DNA from: Longimicrobiales bacterium
Lineage (GTDB): Bacteria; Gemmatimonadota; Gemmatimonadetes; Longimicrobiales; Gaopeijiaceae
Length of the DNA stretch: 64,000 bases
Direction of reading: 5' to 3'
Assembly: GCA_965238005.1 (NCBI GenBank)
Contig: OZ250165.1
Coordinates: 2,624,001 to 2,688,000 of the forward strand
The position numbers and the translations under genes were made by a program. Shown here one piece after another: positions 1-64,000 of the stretch. Positions within the stretch are counted from its first letter, which is position 1; every line of letters starts with the position of its first letter. The notes under the pieces were generated by a model. It saw only the letters and a list, made by a program, of their open reading frames with translations. It had not been told where the DNA came from and did no database searches.

Positions 1-1896
1 GCGGATCGGGCGTCCGGGCCGCCGATCGCCCAGCGGGGTCCTCTCGCCACCGGTGCGGGGCCCCGAGGTGAGCTCTGCAGGCTGCCTGAGCAGCTCGAGG
101 CTGTGTCGCTCGGATTCCACGCGACCGCGCCCGATGGGGTCACCCTCACCCACGCGTGTGGCCCGGTAGGCGTACTCCGCCGCAGGTAGCCCCCGGGTGC
201 GTGCCTCTCCGACGCCGTCCACGACCACCGTGGTGTCCATGACCACCGAGTCCCCGGCGGAGATCGTCAGTACGATGGAATCGCCGGTCATGCCCGGCGC
301 CCGCCACGTCGGCTCCTCCCAGACGCTCCAGACCCGGGTGGCGGGACGGATCTCGGCACGTTCCTCGACGGGGGTGGAGGCCAGAAGCCATCCGACGACG
401 CCTGCCCACAGCCGCCGGTAGACCTGCCGATCAGAGCCCTCACGGAACGCCCATCGCCAGAATCCCGATGCGAGCACCACGGCCTGGCGCCGCCCCTGAT
501 CCTCCCTGAGCACAAGGGCCGCCTCCGCGGGTCCAGTCCCCTGGAGCTGCAACTGCAACGGACTGGTCCCAGACTCGGGCCGCACCCTCGGGAGGACGTT
601 GCCGAGTGGGGGCAGTCCCGTCAGATCCGCCCCGGCCAGACTGGCGGCCAAAGGAGACGGCGGGAGGTCCGGCACGGGATACCACTCTCCGGGCAGGGGA
701 GGCCCGACCCGCACGCCGGCGGCCATGGCTCCTCCGGGATCGGCGGGGAACAACAGCACACGGGGACTCCCGGCCATGGCCTCCGTCACCCACCGAGGCT
801 GATTCCTACCGACTCCGTGAAGGACGAGGAAGTCGGCACCCGAGGCGGCCCTGCGCACGTCGGCCTCACCCGACGACCCACCGGCATCCGCCCCGGCACC
901 CAACTGCAGATAGCGGCCGTCACCCATGGCGAGGAAACCGCGGGTATCGAGGCCCGTCACCTGGGAGAGCACGGGCAGCAGGAAGCGCGGCTCCCAATCG
1001 GGCCGGAGCGAGACCAGGACCAGACCGCCCTCCTCGGGATCGACCTCGACGAAGGCCGCCTTGGTGTCGTCCCCGGCGAAGTCGTCCCCCTCCAGCTCCA
1101 CCGACAGCCGGTACCGTATCCAACCCGACGAACGAGGAACCGGGAGGCGAATCGAAGTCGTGGCCAGGCGTCCGAAGCCGGCGGGCAGGACTCCCAACGA
1201 AGCGGCGAGACGACCCTCTTCGAAGATCTGCAGACGGATCGTATCGGCAGGCCCGGCTTCTTCTGAAAAGACCGCCACCTGGGCCACCAGGGTGTCCCCG
1301 GACTCGGCTCTCCTCGGCAGCTCGAACCGGGCTATGCCGGCATTTCGGATCCCCTCCTCCCCGCTCTCGCTCCGGAGATCCAGGGACAGACGCTGCGCCG
1401 TCAGGTTCGCCTCGACAGGATCATCCAGCCGCAGATCCGAGAGTATCGTCACCCCCTCGGCACCGGACTCCGCCACGCGGGCCAGGGCGGGTGCCAGTCG
1501 GGAAGTTCCCTCGGTCGGCAGGAGAGTCTCGAGGGAATCCGCCGGGACGATCCTCGGGGTGCCTCCGAACACTAGGATCTGTGCCCCCTCGGCGGCGAGC
1601 TGCTGGGCCCTCGCCAATGCTACGGTCCAGGCAGCCTCGCCCCCGTCCGCGCCCGCCTCCATGCTGGCCGAACCATCGAGGAGCACCCAGCGGTCAGCCC
1701 CCGCGAAGGCTCCGGCTCGGCTGCCGGGCAGACGTGGATCCCAGAGGAGCAGGAGAACCATGACGAGGACGAGCCCCCGGGCGACCCCCAGCACATCGCG
1801 GCCTGGAATCGGGAGCTCCCGCCGATAGTAGATCCACGCGGCGAACGCAGCGGCAGCAGCAGCCAGGGCTCCGAAAACGAGCCAGGAAAAGGTCAC
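1..1896 (-). CDS. Membrane-anchored VWA-like domain protein (3' end runs off window)
   Basis: Manual translation from GTG at 1896 (overlaps stop of M23 gene): N-terminal TM segments MTFSWLVFGALAAAAAAFAAWIYYRR, MIDAS-like LLDGSASM, later SGFWRW; frame open to window edge, so absent from ORF track. Confidence 0.6.
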   Translation of the reverse strand, partial: MTFSWLVFGALAAAAAAFAAWIYYRRELPIPGRDVLGVARGLVLVMVLLLLWDPRLPGSRAGAFAGADRWVLLDGSASMEAGADGGEAAWTVALARAQQLAAEGAQILVFGGTPRIVPADSLETLLPTEGTSRLAPALARVAESGAEGVTILSDLRLDDPVEANLTAQRLSLDLRSESGEEGIRNAGIARFELPRRAESGDTLVAQVAVFSEEAGPADTIRLQIFEEGRLAASLGVLPAGFGRLATTSIRLPVPRSSGWIRYRLSVELEGDDFAGDDTKAAFVEVDPEEGGLVLVSLRPDWEPRFLLPVLSQVTGLDTRGFLAMGDGRYLQLGAGADAGGSSGEADVRRAASGADFLVLHGVGRNQPRWVTEAMAGSPRVLLFPADPGGAMAAGVRVGPPLPGEWYPVPDLPPSPLAASLAGADLTGLPPLGNVLPRVRPESGTSPLQLQLQGTGPAEAALVLREDQGRRQAVVLASGFWRWAFREGSDRQVYRRLWAGVVGWLLASTPVEERAEIRPATRVWSVWEEPTWRAPGMTGDSIVLTISAGDSVVMDTTVVVDGVGEARTRGLPAAEYAYRATRVGEGDPIGRGRVESERHSLELLRQPAELTSGPRTGGERTPLGDRRPGRPIR

Positions 1897-3203
1897 CGCG
1901 CTCCCGGACCCGACTGGACGCCATCCCCGACTTTCACGGCGAGATCGACGTCCCACGGAAGCGGTAGGCGGTCCAGGAGAGCCAGGTGCTCACTGCTCTG
2001 GACCTCCCAGACTTCCCACTGGTCCGTCGGAACCGGATCGCCAGCCGGAAGGTCCACCGCCAGGGGATCCTTGGGATTGCCGTGGCTGCGCATCTCGTAG
2101 TGGAGGTGGGGGCCCGTGGCCAGGCCGGTCGTGCCGACGTACCCGATGACATCCTCCTGCTTGATCGGGCTACCCACCCTGATCCCCGGGGCAAACCGGG
2201 TCATGTGGCCGTAGCGCGTGGTCCAGCCGTTCGAATGCTGGAGCTCGATCATGTTCCCCAACGCGCTGTCGTTGCCGCGCCGGGTGACCATGCCGTTGCC
2301 CGTCGCACGGACCGGTGTGCCGGTGCTCGCCGCGAAGTCCACCCCCCGGTGGGCGCGCCATGTCTTGAGAATGGGATGGAACCGGCTGCTGGTGAAGCCG
2401 CTCGAGATGCGGTAGCGCAGCGCGATGGGGCTCTTGAGGAAGGCCCGGCGCACCGAGTTGCCCTCGGGGTCGTAGTAGGTCCCGCTCCCGTCGCGGTTGG
2501 GGTCGAACCAGAGCGCCTGGAGGCTGCGCCCGCGATTCACCAGCTCAGCGGACAGGACGTGCCCGGTGCGCATGGTGCCGTCGGGCCGGACCTCGCGCTC
2601 GAAGGCGAAGCGGTAGAAGTCACCCGATCGGATCTGACGCAGAAAGTCGACCTGCCACTGGAAGACCTTCTCCAGCTCTAGGATGAGCTCTGCCCGATCG
2701 TTGAGATCCACGCCGTCGAGGTCCTCGTTCCCGTAGACCGACTCCCACAGCGACGAGCGGATCTCTCCCGCCACCCAGACGGTGTCGGTAAGGACCGGCG
2801 TCCTTATGAGCTCGGAGTTCCATCCCACGGCCGTGGGAGCTAAACGAATCGTCTGGTCTGCATTGATCTTGATGTCGACGGCCCGAAGCACGGGAGAGTC
2901 GCCCTGAAGCCACCGGAACGCCACCTCGGTCCCGGGGCGCATCCGGCGGGGGCTGGCCTGCTCCCGTAGGGCAAGGATCAGCCCGGACTGGGCATTGGCG
3001 TCCAGGACCCCCGAAAGGAGGTCGCCGAGGGTCTGATCCTGGGCGAGGGAGCGAACCTCCACCCGCTCGGCCGGAGCGGCGTAGATGGGCTCCACAAGGG
3101 CCACCGTGAGCACCTCTTCGCCTCTGAAGAGGGCGAAGGCGGCCACGAGGGCCAAGAGCCCCACAAGGCCGACGAATTGCCGTACAATTGAGCCCGAACG
3201 CAC
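1893..3203 (-). CDS. M23 family peptidoglycan DD-endopeptidase (MepM-like)
   Basis: HRGVDF, RYGHM and GPHLHYE zinc motifs; N-terminal TM. Confidence 0.9.
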   Translation of the reverse strand: MRSGSIVRQFVGLVGLLALVAAFALFRGEEVLTVALVEPIYAAPAERVEVRSLAQDQTLGDLLSGVLDANAQSGLILALREQASPRRMRPGTEVAFRWLQGDSPVLRAVDIKINADQTIRLAPTAVGWNSELIRTPVLTDTVWVAGEIRSSLWESVYGNEDLDGVDLNDRAELILELEKVFQWQVDFLRQIRSGDFYRFAFEREVRPDGTMRTGHVLSAELVNRGRSLQALWFDPNRDGSGTYYDPEGNSVRRAFLKSPIALRYRISSGFTSSRFHPILKTWRAHRGVDFAASTGTPVRATGNGMVTRRGNDSALGNMIELQHSNGWTTRYGHMTRFAPGIRVGSPIKQEDVIGYVGTTGLATGPHLHYEMRSHGNPKDPLAVDLPAGDPVPTDQWEVWEVQSSEHLALLDRLPLPWDVDLAVKVGDGVQSGPGAR

Positions 3204-3248
3204 CAGTTGCCGCCCTTCGTCTATGTGCTGCGGCCCTGGGGCCGCTAC

Positions 3249-4409
3249 TCAGTCCATCTGCCGACGGATGAAGGTCGGGATGTCCAACTCACCGATCTGC
3301 TCTCGCGTCACGACCCGCTCCGGAAGCCGGGGAAGCGGCACGACCCCAGCCGGGCTGCCGCCGACGGCGACCGCCCGTAGCGGCTGCTCAACCTGACGTT
3401 GGGGCTGCGGCTGTACCGCGGTGTGCGTGCCGAAGTCCGGGCGGATCACATCGTCGAAGCCGGTCGCGATGACGGTGACCCTGATCTTCCCTTCCAATGC
3501 TGGGTCGTGCACCGCACCGAAGATGATCTCCGACTCTTCGCCGACCTCTTCTTGAATAATAGTCGATATCCGGTGGACCTCGTCAATGGCGAGATCCATG
3601 CCCCCGGTGATGTTGATCAACACCCCCTGGGCACCGTTGATGGACACATTGTCCAGCAACGGAGAGGAGACGGCTTCCTGGGCCGCTTCCTGCGCCCGAT
3701 TCTCGCCCTCGCCGAATCCGGACCCCATGAGGGCTGGTCCGCGGCACGCCATGATGGTGCGCACGTCCGCGAAGTCCACGTTCACCTCTCCAGAGACCCG
3801 TATGAGGTCACTGATGCCCTGGGTGGCGTGAAGGAGGACCTCGTCGGCCCTCTTCAGCGCGTCGCGGAACGAGGTCCCCTTGGGCACGACCGACATGAGG
3901 CGATCGTTGGGGACGACGATCATCGTGTCGACGCTCCGGCGAAGCTCGGCGAGCCCCTGATCCGCCTGACGCTCCCGCTTCTTTCCCTCGAAGGAGAACG
4001 GCTTCGTCACGATCCCTATGGTGAGCGCGCCCATCTCCCGGGCGATCTCCCCGATGATGGGAGCGGCGCCCGTCCCCGTACCGCCGCCCATACCGGCCGT
4101 GATGAAGACCAGGTCGGCCCCTTCCAGGACCTTGCGAACCTCGTCAGCACTCTCGGCGATGGCCTGACGGCCGATCTCCGGGCGGGCACCGGCGCCCAAT
4201 CCCCGCGTCAGCTTCTTGCCCAACTGCATCGTGACCTGGGCACGGGAGCTCTTCAGGGCTTGGGCATCGGTGTTCGCCGAGATGAACTCCACGCCCTCCA
4301 AGTCCTCGTCGACCATCCGGTTGACGGCGTTGCCGCCTGCCCCCCCAACCCCCACCACCTTCATTCGGGCGTTCTGGATCGGGGTGTCTTCGAATTCGAA
4401 AATCATCAT
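3249..4409 (-). CDS. ftsZ: Cell division protein FtsZ
   Basis: [21 protein letters not shown] tubulin signature, C-terminal [12 protein letters not shown]; start taken at ATG after GGAG. Confidence 0.98.
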
Positions 4410-4452
4410 CAGTTGACTCCCGTGCGGGGGTTGATTGAAGTCGTTCACGTTC

Positions 4453-5682
4453 CTAGAAGAATTCCCTTAGCCACGAACCGACCTTCGAAACGAGGCCGGA
4501 CGTGAGCGTCGACGCACCCTCTCCCGTCTGCTCGAAGCGATCGGCTCCGTAGAGGACGAGGCCGGCCGCGGTCGCGAACTTCGGACGGCCCACGGAGTCC
4601 GCCAGCCCACCGAGGCCCTCGCCCGGGGCACCGCACCGGACCGGAGCCGCGAACACCTGCCGCGCCAGCTCCGCGATCCCGTACAGTGCCGAGGCGCCGC
4701 CGGTGAGCACGATTCCGGCGCCCAGCTTGTTCAGCAGGTCCTGTCGCTCGAGCTCGCTCTGGACCAGTCCGAACATCTCGTCCAGGCGCTGCTCCATCAC
4801 GTGGGCGATGAGCTCTCGAGCCACGTGCCGCTTCTGGCCGGGGCTCGGTCCAGGCAGCTCCACGGTCTCCTGGGGATCCACCATCTGCGCGAAGGCGACC
4901 CCGAAGCGCTCCATGGCCTTCTTGGCCTCGGCGAAGGGGATCGAGAGCCCCCTTACCAGGTCGTTCGTTACGGTGATCCCACCCGCGGGAAGAACGGCCA
5001 CATGGCGGATCTCCCCGTTGTAGTACGCGGCCAGATCGGTGGTGCAGGCGCCCATCTCGACCATGGCCACGCCCACTTCCTTTTCGTCCTCGGTCAGCAC
5101 CGCCTGGGCCGCAGCCAGAGGCTCCAGAACCAGCTCCTGGACCCGATAGCCAGCCCTCTGCACGGACTTTCTGATGTTCTCGGCGGCGGAGGCCGAGCCG
5201 GTCACCAGGTAGACCTCGGCCTCCAGACGGGTGCCCACCATGCCGATGGGATCCTTGATACCGCGCTGGTGATCGACGATGTAGTCCTGGGGGATGGCGT
5301 GGAGGAGCTCCCGGTCCGGCGGATGGGCCACGGCCCGAGCCACCTCATGGACGCGCTGCAGGTCGAAGCGCGAGACCTCGTCTTCGGAGACTGCGACGAC
5401 TCCTGGAGACGTCATGGCTCTGATGTGCTCACCGCTGATGCCGACGTAGACCCGATCCACGCTCACCCCGGCCATGAGCTCGGCCTCTTCGAGGGCGGCC
5501 TTGACGGACTCCGTGGTCTCGTCGATGTGCGTGACGACCTGCCGCATGCCCGTGCTCTTGGCCTGCCCCACCCCGAGTATCTTCAGCTCGCGCCTGAGGA
5601 ACGGATCCTCGTGGACTTCCGCGATGACCGCGCGGGTCTTCGTCGTCCCGAGGTCCACACCGGCGATGAGGATCGAGTGCAT
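4453..5682 (-). CDS. ftsA: Cell division protein FtsA
   Basis: DLGTTK, GIVLTGG, C-terminal amphipathic WLREFF; directly upstream of ftsZ. Confidence 0.95.
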   Translation of the reverse strand: MHSILIAGVDLGTTKTRAVIAEVHEDPFLRRELKILGVGQAKSTGMRQVVTHIDETTESVKAALEEAELMAGVSVDRVYVGISGEHIRAMTSPGVVAVSEDEVSRFDLQRVHEVARAVAHPPDRELLHAIPQDYIVDHQRGIKDPIGMVGTRLEAEVYLVTGSASAAENIRKSVQRAGYRVQELVLEPLAAAQAVLTEDEKEVGVAMVEMGACTTDLAAYYNGEIRHVAVLPAGGITVTNDLVRGLSIPFAEAKKAMERFGVAFAQMVDPQETVELPGPSPGQKRHVARELIAHVMEQRLDEMFGLVQSELERQDLLNKLGAGIVLTGGASALYGIAELARQVFAAPVRCGAPGEGLGGLADSVGRPKFATAAGLVLYGADRFEQTGEGASTLTSGLVSKVGSWLREFF

Positions 5683-6435
5683 CTAGCGTTCCGTTGTCGA
5701 AGTTCGCGAGCCACCAAGAGGGTCGTAGGAGACCACGACCTGGTCCGCGTATCGGAGATCTACGATGGCCGCCCGCTGGTCCGGCCGGCGTCGGTCGGCG
5801 TCTTCGAGAACCGTGAGTCCGTCCCGCAACCGTCGATGAGATAGGGGCGGACGGAACCTGACGCGCACGCCTCCTTCCACGATGGCCGTTGCATATCCCT
5901 TGTCGTCCAGCGCGATCTCGGACACGGCGGCCATGAAGGAGGGGTCGTCGGCCGTCAGGCGCTCTACCTCCATGGCCAGAATCCGCAGCTGTGGCGTAGA
6001 GAGGCGCGTCATGCCCTGGTCTGCACGGAGCAGCGGCAGATCCATCCGATGCTCGCCCGGATCCAAAGGCAGGACCTGGCCATCACGGTCCACTGGCTCC
6101 AGGAGGGCGTTGGCGACCAAGGCGACGGGAACCCTCTCCTCCACCGTGACGACCAGAGTCGCCGGGAGGTCCCGGGTGACCTTGGCGCGACGGATGAGGG
6201 GGTGTCGCTCCAGGCGACGCTCCCATGAGTCCGTAGCATCGAAGACACTTGCGTAGGACGGTATGGATGCCGCCTCCAGGACCTCGTCCTCTTCGACGAT
6301 CCGAGCCCCGACCACACGGAACTCCGTCGCCCGGAAGTACTCCAGCTCGGCGAGTGCGTCCGCAAGCCACGCGGCCGCCAGCGCCACGCCACCGGCAACG
6401 CAGAGCCAAAGCCCGACGCGGAGGAGCCTACGCAT
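5683..6435 (-). CDS. ftsQ: Cell division protein FtsQ/DivIB
   Basis: N-terminal TM, POTRA-like region, DLRY motif, dcw position. Confidence 0.85.
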   Translation of the reverse strand: MRRLLRVGLWLCVAGGVALAAAWLADALAELEYFRATEFRVVGARIVEEDEVLEAASIPSYASVFDATDSWERRLERHPLIRRAKVTRDLPATLVVTVEERVPVALVANALLEPVDRDGQVLPLDPGEHRMDLPLLRADQGMTRLSTPQLRILAMEVERLTADDPSFMAAVSEIALDDKGYATAIVEGGVRVRFRPPLSHRRLRDGLTVLEDADRRRPDQRAAIVDLRYADQVVVSYDPLGGSRTSTTER

Positions 6436-7858
6436 GATCCACCGCCTTCAAGAGCCCGAGAACCCGGGCGGCAACCTGCTCGACTGAGCCGGCTCCCATG
6501 GTCAGCAGGAGATCACCCGGCGCGAGATCCGAGGCCACCGCCTGGGCCAGAGTGTCCAACTCCGCGTGATAACGCACACCGCCCCCGGCCCGCTCGACGG
6601 CGGCCGACACCAGCTCGCCTGTGACGCCCGGGATCGGTGCCTCCCGAGCCGGGAAGATATCCGTGACCCAGACGACGTCCGCGCCTGCCAGCGCCCGTCC
6701 GAAGTCGTCCGCGAAGTCGCGCGTCCGGCTGAAGAGGTGCGGCTGGAAGACGGCCACCAGCCTGCGACCGGGGTGGGCCTCCCGGGCCGCCTCGAGGGTG
6801 GCCGAGATCTCCGACGGGTGGTGCGCGTAGTCGTCCACCACCAGGATATCACTCTCCCAGCCCACGGTCTCGAAGCGGCGATCCACGCCCTGGTATGCCG
6901 CCAGCCCCCTCCGGATATCGTCCCAGTCCGCCCCGAAGCAGCGGGCCGCGCCGGCCGCGCCCAGGGCGTTCCGCAGATTGTGGACGCCGGGCGCTGCAAG
7001 GTCGAAGGTCCCCCGATCGGTACCGTCTTCCACGATCCGGAACTCCATACCAGTGGAGCGCGCCCTTACGTCCACGGCCCGAAGCTGCGACCCGGCGGCG
7101 GTCCCGTAGGTGTAGCCCCGGCCGTTCAACCGAGCCAGGAGCCGGCTCGCGCCGTGGTCGTCTCCGCAGATGATGCCGCGGCCGTCGTCCGGGAGAGCCT
7201 CGAGGAACTCACGGAAGGCTCCCATGACGCCCTCCATCCCACCGTACGTGTCGAGGTGATCGGCCTCGACGTTGGTCACCACGGCCACCGTGGGCTCCAG
7301 CTCGAGGAAGGACCGGTCGTACTCGTCGGCCTCGACCACGTACAGATCGCCGCCGGAGCGCAGGTTGCCGTCCCAACCGGGAACCCGGCCACCCACGAGG
7401 CCCGTGGGATCCAGTCCAGCCTCCGTGAGGATCTCCGTAGCCATGGCGGTGGTGGACGTCTTCCCGTGGGTACCTGCAATGGCGAGCACCCTGCCGCCGT
7501 TTACCCACAGCCCGAGGGCCTCGGCCCTCTTCAAGACCGGTATGCCGCGGCCGTGGGCCTGTTGGATCTCGGGGTGGTCGGCAGGCACGGCCGCGCTTAC
7601 CACGAGGGCCCCGGCCCCCTCCAGGTGCTCGGGCTCATGGCCCTCGTGGATCGTCACGTCCATGGCTCGCAGGCGGTCGGTGCTGGGCCCGGGCCGGAGG
7701 TCGCAGCCCGAGACGCGGCCCCCACTCCGGGCAACGAGCTCCGCCAGAGCGCACATGCCGGCGCCACCGACGCCCATGAAGTGGACTTGTCCCTCACGGG
7801 CCAGCTGGCGCAGATCATCTCCGCTCAGGGGATCGGGCGCTCGGTAGCGGGCCATCAT
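6428..7858 (-). CDS. murC: UDP-N-acetylmuramate--L-alanine ligase
   Basis: HFMGVGGAGM, GTHGKTST, EADEYDRSFL, DDYAHHPSEI; start chosen at overlap with murG stop. Confidence 0.95.
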   Translation of the reverse strand: MMARYRAPDPLSGDDLRQLAREGQVHFMGVGGAGMCALAELVARSGGRVSGCDLRPGPSTDRLRAMDVTIHEGHEPEHLEGAGALVVSAAVPADHPEIQQAHGRGIPVLKRAEALGLWVNGGRVLAIAGTHGKTSTTAMATEILTEAGLDPTGLVGGRVPGWDGNLRSGGDLYVVEADEYDRSFLELEPTVAVVTNVEADHLDTYGGMEGVMGAFREFLEALPDDGRGIICGDDHGASRLLARLNGRGYTYGTAAGSQLRAVDVRARSTGMEFRIVEDGTDRGTFDLAAPGVHNLRNALGAAGAARCFGADWDDIRRGLAAYQGVDRRFETVGWESDILVVDDYAHHPSEISATLEAAREAHPGRRLVAVFQPHLFSRTRDFADDFGRALAGADVVWVTDIFPAREAPIPGVTGELVSAAVERAGGGVRYHAELDTLAQAVASDLAPGDLLLTMGAGSVEQVAARVLGLLKAVDHA

Positions 7859-9012
7859 GCCGTGACCTCCCGACGAGGTCCGGGGAGGAGGCGGATCATG
7901 TCGGCGACGATGGCCGTAGCGGCCTCGGGATGGCTCCGTACTCGGGCCGCATGGCTCATGCGTTCCAGTCGCTCCTCGTCCCCCGCCAGCTCCTCGACCG
8001 CTCGCCACAACGCCTCCGGCGTGAGATCCGCCTGACGCAGGTGGACTGCCGCCCCCGACTCCTGCAGGGCCTGGGCGTTCAGCTCCTGGTGGTTGGCGGC
8101 GGCGGTGGGAAGAGGCACCAGAATGGCCGGTACGCCCCATGCCAGGAGCTCGGCCGTGGTCATGGCCCCCGCCCGGCTCACGCACAGATCGGTGACGCTC
8201 AGCGCCGAGGGCATGTCCTCGATGTAGGGCACGGCCCGGACCCGGGCTGAATGGCCCACGGCATCCAGCGCCTGGTCGACGCCAGCGTGATGTCCGGTGC
8301 CGGTAGCCCATAGGAGCTGCCAGCCGTCGAGGGGAGACCGGGTCCCGCCGGTCATCTGGCGCACGGCGCCCTGGACCAGGTCGTTCAGAGCAACAGATCC
8401 TTGGCTGCCCCCCACCACGAGGAGGACCTTCAGCTCCGGGTCGAGGCCCAGGCGCTCGCACACGTCCCACCGCTCGGGCCGTCGCTCCGGGAGGGGTCGG
8501 ATGGGGCATCCGGACACGTGGGCGGCGTCCTGAGCCCCCGAGGGCAAATGCGCCACAGCCTCCGGGAACGCCAGGTGCACCTGGGCAGCCCATCTCGACA
8601 GGAAGCGTGTGGTTGCGCCCGGCCGAGCGTTCTGCTCCTGGAGGACCAAGGGGATGCCGGCCATAGCCGCGGCCATCCCCGCCGGCACGCCGGCGTATCC
8701 GCCCGTCACCACGACGAGCTCCGGCTCGAGGCGACGAAGCAGGCTGACGGCGACGACGAGAGACCGAGCCAACGCCCACGGTACCCCGAGGTTGGACAGC
8801 AACTCACCCCGATGGAGACCACGGACCGGGAGGAGATGGTGCTCCAACCCCCGCTCCGGGAGCACCCGAGCCTCCAGGCCCCTTCGGGCGCCGAGGAAGA
8901 ACGGCTGAGTGCCCGGCCGCTGCCGCACGAGCTCGTCGGCCAGGGCCAGCGCCGGATAGAGGTGCCCACCCGTGCCCCCGCCTGCGAAAACGGCGACGGA
9001 GCGCTCATGCAC
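7855..9012 (-). CDS. murG: Undecaprenyl-PP-MurNAc-pentapeptide GlcNAc transferase
   Basis: GGGTGGHLYPA, GGSQGS, SRAGAMT, HQELNA. Confidence 0.95.
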   Translation of the reverse strand: MHERSVAVFAGGGTGGHLYPALALADELVRQRPGTQPFFLGARRGLEARVLPERGLEHHLLPVRGLHRGELLSNLGVPWALARSLVVAVSLLRRLEPELVVVTGGYAGVPAGMAAAMAGIPLVLQEQNARPGATTRFLSRWAAQVHLAFPEAVAHLPSGAQDAAHVSGCPIRPLPERRPERWDVCERLGLDPELKVLLVVGGSQGSVALNDLVQGAVRQMTGGTRSPLDGWQLLWATGTGHHAGVDQALDAVGHSARVRAVPYIEDMPSALSVTDLCVSRAGAMTTAELLAWGVPAILVPLPTAAANHQELNAQALQESGAAVHLRQADLTPEALWRAVEELAGDEERLERMSHAARVRSHPEAATAIVADMIRLLPGPRREVTA

Positions 9013-10189
9013 GGGCCCTCCTTCCGGCGGGTAGGGGCCGCTCACAGGCTCGGGAGATGCTCATCAGGATCCCCACAGCCGCCAGGGTGACCAGAAGGTT
9101 CGATCGGCCGTACGAGACCAGAGGCAGGGCCAAGCCGGTGGGTGGGACCAGACTCAGTCCCACCGACATGTGGAGGATCGCCTGCATGGCGATCATGCTG
9201 GTGATGCCCGTGGCGAGAAGCTGGCCGAAGAGGTCCGAAGCCCTTGCCGCGACGCGGAAACCCACCAGAACCAGAAGCATGTACAGGACCACGGTGACCG
9301 TCACCCCGACCAAGCCCCACTCCTCGCCGATCATGGCGAAGATGAAGTCGTTGTGGGCCTCGGGGAGGAAGCCGAGCTTCTGACGTCCCTGTCCGAATCC
9401 CACGCCGGCGATTCCTCCGGACCCCAGGGCCAGGAGCGACTGGTGCACCTGGAAGCCGGCGCCGGCCGGGTCCGCCGAAGGATCGAGGAAGGTCATGATC
9501 CGCTCGACCCGAAACGATACGGCGAGCTGCCTCCAAAGCAGCGGTGCCGCGAGCAGAGCGAAGAAAGCGAAGTGGGCCACCCGTGCCCCGGCGGCGTACA
9601 CCACCACACACCCTAGGAGCCCGATCAGCAACGCTGTCGAGAGATCAGGCTCGAGGGCGATGGGCAGCATGATGGCACCCCAGACCGCGAGGAAGGGGAC
9701 CAGGCCTCGCTTGAGGCTCCGGAAGTGCTCCTGCTTGCGCACCGCCATCGAGGCAGTCCAAACGATGACCGCCACCTTGGCGAGTTCGGAGGGCTGGATG
9801 GTCACACCGACACGGAGCCAACGACGGGCTCCGTTGATCTCGGGAGCGATGGCTTCCGTACCGGGAAGCACGAGGACGAAAAGCAGAAGCCAGACCGCGG
9901 CGATCATGGGCCACGCCAGGCGTTGCCAGAGATCGTGGGGGAGCCAGGCACAGAGGCCCAGGACGCTCAGGCCCGTGGCGGCGCCCATGGCCTGCCGCAG
10001 CACGTAGTAGTAGTCAGGCAAGGTCTGACGCTGGGCGAGGAACGCGCTCGCCGAGTACAGCGTGACCAGGCCCAGCGACAGGAGGACGACCGTGAGGATC
10101 ATGAGGGCGGCGGCCTCCCACCCCCTCCCCAGGCTCGTGATGGGCAGGGCGAGGGGCCCGGACGGAGCGACGTCGACGGCGCGGGCCAT
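9005..10189 (-). CDS. ftsW: Peptidoglycan polymerase FtsW (SEDS)
   Basis: GARRWL, QPSELAK, LPEAHNDFIFA, multi-TM, dcw position. Confidence 0.95.
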   Translation of the reverse strand: MARAVDVAPSGPLALPITSLGRGWEAAALMILTVVLLSLGLVTLYSASAFLAQRQTLPDYYYVLRQAMGAATGLSVLGLCAWLPHDLWQRLAWPMIAAVWLLLFVLVLPGTEAIAPEINGARRWLRVGVTIQPSELAKVAVIVWTASMAVRKQEHFRSLKRGLVPFLAVWGAIMLPIALEPDLSTALLIGLLGCVVVYAAGARVAHFAFFALLAAPLLWRQLAVSFRVERIMTFLDPSADPAGAGFQVHQSLLALGSGGIAGVGFGQGRQKLGFLPEAHNDFIFAMIGEEWGLVGVTVTVVLYMLLVLVGFRVAARASDLFGQLLATGITSMIAMQAILHMSVGLSLVPPTGLALPLVSYGRSNLLVTLAAVGILMSISRACERPLPAGRRARA

Positions 10190-11589
10190 CAGCCGGTCTC
10201 CTCGGTCGCAAGGGCCCGAGCCAACTCGGCGAACCGCTCACCACGCTCCTCGTAGCTCTCGAACATGTCGAAGCTCGAACAGGCCGGAGAGAGGAGCACA
10301 ACGTCGCCCGGCCTCGCCGCGCCGGCGGCGGTCTGGACCACGGCGTCGAAGCCGACGCCGATCAGCTCGACCTGCACACGCTCCGCGAGGGCCTGCTGGA
10401 TCCGGGGACCGGCTTCGCCATACGCGAAGACGCGGGCGTCGGCGTCCACGAGAGCCGACACGAGGGGAGAGAAGTCCTCGTCCTTGTCCTTGCCACCCAA
10501 CAGGACGATGAGCGGACCCTCCAAGCTGGTGATCGCCCTCCGGGCCGCGGCCACGTTGGTGGCCTTGGAATCGTTGACCCACCGGATCCCCTTCCCTTCC
10601 GCCACCTGTTCCGTCCGGTGGGGTAGGGGTCGGGCGGTGGCCAAGCCGCGCTGAATGGCCGCCGTGGACGCCCGGGCCAGGCTGGCGACGGTAGCCGCCG
10701 CCAAGGCGTTCTCCACATTGTGGGCACCCAGCAGTCCGAAGCGAGCGACCGGGATCAGGGTCTCCCTCTCACCGGGCACCATTTCCAGAGTGAGGTCATC
10801 CCCATCGAGATAGGCCCCATGAACGCCGGTCTTCTCGGTGCTGAAGTGGTAGCGCTCCCCGGGGGCGCCGGCGGCCAGGTCGAGAACGGCCGGGTCGTCG
10901 TCGTTGAGGACCCACCGGCTGTCGTCATCGGCGTTCCGGAAGAGGTTGACCTTGTCCGCGTAGTACTCCTCCACGGACGCGTACCGGTCCAGGTGGTCCG
11001 GAGCCAGATTGGTCACCACGCCGATGTCGGGGCGGAGTCGATCGATGCCCGCGAGCTGGAACGAGCTCATCTCCACCACGTACCACGCCGGGCCACGGTC
11101 GCGAAGCGCCAGCTCCGAGGCCGCAGGTCCGAACGCCTGGCCGATGTTGCCGCCCAGGGCCACGTCCTGCCCATCACTCTCGAGCAGGTGCGCCACCAAA
11201 GCCGCAGTCGTGGTCTTGCCGTTCGTTCCAGTCACGACGATCAGTGGACCATCGAAGAACCGAAAGGCGAATTCAGGCTCAGAGATCCATCGTACGCCCC
11301 GCTCAGTGAGCTCTCTGAGCACCGGAGCATCCGGGGGGATTCCAGGACTGACCACCACGGTCTCTGCCATGGCGATTCGATCCATGGGGTGCTCCCCGAG
11401 ATCGACCTCGACCCCGAGTGCTCGGAGCTCGTCTGCACGAGCATGAGCTGCGGCGTCGCTGCGCAAATCCGAGACATGGACACTACCTCCTCGTTCGAGG
11501 GCCAAACGGGCCGCCGCCCTCCCGGACGCGGCCAAACCGACCACGGCGATCCGCTCGCCGTCCAAGCTTCCAACGCTTCCGTTCCTCAC
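10189..11589 (-). CDS. murD: UDP-MurNAc-L-Ala--D-Glu ligase
   Basis: VVSPGIP, TGTNGKTTT, EMSSFQL, NDSKATN, LLSPACSSFDMF; GTG start overlapping mraY stop. Confidence 0.95.
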   Translation of the reverse strand: MRNGSVGSLDGERIAVVGLAASGRAAARLALERGGSVHVSDLRSDAAAHARADELRALGVEVDLGEHPMDRIAMAETVVVSPGIPPDAPVLRELTERGVRWISEPEFAFRFFDGPLIVVTGTNGKTTTAALVAHLLESDGQDVALGGNIGQAFGPAASELALRDRGPAWYVVEMSSFQLAGIDRLRPDIGVVTNLAPDHLDRYASVEEYYADKVNLFRNADDDSRWVLNDDDPAVLDLAAGAPGERYHFSTEKTGVHGAYLDGDDLTLEMVPGERETLIPVARFGLLGAHNVENALAAATVASLARASTAAIQRGLATARPLPHRTEQVAEGKGIRWVNDSKATNVAAARRAITSLEGPLIVLLGGKDKDEDFSPLVSALVDADARVFAYGEAGPRIQQALAERVQVELIGVGFDAVVQTAAGAARPGDVVLLSPACSSFDMFESYEERGERFAELARALATEETG

Positions 11590-12692
11590 CGAATCTTGAG
11601 GGCGCTGAACGCCACCATCGCGGACAGGATTCCCATGATCCAAAACCGGACGACCACCTTGCTCTCGGGCCAACCCAACTGTTCGAAGTGGTGGTGTAGC
11701 GGAGCCATCTTGAAGAGCCGCTTCCCCGTCCCGTACTTGCGGGCCGTGTGCCGGAAGTAGCCGACCTGGAGCATCACCGAGAGAACTTCCACCACGAATA
11801 CCGCGCCCACGATGACGAGGAGGAACTCGGTCTTGAGCAGAATCGCCATGGCGCCGATGACCCCCCCCAGGGCCAGCGAGCCCGTATCGCCCATGAAGAC
11901 CTCGGCGGGGTGGCCATTGAACCACAGAAAGCCCAGGCATCCCCCCGTGAGACCAAGGGCCAGGATGGTGAGCTCCCCCGCCCCGGGGAGGTAGAACAGC
12001 CCCAGGTACTCCGAGCTGTCGACTCGGCCCAGGAGGTAGGCGAAGATCCCGAAGGTGGCCGCGGCGATGGCGGTGAGGCCTGCCGCGAGGCCGTCGAGGC
12101 CGTCGGTGATGTTCACCGCGTTGGAGCTCCCCGAGATGACGAAGGCCACGAAGGGCACGTAGGCCCACGGAGCGAAAAGGAGCGAGAGATCCGAGAAGAA
12201 CGGCAGCATCGTCCGGTTCGGATCCACCGGGGAGATCGGATGCAACAGCAGAAACAGTCCCAGGCTGAGCCCGAAGGCCCACTGGCCCGTCATCTTGTAG
12301 CGGGCCACGAGGCCCGCGGTGCGCCCCTGGACGACCTTGAGGTAGTCGTCCATGAAGCCGATGGCACCCATGGCCAGCAGCGTCAGGAGCGCCAGCATCG
12401 TGTACCAGTTCGTCAGCTCCGCCCAGAGCAGCGTGGACACGGCCGTGGACGCGAGGATCAACACGCCGCCCATGGTAGGCGTGCCGGCCTTCTCCAGGTG
12501 GGTCGCCGGCCCCTCGCTTCGAACGACCTGGCCGACCCGGAGCCGTGTGAGCGCCCGAATGGTCATGGGCCCCAGCACGAACGCGAGCATCAGGGACGTG
12601 ACCAGGGCGCCCGCCGCCCTGAACGTGATGAAGCGAAAGAGGTTGAAGACGATGTGGACGTCTGCCAGGCCGGGAAGCAGATGATAGAGCAT
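11586..12692 (-). CDS. mraY: Phospho-MurNAc-pentapeptide translocase
   Basis: KAGTPTMGG, NAVNITDGLDGLA, FMGDTGSL, APLHHHFE. Confidence 0.97.
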   Translation of the reverse strand: MLYHLLPGLADVHIVFNLFRFITFRAAGALVTSLMLAFVLGPMTIRALTRLRVGQVVRSEGPATHLEKAGTPTMGGVLILASTAVSTLLWAELTNWYTMLALLTLLAMGAIGFMDDYLKVVQGRTAGLVARYKMTGQWAFGLSLGLFLLLHPISPVDPNRTMLPFFSDLSLLFAPWAYVPFVAFVISGSSNAVNITDGLDGLAAGLTAIAAATFGIFAYLLGRVDSSEYLGLFYLPGAGELTILALGLTGGCLGFLWFNGHPAEVFMGDTGSLALGGVIGAMAILLKTEFLLVIVGAVFVVEVLSVMLQVGYFRHTARKYGTGKRLFKMAPLHHHFEQLGWPESKVVVRFWIMGILSAMVAFSALKIR

Positions 12693-14131
12693 CAGGCCTC
12701 CACCCCGCCGGGCACCGCTGCGGCTCCCCCGAAGTCCCTCTCGAACTCCGGGATCACCCGCTCCAGAGCGAACCCCCGCGAAGCCTTGATCAGAACCACT
12801 TCGTCACCGCCGAGACGACCCCTGAGCGCCCGGTACGCTTCCAGTGGATCGGCGATCGCGATGGGCTCGGGTCCGGTTGTGCCGGCGGCCATCCGATCCA
12901 CGGCACGGGCGAAATCGCCGGTGGCCACGACGAGATCGAGCCCTATCGTCCCGGCCTCTGCAAGGAGAGCCGCGTGCAGCTCGTCGCTCCGGCTCCCGAG
13001 CTCCAGCATGCTCCCCAGGAACGCCACCTTGGGGCGCCCGGGCTGGATGGCCACGAGCAGATCCAAAGCGGCCCGCGTGCTCTGTGGATTCGCGTTGTAG
13101 CAGTCCAGCAGCAGGGTCAGCCCATCCAGGTGCCGGACCTCGCCCCGCATTGAGCTCACTTTCAGGGAGCTGACGCCCCGGACCGCCTCGGCTGCCGGCA
13201 CGTCCAGCATGTCCGCCACGGTCAGGGCGAGAAGGGCGTTCGTCACCGAATGGCGACCGGGCACCCGCAGCCGCACGGGCTCGCCGTGCCACAGGAAGCT
13301 CCAGTTGCCCTGGTCGTCCATGGTCGCGTCATCCGGCTGGAGCTGGGCGTCGGCCCCCTCGCTCCATCCGGCCACCCTGACCCGCGGGCGGATCCGCCGC
13401 GCTTCCTCGGGCAGGATCGGTGGCTCGTCACCCACCACCGCCCTCCCGTCCTCCTGGAGCCCGCGGAGCAGGTCGAGCTTCTCCATGAGCACGCCCTCAA
13501 GAGACTCCAGCTTCTCGATGTGCGTTTCCGAGACGGTGGTGACGACGCCGATCTCGGGTCCCGCGATCTCGGTGAGGGTGCGGATCTCTCCTGGCTCGTT
13601 GGTGCCCATCTCCAGGACCACCACCTCGGCGTCGTCGGGCGCGTCGAGCAGCGTGAGTGGCAAGCCCACCCGGTTATTGAGGTTCCCACGGGTGGCGTGG
13701 AGCCTACGCGACCCCTCGAGGGCGGCCCGCGTGAGGTCCTTGGTGCCCGTCTTTCCCGACGACCCGGTGATGCCGACAACGGCGGCCCTCAGGTGAGTGC
13801 GACGGTAGCCGGCCAGCCGGCCCAGCGCATCAACGGTGTCGTCCACCGGATAGAGTCGGGGGTTGTCTCCCACCTCGAGGTCCCGAGACACGACCGCACC
13901 GCGTGCGCCTCGCTTCAGGGCCGCGATCACGTAGTCGTGACCGTCGAAGTTGTCGCCCTCCAGGGCGACGAAGAGGTCTCCCTCGCGAGCCGTGCGGCTA
14001 TCCGTGGAGACTCCTCCGAAGCGAAGGGCGCCGTCTGCGTCGGAGGTGAGGCCCTGGGCGGCGCCGTCGACGGATGCCAGGCCCAATGCGGCTCTGACGT
14101 GACCATCCGTCCACGCGAAGCCCCCCGTCAT
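12692..14131 (-). CDS. murF: UDP-MurNAc-tripeptide--D-Ala-D-Ala ligase
   Basis: TDSR, ITGSSGKT, NLNNRVGLP, DCYNANP, KASRG. Confidence 0.95.
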   Translation of the reverse strand: MTGGFAWTDGHVRAALGLASVDGAAQGLTSDADGALRFGGVSTDSRTAREGDLFVALEGDNFDGHDYVIAALKRGARGAVVSRDLEVGDNPRLYPVDDTVDALGRLAGYRRTHLRAAVVGITGSSGKTGTKDLTRAALEGSRRLHATRGNLNNRVGLPLTLLDAPDDAEVVVLEMGTNEPGEIRTLTEIAGPEIGVVTTVSETHIEKLESLEGVLMEKLDLLRGLQEDGRAVVGDEPPILPEEARRIRPRVRVAGWSEGADAQLQPDDATMDDQGNWSFLWHGEPVRLRVPGRHSVTNALLALTVADMLDVPAAEAVRGVSSLKVSSMRGEVRHLDGLTLLLDCYNANPQSTRAALDLLVAIQPGRPKVAFLGSMLELGSRSDELHAALLAEAGTIGLDLVVATGDFARAVDRMAAGTTGPEPIAIADPLEAYRALRGRLGGDEVVLIKASRGFALERVIPEFERDFGGAAAVPGGVEA

Positions 14132-15612
14132 GCCGCACCTCCGAGCTCGGCCAGGCTCTCCTGAACGATTCGACGCTCATCGAAGGGGCTACTCTCGGTG
14201 CCGATGACCTGGTAGCTCTCGTGGCCTTTGCCGGCGAGAAGGACCAGGTCTCCGGCGCGCGCCGCAGCAAGAGCCATTCTGATGGCCTCGGGGCGGTCCG
14301 CGTGGCGCTCATAGCGGGAACCCGCCATTCCGGCGACGACGTCGTCGATGATAGACTCGGGGTCTTCAGTCCTCGGATTGTCGGACGTCACTACGGCCAG
14401 ATCGGCGCCCTGGGCTACCGCAGCACCCATCTTCGGCCGCTTGCCCCGATCTCGATCGCCGCCGGCCCCGAAGACCACGATGAGCCGTCCGGACGTCAGG
14501 GGCCTGAGGGTGGCCAGAACGCTGCGCAGCGCCTCGGCCGTGTGAGCGAAGTCGATGAGGATGGAGAACGGGTCGCGGACTACGATCTCGAGGCGGCCCG
14601 GCACCTGCGGGACGGTTTGGAGTCGTGCGGCGATCGCCTCCACTCCCATCCCCGCCGCCGTCCCCGCCCCCGCGGCGGCCAACGAGTTCTCGACGTTGAA
14701 GCGCCCGAGAAGCGGGAGGTTCACCTCGGCGCCCTCGTCGGCCAGAGCGATGCGGAACCGCGTCCCATGTGGCTCGGGCGCGAGGGCCTCGGCCCTCAGG
14801 TCCGCGGGGGAATCCACGCCGTAGGTCAACGTGCGACGCCCCTCCAAGGGCAGCGACCGCCAATGGTCCGCGTCGGCGTTGACGACCGTCAGCCCGTCCT
14901 CCTTCACCAGATCCAGAAGGAGGGACTTGGCGCCCAGATAGCTCGCCATGTCCGGGTGATAGTCCAGGTGATCCTGGGAGAGGTTGGTGAACACGGCAGC
15001 GTCGAAGCGCATTCCGGCGAGCCTCTTCTGCTCCAGGGCATGGGATGACGCCTCGACGGCAACGGAGTCGACACCCTCTTCCACCAGCCCACCGAGCCAT
15101 TGGGACAGCTGAACCGGTCCCGGGGTGGTGAGCCCCTCTGTGCCGGCCCGGACGGCACCGTCGGCCTCTACCAACCCGAGTGTTCCGATGGCGACGGCCG
15201 GTCCGGAGTCCTCCAGGAGATGTCGCGTGATTAGCGCCGTTGTGGTCTTCCCGTTCGTTCCGGTGATCCCGACCGTGAACAGATCTTGCCAGGGGGATCC
15301 GAGGATCGTGTCGGCGGCCAGGGCGGCAGCGCGCCGTCCATCCGACACCTGCAGCTGGGGGATCCCGGCCTCCGGCACGTGGCGCTCGACCACCGCGGCT
15401 ACAGCTCCGGCCCGGGCGGCAGGAGCGACGAAGTCGTGGGCGTCCCACTCGGATCCGCGCCATGCGAGGAACAGGTCCCCAGCCTTCACGGACCGTGAGT
15501 CTTGGGTAACTCCCGAAACGGCCACGTCCTCCTGACCGTGGAGCTCGTCTACGAGGCCCGCAGTCCGGAGCACTCTCGCTACCGAGGCGAGGGAGGTAGT
15601 AGCGTTAGCCAT
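14128..15612 (-). CDS. murE: UDP-MurNAc-dipeptide--meso-DAP ligase
   Basis: TGTNGKTT, FTNLSQDHLDYH, DNPR (DAP-type), AGKGHE. Confidence 0.95.
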   Translation of the reverse strand: MANATTSLASVARVLRTAGLVDELHGQEDVAVSGVTQDSRSVKAGDLFLAWRGSEWDAHDFVAPAARAGAVAAVVERHVPEAGIPQLQVSDGRRAAALAADTILGSPWQDLFTVGITGTNGKTTTALITRHLLEDSGPAVAIGTLGLVEADGAVRAGTEGLTTPGPVQLSQWLGGLVEEGVDSVAVEASSHALEQKRLAGMRFDAAVFTNLSQDHLDYHPDMASYLGAKSLLLDLVKEDGLTVVNADADHWRSLPLEGRRTLTYGVDSPADLRAEALAPEPHGTRFRIALADEGAEVNLPLLGRFNVENSLAAAGAGTAAGMGVEAIAARLQTVPQVPGRLEIVVRDPFSILIDFAHTAEALRSVLATLRPLTSGRLIVVFGAGGDRDRGKRPKMGAAVAQGADLAVVTSDNPRTEDPESIIDDVVAGMAGSRYERHADRPEAIRMALAAARAGDLVLLAGKGHESYQVIGTESSPFDERRIVQESLAELGGAA

Positions 15613-17656
15613 CCCCCCTCCGTCCCGTCGATGCGAGGCGCACCGTATCTCCGGGTTCCAGTCGGGACCCGGCCTCGGGAAGCGTGAGCGTCACCGGACC
15701 CGAGCCCTCCCAGCGGACACGCAGTCCCAACTCGTGCATCCGCCGGGCCGCGGCTCGGGCCGGCAACCCCGTGACGTCCGGCATGGTGACGCCGCCAGAG
15801 CCGTCAGGCATGTCGGGCCCTCGATCCGCCGCATGCCCCACTTCTGAGTCGAAGCGCACGAGCCGCGCCGGATCCGCGGCGGCCGGGAGTGACGTGAAGC
15901 GAGACGCCGTCGAGGATCCGCTCGACGGAGCCGTTTCCGGACGAGTCCTGGACGCGCCCGGGAGGGCCTGAGCCCGTGCGACGAGAGCCAGCGCGTTGCG
16001 GTCCAGCGGTGTCTGTTGGGCCGCCAGGATGGACTCCAGCGTCGCACGCGTGACAGGAGCGGCCGTGGCTCCTCCGTAGTACGCACCGCTGGGTCGATCC
16101 AGCTTGACCAGCACCACGAGCTGTGGATCCTCGGCGGGGAAGAACCCGGCGAACGACGAGAAGTATTCCCCCGACTGGTAGCCGCCATCCGACCACGCCC
16201 GGCTAGTGCCGCTCTTCCCGGCCACCGCGAACGTGCTGAGCCTGGCGCGCGTTCCCGTGCCGTCCTCCACGACGTTCACGAGGACGTCCGCGACCTGCCG
16301 GGCCACCGATGGCGACACGACCTGCCGCACCATCCGTGGCTGAAACCGATCGACGGTCCGGCCCTGGGCGTCGCGGACCTCCTTCACGAGCCGGGGCTGC
16401 ATGAGGCGGCCGCCGTTGGCCAGGGCACCGTACGCCATGGCCATCTGGAGGGGCGTGACCGACACCTCGTAACCGATGGCGAGGGAGACGGGGGACTGGC
16501 GGCTCCACCGCTCAGGGCGCCGGAGAGTGCCCTTGCCCTCGCTCGGCAGCCCGACTCCCGTGGGCGCCCCGAGCCCGAAGTCCCTCAGAGTCTGGTACTG
16601 GATGGCCGGAGTCATGACCTGGGCGGTCTTCGCCACGCCGACGTTGGAAGAGATCTCGAGCGCATGGGCGAGGGTCATCACACCGCCCTCGGGGTGGACG
16701 TCGCTCACCGTTCGACCTTCCACGGTCCAGTGACCGGTCCCCGTATCGACGCTGTCCTCGAGAGTGACGAGTCCGTACTCCAGGAGACCGGCGACCGTGA
16801 AGGGCTTGAGGGTCGAACCGGGCTCGTACGGAGTGTTGATGGCGGACAGCGCGCTGGTGGACCCGTCCCGTATGGAGACCATGGCCAGGATGTCCCCGGT
16901 GCGTGGGTCGGTGATCACCAGGTCGCCGCCCCGGGCTTCCGTCTCCTTAACCGCCTCCACGAGGGCCTGGCGGCCGATCTCCTGCAGATCCACGTCGAGG
17001 GTGAGGACGACCTGGCCGCCCTCTTCAGGCTCCTTGACCAGAACGCTCTCGCCGGGAATGGGATGGCCCTGAGGATCACGCGCCAGGACGGCCCTACCCT
17101 CGCTGCCCCTGAGGGACTCGTCGAAGGCCTGCTCCACCCCCCCGTACGCCTCGCCGTCCCGAACCACGCCCAGGAGCCCGCGCGCCAATCCTCCGCGGGG
17201 GTAGAAGCGACGGTACTTACGTTCCAGGTACAGGCCGCGAACGTTCGTCAGGGCCTCACGCACCGAGGGAGGATAGGAATTCGGCAGGACCCGCCACGGC
17301 CTCGACGAGGTCGTGGCATCTCGCACTAGGTCCCCGCTGAGCCCCAACGTCTCGGTCAGGAGCCGTGTGACGGCCTCCACGTCCCGAATCTCCCGCGGCG
17401 CCACGCTCACCCTGAAGGTCTCCCGGCTCATGGCGAGCTCGACCCCTGAGCGGTCGAGGACGGACCCTCGCGGGGCCGCCACCTCGACGCTGGTCCGGTG
17501 CTGCTGCTCGGCCTGCTGCCTCCAGATCGCTCCCTGGGCAACCTGGATCTGCGAGGCCCGACCGACGACAACACCCCCTGAGAGGAGCCAAACGGTGAGA
17601 AGAACGCGTCGCCGGAACGTCACCTTGGAGCCGGCCTGCTTGCGCCGCCGCCTCAT
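15605..17656 (-). CDS. ftsI: Class B penicillin-binding protein FtsI with C-terminal PASTA-like domain
   Basis: EPGSTLK (SxxK), SSN (SxN), KSGT; start at ATG overlapping ftsL stop. Confidence 0.92.
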   Translation of the reverse strand: MRRRRKQAGSKVTFRRRVLLTVWLLSGGVVVGRASQIQVAQGAIWRQQAEQQHRTSVEVAAPRGSVLDRSGVELAMSRETFRVSVAPREIRDVEAVTRLLTETLGLSGDLVRDATTSSRPWRVLPNSYPPSVREALTNVRGLYLERKYRRFYPRGGLARGLLGVVRDGEAYGGVEQAFDESLRGSEGRAVLARDPQGHPIPGESVLVKEPEEGGQVVLTLDVDLQEIGRQALVEAVKETEARGGDLVITDPRTGDILAMVSIRDGSTSALSAINTPYEPGSTLKPFTVAGLLEYGLVTLEDSVDTGTGHWTVEGRTVSDVHPEGGVMTLAHALEISSNVGVAKTAQVMTPAIQYQTLRDFGLGAPTGVGLPSEGKGTLRRPERWSRQSPVSLAIGYEVSVTPLQMAMAYGALANGGRLMQPRLVKEVRDAQGRTVDRFQPRMVRQVVSPSVARQVADVLVNVVEDGTGTRARLSTFAVAGKSGTSRAWSDGGYQSGEYFSSFAGFFPAEDPQLVVLVKLDRPSGAYYGGATAAPVTRATLESILAAQQTPLDRNALALVARAQALPGASRTRPETAPSSGSSTASRFTSLPAAADPARLVRFDSEVGHAADRGPDMPDGSGGVTMPDVTGLPARAAARRMHELGLRVRWEGSGPVTLTLPEAGSRLEPGDTVRLASTGRRGDG

Positions 17657-17949
17657 GGGGCTCCTCCGGTGAGCAGGACCATCTCCGACGCGTCGGGCTG
17701 GTGCATGCCGAGGCGCTCCACTGCCACGGTCGAGATCCGCGTCCTGCTCTCGAGATGCTGGATCCGGCGCTCCAGCTCCGTCTGCTCTGCCGTTGCGAGA
17801 GACAGCTCGCGTCGCACCTCGTCCAGGGCCGCCAGGCCCTCGAAGGCCCTGCTCTGGCGCCACGTCACCAAGCTCAGGGAGGCCAGCAGGCCGGCGAATC
17901 CGAGGCCCAGGAGGCTGGGCACGCCCCAACTGCGCTGTCGCCACCTCAC
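17653..17949 (-). CDS. ftsL: Cell division protein FtsL
   Basis: Short TM plus coiled coil ending ..ERLGM..; between rsmH and ftsI. Confidence 0.75.
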   Translation of the reverse strand: MRWRQRSWGVPSLLGLGFAGLLASLSLVTWRQSRAFEGLAALDEVRRELSLATAEQTELERRIQHLESRTRISTVAVERLGMHQPDASEMVLLTGGAP

Positions 17950-18920
17950 GATCTCCTCCAGGCCCTAAGGCGGGCGCTGCGGGCTCGTGGATTACGGACC
18001 ACCTCGATCTCGCTCGGACCGAGCGGGGCGCGCGTCAACGTGCTTCCGAGGGGCTCACCACGGCACGTGCAGACCGGGAAACCCGGAGGGCACACACACG
18101 AGCGGCTCCACTCCCGAAACGCGTTCTTCACCAGCCGATCCTCCAGCGAGTGATACGAGATCACCACGAGGGTAGCCCCAGGGCTCAGTGCCTCCCGGAT
18201 TCTCGTAAGGCCGTGCTCCAGGGCCTCCAGCTCTCTGTTCACAGCTATTCTCAATGCCTGGAAGAGCCTTGCCTTCTCCTTCGCCTTGGGCGTGCGGCCC
18301 AGCGCTCTGGAGTAGGCTGCCACGAGGTCGTCGCTGGTCCGGAAGGGCGCGTCGACCCTGCGGCCCACCACCTCCCGCGCCAGCCGGCGTGCCCGGGGCT
18401 CTTCTCCGTACTCATGGAAGATTCGGGCCAGATCGCCCTCGCTGGCCTCGTTCAGGATCTGGGCCGCAGTCGGGACCTCCTCTTCCCCGCCCGCCATGCG
18501 CATGTCGAGGTCGACGTCCCGACGGAAGGCGAATCCCCTTTCGTCGGCATCGAGCTGGTGGGAGCTCACACCCAGGTCCAGGAGCGCCCCGGCCAGCGGC
18601 TCGACCGGCGACGCCTCGTCGAGCGCTTCATCGAAGCGCGCCTGCAGGAATCGGACTCGTCCGCCGAACTGGGCCAGAGCGGCCTCTGCCGCAGCCAGCG
18701 CTTCGGGGTCACGATCCACGGCGATGACCCGGCACTCTGCGCACATCTCGAGCAGCAGACGGGAATGCCCACCTCCGCCCACAGTTCCGTCCAGGTAGAG
18801 GCCGGACCCGGACGGCTCCATCAACTCCATCACCTCGGTGGCCATGACCGGCTCGTGATATCGCACTCGATGCTCCGCCCGTTCGGTTACCGTCTCAGCG
18901 GCTCGCATGATGAGAGCCAC
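17946..18920 (-). CDS. rsmH: 16S rRNA m4C1402 methyltransferase
   Basis: HEPVM, DGTVGGGGHS, DLGVSSHQLD, ISYHSLEDRLVK, NPRARSARLR; start uncertain. Confidence 0.96.
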   Translation of the reverse strand: MALIMRAAETVTERAEHRVRYHEPVMATEVMELMEPSGSGLYLDGTVGGGGHSRLLLEMCAECRVIAVDRDPEALAAAEAALAQFGGRVRFLQARFDEALDEASPVEPLAGALLDLGVSSHQLDADERGFAFRRDVDLDMRMAGGEEEVPTAAQILNEASEGDLARIFHEYGEEPRARRLAREVVGRRVDAPFRTSDDLVAAYSRALGRTPKAKEKARLFQALRIAVNRELEALEHGLTRIREALSPGATLVVISYHSLEDRLVKNAFREWSRSCVCPPGFPVCTCRGEPLGSTLTRAPLGPSEIEVVRNPRARSARLRAWRRS

Positions 18921-18923
18921 GGG

Positions 18924-19364
18924 TCACCCGAAGATCTGGTTGGAGAACTTCTCGAACTCTCCGGTCCCGGTCCGGACCGCCTCATCGAAGCGCGCCGGAT
19001 TCCAGAGCTCCACGCGGTCGATGTTACCGACGAGCAAGACCCGTTCCTCCAGGCTCGCCGCCTCCTGCAACCACGCCGGGACGAGGATGCGTCCTTGCTT
19101 GTCCGGGGTGACCTCCACAGCGCTCGCCGCGATGGCGAGTACGTCTCCCCAGGCCTCCGGCTGGTTCCGGCGGAACGTGAGCAGGCGCTCCTGGGTCTGG
19201 GCCCAGGCGCGCTGGGGAAAGAGCGTGAGAGCAGGCGGTTTCCACTGGAGCAGCACGAAGCGGTCGCCCTTGGCCTCCCGGCGAAACGCCGAGGGCAAGC
19301 TGACCCGCCCCTTCTGGTCCAGTTGGTACACGTATCTGCCCAGAAAACTCGTCACACGTGTCAC
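18924..19364 (-). CDS. mraZ: Transcriptional regulator MraZ
   Basis: Two DxxGR motifs (DQKGR, DKQGR), ELW; heads the dcw operon. Confidence 0.95.
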   Translation of the reverse strand: MTRVTSFLGRYVYQLDQKGRVSLPSAFRREAKGDRFVLLQWKPPALTLFPQRAWAQTQERLLTFRRNQPEAWGDVLAIAASAVEVTPDKQGRILVPAWLQEAASLEERVLLVGNIDRVELWNPARFDEAVRTGTGEFEKFSNQIFG

Positions 19365-19367
19365 TCT

Positions 19368-19401
19368 GTGGGTAAGTGTGGTGAAAAGTGGTAAGCACTG
19401 G
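19368..19401. promoter_or_regulatory. Candidate MraZ operator, GTGG repeats at 10-bp spacing
   Basis: Plus-strand GTGG at 19368, 19378, 19388 and CTGG at 19398, between the -10 box and the mraZ start. Confidence 0.6.
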
Positions 19402-19405
19402 ACCC

Positions 19406-19435
19406 ATAATACGACCGGGCTTAGAGGACAGTCAA
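19406..19435 (-). promoter_or_regulatory. Sigma70-like dcw promoter
   Basis: Minus strand TTGACT-N18-TATTAT upstream of mraZ. Confidence 0.6.
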
Positions 19436-19768
19436 GCCTTTTTGTGAGAGATAGTTTTCGGTTTTTCTTTGGGGTCCGGATTCAGATGGGAACCCTGCAA
19501 GAGACCACTGCTCAGATACTTAGGGCTCTGGACCTCGTCCCGGCTGGGAGGCGTATTCAGGAAGTTTCGGGAGACGTTTTCCGGTAAACTCCGCCCTCCC
19601 CACTCCTCCCCACCACTCGACGTGTTCCCCTGGGGGTGGAAGGGCGGCAGCCAGGACGGTGGGATTCCCTGGAAGACACAGGCAGGCCGGACGTATGGCC
19701 ACCAAAGAAAAAGTGCCGCAGGGAGCGATCCCCACGGCGCTTTTTCGCGCGACTCTGAGCGGTGAACC

Positions 19769-21574
19769 CTACCGGCCCCGCTTGATGATCGCCTCTTGGA
19801 TTTCGATGTACGTGCCCGCCGCATCGATGAACTGCAGATAGTTGATCGACGACGTCCGGTCGGCGTAGCCCTTGGATCGTCGGAAGAGCGTCAGCGCCTG
19901 CTGGAATATGGGCAGGGACCGGTTGGCCGTCTCCAGCGTCTCCTGTGATCCGACCGCCATCGCCCGGTAGTAGAGGCTGTAAGCGTGCCAGAAGTCGAAC
20001 TGCTCACGGGTCTGAGTTGTGACCTCGAACTCCTTGGCCTTGCGGATCAGCTCGATGAAGCGAGCGTAATTCTTCTGGGTAGGCTGGATGTTGGTCGAGT
20101 AGGCGTGGCTGAAGATCATGTTCGCCGCCCCATCCGCAGCAGAGCCATGCGTAACCGCACGATGCAGCACCGGCACCGCGTCATCGATGCGCCCGAGATC
20201 GATCAGCCAGTTCCCCATCCGCAGGTGCAGGTTCGGCCAGTCCGGGTCGATGCCCTCGATGGTGGAGAGGGCCTCTACGGCCTCGTCGATCTCACCGTTC
20301 TCCTTCAGGGCCTCCGCATAGATGGCCCAGAGCGTCGCCTCTTCGGCGTGCGACTCCAGCGCACGGCTGGAGAACTCGGCCGACGCCGCAGCGTCGCCCA
20401 GTTGGAGGTGGGCCGCGGCCACATTGCGTAGCTGGGTGACCAGGATCTCCTCACCCTTGGCCTCGAAGACCTTTTCGTACGCCCCGATGGCCTTGCGGTA
20501 GAGGTCGGCCACCTCCTGGGTCATGCCGTCTCCACCGTCGATCTGTGCTTTCTTGCGGACCTGCTCGGCGCCGGCGAAGGCGAAGTTCCCGACCTGCTCG
20601 TAGTAGTCGATGTTCTCCGGGTCGACCGCGATGCCCTCGTCGATGAGCTCCATGCCTCCGAGGGGGTCACCCTCCTGGGCCAGGTCATAGGCGACCTTCA
20701 TGCGCACCGAGGCGTTGGTCGGGTCGAGCTCCAGGTATTGGCGATAGTAGGCGCGAGCCGACCGCTCGTCGCCGAGGTTGATGGCCAGAAAGCCACCCAG
20801 GAGAAGCGCGTTCTCATGGAAGGGATCCTGCTCCAACAGACGCTTGATTTCTTCCAGCGACTCCTCGAAGCGATCCGTCTGGCGAAGCACGTCGGCACGA
20901 GTATAGCGAACCGAGTTCGCGCTGGGGTTCAGCTCGAGCGCCCGATCGCAGTTCTCGAGAGAGTTGTCCCACTGCTGGCTCTGGGCGTAGTCGCCGCAGA
21001 ACACAGCGACGCGAGTCTGCTCGACGAACAGCTTGAACCGATCGACGATCTGTGCCGCCGCCTGTTCTTCCTGCTTGTCGGCTGACGTAACGGCGTCGAC
21101 GACGAACTCCTCTCCGGTGCTGGTATCCACGAACTTGATGTTCTGGATATTCCACCGTTGCTTGGTCCCGGTGTACTCAGCACACAGCACGACCTCGTAG
21201 TTGGTCTGCTGCGCGAGCTGACGGGCCCGGATGCAGTTGAGGTCTTCCATCTTCATGTCGAACCGCTTGAGGGCGTCCTTGATCTCCTTCTCGCTCACGG
21301 CGGCGTGCGTATTCAGATCGCTGATCTGGTCCCTGAGCTTGTCGGCCAGCTTCTCACCGAAGCCTTTGTTCTCCCCGTTCATGGGGTGGACGTCGGGAAT
21401 GAGAACCCGAAAGCGGCCGCTCACGGTCTGCTGGGCCTCAACGGCCGTGCTACCCGTCACAGGCAACGCGAATAGCACGGCTGCGATAACACCCAGACGG
21501 CGACGTCCGGTCATCATCCTCACTCCTGGATGGAGCCCTGAAAACGTTGGCTCCTGCGGTCCCACCTGGGGCAC
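19769..21574 (-). CDS. Secreted tetratricopeptide-repeat protein
   Basis: Signal-peptide-like N-terminus; TPR-like helices (ALELNP, LLEQDP, YLELDP, IAVDP). Confidence 0.75.
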   Translation of the reverse strand: MPQVGPQEPTFSGLHPGVRMMTGRRRLGVIAAVLFALPVTGSTAVEAQQTVSGRFRVLIPDVHPMNGENKGFGEKLADKLRDQISDLNTHAAVSEKEIKDALKRFDMKMEDLNCIRARQLAQQTNYEVVLCAEYTGTKQRWNIQNIKFVDTSTGEEFVVDAVTSADKQEEQAAAQIVDRFKLFVEQTRVAVFCGDYAQSQQWDNSLENCDRALELNPSANSVRYTRADVLRQTDRFEESLEEIKRLLEQDPFHENALLLGGFLAINLGDERSARAYYRQYLELDPTNASVRMKVAYDLAQEGDPLGGMELIDEGIAVDPENIDYYEQVGNFAFAGAEQVRKKAQIDGGDGMTQEVADLYRKAIGAYEKVFEAKGEEILVTQLRNVAAAHLQLGDAAASAEFSSRALESHAEEATLWAIYAEALKENGEIDEAVEALSTIEGIDPDWPNLHLRMGNWLIDLGRIDDAVPVLHRAVTHGSAADGAANMIFSHAYSTNIQPTQKNYARFIELIRKAKEFEVTTQTREQFDFWHAYSLYYRAMAVGSQETLETANRSLPIFQQALTLFRRSKGYADRTSSINYLQFIDAAGTYIEIQEAIIKRGR

Positions 21575-21889
21575 CTCAGGAGCTTTGGCGAACTGATGGC
21601 CTCTTCATGGCTGTTGGTCTGGCATACAACATATACGGGGCGCAGACAAGGTCAACTGCCTTCTTCACATCCCTTCGTTTGTTTCATACCGCCGCAAGGC
21701 CCATTTTGTTACAATGCATGATTCCACGGTAGTGAGTGAATACTTCTGAGCCGGCGGGGTGCCCGACCCGCGCAGCTCCCCATCCTCGTCGACTCTCCCC
21801 AACCCCGACGCGCGGACTGTCCTCGGGAAAGGGGCCGTCCCACCCTTCGATCGCCGAGCGAATGGCGACTTCCCCTCGAGGCGGCCCCG

Positions 21890-22867
21890 GTGAGGGAGCT
21901 CGCCGTGAAGGCGTGGCGTCGTACGACTGGATCTCAGTGGCGCATTGGGCTTAGTCTTCGAGAGGGGGCGAGGCCATCTCCACCGTTCGTCAGGAGCCAC
22001 GTGTTGAATCCGCACCAATCATCGGCCTGCCTCGTGACTTCCGCCGGCCTCTGCACCATGGTCTTGCTCCCCGTAGTCGTGGCCAGCGCTTGCGTCGCCG
22101 GAGGAGGTCCGCCCTCGGCGGTCGTGGTCGCACCGGAGTCCGTGTGGCAGCGTCTGAACCGGCCGCGGCCCCAGCCCCTGGCCGACGCCCCCCGGATATC
22201 CGTGGCCGAACTGGTCCTTCTTGGAAGCGCTTGGCCCGGCGAGTCTGCGGTGTCGCCGTCCATCGGGCTTCAAGAGCTGGTGGCCGCGGGGCTGATTCGC
22301 CGCCGGGACGTACAGTTCGTGGAGCGGAGACGCTTCGCGGCCGCCGTGGAGCGAGAAGCCCAGGGCCTGCCCCGACTGCGGAACTCGCCGCCCACCGGAG
22401 TCTCCCTCGGGGCCGAGCTCCAGCTCGCGGGAAGCTGGATCCCCACCGGCGATTCGGCCACGCTGGACCTGAGGTTGGTCGATGTAGAGACCAGCGCGGT
22501 GGTGGCGGGTTGGAGGACCACGACCCCACAGGGGATCGATCCAACGAGTGTGGCCCGGACCATCGTCGGGTCCACGGTCTCCGCCCTTCGGGGCCTGGGC
22601 CGTGTAACGGTGTGGAGTGATCCACTGGTGAGCGACGCCGTCGATCCCGCTCCTACCACCTTCACCCCCTCCGGAGTGCCGGCGGAAGCCGTGGCCGCAT
22701 TCTTCCGGGGCGTCGAAGCCGAAGACCGGTTCGACTGGGAGGAAGCACGCCGTGCCTACCAGGAGGCCACGGAAATCGCGGCCCCCGCTTTCTTCGAGCC
22801 CGATGTGGCTTTGGCCCGGGCGGCCCGACTGCGGGCCGGAGGGACGCTGGGCGCCAGCGACGATTGA
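21890..22867 (+). CDS. Putative lipoprotein, CsgG/TolB-N-like assembly domain
   Basis: VASAC lipobox-like, VQFVERR and LRLVDVET motifs; true start uncertain. Confidence 0.45.
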   Translation: MRELAVKAWRRTTGSQWRIGLSLREGARPSPPFVRSHVLNPHQSSACLVTSAGLCTMVLLPVVVASACVAGGGPPSAVVVAPESVWQRLNRPRPQPLADAPRISVAELVLLGSAWPGESAVSPSIGLQELVAAGLIRRRDVQFVERRRFAAAVEREAQGLPRLRNSPPTGVSLGAELQLAGSWIPTGDSATLDLRLVDVETSAVVAGWRTTTPQGIDPTSVARTIVGSTVSALRGLGRVTVWSDPLVSDAVDPAPTTFTPSGVPAEAVAAFFRGVEAEDRFDWEEARRAYQEATEIAAPAFFEPDVALARAARLRAGGTLGASDD

Positions 22868-22952
22868 GGGTGGCCGGGAAGCTCTCGTGGCCACGCCCGA
22901 ACCCAGACGGTACCTTCCTCGACCGGAAGTCTCACCGAAGCCGTTGGAGTCG

Positions 22953-25040
22953 ATGCCGAACGGAGACCTCCTTCACGTCCTGCTGGTCGAGGACAATCCC
23001 GGTGAGCGGTGGTTGTTCTCTGAGATCCTCCGCTCCCGCGGGCACGTCGTCACGGCATGCGAGGACGGGGAGGCGGCGTGGGATGCGTTCCAGGAACAGT
23101 TCGCTCATCTGTTGCTGCTGGACCTCGTCCTCCCCGGCATCGACGGGCTGGAGCTCACCCGGCGCATACGCGAGAGCCCGGGAGGAGACCAACCGGTCAT
23201 CCTCGTGGTGACGGGAAAGAATGAGCCCGACGTCCTCGAGTCGGTACTGGAGGCCGGTGCCAACGATTACGTGGCCAAGCCCGTGGACATCGCCCTGCTC
23301 AACATCCGCCTGGCCGTGGCGGAGCGCGAGGTCCAGACGCAGGCGGAGCGGAAGGCGACCCAGGCTGAGCTGCACGCCACGACCAGCGAGCTGAGCACCC
23401 TCTTCGAGAACCTGGACGAGGTCTTCTTCTCGGTGGACGTCCCCGAGGATCGCCTCATTCAGGTGTCACCGGCCGCTCAGGCGGTCCTCGGCGTCAAGCC
23501 CGAAGAGCTCTTGGAGAACCCGGACCTGTGGCACGAGGTCCTCTATCCTGCCGTACTCACGAACGCGGACTCGATCCTCGTCCAGGTGGATCCGGGCGAC
23601 TCCTTCGCGCACAGCTACCAAACACAGACGTCCACGGGAGAGGATCGTTGGGTCGAGGCCACCCTCAAGCCCCACCTTGGGAAGGACGGATGCCTCGGCC
23701 GCATCGACGGCATCATATCGGACGTGACGGACCGGCATCAGGCCCAGGAAGAGCTGGCCGCACAGAATGAGGAGCTCACCACCCTGTACCGTATCTCCGA
23801 GCTCTCTCTCGCGGCCGAGAGCCTCGGAGAGGCCTTGGACGACATTCTCGAGGAGGTGAGCCGGGTCACCCGCTTCCCCATCGTCGCGATCGAGCGCTAC
23901 GACGCGGAGCGGGACGTCATGGTCTTCACCGCCGCCAAGGGGCTCACGCTGCCGGAGGATGGGGAGCCACTCGTGATCCCCGTGTACAAGACCCTTTCCG
24001 GCGTCGCCGTTCAGAAGCGTCAGCCGGTGGTGGAGCGGGATGCCCGTTTCAAGAAGCGTCATGCGGCGGATGTCTTTCACGACCTCGGCGTGCAGACGTA
24101 CATGGCTTTTCCCATGGTGATCGGCGGCGACGTGGTCGGCACTTTGACGCTGGCCCACACTGAGGCCGTGGAGCCGGATCGGTGGGTCATGCGTCTGGCG
24201 ACCAGCCTGGCGCACACCATTGCGGGGCTCATGGAGCGGGTGGGTGCGGCCCAAACGCTCAGAGAGAGTGAGACGGAGTTCCGAACCCTCGCCGGACAGC
24301 TGCAGCAGGCCAACGACCAGCTCGAAGCCTTTGCGTACTCGATCTCCCACGATCTGCGCACACCCCTCCGCACCATGACCGGCTTCGCCCACGCCCTTAT
24401 GGACACCCTGGGCGAGGGCGCGAACAGAGACGCGAAGCACTTCGCCGAGAGGATCATCGTGTCGGGCGCCTGGGCCGAGGACCTGATCTCCGACCTCCTG
24501 GACTACAGCCGCCTGAGCTTCGAAGCGCTGGAGCTTCAGCCCATCGACCTGAAGGAGGTCATCAGCACCGTCATGGAGCAGGTGGGACCGGCGCTGAAGG
24601 AGGTCGAAACGGAGATCACCATAGACGGAGACCTTCCCACGGTCATGGCCCAGAAGACCATCCTCGCGCAGATCCTGGCCAACCTGGTGACCAACGCGGC
24701 CAAGTTCGTGCCCGAGGAGCGCTCCCCCGAAATCGTCATCCGATGCGATGAGCGGGAGGAGCGCGTGCGAGTCTGGGTGGAAGACAACGGGATCGGTGTT
24801 CCCGAGGGTCAGGAGGACCGGATCTTCGGCGTCTTCGAGCGGCTCGACCAAGCCTCCGACCGGCCCGGTACCGGAATCGGACTGGCCATCGTCCGCCGGG
24901 GCATGGAGCGTATCGGCGGGGAGACAGGAGTCGAGCGACGGGCCGTGGGGAGCGCCTTCTGGGTCGACATTCCCAAGGAGCTCAAGCGGGGCTGGCGGCC
25001 CTGGGTCCGACACCGGGACCGAGCCGACACCGAGTCATGA
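22953..25040 (+). CDS. Hybrid sensor histidine kinase (REC-PAS-GAF-HisKA-HATPase)
   Basis: LLVEDN..LLDL..P..DG..KP receiver; SHDLRTPL H-box; NAAKF, DNGIG, GTGIGLA. Confidence 0.9.
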   Translation: MPNGDLLHVLLVEDNPGERWLFSEILRSRGHVVTACEDGEAAWDAFQEQFAHLLLLDLVLPGIDGLELTRRIRESPGGDQPVILVVTGKNEPDVLESVLEAGANDYVAKPVDIALLNIRLAVAEREVQTQAERKATQAELHATTSELSTLFENLDEVFFSVDVPEDRLIQVSPAAQAVLGVKPEELLENPDLWHEVLYPAVLTNADSILVQVDPGDSFAHSYQTQTSTGEDRWVEATLKPHLGKDGCLGRIDGIISDVTDRHQAQEELAAQNEELTTLYRISELSLAAESLGEALDDILEEVSRVTRFPIVAIERYDAERDVMVFTAAKGLTLPEDGEPLVIPVYKTLSGVAVQKRQPVVERDARFKKRHAADVFHDLGVQTYMAFPMVIGGDVVGTLTLAHTEAVEPDRWVMRLATSLAHTIAGLMERVGAAQTLRESETEFRTLAGQLQQANDQLEAFAYSISHDLRTPLRTMTGFAHALMDTLGEGANRDAKHFAERIIVSGAWAEDLISDLLDYSRLSFEALELQPIDLKEVISTVMEQVGPALKEVETEITIDGDLPTVMAQKTILAQILANLVTNAAKFVPEERSPEIVIRCDEREERVRVWVEDNGIGVPEGQEDRIFGVFERLDQASDRPGTGIGLAIVRRGMERIGGETGVERRAVGSAFWVDIPKELKRGWRPWVRHRDRADTES

Positions 25041-25172
25041 TGTGCAAGCGGCCCCAGCCGGGGGCCGTCTCCCGGTAAGATCTGGCCGGGGGATCCCGAG
25101 CGCGCTTGCCCGGGGCGTACGTGGATCCGAAGTTTCGCGTATCCTTCGAGTCTACTACACACGGGAGAGTGC

Positions 25173-26000
25173 ATGTTCGAAGGCCCCTTCGAGCTTGATC
25201 CGACGCTTTCAGAAGCGCCCTACGACACCGGACCCGGTGACCCCGCGCCAGCTGGGAAGCTTGAGATCATCGGCCACCGAGGCTACGCGGCAGTGGCACC
25301 CGAGAACACCCTAGCCTCCCTCGAAGCCGCGCTGGCGGCCGGCGTCCGGGCAGTTGAGTTCGACTTGCACGTAGCGTCGTGCGGGACCCCCGTTCTGTTC
25401 CACGACGTGAACCTCGGCCGCACTACGAACGGCGTGGGACCGGTGCGACGCCGGACCCTGGGACAGCTCCAGGCCCTGGACGCCGGCAAGTGGTTCTCGG
25501 CCGCATTCGCCGGAGAGAAGGTCCCCTCCCTGACGGAGGCTCTCGACGCGCTCAATGGTCGGGTCGATCGCATCTACCCGGAGGTGAAGGGGTTCCGAGA
25601 GCTGGAGGATCTGGACCGCATGGTCCGCCTGGTTCGTGAGGCCGACCTCGTAGATAGGACAACCTTCATCGGCATGGACTGGAACATCCTGGACCGCATT
25701 CGTGGTCAGGAGCCGGGCTTGGGCATCGGCTTCATCGTCGAGACCGCCGATCGGTTCGATGAAGCCTTGGAGCGTGCCAAGAAGGACTCGAAGGCCATTC
25801 TCGACCTGAGTCACAGCCTCGCCCTCGAGGACCCGTCCATGGTCGAGCGGACGCGAGAGGCGGGGATCGATGTGGCCGTATGGACCGTCAACGATCCCGA
25901 CGAGGCGACACGCCTCGGGGAGGTCGGGGTCACACGTTTCACCACCGACCACGTCGAGCGGCTCCTCCAATGGGGTCGGCTTCTGAACCGCGACGCGTGA
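25173..26000 (+). CDS. Glycerophosphodiester phosphodiesterase
   Basis: IIGHRG, PENTL, EFDLH, FHD, WTVND, FTTD. Confidence 0.92.
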   Translation: MFEGPFELDPTLSEAPYDTGPGDPAPAGKLEIIGHRGYAAVAPENTLASLEAALAAGVRAVEFDLHVASCGTPVLFHDVNLGRTTNGVGPVRRRTLGQLQALDAGKWFSAAFAGEKVPSLTEALDALNGRVDRIYPEVKGFRELEDLDRMVRLVREADLVDRTTFIGMDWNILDRIRGQEPGLGIGFIVETADRFDEALERAKKDSKAILDLSHSLALEDPSMVERTREAGIDVAVWTVNDPDEATRLGEVGVTRFTTDHVERLLQWGRLLNRDA

Positions 26001-27649
26001 TGTCTTCGTCCCCCTTCGCGGGCTCTGCGGGTCGTTGGGAGGCCCTGGGAAAACTGGGCAGGCAGCGTCTCGACCTCCTGATCATCGGCGGCGGCATCAC
26101 AGGGTGCGGGGTCGCTCGTGACGCGGCTCTCCGGGGCTGGACCGTCGGCCTCGTGGAGAAGGAGGACTTCGGGTTCGGCACGTCCAGCCGCTCGTCGAAG
26201 ATCGTGCACGGTGGACTCCGGTACCTGGAGTACGGGCACTTCCTCCTTGTGAGGGAGGCGGCTCAGGAACGGGAGATTCTGCGCACTATCGCCCCTCACC
26301 TCGTGCATCCCCTGGCATTCATGTACCCGGTCTTCGAAGGTGAGAGCCTCATGAAGATTCGAGCCGGGCTGACCGTCTTCGATTACCTGGCCAGCACCGA
26401 CGGAAAGGACAAACACACGAACCTCTCTCCCGAAGAGGTCCGCGAGCAGCTCCCGGGACTCCGCGAGCGGCTCAAGGGAGGGGTCCGTTACCTCGAGTAC
26501 ATCACCGACGACGCCCGTCTCACCCTGGAGAACGCCCAGTCTGCGGCTCAGTATGGAGCGCTGGTGGTCAACCACGCCCGGGCCGGCGAGCTGAGGATGG
26601 AAAAGGGTCGAGTGGTCGGGTGCCAGGTGACCGACACTCTCGAGGGGACTGTGGTGGACGTGACAGCACGCGTCACGGTGAATGCCACCGGGGCCTGGTG
26701 CGGGGAAGTTCTGGCCGAGGGGGCGATAGCGACGGAGCACCCTCTCATCCCCAGCAAGGGCATCCACATTCTGCTGCGGGCCGAACGGCTCCCCATAACC
26801 GGGGCGACGTTCCTGCGGGCCACCAACGGCAAGCGCGGACTCGCCATGCGACGGCTTGACTACGTGTACGTGGGCACGACGGACACCGAGTACGATGGGC
26901 CACTGGACCGGCCTCGTGCCACCAGGGCCGACGTCGACGAGGTACTCGAGATGGTCCAGGACTGTTTTCCCGCTCAGAATCTCAGCCATGAGGACGTGCT
27001 GGCGACATGGGCCGGGGTGCGGCCTCTCATCCGCGAGGGGGGAAGAAGCACGCGGGATACCTCCCGCGAGGATGCAGTGTGGCACTCGCCTCCGGGCTTG
27101 ATCAGCATCGCGGGCGGAAAGCTCACCACGTACCGGCAGATGGCGCAGAGGGTCCTCGCAATTGCCGATGCCGAGCTGGGCCCGGCTCCGGGCCTTCCGG
27201 AACGCACGACCACAGTGCCGCTCCCGGGGGCGGACGTGGGGCCCGACGGGATGGACGAGTTCCGGGCGGATCGGAGCCGGAGTCTTTTGGAGATGGGCGT
27301 CGCGCCGGCGATCGTCGATCGCCTCTGCTGGCTCTACGGGAGGCAGTTGGACGACTTCATCGCCCTCGCCGCCGAAGACCCGTCCTGGCTCGAGCCGCTC
27401 CATCCCGACGTATCAGCTCTCAGAGCCGAAGTCCGGAACGCAGTGACCCACGAGATGGCCCGGACGCTCACGGACTTCATGGACCGGCGAGCGGCCCTCC
27501 TCCTCTTCAGCGACAACTTCGGCCTCGCGGCAGCCGAAGCCGCAGCCGACATCATGGCCGAGGCGTTGGGGTGGCATGCGGACCGCAAGACGCAGGAGCT
27601 CAAGGATTACCACGCCCTGGCCGTCGAGCACGGCTTCCCCTCCGACTGA
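26000..27649 (+). CDS. glpD: FAD-dependent glycerol-3-phosphate dehydrogenase
   Basis: GGGITG, GTSSRSSKIVHGGLRYL, DDARL, GGKLTTYR. Confidence 0.92.
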   Translation: MSSSPFAGSAGRWEALGKLGRQRLDLLIIGGGITGCGVARDAALRGWTVGLVEKEDFGFGTSSRSSKIVHGGLRYLEYGHFLLVREAAQEREILRTIAPHLVHPLAFMYPVFEGESLMKIRAGLTVFDYLASTDGKDKHTNLSPEEVREQLPGLRERLKGGVRYLEYITDDARLTLENAQSAAQYGALVVNHARAGELRMEKGRVVGCQVTDTLEGTVVDVTARVTVNATGAWCGEVLAEGAIATEHPLIPSKGIHILLRAERLPITGATFLRATNGKRGLAMRRLDYVYVGTTDTEYDGPLDRPRATRADVDEVLEMVQDCFPAQNLSHEDVLATWAGVRPLIREGGRSTRDTSREDAVWHSPPGLISIAGGKLTTYRQMAQRVLAIADAELGPAPGLPERTTTVPLPGADVGPDGMDEFRADRSRSLLEMGVAPAIVDRLCWLYGRQLDDFIALAAEDPSWLEPLHPDVSALRAEVRNAVTHEMARTLTDFMDRRAALLLFSDNFGLAAAEAAADIMAEALGWHADRKTQELKDYHALAVEHGFPSD

Positions 27650-27758
27650 GCTGCGGGAGCACGACCCGGGCGGCCCGACCTCGTCCTGCGTCGCTCGCGC
27701 GTCTTCCACGCCCCGTCTCGTTGAACTCCGGCCCCCGATCCGCTACCATCGATGAGAG

Positions 27759-28904
27759 TTGAAAACGATTCTCAACCTCATTTGCAACATGTCGATCATT
27801 GATCTGGATAAGGTAGAAAAGCGCTATTGGCCCGGGCCCGTCGAGGCTCTGGTCAATGTGTCGATGGACGTTCGGCAGGGCGAGATCCTCACGCTCCTGG
27901 GCCCGAGCGGGTGCGGCAAGACCACCACGCTCCGGCTCATCGCCGGCTTCGAGGCGCCTGACGAGGGTGAGATTAGGATTCTGGATAGGTCCGTAGCAGG
28001 CGACGGAGACTGGGTGCCGCCGGAGGATCGCGGCGTCGGGATGGTCTTTCAGGATTACGCCCTCTTCCCCCACCTCACCGTGGGCGAGAACGTCATGTTC
28101 GGGCTCCACGCCCGGCAGGCGTCCGACCGGCCTCGCCGCGCCCGGGAAGTGCTCGACCTTCTGGACCTGTCCCATCACTTCGACCGCTACCCACACGAGC
28201 TCTCTGGCGGGCAGCAGCAGCGAGTGGCTCTGGCGAGAGCCATCGCCCCGGAGCCTGTCGTCGTCCTCATGGACGAGCCCTTCAGCAATCTGGACGCCCA
28301 CCTGCGGGACAACGTGCGGGACGAGGTGGTGGGGAGCCTTCGGTCGGCCGGCGTTACGTGCGTGCTGGTGAGCCACGACCAGCGCGACGCCCTGGCCATC
28401 TCGGATCGGGTAGCGGTCATGAACCAGGGGAGGATTGAGCAGATCGGGACGCCACAGGAGATCTACAAGCACCCGGAGTCCATCTTCGTGGCGACCTTCG
28501 TGGGCCGGACAAACCTCCTGCAGGGCCTGATCCAGGGCGTCGACGGGTGCGTGCTCACCGACTTCGGATCCTTCTGCCGTGTGGACCGATCCGGCCTGCC
28601 GGACGGTGCGCCGGTCATGGTGGCCGTGAGGCCCGAGGGTTTCGAGCCTTCCGAGCACGGAATGCTCCGGGGCGCGATCACCTCCACGACGTATACGGGG
28701 AGCAACGTCGAGGCCCAGGTGGAGATTCCCACGAACGCCGGAGGCCACCGGACGCTCACGGTGCACTTGCCCACTAACCAGTCCTACTCGACCGGTGACA
28801 CCATCCGCCTGGCCCTCGACCCGGACTATGCCTCCGTGGTGCGCAATTCGTGCGAGGCCTTGGGCTTCAGTCGGGTTCCGGCGCCATCACCGCCGCCGGC
28901 CTGA
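27759..28904 (+). CDS. ABC transporter ATP-binding protein (Fe3+/polyamine type)
   Basis: GPSGCGKT, VFQDYALFPHL, LSGGQQQR, MDEPFSNLD. Confidence 0.9.
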   Translation: MKTILNLICNMSIIDLDKVEKRYWPGPVEALVNVSMDVRQGEILTLLGPSGCGKTTTLRLIAGFEAPDEGEIRILDRSVAGDGDWVPPEDRGVGMVFQDYALFPHLTVGENVMFGLHARQASDRPRRAREVLDLLDLSHHFDRYPHELSGGQQQRVALARAIAPEPVVVLMDEPFSNLDAHLRDNVRDEVVGSLRSAGVTCVLVSHDQRDALAISDRVAVMNQGRIEQIGTPQEIYKHPESIFVATFVGRTNLLQGLIQGVDGCVLTDFGSFCRVDRSGLPDGAPVMVAVRPEGFEPSEHGMLRGAITSTTYTGSNVEAQVEIPTNAGGHRTLTVHLPTNQSYSTGDTIRLALDPDYASVVRNSCEALGFSRVPAPSPPPA

Positions 28905-28930
28905 TTCTCAGGTCGATCCCCAGAGGATCG

Positions 28931-30706
28931 TCAGGCAGTCCTGGTCTCTCGATGAAGAGGTAGCACGAAGGAGAACGTGCTCCCCTCTCCCACCTCGGTG
29001 TCCACCTGGACCTGGGCGCCATGGGCCGCCAGGATCCCCTCAACGATAGCGAGGCCCAGACCGGCACCGCCCCCTCCGGAACGGTGGCCCTTCCAGAAAC
29101 GGTCGAAGAGGTGCTCGCGCATCTCGGGCTCGATACCGGGGCCCGTATCCTTCACGGCCACGAGAACACCTCCCTCGGCGCCAGAAGCGGAGACCGTGAC
29201 CTTCCCCCCGTCGGGCGTGAACCTCAGAGCGTTCACGATGAGGTTCGACATCACTTGAAGGATGCGATCGCGATCCGCCTCCACCCGCGGTAGCTCTGGA
29301 TCGATCTCCCCGCACAGGCGGACGGCCTCCTCATCGGCTCGCGAGCGGGCCGACGCCACGGCTTCCTCGAGCATCTCGATCGTCTCTACCGGCTTCTGCC
29401 AAACAGAGAGCCGTCCGGCCTCGATCTGCGCCACATCCAAGAGGTCCTGGATCATGCGGTTGATCCGGTCCGCGGCTCTCTGGATGATGTCGAGGTGCTC
29501 ACTCCGCTGCTCCGACGGAAGCGGCACGTCGGCGAGGAGCTCGGCAGCGGCCGCAATCGTTCCCACGGGATTCCTGAGGTCGTGCGAAACCACGGCCAGC
29601 ACCTCGTCCCGGGCTCGGACGGCTTCACGCAGCGCCTGCTCGGCTTCGCGAATCTCAGTCATGTCGGTCATCGTCAACACGACCCCTCGGACCTCCAGCC
29701 CGTCCGTCATAGGGCTGACGCTGAGTTGCACGGGGAAGGACGACCCGTCCTTGCGCCAGATGACGTCATCCAGGACGCGGACAGTTTCGCCCGTCGCCAG
29801 AGATGTCCGGACGGGGCATTCCTCTTCGGGGTGAGGGGTCCCGTCGGGCCGCGTGTGGTGGATCAGCGAGTGGATCGGCCGACCCCGCAGCTCCCTCGGC
29901 GTGTATCCCAGCAGCTCGGTGCCGGCCTCGTTCAGGAAGGTACAGTGGCCATCCAGGTCGAGGCCTACGAGCACATCGCCCGTCCCTCTCAGGACCGCAC
30001 GGAGCTCTCGACGAGCCGCCACCGTCTCCTGGCGTCGTCGGGTCTCGTTCCGAACCAGCTCCTGCAGCCGAAAGCCCACGATCCCCATGGCCGCCGCCCC
30101 CACGATGGCCAGGGCGATGGTGCCGATGGTGACCCAGACTTGAATGAGGGTCTGCCGATCCAATCTGATAGCCGTCGATGCGGCGTCACGGATCAGACGG
30201 TCCTCGAATGCCCGCGTCTCCGCGCGGACGGCCTCGTAACGGGCCCGATCGTCGTCCAGTCTCTCTCCGAAGTCCTGTGGACGGATGCCGATTGCCCCAC
30301 CCTCCATGAGAGGCGCGTGAAGCACTTGCCATTCGCTGATGCGCATCTCGAGCTGACTGAGCTCACGGAGGTAGGAGAACGACGAGGGCATCTCTCCGAT
30401 CACCTGCTGCAGCTCGTCCAGCCGCGCGGTCTCCCTTTCGAGATCTTCCCGATAGAGGCTCAGGTACGTCGAATCACCCGTGGCCACATATTGCTCCACG
30501 CGCATCATCTGATTGGAGTGGGAGAGGGCGATCTCGGGGATCAAGGGCCGGGCCTCGGTGAAAATGTCGATGTCCCGTCTGAGATCGGCCTGCTGGCGCT
30601 CGAGGAACCACGGAATCAAGGCCAGGGAGAGCAGGGCAGCGAAGGACACTCCCAGAAAGAGGATCCATCCTGACCGCGCTACCCGCGGCTCGCTGCTAGA
30701 GGCCAT
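28931..30706 (-). CDS. Membrane PAS-domain sensor histidine kinase
   Basis: Two TMs, PAS region, SHDLRNP, NALRF, DTGPG, GAGLGLA. Confidence 0.9.
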   Translation of the reverse strand: MASSSEPRVARSGWILFLGVSFAALLSLALIPWFLERQQADLRRDIDIFTEARPLIPEIALSHSNQMMRVEQYVATGDSTYLSLYREDLERETARLDELQQVIGEMPSSFSYLRELSQLEMRISEWQVLHAPLMEGGAIGIRPQDFGERLDDDRARYEAVRAETRAFEDRLIRDAASTAIRLDRQTLIQVWVTIGTIALAIVGAAAMGIVGFRLQELVRNETRRRQETVAARRELRAVLRGTGDVLVGLDLDGHCTFLNEAGTELLGYTPRELRGRPIHSLIHHTRPDGTPHPEEECPVRTSLATGETVRVLDDVIWRKDGSSFPVQLSVSPMTDGLEVRGVVLTMTDMTEIREAEQALREAVRARDEVLAVVSHDLRNPVGTIAAAAELLADVPLPSEQRSEHLDIIQRAADRINRMIQDLLDVAQIEAGRLSVWQKPVETIEMLEEAVASARSRADEEAVRLCGEIDPELPRVEADRDRILQVMSNLIVNALRFTPDGGKVTVSASGAEGGVLVAVKDTGPGIEPEMREHLFDRFWKGHRSGGGGAGLGLAIVEGILAAHGAQVQVDTEVGEGSTFSFVLPLHRETRTA

Positions 30707-30945
30707 CGATGCCTTTCCTCACGGAGCCGGGCCCTCTCCGTCAATCGCGAGGGCGCACGAAACCTGCTCGCGACCCTAGTGTCCCGTTACCAAAGTGTCT
30801 CGGCCAGTCGAGGGCACGGTGCATCCGTGTACGGAACCCTAGACGAGTGCACGAACCTACGCCGCTTGCACAAAGTGAGCACCTGTTATGTGAGTGGTAG
30901 ACACCCCGGAGTGTTCCACGGGACGGATCTGGTCGTCGGCCACCC

Positions 30946-31494
30946 TCAGAGAAGAGCATCCTCGACCAGGTCCGCCAGCCGCTCCGAGAGATCCAGCGCG
31001 TTCAGGTCCAGCACGGGGATCGGCACTTGGAGGTCGACGGCGTCGGTGACCAACGCCAGATAGAGCCCCGCCCCATTCCCGTCGATGCGGTAGATCGGCT
31101 CAGGGTGGGCGTCGGGGCGGTGGACCTCGATCTTCGGGATGGCGGCCTTCTTGTACCCCTCCACCACGACGATCTCGGCGTCGGAGACGAAGCGGTCCAC
31201 GACCTCCTCCAGGGTGGGCTCCCCGCCGGGACCCCACTCCCCCATCACCACCAAGTCCTCGGGTCCGACGAGAACGACACGGCGGGCCCGGCCCTCGTGT
31301 CGAAGCCGCCACGAGTCGGTCCCGGGCTTGTCGATGTCGAAGCCGTGGCCGTGCTTGATCACCATGACCCTCCGCCCTCGTCGCTGCAGGGCCGCCACGA
31401 GGCCCACGGCCACAGACGTCTTGCCGCTGTCCTTGAGCCCGATGACGCTAACAATGGGCGGGCGGGCCTCCCCCTCCCCCGGATTCGTCGTCAT
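30946..31494 (-). CDS. mobB: Molybdopterin-guanine dinucleotide biosynthesis protein B
   Basis: GLKDSGKT, IKHGH, DKPGTDS, VEGYK. Confidence 0.9.
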   Translation of the reverse strand: MTTNPGEGEARPPIVSVIGLKDSGKTSVAVGLVAALQRRGRRVMVIKHGHGFDIDKPGTDSWRLRHEGRARRVVLVGPEDLVVMGEWGPGGEPTLEEVVDRFVSDAEIVVVEGYKKAAIPKIEVHRPDAHPEPIYRIDGNGAGLYLALVTDAVDLQVPIPVLDLNALDLSERLADLVEDALL

Positions 31495-32120
31495 CGCCCG
31501 CTCCGGATCGCTGCGGCAAGCAGCTCGGCAGCTCGGGCCCCGTCGTCCTCGGTGTTGACGTTCCAGAAGGCGATCTCCGGGTCCACGACGGTGGCGACCT
31601 CGACCAGACTCACCTGCACGGCCTCGATGGCCGCCAGGAGCCCGTGCAACGAGCGGTCATCGGAGTGGAGCCGCTCTCGGATCTCGGGGAGACAAGCGGC
31701 CCTGTAGAGCGCGCAAAGGGGTTGGAGTCCATCGGGCCCCACGGGGGCCACCGCGGCCGCCGCGCCCCCAGAATCGATCACGAGACGGATCAGGTCCGCG
31801 CTCACGAGGGGCATGTCGCACCCCAGCAGGAAGACCCCATCCTCGCCACGCTCCCGCGCCCACTCCAGGGCGGTCCAAAGACCACCGAGGGGTCCCAGGC
31901 CCGGCTCCAGGTCTGGGCGAGTCGGAACCCGCAGCGCGGCCTCGATCTCCTCGTCCGGCGCAACGATCCCCACCGGAAGGTGCGCAGAGCGGAGGGCTTC
32001 CACACTCCGGCCCGCCAGGGGGACCCCACCGATGTCGGCGAGGGCCTTGGAACGACCGAACCGGCGGCTCGCCCCCCCGGCCAGGACCACGCCGAAGATG
32101 CGGTCCTTCGGCTCGCTCAC
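31491..32120 (-). CDS. mobA: Molybdenum cofactor guanylyltransferase
   Basis: LAGGASRRFG..KA, GPLGG, CDMP, QPLCALY, NVNT. Confidence 0.9.
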   Translation of the reverse strand: MSEPKDRIFGVVLAGGASRRFGRSKALADIGGVPLAGRSVEALRSAHLPVGIVAPDEEIEAALRVPTRPDLEPGLGPLGGLWTALEWARERGEDGVFLLGCDMPLVSADLIRLVIDSGGAAAAVAPVGPDGLQPLCALYRAACLPEIRERLHSDDRSLHGLLAAIEAVQVSLVEVATVVDPEIAFWNVNTEDDGARAAELLAAAIRSGR

Positions 32121-32965
32121 CCCGCAACGCGCTCCGAACCGGCGTAGACGTTGAACCCCTCTGCCCGCGTGAAGCCCAGGAGGCTCATGTTGAAGGTGCG
32201 CGCGAGGTCCACCGCAAGGCTTGAGGGGGCGCCGACCGCTGCCACGACGGGAATGCCCGCCGCCACCGCCTTCTGCATGATCTCGAAGGAGGAGCGACCC
32301 GACACCGCGAGGATGGTCCTTCCCAGCGGCAGCTCTCCGGCGAGGAAGGCCTCACCGATGACCTTGTCGACTGCGTTGTGGCGGCCCACGTCTTCCTTGA
32401 GGGAAACGAGCTCCCCGGTCTCGTCGAACCGGCCCGCCGCGTGAATGCCCCCGGTACGGTCGAAGAGTCCCTGTCCGGCCCGGAGGATCTCGGGCAGCCC
32501 GCTGAGAATCCGTGCGTCCACCCTCAGTCCCTCATCGGGCAAGGGCTCGCAGCCCCTCACCTCCACCGCCTCCAGAGACGCCTTGCCGCACACACCACAG
32601 CTCGACGTCATGTAGAAGTTCCTGGAGAGCGCTTCGGGGTCGAAGGGTGTCTCAGGGCGCAGCTTGACCTGGACGATGTTGTACGTCTGGGGTTCGTCCC
32701 CCTGGCAGTAGCTGATCTCCGCGATCTGGTCGCGATGCCGTATGATTCCCTCGCCCGACAGGAAGCCGGCGGCCAGCTCGAAGTCGTCCCCGGGGGTGCG
32801 CATCGTAACCGAGACGGCAGACGTCTGTCGCGTCCCGTTGCGCGTGTATTCCACGCGGATCTCCAGGGGCTCTTCGACCGTGACCACATCTTTGCGATCG
32901 AGGAGGCGGCCATCCACCAGCCGGGAGATGCGAACGTGCGAAAGGCCCTTCCCTGGCGAGATCAC
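32117..32965 (-). CDS. fdhD: Formate dehydrogenase accessory sulfurtransferase
   Basis: EEPLEI, TMRTPG, SSCGVCG, EDVGRHNAVDK, SGR. Confidence 0.93.
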   Translation of the reverse strand: MISPGKGLSHVRISRLVDGRLLDRKDVVTVEEPLEIRVEYTRNGTRQTSAVSVTMRTPGDDFELAAGFLSGEGIIRHRDQIAEISYCQGDEPQTYNIVQVKLRPETPFDPEALSRNFYMTSSCGVCGKASLEAVEVRGCEPLPDEGLRVDARILSGLPEILRAGQGLFDRTGGIHAAGRFDETGELVSLKEDVGRHNAVDKVIGEAFLAGELPLGRTILAVSGRSSFEIMQKAVAAGIPVVAAVGAPSSLAVDLARTFNMSLLGFTRAEGFNVYAGSERVAG

Positions 32966-33150
32966 TTGGTCAGATGCCGGAGGCCTCGCGCGGGCCCACC
33001 GATTCCCGCGATGGCCTGGGCAACCGCCACCATGGCCACACCCCCCGCCGCCTGCGAGGTCGCGCTCTCGTCGGCCTCTACCTCCTCGTAGACCGCCACG
33101 TCGAGCATGGCGGCACCGAGCATCCGGTCCATCATAGTGCGTTCAGGCAT
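32962..33150 (-). pseudogene. Truncated Yip1-family-like membrane protein (N-terminus only)
   Basis: DRMLGAAMLDVAVYEEVEADESATSQA resembles the N-terminus of bacterial Yip1-family proteins; stops after ~62 aa, overlapping the fdhD start. Confidence 0.45.
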
Positions 33151-33193
33151 GGTCAGCTCCGTCCCGTGGCATTCCGCTGCCACAGAAGATAGG

Positions 33194-34018
33194 TCAGGAA
33201 CCGCCCAAAGCGGAGGGAACGAACGCCACGATCCGCAGCGGTCCGCCGCTTCCACCGACGATCTTCATGGGCAAGGCGACCACGAACGCCCCCGACTCGG
33301 GGACCGCGCCCAGGTTGGCCACGTTCTCGAAGCCGGGAGTGTTGGACGAATAGAGGATCAGGTGCGTCTCGAAGCCGGTGGACTGGCCATAGTCGATGCT
33401 GGGCGTGTCGATGCCCACCGCTGCGACGTCACGCTGCTCGATGATCCAACGCGCCGCGTCCGGGTGGATCCCGGGAAAGTGGAGCTCGGGGACCGCGTCG
33501 GGGCCCGTGCGCTCGGTGCCCAGGTAACTCAGCCGGTCGGGCCAGCGATCTCCCCAGCCCGTGCGGAAGAGAAGGATGGACCCGTCGGGGATCCGTCCGT
33601 GCTCGGCCTCCCATGCCTCCATATCGCCGGCGGAGATCAGGTAGTCCGGCGTGGCCTGGGCGGACACGTCCACGACGACGGCCGGAGCGATCAGTCGGTC
33701 CAGAGGAATCTCGTCCGCCGTCATGCCACCACGGAAGAAGTGGAAGGGCGCATCCAGATGGGTTCCGCCGTGCTCGGCGGTCGAGACGTTGTAGGCACTG
33801 TAAAAGTAACCGGCGTCGGTCTCGCCATAGGCCACTTCATCCAGTCGAAATCCGTCGGCCGTCGGCCAGTAGATGGTCTCCTCCGAGTAGGCGTAGCTGA
33901 GGTCGACCCAGCGACCACCCGACCCGTCGAAGACGGCGGAAAAGTTCGGCTGCCCGGTGGGTGCCTGACAACCCATGAGCGCCATCAAGGCCCCGACGCA
34001 CACCAGTGATCCACGCAT
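33194..34018 (-). CDS. Cyclase-family metal-dependent hydrolase (kynurenine formamidase-like), lipoprotein
   Basis: EHGGTHLDAPFHF, GIDTPSID, EN..NL, LPMKI.GGSGGP; LMGC lipobox. Confidence 0.88.
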   Translation of the reverse strand: MRGSLVCVGALMALMGCQAPTGQPNFSAVFDGSGGRWVDLSYAYSEETIYWPTADGFRLDEVAYGETDAGYFYSAYNVSTAEHGGTHLDAPFHFFRGGMTADEIPLDRLIAPAVVVDVSAQATPDYLISAGDMEAWEAEHGRIPDGSILLFRTGWGDRWPDRLSYLGTERTGPDAVPELHFPGIHPDAARWIIEQRDVAAVGIDTPSIDYGQSTGFETHLILYSSNTPGFENVANLGAVPESGAFVVALPMKIVGGSGGPLRIVAFVPSALGGS

Positions 34019-34285
34019 GACGATCTCCTCTCTGCTGGGTCGGCCACGGGTCTCTTCACGGAAGCGGTCCTTGTGACGGGGATCGGTGCCCTGGCCCCGT
34101 CGAATCCGGTCTCGATCTCCAGAATCCGCCCGAAGCTTCTGATGGTCCGTCCGACCCCGCAACGCTGGTGGGAGTAGTGGCACTACCACTCGGGGCGGCC
34201 TGGTTGGCGAGCTACGTTCCGGCGAAGCGGACCTCACGGATCGACCCCATCCTCGCTATGAAGGCGGAGTAATACGGCGAGATGG

Positions 34286-34570
34286 TCAGTCTTCCAGCAA
34301 GGGCCTCTTGGCGTCCTTCGCTCCGAGAGCGACTCCGGTCCCAACACCGGCTCCCACCGCGATGGCGGTCCCCACACCCACGAGCGGAAGTACAGCCACC
34401 AACGGAGAAGCGACGATGGTCGCGGCCACCCCAGCGGCCAAAGCGAGTCCCGGCTTCTCCACGATGCTCGTGAAACGCAGACGACGACCGACGAACTTCC
34501 GACTCTTCACGTGTCCGAAGACGCCCGCCGCAGTCGCCAAGCCTAAGCTGATCAGCCCGAACATCATCAA
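34286..34570 (-). CDS. Small membrane protein
   Basis: Hydrophobic Gly/Ala-rich 94-aa ORF. Confidence 0.55.
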   Translation of the reverse strand: MMMFGLISLGLATAAGVFGHVKSRKFVGRRLRFTSIVEKPGLALAAGVAATIVASPLVAVLPLVGVGTAIAVGAGVGTGVALGAKDAKRPLLED

Positions 34571-34668
34571 GTCCTAACCCAAGAGTTCTCTTGGCCGAGA
34601 TCACCGACCCACATCCTTCATACCCCTACGGACCCCCGCGAGGATCCGTTTCGATGGGCCCGAAGGGA

Positions 34669-34697
34669 GCCAAGTGGGCGGTATCGGATTGACCTGC
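34669..34697 (-). repeat. Degenerate copy of the tRNA-Val 3'-end att repeat
   Basis: gccaagtgggcggt identical to 34804-34817, then a mismatched T-arm (atcggatt-gacctgc vs ggcagattcgaactgc). Confidence 0.6.
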
Positions 34698-34805
34698 GCC
34701 CGCTTCGCGGTGCTCGGTCGTCTCGGCGACTCTCACCCTGATCTCCGAGACCCTCCCGGCGCCTCGGCTCGAACCGGACCACACAGGCCGTTTCACACAC
34801 CATGC

Positions 34806-34852
34806 CAAGTGGGCGGTGGCAGATTCGAACTGCCGACCTCCTGGGTGTAAAG
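34806..34852 (-). repeat. att repeat: 3' half of tRNA-Val(TAC)
   Basis: Minus strand TTTACAC CCAGG AGGTC GGCAG TTCGAAT CTGCC ACCGCCCA; 5' half absent; 47 bp identical to 46952-46998. Confidence 0.85.
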
Positions 34853-35209
34853 AATGCTCTGGACCGGTGGCGGCGCAAGCCAGAAACGGCGTAATCCCTT
34901 GTACTACCTCACCGAGTGGGTTCAACAACAACCGAATCCAACCGCTTGGGAGACGAATAATCACCGTTCTTAACCGGTTTCTGAGATGCAAACGGGATGC
35001 AAAGGCTAGGAGCAAGCGCGAGGCCCTACTCCACCATCACCAGCTTGACCGTCTCACTACAAAACGGCATCGGCAACTGCCCAGGCTCATCCGTCACCAC
35101 CTCGAACTCCTCATGCTCCCGCATCATGCGCAGGAACCAATCGTAGGCTTCGCGAGCAGAGTGGATGCCATAGGATGGGGAGATTCTGAACGTCACCTGA
35201 GTTGGCTCC

Positions 35210-35563
35210 ATGGAGCCGCCAGGATACTCGCAGGATCTGGACATCCACGTCATCCTCGATAACTACGCCACGCACAAACATCCCAAGGTGCAACAGTGGC
35301 TCCACCGTCATCGGCGAGTCCATTTCCATTTCACGCCCACCTCCGCGTCCTGGCTCAATCTTGTCGAACGGCTCTTCAGCGAACTCACCGAGCGACAACT
35401 GCGGCGCCTCGCCGTCACCAGTGTCGACGAGTTGATCCAAGCCATCACCGACTACATCGAGTGTCGCAACGAAAACCCCAAACCATTCACCTGGACAGCC
35501 ACCGTCCGTCAGATTCTCAAGAAGCTGAACAAAGCCAATGAGACTTTGGCGACACTACACTAG
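35210..35563 (+). pseudogene. IS630-family transposase, C-terminal fragment
   Basis: HVILDNYATHK, HFTPTSASWLNLVER, PKPFTW; ends ..acactacacTAG. Confidence 0.85.
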
Positions 35564-35761
35564 ATGGAACGCCTACTCCAACTGATCCACGGGATACTCC
35601 CCCGCAGTCTGTGGCAGGTGCTTGGGATCTATCTTTCCTGAATTCGAGTTTTGGCTATCGGGTGCCGATTGGTACTGCTCCCGAGGTGACTCGTTCTCAC
35701 GGTATACGTTGTTTGGCCCATATGATGGGGCACCGCTCCTCTCGCTTTCGGGACACACTCG

Positions 35762-35851
35762 ATGTCCGACGCCACCTCTCGCCTAAACGCCGCCCTAGAA
35801 GGCCGCTACGCCATCGAGCGTGAGCTGGGCGAGGAGATGAAGCAGGAATGA
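35762..35851 (+). other. Ser/Thr kinase N-terminal stub A (29 aa)
   Basis: MSDATSRLNAALEGRYAIERELGEEMKQE*; stop overlaps ATG of the LRR gene (ATGA). Confidence 0.8.
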
Positions 35852-36091
35852 ATCGCCGTATACTGCCGCTCCTTATGGGCTCGCTTCTTCTCCTGCTGGG
35901 CTGGGGGTGTAACGACGACCCTACCGGCCCAACCGATCCGTTCTGTAGCAGCCAGCCAGCCTCGGCCATCGTGACGTTCGAGGACGCCAACTTGGAGGCA
36001 CAGGTTCGGGCTGCACTCTCGGTCGGTGCTCAGGAGGATCTCACCTGCGGCCTGGTATCTGGGGTGGGGGTCCTACGTAACAACATCCTAG

Positions 36092-37692
36092 GAGTCTGCG
36101 CCGCAGAACCCTGCGGCGGCTATCTTTGGTGGTAGCGAAGGCATTGGGAAGGCTTGCGGATCACCGAGGGGGGTGAATGGGAACGACATTTCGACCGTAC
36201 GATCCGGAGCAGATGTTGTTGCTGCCTCCGGATCTTCGGGAGTGGGTGTCGGAGGGTCATTTGGCGCACCATGTGAGCGACCTGGTGGACGCGGTGGAGC
36301 TGAGCGCGTTCTACGGGCGGTACCGGGGGGACGGGCGGCGCAACTCGCCGTACGACCCTCGGATGATGGTCAAGGTGCTGATCTACGCGTATGCGACGGG
36401 CACCTTCTCGTCGCGGAAGATGGCGAGGAAGCTGGAGGAGGATGTCGCGTTTCGGATGCTGGCGGCGGAGAACTTCCCGAAGCACCGGACGCTGTGCGAG
36501 TTCCGCAAGCGCCATCTCGGGGATTTCCGGGCGGTGTTTGTGGAGGTGGTGATGCTCGCGCGGGCCTTGGGGCTGGCGGGGCTTGGCAGGGTGTCGGTGG
36601 ACGGGACGAAGGTTCGGGCGAACGCGAACAAGCGCAAGGCGATGAGCTACGGCCGGATGGTGACCGGGGAGCCTCGGCTGGAGGCGGAGATCCGGGGGCT
36701 GTTGGAGAGGGCCGAGGCGGTGGACGAAGCGGAAGACGAGCGCTACGGCGAGGAAGCATGCGGAGACGAGGTGCCGGAGGAGCTCAAGCGGCGCGAGGAC
36801 CGGCTGGCGGCGATCCGGGAGGCGAAGGCGCGCCTGGAAGCCGAGCAGAGAGCGGCGGACGACGCACGGGGCCGCAAGCCGGGGCAGACGCGCAACCCGA
36901 AGGGCGGCAGGCCCTACAAGCGGGAGTACGGAGAGCCGGACGAGGCGGCGCAGAGCAACTTCACGGACCCTGAGAGCCGGATCATGAAGACGAGTTCGGA
37001 GGGGTTCCAGCAGTGCTACAACGCACAGACGGTCGTGGAGGGGGAGAACCAGCTGGTGGTCGGGGCCGAGGTGACGGACAACGCGAGCGACCAGGGCCAG
37101 CTGGTGCCCATGGTCGACGCGGTGGCGCAAGCGTACGGCGAGATGCCGGCGCAGGTGCTGGCGGACACAGGCTATTGCAACGAGCGGGATCTCGAGGAAC
37201 TGGAAGAGCGAGACATCGACGGGTATGTGGCGCTGGCCCGGGAGGGCAAGGCCGCCCCCACGGTTGACAAGGAGGAATATCCGGCGAAAGTCCGCATGGC
37301 GGAGAAGCTGGCGAGCGAAGATGGCCGCAGACGCTACGCACGGCGAAAGTCGCAGGCCGAGGCGCCCATCGGCTGGATCAAGGAAGTGATGGGCTTTCGA
37401 CGATTCAGCTTCCGGGGCCTCGAGAAGGTCCGGGCCGAGTGGACCCTCGTGTGCCTGGCACTCAATGTGAAGCGGCTGCACACCCTTCAGGCGGCATGAC
37501 TGCACGAGGGTTCACCCGCATCTGCCGGCGCGAGGGCTCTCGTAGCTCTCTTGCCCCCCCAACGCATCCATTCCGCTCTCCCGATCCGTCGCAGACACAA
37601 GTCCTCAACCTCCCAATCACCCGGATCCGCCTCGCCGCGGACGGCTCGATGACCATTCGGCTCAGTCAGCTGTGCTTCTGCGGCGCAGACTC
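36092..37692 (+). mobile_element. IS1182-family insertion sequence
   Basis: Terminal IRs GAGTCTGCGCCGCAGAA / TTCTGCGGCGCAGACTC, flanking CTAG duplication. Confidence 0.9.
36177..37499 (+). CDS. IS1182-family transposase
   Basis: YDPRMMVKVLIYAY, SSRKM, VDGTKVRANA, NFTDPESRIMK, ADTGY. Confidence 0.92.
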   Translation: MGTTFRPYDPEQMLLLPPDLREWVSEGHLAHHVSDLVDAVELSAFYGRYRGDGRRNSPYDPRMMVKVLIYAYATGTFSSRKMARKLEEDVAFRMLAAENFPKHRTLCEFRKRHLGDFRAVFVEVVMLARALGLAGLGRVSVDGTKVRANANKRKAMSYGRMVTGEPRLEAEIRGLLERAEAVDEAEDERYGEEACGDEVPEELKRREDRLAAIREAKARLEAEQRAADDARGRKPGQTRNPKGGRPYKREYGEPDEAAQSNFTDPESRIMKTSSEGFQQCYNAQTVVEGENQLVVGAEVTDNASDQGQLVPMVDAVAQAYGEMPAQVLADTGYCNERDLEELEERDIDGYVALAREGKAAPTVDKEEYPAKVRMAEKLASEDGRRRYARRKSQAEAPIGWIKEVMGFRRFSFRGLEKVRAEWTLVCLALNVKRLHTLQAA

Positions 37693-38344
37693 CTAGCGCC
37701 CGGAATCAGGAGCTTGGCAGGCATCGAGCACCTCACCAGCCTCGTCGAACTCAGCATCGGCTTCAGCTCGATTACGGACATCAGCCCATTGAGCGGACTG
37801 ACAAGCCTAAGGGTCCTCCGCCTCGGTTTCAACTCGATCACGGACATCAGCCCGCTGAGCGGGCTAACGCGCCTGACTGGTCTTTTCCTCCGAGGCAACT
37901 CAATCACCGACATCAGCCCGCTGAGCGGGCTCACGAGCCTGACGGACCTCAGCCTCCGTGACAACTCGATCAGCGACATTAGTGCGCTGAGCGGGCTCAC
38001 GCGTCTGACGACCCTGCGGCTCGACAACAACTCCGACCTCAGCGACATCCAGCCCCTGCTGGACAACACAGGGCTTGGAGCGGGCGACGAGGTCAACCTC
38101 GTTGGCACGGGCGTGAGTTGTACAGACGTGGCTGCCCTGGAAGCCAAGGGAGTGAGCGTGACGTCCGACTGCCGTGACGACGCGCTCGTCACGATGAACC
38201 GAGCCCGCTCGTTACGTATTCGAGTGAGACATTATGAGACCTACGGAAAGACAGGACGGGTCAGGGGTGCGTACGATAGGTGTGTGGTGGGTCAGCGTTG
38301 CGAGGGCTTCGCTCGATTGCCTTACGCCGTCGTTACGGGAGGCT

Positions 38345-38824
38345 ATGATGAGACCAATCGCCATCATATTGATGTGTGCTTTTTGTGCCGCCGAATCCAA
38401 GGCGCAGGTTGCTGTTGAGTTGTCTTACGGCGCTGATCGCAACGTTGAATCTGCGCAGTCAGAACGCGATGGCTGGTTGAACGGAACCGTGGAGTGGATG
38501 TTTCCCTCCGGGCTAGGGGTCGGGATCGGGACGGATCACCAATTCGAGGGCGCCGCGTTAAGCACCAGCGATCATCTCGGCTGGGCCATCTATTTGTCCA
38601 CAAGCTACGAGTATCCTACGCGCATAGTGGCTCCATTTGTTCGGGGCGGGGTCGGGCTTGGTCGGGCGCCCTGCGAGGGCGACGTTTGTAGGAGTGGTGC
38701 GCATTTGCGTGGCTCGGCGGGAGTCAGGATACGCATCGTCGAGGCACTGCGCGTCTCAGGCGAGCTTGGAATCAGTCGGGTGAGCCGACCGTTCGGCGGT
38801 GCTGGCGTATCATTTCGATTCTAG
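38345..38824 (+). CDS. Small outer-membrane beta-barrel-like protein
   Basis: Signal peptide, alternating beta strands, C-terminal GAGVSFRF. Confidence 0.6.
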   Translation: MMRPIAIILMCAFCAAESKAQVAVELSYGADRNVESAQSERDGWLNGTVEWMFPSGLGVGIGTDHQFEGAALSTSDHLGWAIYLSTSYEYPTRIVAPFVRGGVGLGRAPCEGDVCRSGAHLRGSAGVRIRIVEALRVSGELGISRVSRPFGGAGVSFRF

Positions 38825-38847
38825 AGCAACTCGCCCACGACCCTCCC

Positions 38848-39366
38848 ATGAGCCGCCGGGGCGGTACGAGTGGCGGAGGCGATCTCACGCTCGAACTTGC
38901 CGCAGGAACCGAGGTGGCCGCGATTGTGCCGGAAGAGCCCGCCTCGTGGCATATGGCCGGTGTGGTCACAGCCGATCTGACTGCTGCGCGTAATGCCGGT
39001 GCAGAACTGGACTACGTTCAGCTCTACCGGACAAATAGTGACCATCAGAGATTTGAGGAGAAGATTGCCCGAATCAGCAGCCCCGTCCTGATCGTGCAGG
39101 GTGATCGTCCGTCTAGGCTCACCCGTTTCAACGCTGAGGTGCTAATCCCTGAACTCCGGGCCGCAGGTAAGTCCCTGGAGGTGATAACGTATCCGGGCGA
39201 GCCTCATTCCTTTGCCTTCTACAGTATTCCTTCGCGAACACCCCGACCGGCCGTAGCCCTCAAAGCGTTCCAAGACATCGACGCCTTTATCCGGCGATAT
39301 GTCGAGACGCAGCCGGAGCCGATTGCGCCGAGTCTCGTACAACACGTCCCCGTGGGGTCTGAATAG
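38848..39366 (+). pseudogene. Alpha/beta hydrolase (dienelactone hydrolase/peptidase S9-like) C-terminal fragment
   Basis: PVLIVQGD and YPGEPHSF present; no GxSxG nucleophile region. Confidence 0.55.
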
Positions 39367-39409
39367 TGGCGTTCAGTTGGTTCACGGCGGAGATCGAGCC
39401 CGCAACTCC

Positions 39410-39822
39410 TTCGTGAGCGATTTAAGCCACGAGGACGCTCCACCGACTCGGGGACGACCGGTCGAAGGCCTGATCGTCCATCACGACCAGGACAGCGTCT
39501 TCACGAGCTACGCATGGACGGCCCAGTTGCTCCTGGCCGACGATGTTCGGATCTCCTACGCCCTTCGCGGGGCGCGCGACAACCCGGAGATCGAGAGCTT
39601 CCACGGGCGCTTCAAAGAAGAGAATCGCTCGCTCTTCCTCGACGCCGAAGATCTCAGCGAACTCCAGGCCGTGGTCGCTCGGCGCATCCGCTATTACAAT
39701 CGTGAGCGAAGACACTCGAGCCTGGGCAACCGTTCTCCGCTGGCTTTCCTCTCCCTCGGCGGAGGGGTGGAGGATTCACAAAGCTAGGGGGTCAACTCTG
39801 TCCAACTTTCGGGGCGCACTTC
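39410..39822 (+). pseudogene. IS3-family transposase core fragment with right end
   Basis: HHDQDSVFTS, DNPEIESFHGRFKEE, YYNRERRHSSLG; IR-like tgtccaactttcggggcgcact; left boundary approximate. Confidence 0.8.
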
Positions 39823-39870
39823 CGAGACGTTAGGGAGCACCAGACTCACGACGACGGGGGAGCTATACCG

Positions 39871-40383
39871 ATGAGACCGACTCGACAAGACTTTTTTCCG
39901 ATCGTTGTTGCGAGCTGTGCCATCGCCTTCCTCGGTGCGTGTCAGACCGCGCCGCCGGAAGACCAGATGGAACCACACCTGACTGGTGGGACGGATGTAG
40001 AGCGTGGTCGGTACTTGGCCATCATCGCCGGCTGTAATGACTGTCATACGGACGGCTATCTCCAAACGGATGGCGATGTCCCGGAGGAGCAGTGGCTCCT
40101 CGGGTCACCAGTCGGATGGCGTGGGCCGTGGGGAACGACGTACCCACCCAATCTCCGTCTTACGGTCCTGACCGAAGATCAATGGGTCGCGCAAGTACAC
40201 ACGCGAACAGCGTTGCCGCCAATGCCGTGGATGAACCTAAACCAACTGGCCGAATCCGATGCGCGTGCGCTGTTCCGGTACATCGTCTCGCTTGGACCCG
40301 GAGGGGAAGTGATGCCTACCGCGCTTCCCCCGGACGTGGAGCCGACCACTCCCTACTTATCGCTGATGCCCGTCGTCCCTTGA
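39871..40383 (+). CDS. c-type cytochrome lipoprotein
   Basis: LGAC lipobox, ERGRYL, CNDCH heme motif, GPWGTTYPPNL, PPMPW. Confidence 0.85.
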   Translation: MRPTRQDFFPIVVASCAIAFLGACQTAPPEDQMEPHLTGGTDVERGRYLAIIAGCNDCHTDGYLQTDGDVPEEQWLLGSPVGWRGPWGTTYPPNLRLTVLTEDQWVAQVHTRTALPPMPWMNLNQLAESDARALFRYIVSLGPGGEVMPTALPPDVEPTTPYLSLMPVVP

Positions 40384-40582
40384 GCGTGGGGCGCTGGCCG
40401 TGCTCGTCGTGTACGCCGGTGCTGCCATCCTTGCGTGGCAGTTGGCGCGCCCTGAATCTCGCGCAGCCGCATAACACTTACCTGGACCCCGAAACAAGGA
40501 CGACACCTGCTGGCTCGTGCCGGCGCCGCGGCACATCTTCCACATGGCCAGAACGCGTCTCTAGCACCAAGGAGGTAGTGCT

Positions 40583-40909
40583 ATGAAGCTCTCATGGAAA
40601 AGGCTGGCAATCGCAGCCGGCATCGGGTGGGGAGGCTCTGTTCTGCTGGTTGGCATCCTCAACCTCATCTGGCCGTCCTATGGAGTCGCGTTTCTCGATC
40701 TTGTGCGGTCGATCTATCCTGGCTACACGGACGCAGGTGGGTTCGGCGGGGTGATCGTAGGCACGCTCTACGCCCTAGTGGACGGCGCGATCGGAGGTGC
40801 GATACTTGCGTGGCTCTACAATGTGGCTCGTCCATCCGGCGTGGACGCGTCCATGGACCCACTTCCGGCGACGCCACCCACGGGTCCCAGGGACTTGGAC
40901 GCGGTGTAG
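40583..40909 (+). CDS. Small membrane protein
   Basis: AAGGAGG RBS; hydrophobic segments, SIYPGY, AWLYN. Confidence 0.7.
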   Translation: MKLSWKRLAIAAGIGWGGSVLLVGILNLIWPSYGVAFLDLVRSIYPGYTDAGGFGGVIVGTLYALVDGAIGGAILAWLYNVARPSGVDASMDPLPATPPTGPRDLDAV

Positions 40910-40997
40910 CCTATCGAGATAGGGCGGTGAGGCTGGCGAGCGAAGGCAGGGCCTAGGCGACTTCCAGCCTAGGGACATTCTCGAAGCCGCGAGACCG

Positions 40998-41202
40998 ATG
41001 GCTAAGCGTTCCATCCTCCATGTCCGTCAGATCGGCGACTGCTGGGCAGTTCGTCGATGGGACACGGCTGTGGACGCGCTTCGATAATGTGTCCGAGGAG
41101 GAAGCGGTCAGCGGTGCCTTCCAACTTGCTGAGGAATTCGAGCCGAGCGTGGTGATCGTGCACCATGAGCATGGGCCTCCGATGCGTCGGGAATTCGGCT
41201 GA
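40998..41202 (+). pseudogene. Frameshifted DUF2188-like small protein
   Basis: MAKRSILHVRQIGDCWAVRR in one frame, EEEAVSGAFQLAEEFEPSVVIVHHEHG in another; family call from memory only. Confidence 0.35.
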
Positions 41203-41264
41203 TGATGGGCTCTACGTGAGAGGTGCCACCGAGTGAAGCGATCTCTGGGCCCTCGCCTGCAATC

Positions 41265-42584
41265 ATGATTCCGGTGGAGACCAGATACGCCGTCAACGCT
41301 GGGTCTTCGATTGCCTACCAGGTGGTCGGGGAGGGCTCACAGGATCTCGTCATGATCCCCGCTTTCGTGTCCAACTTGGAGGTCCAGTGGGAGATTCCCC
41401 CGATACGGCGTTTTCTCGAGCGGCTGGCTTCTTTTTCTCGACTGATCATCATGGACAAGCGGGGAACCGGACTCTCGGACCGAGTCCCGGTGGACCAGTT
41501 GCCCTCCCTTGAGGAGCGAGTCTCTGATGTTGTGGCGGTGATGGATGCGGCCGGCGTAGATCGCGCCACGCTGTTCGGCGTCGCGGAAGGTGGGGCGATG
41601 GGCGTCCTGCTCGCGGCAGACCATCCAAAGCGAGTTAACGGGCTCGTGCTATTCGGCTCCTATGCGAAGAAGGAGCGTGCAGCCGGTCAGCTAGACCAAC
41701 TGTCGGCTTTCGTGAAGCGGATTGAAGAGAACTGGGGGACCGGTAGCGTCTTTGCGGAGCGGAGCCAGAGCGTGGCGGATGACCCGGTTATGAAGAGCCT
41801 CCTTGCCAGATACGAGCGACACGCTGCGAGCCCACAGGCTGCCGCCGCCATTGTGCGCATGGGAGCGACCATCGACGTGACAGCGGCCCTCGGATCCGTA
41901 AACGCGCCCACCCTGGTACTCCACCGCCGCGGCGACCCAAACATCAAGATCTCGGGCGCCCGAGCATTGGCTGACGGTATCGGGGATGCACGCCTGATCG
42001 AGCTACCTGGCGTGGATCACATGCCATTCTTCGGTGACACTGATCAGTTGCTGTGTGAGCTCGAAGAGTTTGTCACCGGCACCAGACCGGAGCCGGAGCC
42101 AGACCGGCTTCTAGCCACCGTCTTGTTTATTGACATAGCAGGTTCCACGGAGATAGTGGGCCAGATCGGTGACCACCGGTGGCGGGACCTGCTAAGCTCA
42201 TTCTTCGCGACAACAAGGTCGAGCCTGAGTCATCACGCTGGTACCGAAGTCGATACAGCGGGCGATGGGTTGTTCGCGACCTTCAGAAGTCCCACGCAGG
42301 CGATACGGTGCGCCTGCGATATTCGGGACTCTGTGGGAGAGCTCGGCATCTCGATCCGTGCTGGGGTTCATGCCGGGGAGGTCGAGCGCCAGGGTCAGAA
42401 GATAGCCGGTCTAGCGGTTCATATCGGTGCGCGTGTTGCCGCTGCGGCCACCGCCGGTGAAGTTTGGGTCTCCCGGACCGTCCGTGATCTCGTGACCGGC
42501 TCAAGCATCGCGCTTGGGGATCGAGGACTTCACCAGCTCAAAGGGGTGTCGGAGTCCTGGCGACTATACGTTGTAGAGGACTAG
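41265..42584 (+). CDS. Alpha/beta-hydrolase-class III adenylate/guanylate cyclase fusion (LipJ-like)
   Basis: IAYQVVG, DKRGTGLSDR; cyclase TVLFIDIAGST, TAGDG, RAGVHAGE, GLAVHIGARV, LKG. Confidence 0.9.
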   Translation: MIPVETRYAVNAGSSIAYQVVGEGSQDLVMIPAFVSNLEVQWEIPPIRRFLERLASFSRLIIMDKRGTGLSDRVPVDQLPSLEERVSDVVAVMDAAGVDRATLFGVAEGGAMGVLLAADHPKRVNGLVLFGSYAKKERAAGQLDQLSAFVKRIEENWGTGSVFAERSQSVADDPVMKSLLARYERHAASPQAAAAIVRMGATIDVTAALGSVNAPTLVLHRRGDPNIKISGARALADGIGDARLIELPGVDHMPFFGDTDQLLCELEEFVTGTRPEPEPDRLLATVLFIDIAGSTEIVGQIGDHRWRDLLSSFFATTRSSLSHHAGTEVDTAGDGLFATFRSPTQAIRCACDIRDSVGELGISIRAGVHAGEVERQGQKIAGLAVHIGARVAAAATAGEVWVSRTVRDLVTGSSIALGDRGLHQLKGVSESWRLYVVED

Positions 42585-42787
42585 GATCGGCCGAAGTAGA
42601 CGGCCCAGACATTGTCGGTGATCGCGAAGTGGGGGATCAGACCCCGCCCACCTGACGAGTAACCAGGAAGGGACTCCCCATGAGAACGGTGCGTAATCGA
42701 GTAGATGGCTGAAGCTCGCCACGGACCGAACGGAGGGGAGGTTGCGATAAATGCCTGAAGCTGGCAACCGCGAGAAGGGCGGAGCTG

Positions 42788-43072
42788 TCAGGCGATTCGC
42801 CGTTCGCGGATTCGGCGCGTGTGCGAATGGCGCACTGCACCACCGCGACGGAGGAAGCCCATACGGCGGACCGCCTCACGCTGGTCGTCCTCTACAGGAA
42901 CCTCATCTATGCGACGGCTCCAGAAACGGCGTTCCTTTCTGATCCGTCTCTCTCCTCGGCTGCGCTTGTCCGGTCCTCGGCGGTCTTTGATCCGACGCTC
43001 TTGCTGATCTTCCATCCATCTTGCTGGTTCCATCCATCTCGTTCCTGTTTTTTGGGGAGACGACAAACCCAT
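42788..43072 (-). CDS. Small Arg-rich hypothetical protein with ERR/DRR repeats
   Basis: ORF with repeated (D/E)RR units; coding status uncertain. Confidence 0.35.
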   Translation of the reverse strand: MGLSSPQKTGTRWMEPARWMEDQQERRIKDRRGPDKRSRGERRIRKERRFWSRRIDEVPVEDDQREAVRRMGFLRRGGAVRHSHTRRIRERRIA

Positions 43073-43268
43073 GGCCGTGGTCAGGCCACGAAACCGTTCC
43101 TGCTGCTACCTAGCGTTTGGTCAGGATTCAATCTACGCGCCGACTCAGGCCGATGCCACGAGCCGGCAACCGCCAGAAGAGCAGCGGATTCGCTTGCCCC
43201 TAGTCCGGAGCGGGCGGTAGAATCAACACCAGTTAGAACGCAGGGAACCGCCAACCGCCCTCGGCCAA

Positions 43269-43703
43269 GTGAGACTTACCGTTGAAGAACACCGGGAGGC
43301 GATCAAGAGGTACGGCCACATCGAGCCGGCTCGCGGTTGGAAAACCATATTGTGCTCCTTGAGGTGCCCCGGCACTGCGCGCACCTGCTCGCGAATGAAG
43401 GGCCACGGGGGACCCCATGTCGCTCACGGCTTGCTCAAGAAGGTCGTAGCTGTATGGGATTCGGGCACTGGGGCTCAAGCGTCCGGGGAGGCGGTGAGAC
43501 ACGCTTCAGAAGCCAGGGCACGAAGCGGTCTCCGGCGTAGGAGACTAGCCGGTCTCCGGACTAAGAGACCAGTCGGGATCCTCGAGGCTCTCTGGGGCCG
43601 TGTCGTCCGCATTATGTCTTCCGTGGAGGAGATCGCCCTCCTCATCCTGTTCCTTGCATTTATAGGGTTCGCCATCCATTGGCTTCTACCGATTTCGGGA
43701 TAG
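43269..43703 (+). CDS. Hypothetical protein with C-terminal TM
   Basis: 144-aa ORF with C..C..C..H..H cluster and hydrophobic tail. Confidence 0.45.
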   Translation: MRLTVEEHREAIKRYGHIEPARGWKTILCSLRCPGTARTCSRMKGHGGPHVAHGLLKKVVAVWDSGTGAQASGEAVRHASEARARSGLRRRRLAGLRTKRPVGILEALWGRVVRIMSSVEEIALLILFLAFIGFAIHWLLPISG

Positions 43704-44057
43704 GCTGAACTCACTGTCCGGCGATCTGTCCGCCTCGCCCGGGGACGGAGCAGATCCACCGGCGGGTGGAGGAGCTGGATGAAGCGCTGATGGGTGAAGC
43801 CCCCAACCGCGAGAAGGACCCGCGGCCGATCCTCAGCTTCGTTCAGCTCCACGGGACGGGGACCGAGCAGATACATCGGCGGGTGGAGTCGCTGGACGAG
43901 ATCATGGAGAGGCTGGTAAATCATGGGTGAAGAAAGCCCGGGACCGCAGTCTTAGGCGCCCGAGGTCCCGCCTTGACCACCTGGTCGATCCGGGTGCACT
44001 ATACCCCCCTCGCCGCCGAAAATGACGCGGCGCGCCCCAATCCCCCGGGAGTCTCAG

Positions 44058-44594
44058 ATGCGCCACTTCGCCTTGAATATGTCGCTCATGGTCGCGCTCG
44101 TTCCCGTAGCCGCCTGCGCCCAGGACATGAGTCCGGAGGAGATGATCCGCAGCGCCGTGTCAGCTGGCCCCGCCTCCATCTCGGATGAGGCGGCCGTGTT
44201 GGACTGGAACATGAACGAGGTCCGCGCGGGCACCAACGGATGGACCTGCCTGCCCGACCGTCCGGATACGGAGGGCAATGATCCGTGGTGCGTGAACGAG
44301 CCCTGGCTCAACTTCCTCAGCGCGTATGTGAGTCAGACCGAGCCCACCTACTCCGAGATCGGGATGGCCTACATGCTGGTCGGCGATACCCCGGTCAGCA
44401 ACAGTGACCCGTACGCGACGGAACCCACCACGGAGGATGACTGGGTGACCGATCTCGGTGCGCATATGATGATGCTGATTCCGGGGCGATCCTACCTGGA
44501 GGGCATCTCGACCGATCATCGCAACGGCGGCCCGTGGGTGATGTGGCCCGACACCCCGTACGCGCATTTGATGATCCCGGTGGCCTCCCGGTAA
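44058..44594 (+). CDS. Secreted hypothetical protein
   Basis: Signal peptide; GTNGWTC, DPWC, AYML.GD, GPWVMWP.TPYAHLMIP; strong GC3 bias. Confidence 0.75.
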   Translation: MRHFALNMSLMVALVPVAACAQDMSPEEMIRSAVSAGPASISDEAAVLDWNMNEVRAGTNGWTCLPDRPDTEGNDPWCVNEPWLNFLSAYVSQTEPTYSEIGMAYMLVGDTPVSNSDPYATEPTTEDDWVTDLGAHMMMLIPGRSYLEGISTDHRNGGPWVMWPDTPYAHLMIPVASR

Positions 44595-45148
44595 CCCCTT
44601 TTTCCGAATCACTGGCCGGTGACCCGCTGCTTCCGGCCAGTAGCGTTCACTCACCCTGGGCCCCGCGACTTTCGTCGGCGACGCCAGCCTCGGCCGGACC
44701 GAGGTATACGCGCGGCCGTTCCGAGTGTGGGCAGGGCCACGATCGAGGGCGGCAAGCACTGAGGGACGACCAGGACGAGACTCGGTTGGTGGTCCGTGGG
44801 GTGACGACATCCGCGCGGTCAAGACCGAGGCTTTCCTCCACTATGACCAAGTAGTTGCCGTGGATGAGCATGGTGACGCATACCACCCTGGGCCTCACCT
44901 GATCGTCGATTTCGAGGGTCGAGATGACCCATTCAAGCGCGGTCGTAGGTCCCTACTTCTTCCGGGGGGCACGCGAGAGGCAGTAGACCTCTATGAGCCG
45001 CATTCGTTCTTCCCAAAGGTTCTTCCCGAAGTAAGCCAGGAAGAGCTCAATGCGGCGGTGGAAGAGCAGTCAAAGAGAGGGCAAGAGTAGGACTCTGCCA
45101 GTCGCCGCGAACTCAGACGGAAGACGGGTACCATCCGGGAGAATCAAA

Positions 45149-45982
45149 CTAGACCGCATCCTCCATGTCGGTCGTGGCGATGGGTTCCTCTTTGGCCATC
45201 GTTTCTCCTACCTTCCTGCGCTCTTCCACCACATCGTCCCTGAATAGAAGGTCCATCAACCGCCAATAGGGAGTCACAGCCACGATGCCAGCGTGCTCCA
45301 CACCCTTACCCTTACCCGTGATCCTCCGTAGGTGACCCCAATCCACCCCGAGTATCTTCTGGCCCCCACCGATCACGTTGTCCTTATGGGTCATCACAGG
45401 CGACCCGCTGGGTCCAGAACGCGACCGCATCTCTACAAGGATCGTTTCGCTAAACGCGTCCATGTCTTCGTTCCACACGGGGTCCTTCGGGATCATCGAT
45501 ATATTCCCGAACCGGACGGTCGGCGTATTAGACTCTTTCCCTGGGTGCCCGAACAACCGACCGAACATGAAGACCGGATCTCCGATTCCGTAGTGGCCGT
45601 CCTGCCATGTCTCATCGATCCCCCCCAGATGTAGCGATTGCAGTTTGAGGGTCCTAAACGGAAGCCGGAGTACGCAAAAAGCCAGGTCATCTTGAAGCCC
45701 CTCGCCGTACGGAAGCGGGTAATGCCACGGGTGGATGTCACCGAGGGAGAAGGCCCGGAATCCGCCGTCCACGTGGTTGATCCTCGCCGTACTTGATCCC
45801 CCATCGACCACATGCTTCGCCGTCACCGCGTAGGCGACTTGATCCATACCGTCTCTGCCCTCAATGGGCACGGCCAGAGCGAAAGCCGTCTCTCCGCCGT
45901 GGCGTGAATCCGTCTCAGCCGCCTCCTCTGACTTGTAGAGATAGAAACAGCATTCAAGGATTTCTGGGTCAATCGACGGCAC
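45149..45982 (-). CDS. Trypsin-like serine protease domain protein
   Basis: VTAKHVV (His), DDLA (Asp), SGPSGSPV (Ser); GGAGG before GTG. Confidence 0.65.
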   Translation of the reverse strand: MPSIDPEILECCFYLYKSEEAAETDSRHGGETAFALAVPIEGRDGMDQVAYAVTAKHVVDGGSSTARINHVDGGFRAFSLGDIHPWHYPLPYGEGLQDDLAFCVLRLPFRTLKLQSLHLGGIDETWQDGHYGIGDPVFMFGRLFGHPGKESNTPTVRFGNISMIPKDPVWNEDMDAFSETILVEMRSRSGPSGSPVMTHKDNVIGGGQKILGVDWGHLRRITGKGKGVEHAGIVAVTPYWRLMDLLFRDDVVEERRKVGETMAKEEPIATTDMEDAV

Positions 45983-46399
45983 GCTTCGCCTCCACACCCA
46001 CGACAGTGTCCCGCATTCAGTAATGCTCGCAAGGCGATAGTATGGGTGGCGCCGGCCAGCGCCAACAAGGGGAGAATCATTCCCACTCGGTGGCGCCAAA
46101 CCCGACCCACCTGAGAGCGGTGCCGGGTGGCGCCAACCCGTTTAGCGTCCATTACAGCAACCGACACCTAGTGCCTCCCACTCCGGGCCGTCATTTTGCT
46201 ACATGCGCCGTGTGTTCTGGTTATTCGTGATTCTGGTCGGGTACTACTTGTTCGTTAGCTGATCCGCCCGTGCATTTGTCCCCCGGGGTCGGGTCCGTCT
46301 TCACTGCCCGTGAGACCCTGGCCTCCACCTCATCGGCGGTCAGACTCCCGTGCTCATCGAGATCCCTTGCTACATCCATCGTGGCGTGGAAGAGGCGCT

Positions 46400-46833
46400 C
46401 GGGCTCGATGAGCGCCAGGCTAAGCACTTCCCCCACGGAGGCATTCGGTGGAGGGCCGAAACGGACAAAACTGGACGCTATACCGTGACGCCGATCCGAC
46501 TGGACGTTCGCGAGGCGATGGATGCCTACCTGCGGCAAAATCCGACGGGTGGGGGACGTGCCGCTGTTCCCAGCCCCGAAGGATGACAGCAAGGCCATCC
46601 GCCGAGACCTTGCCGCCCGGTGGCTCCTCAAGGCCGAGCAACTCGCCGAACTCCCCGAGTTGGCTGGCGGGCAGTTCCACCCGTATCGCCGGCTGTGGGC
46701 TACTGAACGGAAGAATCTACCAGTTCAGGACGTGGCGGCTGCCGGTGGATGGAAAAGCATGGAGACGGTGCAGCGGCTCTACCAGCAGGCGGACGGGGCA
46801 ACCACACTGGCGGCGGTGGAGGCCGGAGAGTGA
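46400..46833 (+). pseudogene. Tyrosine integrase C-terminal remnant, frameshifted
   Basis: WRAETDKTG in one frame, then FHPYRR (HxxR), AGGW, LYQQ (Tyr) in another; shift near the G-run at ~46547-46555; adjacent to att; left boundary approximate. Confidence 0.8.
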
Positions 46834-46951
46834 CGCAGGACCTCCTTTTCTTGTGTCCCCGTGGGATGCAAACGGGATGCAATTGAGAAAAGAGGCGGAA
46901 AACGGAACAGCACGAAAAGCTCCATAAGCCGCCTGTTTACTAGGTTCCTGG

Positions 46952-46998
46952 CAAGTGGGCGGTGGCAGATTCGAACTGCCGACCTCCTGGGTGTAAAG
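46952..46998 (-). repeat. att repeat: 3' half of tRNA-Val(TAC)
   Basis: Identical to 34806-34852; upstream sequence cannot form anticodon, D or acceptor stems. Confidence 0.85.
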
Positions 46999-47135
46999 CC
47001 GGATGGATGAACCACGGTTTTCGCAATTCTCAAGGGGGAATAAGGGAATCGTTCACTATTCCCGAGTACGATTTTCGGACCATACACGGGGTTAGAGTAC
47101 GCTAACGTGCACACCAACGTGCACACTTTTCAGAT

Positions 47136-47159
47136 GGGGAGGGGCTTCGGCCTCTCCCC
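47136..47159. terminator. GC-rich hairpin with cUUCGg loop
   Basis: ggggaggggc-ttcg-gcctctcccc downstream of the cusA-like gene. Confidence 0.45.
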
Positions 47160-47284
47160 TTCGCATTTGGCCGGGCTCGAATTCCGGACTGGTCGGCAAT
47201 CGTAGCGCGAAGACCATCGGTGACGTGACGTTGGAGCAGACCGTGGCGGTGGAAGTAACGGAGCACGCGGTGTCGTCTGAAAGC

Positions 47285-50200
47285 TCAGATCTCTTGTGCT
47301 CTAGGTTCGAAGCCGCGCTCACCACCCCCCTCTTTCACCCCTCCATACCGGAGGAATAGCACGGGCACCACCACCATGTTCAGGGCCAGTGACGTGAGGA
47401 GTCCGCCCAGCACCACAACCGCCATCGGACTCTGGATCTCGTTTCCTGGCTCCCCTCCGGACAGCGCCAGAGGCAGGAGGGCCAGTCCTGCGCAGAGGGC
47501 CGTCATCATGATCGGGCTCAAGCGTTCCATGGAGCCCTGGACCACGGCCTGGCGAAGCGGCACACGCTCCTTGAGGAGGTGGTTGTAGTGGCTCACCATA
47601 AGAATCCCATTCCGGATGGCGATTCCAAAGAGGGTGATGAAGCCTACCAGCGTCGCGACATTGAGCACGCCGCCGGTGAGCCACACGGCGAGTATCCCCC
47701 CCACCAGGGCCAATGGCAGATTCACCATGACGAGGAGAGCCTGCCGTATGGAGGCGAACTCGACGAAGAGGAGCAGGAAGATGGCAGCCAGGGAGAGCAG
47801 GCTCATGAGCCCAATGGTGCGGGTGGCGTCACCCGCGGCTTCGAACTGACCACCGTACTCGATATAGTAGCCCGAGGGCAGATCGACCTCCGCCTCCACT
47901 CGCTCCCGAATGTCCTCCACCACGCTCCCCACGTCCCGGCCCGCAACGTTCGACTGGACCACAATCTTCCGCTGAACGTTCTCACGGGAGATGGCGTTGG
48001 GGCCCATGTCAAAACGAACGTCGGCCAGCGTCGTCAATGTGACGAACGAGCCAACAGGTGTGTTGAGCCGCGCGTCGCGCACGGCCTCGAGGCTCCCTCT
48101 GTACTCCGGGGCGAAGCGGACCACGAGATCGAACGCCCGCCGCTCCTCTAAGACCTGAGAGACCGCCTCTCCGGCAAACGCAACGTCAACCGCCTCGGCC
48201 AGGTGCTCGGGCGTAACGCCGAAGCGCGCCATGGCAAGTCGCTTCATCTCCACACGGATCTGGGGGACGTCTGCCTGTTGCTCCATGGCGACGTCCACCG
48301 TGCCCTCGACTCCCTCAGCCACGGACTCGATCTGCCTTGCCAGCCGTCGAAGCTCATACAGGTCGGGGCCAAAGATCTTCACGGCGATGCTGGCCCGCGT
48401 CCCCGACAGCATGTGGTCAATCCGGTGGCCGATGGGCTGGCCGATCGTGATCTGGGTTCCTGGTACGGCAGCCAGGCCTGCGCGGAGCTCTTCCAGGATC
48501 GCGTCGTATTCATAGTCGGCCAGGTCGAGGCGCGCGTCGATCTCGGCGGCGTTGACCCCCTGCGCGTGCTCGTTGAGTTCGGCTCTGCCCGTTCGGCGAG
48601 CCGTCTCCACCACTGCGGGATGGGCAAGGAGGATCCGCTCGATCCTCCGGCCGAAGGCGTCGGATTCGTCAAGAGATGTGCCCGGGATTGTGAGGGCGCT
48701 GATCACAAGCGAGCGCTCCTGGAATTCCGGTAGAAAGGAGCGACCCAGGAACGGAACGACCGCCAATGACGCCACCGCGAGCGCAGCGGCACCCGTCATT
48801 ACTAGCCCTGGATGTCGGAGGACAGGATCTAGCGTCGCCGCGTAGGCTCGCTTCAGCGTTTGCACGGTCCAGGTCTCCTCCTCCTTCTCGACGGCCTTCG
48901 AGCGCGTCAAGAGATAAGCGGAGAGAGCCGGCGTCACGGTGAGCGCCACCACCAGAGACGCGAGGATCGAGACCATGTAGGCCAGTCCAAGGGGCCGCAG
49001 CATGCGACCCTCGATCCCCGAAAGGAAGAGGATCGGCACGAACACCACGATGATAATCAGCGTGGCGATGACGATGCTGGTCAGGATCTCCTTCGACGCT
49101 TCGAAAACCACGGTGTTGACCGGTCTGCGCCCCTCTTGAGGCATGTGGTGGTTTTCTCTCAGGCGCCGGAAGACATTCTCGACCACGATGACCGCATCGT
49201 CCACGAGTGCCCCGATGGCGATGGCCATACCGCCCAGGGTCATGGTGTTGATGGTGATATCCAGCATCTTCAGCGCAAACACCGTGGTGATCAGCGAGAG
49301 TGGGATGGCCACCACCGAGATGAACGTGGTTCGGAAGCTCCAGAGGAACAGGAAGAGGATGAGGATAACCAGGATCGATCCGTCACGGAGCGCCTCCATG
49401 ACGTTATCCACCGCTGTCTCTATGAAGCTGGCCTGCCGGAAAATGCCGCGGTTGATCTCCATTCCGGGCGGGAGGCTCTGCTCGATGTCGGCCAGCTCCT
49501 GATCGATTCTCTCCGTGAGCTCCAGCGTGTTCGTGTTGGGTTGCTTTTGAATCGTGAGGATGACGGCCCGGCTGGCGTTGGCGGATCCGTCACCCAGGCG
49601 GGTGGCAGGCCCAATCCTCACCTCAGCCACGTCGCCAACGGTGACGGGCGTGCCCTCCCGTACGGCTAGCACGGTCTGCGCGATGTCGTCGAGGTGCTGA
49701 ACACGCCCGGTCGCACGGATGAGGTATTCCTGTCCCCGGTCCATGAACACGCCACCGGATGCGTTCACATTGGACCCCTCAGCCGCCCGCAGTACGTCTT
49801 CGAGCGTCACATCGAAGGCCTCCAGCCGGACAGGGTCGACCAGAACCTGGTACTGCTTCACCTCGCCCCCCAGGGGGACTACCTGCGCCACTCCCGGAAC
49901 CGCCAGAAGACGTCGGCGGATCGTCCAGTCGGCCACGGAACGCATGTCCATAGGGGATACGGACGCGTCCCCTGTCACCGCGATGAGCATGATCTCGCCC
50001 ATGATGGACGAGATCGGGGCCAGTGTGGGGTTTCCCACCCCGCCTGGGAGCCCCGATGCGACAAGCTGAAGCTTTTCGTTCACGATCTGACGGGCCCGGA
50101 AAATGTCGGTACCCCAGTCGAATTCCACCCAGACAATGCTGATCCCCTGTGAAGTGGCGGAGCGGACCCGGCGCACTCCGGTAGCGCCGTTCACCGCCGT

Positions 50201-50410
50201 CTCGACCGGGAAGGTGACGAGGGTCTCCACCTCCTCGGGCGCCATCCCGTGGGCTTCCGTCAGAACCGTTACCGTGGGGGCCGTAAGATCCGGGAAAACG
50301 TCCACCGGCATACGGATAGCAATAATGGTTCCGGCCACCAGAAGGAGGCCGGCCGCGACCAACACCAGGAAGCGATTGTCGATGGACCAACCGATCATAC
50401 GGTCTAGCAT
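47285..50410 (-). CDS. Heavy-metal RND efflux permease (CusA/CzcA family)
   Basis: PVDVFPD, APEEVE, GALVDDAVIVVEN, TGRAE, GFITLFGIAIRNGIL, ERLSPIMMTA. Confidence 0.93.
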   Translation of the reverse strand: MLDRMIGWSIDNRFLVLVAAGLLLVAGTIIAIRMPVDVFPDLTAPTVTVLTEAHGMAPEEVETLVTFPVETAVNGATGVRRVRSATSQGISIVWVEFDWGTDIFRARQIVNEKLQLVASGLPGGVGNPTLAPISSIMGEIMLIAVTGDASVSPMDMRSVADWTIRRRLLAVPGVAQVVPLGGEVKQYQVLVDPVRLEAFDVTLEDVLRAAEGSNVNASGGVFMDRGQEYLIRATGRVQHLDDIAQTVLAVREGTPVTVGDVAEVRIGPATRLGDGSANASRAVILTIQKQPNTNTLELTERIDQELADIEQSLPPGMEINRGIFRQASFIETAVDNVMEALRDGSILVILILFLFLWSFRTTFISVVAIPLSLITTVFALKMLDITINTMTLGGMAIAIGALVDDAVIVVENVFRRLRENHHMPQEGRRPVNTVVFEASKEILTSIVIATLIIIVVFVPILFLSGIEGRMLRPLGLAYMVSILASLVVALTVTPALSAYLLTRSKAVEKEEETWTVQTLKRAYAATLDPVLRHPGLVMTGAAALAVASLAVVPFLGRSFLPEFQERSLVISALTIPGTSLDESDAFGRRIERILLAHPAVVETARRTGRAELNEHAQGVNAAEIDARLDLADYEYDAILEELRAGLAAVPGTQITIGQPIGHRIDHMLSGTRASIAVKIFGPDLYELRRLARQIESVAEGVEGTVDVAMEQQADVPQIRVEMKRLAMARFGVTPEHLAEAVDVAFAGEAVSQVLEERRAFDLVVRFAPEYRGSLEAVRDARLNTPVGSFVTLTTLADVRFDMGPNAISRENVQRKIVVQSNVAGRDVGSVVEDIRERVEAEVDLPSGYYIEYGGQFEAAGDATRTIGLMSLLSLAAIFLLLFVEFASIRQALLVMVNLPLALVGGILAVWLTGGVLNVATLVGFITLFGIAIRNGILMVSHYNHLLKERVPLRQAVVQGSMERLSPIMMTALCAGLALLPLALSGGEPGNEIQSPMAVVVLGGLLTSLALNMVVVPVLFLRYGGVKEGGGERGFEPRAQEI

Positions 50411-50422
50411 CGTCGTCCCCCC

Positions 50423-51913
50423 TTAGTGGGCGTGGCCGCCGGCGAAGTCACCGCCAGACAGTGAAGCGAGCCGGACCTGATAGGCGCCTACGGTCACAAC
50501 CATCTCCCCGAGGCTGAGCCCTGCTAGCACTTGCGTTCGAATGCCGTCGCGTTCGCCGAGCGTGAGGCTCCGGCGTGCGAAGGTCTCGCCGCCAGTCTGC
50601 ACGTATGCCACCGGGGTCCCATTGTCATCCAGGATGACCTCGTTCGGAACGGCGATGCCCCTCACCGTGCCGCCGATCGGGACGGTCGCCCGGGCCAGCT
50701 GGCCGAAGGTGAAGAGCCCCCCAGCCTCTTCCACCTCGAACACCACGGGTACGGTCCGCGTCTGACGGTTCATGACCGCTCCCACCGACAGGAGTCGGGA
50801 CGTGTGGAAGACGTCGTCTGAGTCCTCCGTTGTGAAGGTGGCTCCGGTAGCGTTGGCGACTTTCGTTGCCGTCGTGGCAGACATCTGGACCCGGAGCCAC
50901 GCCGTTGCGGGATTCACGATCGTAAAGAGCGGCTCCCCAGCCTCTACACGCCCCCCAGGCAGGAAGCTTCGATTGGCTATCACCCCAGAGATGGGGGCCC
51001 GGAGACTCAGTCGGTAGACGCCATCCGTAACCCCACCTATGGCGTCCAGTTCGGCCCGAGCGATCTCCAAGTCGTGACGGGACTCCTCAAGGCGCTTGCC
51101 GGCGATGGCCCCGGCCGCGAAAAGCCGTTCGCTCCGCTCCACCTCGCGTTGCAGCCGTTCTACTTGCCCGCGCGACTGGGCAAACCCGCCGCCCTGAGCG
51201 GTGGGAGCGAGGACGACGAGAATCTGTCCCTCACGAACCCTCTCACCCACCGATGGCGCGTCACGGTTCTCATCGGCAGGTGCGATCCCGTCCACTAGCG
51301 CGCTCACCCCGACGAGCGCACCATCGGGCGGGACGATCTCAGCGGGACCCGTGACGGTCCGCTGGACCTCGTGCTCATCCAGCGGGTGAACTGCAAAGGG
51401 GATCACCCACTGCTGTTCCTTCAAGAAGGAGATCCCACCCTCGTCCTCCACCGCCTCGGCCATGAGGGCCTCCTCGACACTGGAGTAGACGCGGACCTGC
51501 GCGAGGATATGCTGGCTGTTCACCTGCGGGCTGGTGAGCACCAGCTCCACGCGGTAGAGACCGGGCTGCCGCACTACCGGATCCACGAGGAAGATCCCGT
51601 CCCGAGTCGGGGCATCCACTTGGAACGTCTCGGCCGTGGCCTGGTCATTTACGAAGTTGACCGTCAGAGTCCCTGAGCGAATGGGCTTGAAGTCCTCCAT
51701 ATCGGTGAGGTGGATAGCCCAATTGCCCGTCTGTTCCCCGGCAACCACGTGGGGATACTCGAGGAAGAGCTCAGTGGAGTCATTCCACTGAGTCACCACG
51801 ACCGCACCGATCTCTGGCTCGAGCTCGCCCTCCGCGTCGCCGCATGCGCTAGCCAGCAGGATCGTCGCGGCCATCAGCGTCTTGAACTCGGCTTGAACTC
51901 TCTTGGCGATCAT
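50423..51913 (-). CDS. RND periplasmic adaptor (CzcB/CusB-like) lipoprotein
   Basis: ASAC lipobox, ELFLEYP, LRAPISG, TRTV, C-terminal GHAH. Confidence 0.88.
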   Translation of the reverse strand: MIAKRVQAEFKTLMAATILLASACGDAEGELEPEIGAVVVTQWNDSTELFLEYPHVVAGEQTGNWAIHLTDMEDFKPIRSGTLTVNFVNDQATAETFQVDAPTRDGIFLVDPVVRQPGLYRVELVLTSPQVNSQHILAQVRVYSSVEEALMAEAVEDEGGISFLKEQQWVIPFAVHPLDEHEVQRTVTGPAEIVPPDGALVGVSALVDGIAPADENRDAPSVGERVREGQILVVLAPTAQGGGFAQSRGQVERLQREVERSERLFAAGAIAGKRLEESRHDLEIARAELDAIGGVTDGVYRLSLRAPISGVIANRSFLPGGRVEAGEPLFTIVNPATAWLRVQMSATTATKVANATGATFTTEDSDDVFHTSRLLSVGAVMNRQTRTVPVVFEVEEAGGLFTFGQLARATVPIGGTVRGIAVPNEVILDDNGTPVAYVQTGGETFARRSLTLGERDGIRTQVLAGLSLGEMVVTVGAYQVRLASLSGGDFAGGHAH

Positions 51914-53196
51914 CGTCCGTTCTCCATCGAAGTCGTCCCTGGTCCAGCGGGAGTGTCGAAGCCGCCCACCGCCCGTTCGAGGTCATAGTAGGCAGTCCAC
52001 AGGTCGGCTTTGAGCCGTGCCTGGGCCGTGTGCGCGTCCCAAAGCGCCTCGGCGGCGTCCAGGAGCTGCACCAGATCCATCTCCCCGGCGTCGTATGCCA
52101 CTTGGGCGATCTGAAGGAGATCCGGGTCCTCATCCAAGAGGTTCTCCCCCAGGAGCTCGCTACGGCCACGGAGGCTCCGATAAGACTCGATCGCCCCGCG
52201 CACATCGTTCTCCACTTGCCGCGAAGTCAGTGCAAGACGCTCCTCGGCAAACCGGACCTGTGCTTCGGTGGCCTCTACGGCTCCAGCACTCCGGTCGAAC
52301 AAGGAGAGGGGGATGGACAGGCCCAGGAAGAGGCCACGGAAACCGTCGGATTGCCGTTTGGAACCGCCGGTGGCTGTGATGTCGGGAATGCGTTCTGCTC
52401 GAGCGAGGCGGACCCCCGCCCGAGCGGCCTCCACCTCCGCACGCGCTGCCGCGACCTCCTGTCGCCGAGAAATCGCACCCTCCAAGACGCGGTCCAGAGT
52501 CGGCTCGGGGGGTGAGACGCCGAGTGGGTCGCTGGGGGGCACCTCCGCAGCCTCTGCCTCGGGAAGAACCAGGAGGGCCAGGGCTCTTCGAGAGGCCGAA
52601 ACGGCCAATCGGGCGTCGGCGAGCCGGCTCTCGTAGCGTGTGCGTTCCACGATGAGGCGCCGGAGCTCGTAGAGGGAGATGTCCCCCTCCGATTCTCGCA
52701 CCGCCGCACTCCGAGCACCCTGCCGGAAGACTTCGGCGACTCGCTCCGTTACAGCCAGGCGGTCCTCTGCCATGGCCGCCTCCACAAAGGCTTGTTTCAC
52801 CGAAAAACCGAGGCGTGCACTGTCGGCCCGCATGCGTGCCTCGGCGGCCCCTAGAACCCCGTTCGCTGCCGCAGCCCGGGCGCTGCGCTCGCCCGGCAGT
52901 TCGAAGCGTTGGCTGACGGTGACATACGTCTCAGAGTAGTCTTGGCCATCCCGGGAAAGCGGCTCATGTGTGACGGATGCCGTTGGGTTTGGGAAGGCAT
53001 TCGCCTGCCGTGCGAGGCCCGCCGCCTCCGCTCGTCGGGAGCGTGCGAGGCGGAGCTCCAGGTTGTTCGCGGCGAAAAGCCGAAGGGCTTCCTCTAGACT
53101 TACTCGCCTCGTGGGTTCTTGGGCCGCTGCGGTGGTGGTCAAGAAACCGAGGGTGGCCACCAGCAAGAGGATCTTGGTCGTATGGTTCACGAGCAT
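51910..53196 (-). CDS. TolC/CzcC-family outer membrane efflux protein
   Basis: Signal peptide, LEEAL..NNLEL, PNP, LSIPLSLFDR, AYDAGE, LERAVG. Confidence 0.88.
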   Translation of the reverse strand: MLVNHTTKILLLVATLGFLTTTAAAQEPTRRVSLEEALRLFAANNLELRLARSRRAEAAGLARQANAFPNPTASVTHEPLSRDGQDYSETYVTVSQRFELPGERSARAAAANGVLGAAEARMRADSARLGFSVKQAFVEAAMAEDRLAVTERVAEVFRQGARSAAVRESEGDISLYELRRLIVERTRYESRLADARLAVSASRRALALLVLPEAEAAEVPPSDPLGVSPPEPTLDRVLEGAISRRQEVAAARAEVEAARAGVRLARAERIPDITATGGSKRQSDGFRGLFLGLSIPLSLFDRSAGAVEATEAQVRFAEERLALTSRQVENDVRGAIESYRSLRGRSELLGENLLDEDPDLLQIAQVAYDAGEMDLVQLLDAAEALWDAHTAQARLKADLWTAYYDLERAVGGFDTPAGPGTTSMENGR

Positions 53197-53311
53197 GACT
53201 CCGGGTTTCGTATGCCGATTCGGCACCGCTGCAGTGGGATGGGCGCCGAAGCGTCTGTGTTCTAGGGAACTACGGCTTGGGGTCCGGGCGCCGGAGGGCG
53301 CTCGGTATTTA

Positions 53312-54125
53312 GGGCCTGTTAACACTATCTGAGGGCTTCGACGATGAGCGCGAAGTGAATGAAGGCCGTAAACATCACGTCGAGCTTATCGAAGCGGGAG
53401 AAGATTCTCCTAAAACCTTTGAGTCGCCGAAACAACCGCTCTATTTCGTTGCGGCGGCGATACATGACTCGGTCGTATTGCCACGGGCTAACACGCTTCT
53501 GTTTGGGTGGCACGACGGGGGTAAACCCCAGCTCCAACACCAATTGCCGTGTTTCCTGCCCCTCGTACGCCCGGTCCATGATCATGCACACCGTGGGGTG
53601 TACCGGCCTCAACGTACGTAGCAGTTCCCGTCCTTCCGGCGCGTCGTGCTTGTGGCCTGGCGATAGCGAGAAGGTTATCGCGGTTCGAGCATCTGCGGCA
53701 ACCATATGAATTTTGGTGGTCCAGCCTCCACGCGACTTACCGATGGCCTGCGGGCCGTTTTTTTTAGCGCGCCCGTGCCATCAGGATGCACCTTGACGAT
53801 GGTACTGTCGATCGACAGCGCTTCGATCTTGATCCGGATGATTTGCTGGTCTTGCAAGGCCGCAAAGACACGATCCAGCACACCTGCCCTGGCCCAGCGA
53901 TTCATTCGGGTGTAGATCGTATGCCAGTTACCGAAGCGCGGAGGCAACCCGCGCCATTTGCAGCCGTGTTCGGCCACATACAGGATCGCGTTAAGCACTT
54001 CGAGATTGGAGAGGCTCACATTGCCGCGCTGACGCGGAAAGCAAGCCTCTATCTGACGATATTGGGACTCTGTGATTTTCATAGCCCCAATATACTACAA
54101 ATTGCTCCGTAGTGTTAACAGGCCC
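53312..54125 (-). mobile_element. IS5-family element with split (frameshift-type) transposase
   Basis: 16-bp perfect IRs GGGCCTGTTAACACTA, TA duplication; orfA 54082-53675 (GCKWR.LP..FG.W.TIY.R) and orfB 53705-53325 (DRAY, RNEIERLFRRLK.FRRI..RFDK) joined at an A8 run. Confidence 0.92.
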
Positions 54126-54460
54126 TAGATGGAGAGGGGGGGTGCGCGTGGGGAGGTGGAAGGGGGAGCGCGCTCGTGTGGAAGGTCGCCTTGGGGGGGC
54201 GGGTCCGCGGCCGCGACCAACACCGGACGATCGGCGATCCTCGTCGTTCCGGCGGGCATGGCATGTTGAACAGCGACCGTGGGGATTTGGTCCGTCTGCT
54301 CCGTCAGTATGACCCCGTGCCCGTGGTGGTCGGGGACGACAAGTTCGATGACGTCATCTCCAGGCACCCCGTGACTGTGGGACGGAAGGCCAGTACCCAG
54401 TGCTCCGAGGATTAGGAGCAGGATGCAGGACAACAACCTGAAGGATGATGATCGTCGCAT
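54125..54460 (-). CDS. His-rich leader protein with C-terminal RAPP motifs (CzcI/DUF2946/CruR-like)
   Basis: Hydrophobic N-terminus, SHSHG, DHHGHG, ends HERAPPSTSPRAPPLSI; first gene before the efflux operon. Confidence 0.65.
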   Translation of the reverse strand: MRRSSSFRLLSCILLLILGALGTGLPSHSHGVPGDDVIELVVPDHHGHGVILTEQTDQIPTVAVQHAMPAGTTRIADRPVLVAAADPPPQGDLPHERAPPSTSPRAPPLSI

Positions 54461-55026
54461 GGGTGGGATCATGGGCGGCAGGCAGGGTTGAGTCAACCCG
54501 GGACTCCTCGGGGATGCGATGCCGAGCCCGGAGCCAGGCTGGGGGAACCGTTCGCCAACCTTACTGAAACTTCTGCGGGCTTTTCATCGGGCTAGGAACA
54601 GCGACTAAGCCCTTCTCCTGCTCTATGAACAGGCGGTCAGCAGCGGGTTAGGCCCCTATCCAGGCCAACCCCACGGCATCGTGCGCATGTTGGTGTGCAT
54701 GTTCGGCTTCGTAAAACGCCAAGTGCGATCACGGCTCCCTGTTATGGGAGTCCCGTTTCCTCGTGGGATGGAGTGATACTGACGTTGACTTGTCTCGTCC
54801 TACGGCATTCCCTTTCGGTCGTGGGTCATTCAGACCGATTGGAGTTCTCCCGCTGTGTCCGTCTAAGTCCCAGAGAGTCCGTATTCTATGGGGTTTCGGA
54901 GACTACCCACTCCGTGGGTTTCCGGCTAAGTCCGGCTAGTTCCGTCCTGTCGGGTAACACTTCGGGTAACACCCCCCACTTCAGGTGGGGGAGGCTTCGG
55001 TCTCCCCCGTCCCCGCTTCCTTCAGT

Positions 55027-55057
55027 GATTCGAACCGGCGACCCCCTGAACCCCATT
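55027..55057 (-). repeat. tRNA-Pro(GGG) fragment, probable att remnant
   Basis: Minus strand A-ATGGGGT-TCAGG-GGGTC-GCCGG-TTCGAAT-C: anticodon loop to T-loop only. Confidence 0.65.
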
Positions 55058-55234
55058 ACACATAGGTTATACGCCAAATCACGGGAGATGCCCGGTTTCC
55101 TTCGCGTTTCGGAGAAAATTTCCTGGAGTCGGAATCGCCGTTTCCGGGCATCCAAATACGTCAAGTATTGGAGCGCGCCTTCGGGAGGATCTCGAATCGG
55201 GAATCGCTCCCCCTGGGACTTTCCCTTCGAGAGG

Positions 55235-55364
55235 TGGGACCGATTGCAGCGACGGCGGCCGCGGCCGCGGAGAGGATGAGCTCGTAGCCGGGGATGAAGC
55301 GACGGATCGTCTCGTCACAGGCGTCGATGTCGACACGCAGATGTTGTCGGGCGCTGTAGGGCAT
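55235..55364 (-). pseudogene. Possible SAM methyltransferase N-terminal fragment
   Basis: MPYSARQHLRVDIDACDETIRRFIPGYELIL.., then similarity is lost near the element junction. Confidence 0.35.
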
Positions 55365-55436
55365 GACGTGAGACTTCAGCGGGCGGTGGGGCTCCTCAAC
55401 CCCGGTCCAGCACATCGTGGACTCCGTCTTCGCCGT

Positions 55437-55874
55437 CTACGAGGGCTCCAGCCGGAGCGTCACCGCATAGTCGCCAGCGGGGATAGTGGAATCTGAAGTC
55501 GGGCTCGGCGTGACTTCCAATAGGGTCACCACCACGCCGTTCCACTCCCCCGACTGTGGCTCGAGGCTAGTGTTCAGCTGGAGCGCGTGCGTCGGCCCCG
55601 TGCCCGCGCCGATGCCCACCTGCACGCTGGCATTTCCCTCCCACACACACACGACGTCCGTGGCGCACCGGGAGTCCTCCAGTACGGCTTCGAAGCTGAT
55701 CCGGATCAACGTCCCTGCCACGAAACGGTCCTCCCCGTGCTGGAGCGTGACCTCGATGGGGCCGTTGACCAACGCTCTCTCGAGATTCACCTCAGGCCCG
55801 GTGTTCGATCCACAGCCGGACAGGGCGGCCACCGCCGCCACGCAGAGCATCTTCCTCACCACCATCCTCCTCAT
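55437..55874 (-). CDS. Putative lipoprotein
   Basis: LSGC lipobox; EDSRC..DVVCVWEG motif. Confidence 0.75.
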   Translation of the reverse strand: MRRMVVRKMLCVAAVAALSGCGSNTGPEVNLERALVNGPIEVTLQHGEDRFVAGTLIRISFEAVLEDSRCATDVVCVWEGNASVQVGIGAGTGPTHALQLNTSLEPQSGEWNGVVVTLLEVTPSPTSDSTIPAGDYAVTLRLEPS

Positions 55875-56029
55875 CGTTGATACTGGTCTTCGTTCAGACG
55901 TTCATACGCTGAATGAACGAACCAATACCGCCGAATGTGACACCCTCGAATATAAAATATGCCTCGTGCCGCAGGGCTACGAGGTCGCGTGGTGCGGCCC
56001 TACACCCGTTGGGACGTCCCGACCTTCCG

Positions 56030-56269
56030 TTATTCCGCCGTTCGAAGGTGACTGAAACCCGAATCTTCCCCGAGCATCTGCTCGTCGAGCCACCGGTCGA
56101 GGATGCTCTTTCGAAAGCGCCATTCCTTTCCAAGTTTGGTGGCCGGAATGCGCTTTTCCTGGGCCCACTTATAGATCGTTTGGGGCGTCAGACGCAGGTA
56201 CTCGGCGACCTCTTCGAGAGTGAGGATGTCGTGGCTGGCATGTGCGGCGTTCCGGCGGCTGTCGGTCAT
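56030..56269 (-). CDS. Excisionase/BldC-like helix-turn-helix DNA-binding protein (HTH_17)
   Basis: ILTLEEVAEYLRL..QTIYKWA...IPATKLGKEWRF....LDRWL. Confidence 0.85.
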   Translation of the reverse strand: MTDSRRNAAHASHDILTLEEVAEYLRLTPQTIYKWAQEKRIPATKLGKEWRFRKSILDRWLDEQMLGEDSGFSHLRTAE

Positions 56270-56273
56270 ACGA

Positions 56274-57089
56274 TCATTGCAGCGTGTCGGAAGTGTCGGC
56301 GGGCTGAAGGAGCTCCTCGATGCGGAGCTGCCCCACGCTATCCGGGCTCACCTCTCTTGGTCGGTCCTCCCCTTGAAACAACTGGTTCACGGAATAGACG
56401 ATAGCTGCGTAGAAGTTCCCCTCGTAGTCTCGGAACAGGGTGAAGGGCTGGCCGCGGTCCCCGAGGAAGGGGCGCAGATTCCACGCCATCTGGATGCCGA
56501 CGAAGGCAAAGAGCACAGCCCATGCCCGCATGATTGTAATTGCCTTCTTGGGATACACGCCTCGTTTCTCACAGACGAGCGTGAGGCCCTCGTGCAAGGC
56601 GTACATACCCAGGAGGCCAGCTGTGAGCACAATGAGAACGTGCAGCAGTTCCAGGAAGTAGTAGTTCGCGCCAGTGATCATGAAGAACGCGGTGATGGGG
56701 ATGAAGGCCGCGAGCAGGATCGCTGTCAGTGCGAGCGCGCCGAGTACGAACACCAGTAGCTGGAGGAGGCGCAAGCGCGAACCAACCAGGATTTGAACAA
56801 CGAAAAACGCGGGAAAGCAAACTGCGAAGGTCGCAAGTAAGAGGAGCGGGAGCTTGAGAGCGGCGGACAGAGCTTGAAGGCTGCCTGAGTAGACGCCGGC
56901 TACCGCCCCGTAGAAAGCCGCCAGTCCAACCAGTGTCGCCAGTGCATAGCGGAGCTTGCCCGTCAGATCCGTTCCTTCGACGACCTCGCTAAAGAACCGC
57001 TCTCGGTCGCTCAGTAGCGAGAAAAGGAAACCCTGATAGCCGGCTTGGACGGGCTGGGATTCAGACGGTCCGGAGGGTGGTGTCATCAT
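56274..57089 (-). CDS. Multi-pass membrane protein
   Basis: Several TM segments, KLPLL, VGIQMAWNLRPF.G; 4 bp upstream of the HTH gene. Confidence 0.75.
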   Translation of the reverse strand: MMTPPSGPSESQPVQAGYQGFLFSLLSDRERFFSEVVEGTDLTGKLRYALATLVGLAAFYGAVAGVYSGSLQALSAALKLPLLLLATFAVCFPAFFVVQILVGSRLRLLQLLVFVLGALALTAILLAAFIPITAFFMITGANYYFLELLHVLIVLTAGLLGMYALHEGLTLVCEKRGVYPKKAITIMRAWAVLFAFVGIQMAWNLRPFLGDRGQPFTLFRDYEGNFYAAIVYSVNQLFQGEDRPREVSPDSVGQLRIEELLQPADTSDTLQ

Positions 57090-57460
57090 GGGTACCTCGC
57101 GGAGCAGGACCCGTAGGTTTGTCAGTGTTTGATAGTGTTTACATAGCTATCCTACGCTTTATTAGTGTTTGATGCAATTTGTCAAAACGACCACACGGGG
57201 AGTTCCGAACCCACTCGGCTCCCCCGCACCCTCCATCGCCTTCTCACCGGCCCCTACGGCACCCTCCCCCTCCCGATCGTGTTCGTGTCCGTCCCAAACC
57301 AGATGGTCCGTGTAGCCTCGTGGAAGGGATAGGCCATTCCCAAAGGCCTTTGGCCGAGTTCAGCATCCTCCTCGGGCGAGCCGAGGCACCTCAAGGACAT
57401 CCCCTTGCGAGGCCGTGCCCAGTTCAAGGTGCACGCTCGCCGTTCGCCCATGCAAGGACG

Positions 57461-57629
57461 AGCCGACAACGCCCCTCTAAGCCACGAGTACGCTCCGGCC
57501 TACCTCCTCCCAGATACCGAATAAAACCTGAAGACGCGCAGAACGCGCTCTCAGGCGTTCTGCTTGCGCCTACTGGACCACTCTCGGATGTTCACCACGG
57601 TCTGATCCTCCGATGCTGGGGAACGCTCG
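57461..57629 (+). repeat. Conserved non-coding element, copy 1, upstream of kinase stub B
   Basis: Shares AAC..TCTAAGCCACG..ATACCGAATA..GAAGACGC..CAGAACGCG..GTTCTGCTTGCGCCTAC with 58840 and 63038. Confidence 0.85.
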
Positions 57630-57791
57630 ATGTCCGATCCCATCGTCCGCCTGAACACAGCCCTAGAAGGCCGCTACGCCATCGAGCGTGAGCTTGGTGA
57701 AGGTGGGATGGCTACGGTCTATCTGGCCGACGACCTACGCGATGAACGGAAAGCCGTGCTAAAGGTCCTCAAACGTGAGGAAAATCGGTGA
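57630..57791 (+). other. Ser/Thr kinase N-terminal stub B (53 aa)
   Basis: MSDPIVRLNTALEGRYAIERELGEGGMATVYLADDLRDERKAVLKVLKREENR*; stop overlaps GTG of next ORF (GTGA). Confidence 0.85.
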
Positions 57792-58180
57792 GTACGGACG
57801 ACGGCGGCGTTTGGGATCGTGCCCAGAAAGCCCTGGACGAGAGCTCGTCGCACATGGCCGAGCGGAGCGCCCTCAGGGTGCGACTCACGGCGTACATCGC
57901 TGAGCGGAGCGCCTGCGAGGCTAAGGGCACAGTCCCTCGCGGCGTTCGGAGACGGGGGGAGCGGCTCCTCGAGGAAGTCTCCGCTCTTGAGGAGCGCTTA
58001 GACCCGGTCGCCGATCGGATAGCAGAAGGAGACGCAGCCGTCCTCGTGGACGATGGAGCCACAAAAGCAACCGCCCCCACACGCCGCCTTGACACGGTGG
58101 GGGGAGAGGCTAAGCCTCCGCCTCCGCCACCTCCTTCGCCTCGAGTAACGCGTCCTCCGAGCCGAGGGTGTGGGGGTTGA
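57788..58180 (+). CDS. Hypothetical protein
   Basis: 130-aa ORF with GAGGA RBS, coupled to stub B. Confidence 0.45.
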   Translation: MSTDDGGVWDRAQKALDESSSHMAERSALRVRLTAYIAERSACEAKGTVPRGVRRRGERLLEEVSALEERLDPVADRIAEGDAAVLVDDGATKATAPTRRLDTVGGEAKPPPPPPPSPRVTRPPSRGCGG

Positions 58181-58235
58181 GAAGGCGCTCGAAGTCCCGG
58201 CGAGGTCTGAGTAGCATCCACTCAGGAGGGCATCT

Positions 58236-58763
58236 ATGTCGGGCAAGGCGATACGGAAGCACGAACTGCGGAAGGCGGCTCGTGAGCACGTTGACCACGA
58301 AATGGCTCGATTCCTTGACTTGCATGTCGAGATCAATCGGGGATCGCACCAAGGGATCGTGCTCGGTGCAATTCTCACGGCGTACGCTTCTCACGCTCGC
58401 AACCTGCTCGAGTTCTTTAAAGAACGCACGCCCACGAGACCCGCGCTTCATCCGGGAACGGCCTACTTCAGTCTCTACCTCCCTTCGGGTGTCTTGAACC
58501 GGTTTGCGGGGCTGTACAACGGGCCAGAGGAGCACGTTTGGTCTCGCGCTACACAGCAGGTGGCGCACTTGAGCGGCTTCCGCGCTGGGGCCGATCTAAG
58601 ACGAAAGCGCTGGCGAAGGCTCAAGGAGTGGGGCAGCCGCTATCACCGAGACGCCATCCTCCCGAAGATCAGAACGGCCCTGGACGAAGTGCGGGGTGCG
58701 GCCACAACCTTCCCGAGCACCTTCGCTGCCTTCAGACGATGGGAAGCGGCAGGAAAGCCTTAG
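58236..58763 (+). CDS. Hypothetical protein
   Basis: AGGAGG RBS; 175 aa, HARNLLEFF and QVAHLS motifs. Confidence 0.6.
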   Translation: MSGKAIRKHELRKAAREHVDHEMARFLDLHVEINRGSHQGIVLGAILTAYASHARNLLEFFKERTPTRPALHPGTAYFSLYLPSGVLNRFAGLYNGPEEHVWSRATQQVAHLSGFRAGADLRRKRWRRLKEWGSRYHRDAILPKIRTALDEVRGAATTFPSTFAAFRRWEAAGKP

Positions 58764-58839
58764 CTTGGTCATCGCGTGCTTTTCGCGCTGGGGCTGCCAT
58801 TGGTGTGGCTGTAGCGAGCCGTCCGAGGCCGAACCCGTT

Positions 58840-58995
58840 AACGGCGTTCTAAGCCACGCGAGCGTTCCAGCCTACCCAGGATACCGAATAAACCCCGAAG
58901 ACGCTCAGAACGCGAATACAGGCGTCTGACAGGGTTCTGCTTGCGCCTACTGGACCGCTCTCGGATGTTGAGTACACTCTGATCCCGGAGTGCCC
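58840..58995 (+). repeat. Conserved non-coding element, copy 2, upstream of kinase stub C
   Basis: Same motif blocks as the 57461 and 63031 copies. Confidence 0.85.
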
Positions 58996-59655
58996 ATGTC
59001 CGATCCCATTGAACGCCTCAATACCGCTCTAGGGGGCCGCTACGCCATCGAGCGAGAGTTGGGTGAGGGCGGCATGGCCACGGTCTATCTCGCCGAGGAC
59101 CTCAAGCTTCACCGCAAGGTCGCCTTGAAGGTCCTACGACCGGAACTGGCCGCGGCACTCGGCCCCGAGCGTTTCCTCCGCGAGATCGAGATTGCCGCCA
59201 AGCTGCATCACCCACATATCCTTGCGCTCCACGACTCGGGCGAGGCCGATGGCTTTCTCTACTACGTGATGCCTTACGTCGAGGGCGAATCACTCCGCGA
59301 TCGCCTGAATCGGGAGAAACAACTTCCCGTCGAGGACGCCCTGCAGATCGCTCGGGAAGTGGCGGACGCGCTCGGCTCCGCCCATCGCCACGACGTCATC
59401 CACCGCGACATCAAGCCGGAGAACATCCTGCACGGCGTCGTCCACCGCGACATCAAGCCGGGCAACATCCTGTTGAGCGAGCAGGGAAAGCCACTCGACA
59501 CCGGAGGGGAACATCATGCGGTATCTCATCCTGGCCCTGGCTCTGAACACCGGCCTCACCGCCTGCGCCAGCGGCGGTGCGGGGAGTGGGGGAGCCGGCG
59601 GGGCGCGGAACCTGATCACCTTCGAGGAGATCAGGCGGGTGGACAATCTTCGTGA
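58996..59655 (+). pseudogene. Truncated Hanks-type Ser/Thr kinase (stub C, to the catalytic loop)
   Basis: GEGGMATVY, VALK, HPHI, HRDIKPEN followed by a second HRDIKPGN; no DFG/APE; frame runs on into the next gene. Confidence 0.88.
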
Positions 59656-59905
59656 TGCGTACGAGATGGTGCAGATTTTACGGCCGCTCTGGCTCCGGGC
59701 CCGCGGAACGGTCAGGCCGACAGATCCGAACGCGAGCCTGCCCAGGGTCTACGTGGACGAACTGTGGTTCGGACTGGGGCTCGAACACCTGCGGAGGATC
59801 ATCTCCACCACGGTCCATCAGATGCAGTTCCTCGATCGATCTGAGGCAGAGATGCGGTACGGGTCGGGGCACCCGGGCGGGATCATCATGGTCCTGACCC
59901 GGTAA
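59516..59905 (+). CDS. Small lipoprotein (TonB-receptor-plug-like)
   Basis: GGAGG RBS, LTAC lipobox, LRPLWL, RYGSGHPGGII. Confidence 0.7.
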   Translation: MRYLILALALNTGLTACASGGAGSGGAGGARNLITFEEIRRVDNLRDAYEMVQILRPLWLRARGTVRPTDPNASLPRVYVDELWFGLGLEHLRRIISTTVHQMQFLDRSEAEMRYGSGHPGGIIMVLTR

Positions 59906-59996
59906 GGCGGCGTGCGCGCATGGGCCTAAAGCTTTTCGCAGTCGGCGCTGTGGTCGCTGCCATATTTCCGGCACCGTCACTAGCGGGCCAAGGCAA

Positions 59997-60278
59997 TTGG
60001 CGTGGAGACTGCTGGCCATTGGCTACATCATGGCGTTCGCAGGGTGGATCGCGTTTGCTGTTCCGAATCTCTGGTCGCAGGCCCTTCCTCGTTGGAACCG
60101 ATTGCCGCTGTTGATCGGGCTGATCCCAGTGGCGGGGGCGGTTTTCATTTACCTAAGCGACTGGGTTCTAGCCATCGGGGCCGGCCTCTTCGGCGTGGCA
60201 TGGCTCCTACTGGGCTACGCCGTCTGGTCCGCCGAAGGTGTCCCTGCCGGAGGGACCACGGAGACGCCCCAGGCTTGA
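59997..60278 (+). pseudogene. Membrane protein C-terminal fragment 1
   Basis: LPRWNRLPLLI..LFGVAWLLLGYAVW; no convincing start. Confidence 0.45.
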
Positions 60279-60327
60279 ACACGCCATTGTCGCCGAAGTT
60301 CAGGACATCGTCGTCCAGAACTGCTGA

Positions 60328-60660
60328 GTGCTGTCAGGACCTCAGTTTGAGATGTCCTCGAACAAGCTGATCCGCTTCGAGGACCGGGCTTTGCGCCACT
60401 GGAATGGCATTCCCCTCATTATCGTACTGCTGCTAACTGGATGGATGATCGAGTCTCCCAGATGGATGCCATTGCTGCTCATGACGTTGTTCGGTGTGGG
60501 TTGGGTGATGCTCGGCTATGAACTCTGGCGCGTTACCCGATTGGATCACGGTAAAGCCACGATAATCCGATCAGGCTGGGCCAGCCCGTTCATATCTTCT
60601 GGGGGCCACGCATCAGTCCGATCCAGCCATCGCCCAACCTCAGCATCACCCATAGCTTGA
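60328..60660 (+). pseudogene. Membrane protein C-terminal fragment 2 (paralogous to fragment 1)
   Basis: LRHWNGIPLII..LFGVGWVMLGYELW. Confidence 0.45.
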
Positions 60661-60777
60661 GCGCATGGGCATGGTGAGGCTGTCGCGGTAGGCATCCGGC
60701 TCGCGTACTTCGCTTGCGGTCGGCATCTTGGACGCGCAGTAGAGTCGCAGAGACGTTAGACCGTCGGGAGGATAGCC

Positions 60778-61422
60778 ATGGCCGAAACTAAAGAAGTCAC
60801 GAAGCCGCGGGACTACCGCCGGCGGCGGTTGCCGCTGCTTCTCTGTTGGCCACTTTGCTCGTTTTTGATCACCGGATGCCGTGCATCGGAAGAACAGCAG
60901 ACGCTCAGTGATGGCCCACGTTACCTAAATGGAACGAGCCTTGTGCGTCCAATTGACTATCGCGAGTGGCCATTCGTTGGTTCGGCTCTCGGCTTGACGT
61001 ATGAAGCCGAAACAGCTTCGTCAGATGCGCCGCCCATTTTCACGAACGTTTTCGTGAATCCCTCTTCGCACCGCGGCTTCATGGAGACGGGGGTGTGGCC
61101 GAGCGGCACCGTGTTCGTTCTAGAATTCAGGCGCTCTCAGACTGACGCAGCCCCAAATAATAAGGGAGGGCGATTTCAAGGCGATTTGTTGGGCTTGGAG
61201 GCCGAGGTAAAGGATTCCCGATTTTCGGACGGATGGGCGTTCTTCAACTTCGGAAGGGGCACAGATCTAACAGAGGTTGCGGCCCCGCTGTCAGGTGCTG
61301 CTGCGGCTCCGTGTGTACAGTGTCACACGAAGGAAACGGCCGTGGAACGCACGTTTGTACAGTTCTATCCCACGCTGCTACAAGTGGCTCGCCACAAAGG
61401 CACGCTGAAACCGGGGTTCTGA
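60778..61422 (+). CDS. Cytochrome P460/c'-beta family protein
   Basis: YREWPFVG, NVFVNP, GTVFVLE, VKDSRF..GWAFF, C-terminal CVQCH, FVQFYP. Confidence 0.85.
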   Translation: MAETKEVTKPRDYRRRRLPLLLCWPLCSFLITGCRASEEQQTLSDGPRYLNGTSLVRPIDYREWPFVGSALGLTYEAETASSDAPPIFTNVFVNPSSHRGFMETGVWPSGTVFVLEFRRSQTDAAPNNKGGRFQGDLLGLEAEVKDSRFSDGWAFFNFGRGTDLTEVAAPLSGAAAAPCVQCHTKETAVERTFVQFYPTLLQVARHKGTLKPGF

Positions 61423-61439
61423 AACGGGAGCCTGTATGA

Positions 61440-62240
61440 GCGGTACCCCTCAAACAACTCGTAGTCGGCGCTCGAGCGGGTGACCACGGCGAGTCCGGCA
61501 TAGGCCCACAGGTTGCGCTTCGTGCGGAAGCGCCAAGGCGTACCAATGGTTGCCAACAACAGCGCGATACGCACGGGCCCGCAGTAGGGGATCGTCTCGA
61601 GCACCCCAAAGGCCGGATCGCGCTTCGCTTCAGCGACCATGGCCGCCTTGGTCTTCTTGCGCTGAGTCCGAAGCACATCGAGCTGAGCGTACAGGGTCTC
61701 GGCACGTAGCCGAGCACCGTGCTCGGGTAGCTGTGCGACCCAGGCGGCGCGCCCCTTCGGCTGGTAGACACCGCCGCCCGTGGTTCGGATGGCCCGCGCA
61801 CGGAAGAGTGCCTTGAGCCGCAGCATCACGCGCGTGCCGTCCTCGACGAGGTTGCGATAGGCTCGAGTCAGCTCCTTGAGATCGGCCCGGCCGTGTGCGC
61901 CGTGGTATACCGCTCGCAGGCTGCCGCACCGCAACTGCTCCGACAGTTCGTCGGCATCGACCTGGTCCCCCTTGTTGCCCGATCGCTTCTCGCCTCTGCG
62001 GTCGCACACGATCACCCGGTCTACACGAGGACTCAGTAGGTCGTAGAGCCACTGCGCCTGTGTTCCCTCCTCGAACACCACGTGCACCGACCCAGCCATC
62101 GCGCTGAAGAACTCCCTTATCGATTCGTCGCTCGTCTCCACCACGCTGCGCGCGATCACACGCCCCCCTTCGCTCCGAACCGTCGCCACCGTCATTGCCT
62201 GGTGCACGTCGAGCCCCACATACTTGGTGTTCCGCTTCAT
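61440..62240 (-). pseudogene. IS110-family transposase, 3'-truncated
   Basis: YVGLDVH, FEEG, KGDQVDA (DEDD domain), TIPYCGP, RF......AYAGL; homology ends after SSADYE. Confidence 0.85.
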
Positions 62241-62385
62241 GAGAGCCGCCCTCTGCTGTGGTCCATGGTTGTTTCGCAACTCCACGGTACCCACAGGGGG
62301 CGTGCTTTCAAGTTGTGTTAGAGCGCAGCTGGCCGGCACAGGTGAGTGAGGCTGATGCCAATGCTCGCCACGTGCAGTGGCTCGC

Positions 62386-62811
62386 TTAAGAGCGGTTCAA
62401 GATGATGCGGAGTGTGGCCGCAACGGAAGAACCGCTCCCGAAGTCGAACTGGCTGGCCGGGTTCGTGAGCGTCAGAACGTTTCCGTTCCGAGACGCATCG
62501 AACGGGGCGCCTGCGAGCGTGAGCGTGGTTCCGGACGAGTTCAGGGTCCCGGAGTCCGAACTGCTGCCACCAACACCGTCGTCGAACAGAGTGCTCGCAC
62601 TTCCGGCGGCATCCACGGTAAGCGTAAAGCTCGCGCCGTCGCGCTGGATGATGTCGGCGACATTCTGAGAGTTCGCGTTATCTGTGAACTCATAGACGGA
62701 GGCGGTCCAGGTTCCCTCTAGATCAACCGCTTCTAGGCCAGTACCGTCGTCACCGCAGCCGACGGTGACAACGGCCAAGGCAAGAATGGGCAGTAGACGA
62801 TGGAGCTTCAT
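62386..62811 (-). CDS. Putative lipoprotein (lipocalin-like beta protein)
   Basis: MKLHRLLPILALAVVTVGC lipobox, LEGTW motif. Confidence 0.7.
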   Translation of the reverse strand: MKLHRLLPILALAVVTVGCGDDGTGLEAVDLEGTWTASVYEFTDNANSQNVADIIQRDGASFTLTVDAAGSASTLFDDGVGGSSSDSGTLNSSGTTLTLAGAPFDASRNGNVLTLTNPASQFDFGSGSSVAATLRIILNRS

Positions 62812-63030
62812 TACCTGAGTCCTTTTCGGGGGATGGAAGGCGAGTTGAAGTAGGGGCGCTGCAAGGGGAGTGCCAGCCTGAAGACCCTGCACAGGTCCTA
62901 CAGGGCGTGGTGTCTAGCTGGTCGGCGGGGTGGACCCTTGTGGAACAACATTGCCGCCCTCAGCAACCTCTTTGCCCCCCCCGCCCGCCGTGCTGCCGCT
63001 GGTGCTGCGTTAGTCGCGAACAGATCAGCA

Positions 63031-63205
63031 AGCCGATAACGGCCCTCTAAGCCACGAGCACGCTCCAGCCGGACCCAAATACCGAATACACCCCGAAGAC
63101 GCTCCAGAACGCGAATACAGGCGCCTGACACGGTTCTGCTTGCGCCTACCGGCCCGCCCATAGGATCTTGCTCAAGTGTGATCTGCCGTAGCCGAGGACA
63201 TCCAG
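63031..63205 (+). repeat. Conserved non-coding element, copy 3, upstream of kinase stub D
   Basis: Same motif blocks as the 57461 and 58840 copies; contains palindrome CAGGCGCCTG. Confidence 0.85.
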
Positions 63206-64000
63206 ATGTCCGATCCAGTTGACCGCCTGAACGCAGCCCTAGAAGGCCGCTACATCATCGAGCGTGAATCGGGCGAAGGCGGGATGGCCAGAAACCTTCT
63301 TCGAGGGAGCCGCGGTCGATCCCCTCGAGCTGGTGCAACAGCCTTGAAATCGGCCACGAAAGCGGACGTTATGGTCAAGAACAACAAGAGTACGCCAGCC
63401 ACGTCACCCGAGGCGGGAATCTCCATCATCGGCATGGGGATGATGCTGAAGGGAGAATGCGAGACGGACGGCGCTCTCAGGATCGAAGGGACCGTCAACG
63501 GGGACGTTCACGCAGGCAAGGCCGTGGTGATCGGCAAGGAAGGGCTCGTGGACGGCAACATCTACACTCAGGACGCGGTCATCGCCGGTCGGGTGCTCGG
63601 CTCTGTTCACGCGTCACGTCTCGAGCTGCAATCCACGGGTTACATCGAGGGGGAGGTCGTAGCGCTGCGCATGCAGCTTGCTGAGGGTGCCACACTCACG
63701 GGTCAGGTGTCGGTAGGTGAGTCCCAAGCTCCGTCCCGCGGGAAGGCTGCCACTCGTGGGGAGGGTGCCGTAATCCACGGTCAGGTGTCGGTAGCGGACT
63801 CTCAGGCCGCGTCTGGCGGGCAGGCTTCCGCTCGTAAGAAGGGGGCCCCCGAGGGCACGCCGGAGGATGGTAGGAGAGAGCATGTAGGCGCGTTCATCGC
63901 GTCGGCGTCAACGGCGATCAGGAAGGCACTGGCGTCCCCCGGGTGGCCGAAGCCCCGGGCGTTGCCCGCGACGTCACCCGGGATGAACCCGGACGAGCAA
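63206..64000 (+). CDS. Bactofilin (polymer-forming cytoskeletal protein) fused in frame to kinase stub D; runs off window
   Basis: MSDPVDRLNAALEGRYIIERESGEGGMA.. reads without stop into MVKNNK (ATG 63371) ..ISIIG.GM.LKGECETDGALRIEGTVNGDV..VVIGKEG.VDGNI...DAVIAG.V.G.V..LEL. Confidence 0.8.
   Translation, partial: MSDPVDRLNAALEGRYIIERESGEGGMARNLLRGSRGRSPRAGATALKSATKADVMVKNNKSTPATSPEAGISIIGMGMMLKGECETDGALRIEGTVNGDVHAGKAVVIGKEGLVDGNIYTQDAVIAGRVLGSVHASRLELQSTGYIEGEVVALRMQLAEGATLTGQVSVGESQAPSRGKAATRGEGAVIHGQVSVADSQAASGGQASARKKGAPEGTPEDGRREHVGAFIASASTAIRKALASPGWPKPRALPATSPGMNPDEQ

Follow-up and report, generated by a model that had tools for sequence, protein, structure and literature searches.

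A dispersed kinase control region heading unrelated genes in a Longimicrobiales bacterium: probable relics of a collapsed Pkinase-PD40 family

Sequence features of the locus

The window, the whole 64,000-nt stretch of contig OZ250165.1 that was analysed, contains four starts of one Ser/Thr kinase family, found at 35762, 57630, 58996 and 63206 as reported by a first-pass annotation of the same DNA. Features are given below as window coordinates, strand and description; profile positions refer to the search described in the next section.

35760..35851, +, kinase 5' stub without upstream element (profile 259-333, 24 homologous codons; stub ORF 35762-35851)
35848..38418, +, LRR lipoprotein gene from ORFs (LRR_4 for 37672-38418), the cargo behind the 35762 stub; split by an insertion sequence (IS)
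57322..57466, +, a different dispersed intergenic repeat directly 5' of element copy 1 (about ten 75-89% matches in the rest of the genome)
57461..57629, +, 5' element copy 1, distal and proximal module (profile 93-260)
57630..57791, +, kinase stub, 50 homologous codons, homology end 57779 (profile match 57458-57779, ending at 410)
57693..58259, +, block of stub end and 130-aa ORF (57788-58180, no Pfam match), with a 98.6% copy at genome 1676254-1676818
58743..58831, +, remnant of an upstream ORF's conserved tail (...ALGLPLVWL*), included in the kinase-element repeat in about ten of its copies
58832..58995, +, 5' element copy 2 (sequence comparison and profile match)
58996..59496, +, longest kinase stub of the window, about 150 codons, matching Pkinase at 1-130 of its 263 positions
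59469..60668, +, cargo block with ORFs 59516-59905 (lipoprotein-like), 59997-60278 and 60328-60660, no Pfam matches, shared with the genome-423k locus
60604..60672, +, 3' element, 70 nt, closing the recombination tract on its right (matched at 92-100% in two genomes of the same genus)
62992..63205, +, remnant of the upstream-ORF tail, then 5' element copy 3 at 63030-63205, which is about 98% identical to that of the 423k locus
63206..63290, +, 28-codon kinase stub sharing the reading frame of the bactofilin gene (profile match 62992-63290, ending at 345)
63298..64000, +, bactofilin gene region (Pfam Bactofilin), running off the window; likely own start near 63353-63371

By profile search the kinase homology ends at differing points (24, 50, about 150 and 28 codons) and none of the window copies is a complete kinase, both as first described; the upstream element precedes three of them at 74-85% pairwise identity. 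The 35762 copy lacks this element, its homology beginning 2 nt 5' of the start codon. The three short joints also have the form given in the first-pass annotation: the stub stop TGA at 35849-35851 overlaps the cargo ATG at 35848, the stop at 57789-57791 overlaps the cargo GTG at 57788, and the frame opened at 63206 stays open past 64000 through the bactofilin fusion. That each copy is followed by a different gene was borne out by Pfam for LRR_4 and Bactofilin; the 130-aa, 129-aa and adjacent window ORFs had no Pfam match.

An insertion sequence of IS5/IS1182 type, 1.6 kb long, interrupts the LRR gene (about 36091-37690, CTAG-flanked; DDE_Tnp_1 and DUF772 by Pfam; IS copy at genome 2660096), and in the genome 1676254-1676818 copy of the 57693 block an IS stands between block and stub. 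The 58996 copy gave profile matches at 58743-59437 and 59431-59496, ending at 702/716. At its HRDIKP motif a 42-nt stretch is duplicated out of register (59389-59430 and 59431-59472), and the second duplicate is the kinase sequence of the 423k locus. No intact gene was found for the upstream-ORF tail. The bactofilin region has a 78-85% paralogue at genome 4422148-4422930, without the element.

Extent and anatomy of the repeat family

A 720-position nhmmer profile was derived from five of the genome's long copies, with the kinase start codon at position 261. It gave 85 matches in the 4.84-Mb genome, placing the ~165-nt element and the kinase start in one dispersed family and bearing out the proposal of a repeated module heading many unrelated genes. 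Three matches lie in full-length kinases and 35 are kinase stubs, defined as profile matches with the start codon that end before position 600. Along the two intact loci, matches stacked to a depth of 30-36 over the element and the first 100 nt, fell to 1 within the gene body and rose again to 13-17 at the 3' element. Six copies begin at profile 91-100, many others, of the proximal part only, at 174-202, and 11 at 251-260, that is, at the kinase start codon, with homology to the intact paralogues. Ten stop sharply at 246-257 ahead of non-kinase genes, four of them cyclase-type. Stub ends are heaped in profile 263-434 (first ~60 codons) and not scattered as expected of random deletion.

Element copies are 70-88% alike, sit in clustered regions of lower GC and fall at synteny breaks between two species. 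The proximal module is kept into another genus, and its exact pattern occurred in 48 stretches of public Gemmatimonadota-type metagenome-assembled genome (MAG) contigs. Only 4 of these 48 loci continue as kinase to the locus end, as does 1 of 6 in the one complete-chromosome record, so stubs are common even where kinases may be plentiful.

Source family, age and decay of the stubs

The source family has Pkinase and PD40 domains. This genome has 3 full-length kinases of the subfamily and the same-genus genome G001 has 1; genome G002 has 0 uninterrupted ones, and the sister-genus genome G011 has 20 (plus one with TAG), a large intact family in a near relative. In codons 2-21 of 24 stubs, departures from the consensus comprised 86 synonymous and 73 non-synonymous changes; for seven long copies the counts were 25 and 15. 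Both ratios are far from neutral, which argues that the stub lineages diverged while coding; the stubs are anciently diverged paralogue lineages whose differences are mostly synonymous.

At least four stub-cargo joints are common to G001, with the same end point and homologous cargo (profile ends 395, 345 and 232, and an element-to-cyclase-kinase joint). The bactofilin joint is present there in a stub with an in-frame TAG. Damage was seen in at least four of the 35 stubs: in three the ORF is shorter than the homology (1662144, 4172534, 4473931) and in one the start codon is lost (1665585); most stubs are still open. The first-pass statement that simple decay of kinase paralogues would not give this pattern was too strong, in view of the ~20 intact sister-genus kinases against 3 here, the ancient divergence of the stubs and the G001 stop codon.

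The 3' element and a recombination tract

In intact kinases the 3' element lies just past the stop codon. A co-oriented 5' copy was found within 6 kb ahead of 14 of 18 3' elements, about 1 of 18 being the estimated chance expectation. Two of these pairs hold intact kinases; the interiors examined among the other 12 hold other genes, which looks like replacement rather than deletion. Cargo can be tightly packed, as in a 165-aa gene that shares an ATGA overlap with its stub and is followed by a 3' element starting 35 nt past its stop.

Between 59469 and 60668 the window and the 423k locus are identical at 48-50 of 50 positions per bin, while the stubs of both loci are only 60-80% alike. This marks the block as a recent recombination tract shared with that second kinase locus. 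Its right end falls exactly at the 3' element end and its left end in the conserved HRDIKP motif. The 423k locus is itself a mosaic, its element and stub start being about 98% like the 63030 copy and its 3' part like the 58996 unit.

Junction phase, orientation and probable promoter use

Orientation and phase were scored on crude gene calls, from ORF length and composition. Across 26 joints the cargo frames relative to the stub were split 7/8/11, and manual addition of two window copies made this 8/8/12. Phase is random, and in two of three phases either a fusion or an overlap of stop and start follows nearly by default, so the earlier argument from an excess of productive joints fails. The stub and the next gene shared their orientation in 24 of 28 cases; among neighbouring genes overall the share is 62.5% (p 0.007).

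The first joints were all different, and neither a common junction sequence nor a fixed junction site was found. No recombinase was found, and a scan of 22 ORFs in the window and its flanks turned up no integrase family. Of the proposed recombination of the unit onto incoming genes, what stands is the one cargo block recently moved between two kinase loci; a recombinase, fixed site or common junction sequence did not emerge. No sigma-70-type consensus was found in 57300-64000, any -35/-10 assignment in the element is a guess, and one RNA run yielded only short, diverged pieces. The genes behind stubs are probably transcribed from the old kinase promoter, a function that we infer from the arrangement. 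One IS has 45 near-identical genome copies at CTAG sites, five of them adjoining stub sequence, and two of these five have unrelated DNA on the far side.

Interpretation

We consider it somewhat probable that the modules are relics of a collapsed Pkinase-PD40 family, with the promoter region kept and probably reused, and with copies reshuffled by homologous recombination and IS. The repeat would be the control region that precedes the genes of a large set of paralogous membrane Ser/Thr kinases (Pkinase and a PD40 propeller) in Longimicrobiales-type Gemmatimonadota: a proximal module of about 55 nt, presumably with the promoter, then a ribosome-binding site and the first codons; a distal module of about 100 nt is present as well in this genus. 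Here almost all kinase bodies would have been lost or replaced, the stubs perhaps eroding by deletion while selection retained the promoter. What remains would be the control region followed by a stub ranging from 1 to about 150 codons, in many cases with the 70-nt 3' element still present, and the gene now behind the stub would probably use the former kinase promoter. Copies may be kept alike by homologous recombination or gene conversion, through which stub-plus-cargo can enter another kinase locus; IS landing in stubs would be a second reshuffling route. Several observations run counter to this reading. Random deletion predicts no 5' excess, yet 35 5' stubs stand against roughly eight internal or 3' fragments in the genome, with stub ends crowded into the first ~60 codons; the 3' elements paired around other genes look like replacement; only 4 of the 48 exact-pattern loci continue as kinase; and 57300-64000 showed no sigma-70-type consensus.

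The pairing of 5' copies with 3' elements speaks for a cassette system without a recombinase, in which the 5' module and the 70-nt 3' element form expression sockets: they would serve as homology arms, and a landed gene would be expressed at once and be copied to other loci, or taken up from relatives or other strains, by ordinary homologous recombination. The limits of the 59469-60668 tract, the tight packing of cargo, the clustering of copies in lower-GC regions and the cargo paralogues found elsewhere without the element all agree with it. It is nonetheless unlikely: there is one clear transfer only, and ordinary gene conversion between repeats would give the same tract; the differing first joints need illegitimate recombination, their phase is random, and several are old and plainly inherited. 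The single apparent case of one locus with other cargo in another species proved to be an IS3 insertion. Overall the pattern looks like large-scale promoter reuse after kinase loss and not like a dedicated gene-capture machine.

It is improbable that the ~165-nt element is a transposing MITE or Correia-like element with an outward promoter, the kinase stubs being carried flanking DNA. Its fairly sharp ends (six left, ten right), a short imperfect inverted repeat GATCAG...CTGATC (6-7 nt) seen at both ends by eye in the alignment, and the position of copies at synteny breaks fit such an origin, but the G001 comparison gave no empty site and no target-site duplication was found. Terminal inverted repeats and target-site duplication at fixed ends are not a feature of the family, whose ends vary. 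Nor do copies only 70-88% alike form a young burst; many consist of the proximal part alone, the form kept in the sister genus, the stubs are old, separate paralogue lineages, and there is no associated transposase. We give very little weight to the idea that the element is conserved for an encoded structured RNA, either a leader or a small RNA (riboswitch-like or the target of a regulator), that controls a regulon of signalling and envelope genes. Non-coding sequence is kept across species and genera, conservation extends into the first ~100 coding nucleotides, and the element has a GCCGTTAACGGC palindrome and a stem AGACGC...GCGTCT around a variable loop of 17 nt; against this, Rfam gave no match at gathering score or E<=1, the consensus folds only weakly (-4.4 forward, -11.8 reverse), individual copies fold no better than shuffled sequences do (z -0.7 to -1.3), and protein-binding DNA would explain the palindromes equally well. 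Misassembly of full-length kinase paralogues, which the first-pass annotation had named as a refutation, might be suspected in a single-contig, long-read, metagenome-type assembly with many repeats, at which short-read contigs break. It is refuted for the joints tested and has practically no probability overall: joints 57779 and 59496 are spanned by contigs of another public run (X7 records 23 and 24), joint 63290 with 0 differences by X1 record 4 and X2 record 10 (X1 or X2 may be the source sample), and at least four joints recur in another species. Being bridged by contigs from other runs and studies, the three window joints are real and not assembly chimeras.

Promoter reuse in bacteria has so far been catalogued mostly as pairs of upstream regions of unknown source and mechanism. 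Here a single family has dozens of copies per genome in several public Gemmatimonadota-type (mostly Longimicrobiales) MAGs, and offers a known source, a visible cargo-moving tract and a second conserved element at the far end. It is a natural system for how a collapsing gene family leaves promoters behind, whether neighbouring genes take them over, and whether accessory genes can use conserved flanks as homology arms. If the sockets were real, they would amount to dispersed, integron-like capture and expression of accessory genes in Longimicrobiales. For annotation, the stubs give rise to numerous spurious short 'kinase' ORFs and to wrongly extended N-termini, the bactofilin fusion among them.

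Comparison with known systems

Integrons provide a common promoter for interchangeable promoterless cassettes, using an integrase and attC sites. A promoter serving interchangeable promoterless cargo is a shared feature, but the cargos here lie scattered around the chromosome, every one behind a promoter copy of its own; an integron-like array was rejected, with no integrase family in the 22 ORFs, no attC-like site and junction sequences that all differ. Correia, ERIC and REPIN elements, like the present family, are short repeats scattered between genes; they can provide promoters and mark sites of rearrangement. They are named among miniature repeats with promoters (PMC3575422); unlike them, the present family is without clear terminal inverted repeats, target duplication or an associated transposase, and its variable ends reach into coding sequence.

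A gene remnant at the head of an operon is similar in that the promoter and first codons of a lost gene precede a surviving gene, and in the decay of the stub (the G001 stop codon). Here, by contrast, there are 35 stubs of one family, with ends skewed to the first ~60 codons, and the family 3' element is retained around foreign interiors. Concerted evolution or gene conversion likewise gives mosaic copies, as at the 423k locus, and tracts ending in conserved sequence, whereas here non-homologous cargo was carried between loci, truncating a kinase.

The closest described kind is that of putative mobile promoters, upstream regions at least 80% identical over at least 50 nt that stand ahead of unrelated genes in one genome (Nijveen, Matus-Garcia & van Passel 2012, PMC3575422). 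They are common to related taxa and spread by an unknown mechanism, most families in the catalogue are pairs, and the authors state that a filter of theirs removed copies with a coding stub (PMC3575422). The present family resembles them in its similar upstream regions that head unrelated genes and recur in related taxa: the 58832 element, for example, is 80-88% identical to 20 other sites over 116-164 nt. Whether the downstream coding sequences are non-paralogous depends on the copy: they are for the ten element-only copies and for the cargo genes, and in the literal sense they are not for the 35 copies that keep a kinase stub. It differs in having dozens of copies per genome rather than mostly pairs, coding stubs with a paired 3' element, and an identifiable source gene family that is intact in the sister genus.

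Copies in the window and just beyond it

In the genome under study (4.84 Mb, single contig, 64.8% G+C), of which the window is C1:2624001–2688000, the four kinase starts, three upstream elements of ~165 nt and three joints described in the first-pass annotation were all found, and the frame at 58996 was an incomplete kinase, matched by Pfam Pkinase over positions 1–130 only. The proposed cargo genes were recovered in part, with LRR_4 at 37672–38418 and Bactofilin in the 63206 frame assigned by Pfam and the other cargo ORFs falling in no family; the LRR gene is interrupted by a 1.6-kb insertion sequence (IS). Joints 57779, 59496 and 63290 are bridged by contigs of other public runs, one of which may be the source sample, and are therefore not the assembly chimeras that the annotation had allowed for.

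Features of the window, with related sites in the genome and just beyond the window end
35848 (window); 2165988 and 4326452 (genome): ATGA joints
~36091–37690: IS5/IS1182-type insertion sequence, 1.6 kb, transposase ORF 36177–37499
60604–60672: 3′ element, 70 nt, starting directly after a stop codon, also at 17 other genome places
Just beyond the window end: element-only copy heading a Guanylate_cyc + TPR gene
Just beyond the window end, L014:4378–5663 (genome 2690378–2691663): 27-codon stub, 114 nt, then a PD40-repeat lipoprotein

PD40 repeats are the domain type of the kinases' own C-terminal part, and the L014 stub and lipoprotein may have arisen from a kinase through an internal deletion that removed the kinase domain. 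In the ORF at 41223–42584, an alpha/beta-hydrolase domain is fused with an adenylate/guanylate cyclase domain; elsewhere in the genome, the genes behind the 5′ element include some of cyclase signalling type.

Family size and boundaries of the copies

Three window elements matched 45 genome places by BLASTN, and a 720-position profile from five long copies gave 85 genome matches, 35 of which keep the start codon and end before profile position 600.

Landmarks of the profile
1–78: conserved upstream-ORF tail
About 82/93–248: 5′ element
250–253: GGAG
261–263: kinase start codon

Copy depth along two intact kinase loci was 30–36 at the element and first ~100 coding nt, 1 in the gene body and 13–17 at the 70-nt post-stop element. 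Left ends formed three clusters, at profile ~93 (the element start), ~195–202 (the proximal module alone) and 251–260 (homology from the start codon, in copies lacking the element such as 35762). Right ends at 246–257 (n = 10) belonged to element-only copies heading non-kinase genes, four of them of cyclase type; the other right ends dwindle from 263 to ~434, with few further on, and the post-joint sequences differ from one another throughout. The alignment and profile ends of the genome copies showed neither clear terminal repeats nor target duplications for the 5′ element, and no intact gene was found for the upstream-ORF tail. At one copy, the DNA upstream of this tail is a broken transposase lying outside the shared repeat, which we take to be IS91-like (zinc-binding, HxH motifs). 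A second dispersed intergenic repeat (57322–57466, ~ten copies, 75–89%) adjoins some 5′ element copies and stands alone elsewhere, and several short repeat modules seem to make up the intergenic DNA of this genome.

Signals in the 5′ element

Element copies share the conserved block GGATGTTGAC. The element had no Rfam match at gathering score or at E ≤ 1, consensus and single-copy folding gave no stable or consensus fold, and a scan for the sigma-70 consensus found no site; TTGCGC (−35) and GATGTT (−10) are a guess at putative promoter boxes. No integrase family was found among the 22 window and flanking ORFs scanned. The public RNA-labelled run X20 gave short pieces with 2–15 differences each.

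Joint phase and orientation of downstream genes

With the stub frame as reference, downstream ORFs fell into the three phases as 7/8/11 over the 26 joints with an ORF found by script, a count that left out 5 stubs without a co-oriented ORF found and 4 without a start found. Addition of the 63206 and 57630 copies by hand gave 8/8/12, which is random phase (chi-square ~1.1, p ~0.56, calculated by hand) and does not bear out the argument from productive joints in the first-pass annotation. A joint in the same frame reads as a fusion, and one in +2 nearly always gives an NTGA overlap, so about two-thirds of joints look productive by chance. Stop–start coupling compared with the two other frames at first looked significant and was rejected as confounded, because TGA after A, G or T always makes a ‘start’ in that phase. 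The next called gene (≤600 nt) was co-oriented for 24 of the 28 copies keeping the proximal module, by crude gene calls, against 62.5% same-strand neighbours in the background (excess p 0.007). These calls came from a composition filter; a caller based on GC by codon position failed to tell shadow ORFs from real ones.

Source kinases and age of the stubs

Intact genes of the family encode Pkinase + PD40 proteins of ~900 aa, the third one being fused behind a cyclase domain.

Full-length kinase matches per genome
Genome under study (G000): 3
Same genus, G001: 1
Same genus, G002: 0 uninterrupted
Another genus of the family, G011: 20, plus one with TAG

Into G011, conservation is limited to the proximal module. 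Over codons 2–21, comparison with the consensus gave 86 synonymous and 73 non-synonymous codon changes in 24 stubs, and 25 and 15, respectively, in seven long copies; most of the divergence among stub lineages therefore took place while they were coding. By this measure they are old paralogues rather than young duplicates of a single master. Stubs also occur in G001 (33 profile matches, 19 loci analysed), with a long kinase continuation in only 1, and at least 4 joints have an end point and homologous cargo common to the two genomes. The bactofilin fusion is not a conserved feature, because the stub at the G001 joint has an in-frame TAG and is unfused.

A kinase of this subfamily occurs twice in G002 (C14:107037–109717 and C9:430284–432964), both copies reading in three successive frames (query 1–422, 420–809 and 803–904); either a pseudogene with two frameshifts was duplicated in that state, or the assembly is in error.

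Genomic context and wider distribution

Public genome contigs contain the exact proximal pattern in 48 stretches, titled as Longimicrobiales, Gemmatimonadetes, Gemmatimonadota or Gemmatimonadales MAGs plus one Bryobacterales contig. The kinase continues to the locus end in only 4 of these 48 loci; 16 of their profile matches end at 246–264 and the rest at 268–458. Copies in the genome under study lie in lower-GC regions (0.629 vs 0.648) and are clustered, with 40 of the 49 100-kb bins expected to contain a copy and only 27 doing so, and synteny breaks are a frequent site of copies in G001.

Within the window, a 50-nt direct repeat (98%; 34803–34852 and 46949–46998) resembles a 3′ tRNA half encoded on the minus strand. 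tRNA calling over the window gave no gene, no integrase was found among six scanned ORFs of ≥180 aa in 38–50 kb, and G+C falls from ~0.67–0.70 to 0.60–0.64 at ~34 kb.

Recombination tract and insertion sequences

Window positions 59469–60668, comprising three small ORFs and the 3′ element, are identical to a second kinase locus at genome 421.9–423.8 kb at 48–50 of 50 positions per bin; over element and stub, the two units are only 60–80% alike. The left end of the tract lies in the conserved HRDIKP motif, at an out-of-register 42-nt duplication in the window copy whose second copy is kinase sequence of the 423k locus, and on the right it stops where the 3′ element ends. In its element and the first ~85 nt of its stub, the 423k locus is about 98% like the window 63030 copy; it thus resembles one copy on its 5′ side and another on its 3′ side, and the copies are mosaics. 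A stub-plus-cargo arrangement was thus recently copied into another kinase locus, truncating that kinase. The block at 57693–58259 has a 98.6% copy at genome 1676254–1676818.

The IS5/IS1182-type element has 45 full genome copies of 99.8–100% identity, each CTAG-flanked, which points to a recent burst. Five of these adjoin stub sequence, two of them with unrelated DNA on the other side, as would be expected from recombination between IS copies. Genes of IS21, IS3 and IS110 type, identified by eye from sequence, lie behind some stubs. A recurring break at profile 324–331 was considered as the 8-bp target duplication of a kinase-aiming IS and rejected, as the IS uses CTAG sites, 1–2 of which lie inside the stub. 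An apparent case of the same upstream flank and stub with different cargo in G001 and G000 proved to be an IS3-type insertion in G001.

The region 60680–62321 holds a cytochrome P460 gene (60778–61422) and an IS110-family element (61446–62321, minus strand). The latter has ~16 copies of 94–95% identity in G011, one of which again adjoins a region 92% like that of P460, and the P460 gene may travel with the IS as a passenger.

The 3′ element and interpretation of the copies

Genome copies of the 3′ element match one another at 88–100%, except for one at 80%; in two other species the figure is 92–100%, and the element is more conserved than the neighbouring genes (~77–95% alike). Neither an Rfam match nor a terminator-like hairpin nor a stable fold was obtained for it. 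A co-oriented 5′ copy lies ≤6 kb upstream in 14 of 18 cases, the chance expectation being ~1 as estimated from copy density, and kinases lie inside only 2 of these 14 pairs. Simple random deletion explains neither this pairing nor the concentration of stub ends within the first ~60 codons. A cassette system working without a recombinase, in which the 5′ and 3′ modules would serve as homology arms, was judged unlikely.

We consider it rather probable that the copies are what is left of a kinase family that has collapsed. As the family collapsed, its upstream control region would have stayed behind and, if it retains the promoter activity that we infer, would probably be reused by downstream genes; deletion would have eroded the stubs, and recombination and insertion sequences would have reshuffled the copies. 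The closest described kind is that of putative mobile promoters (PMC3575422), from whose catalogue, by the authors' account, a filter took out cases running into coding sequence.
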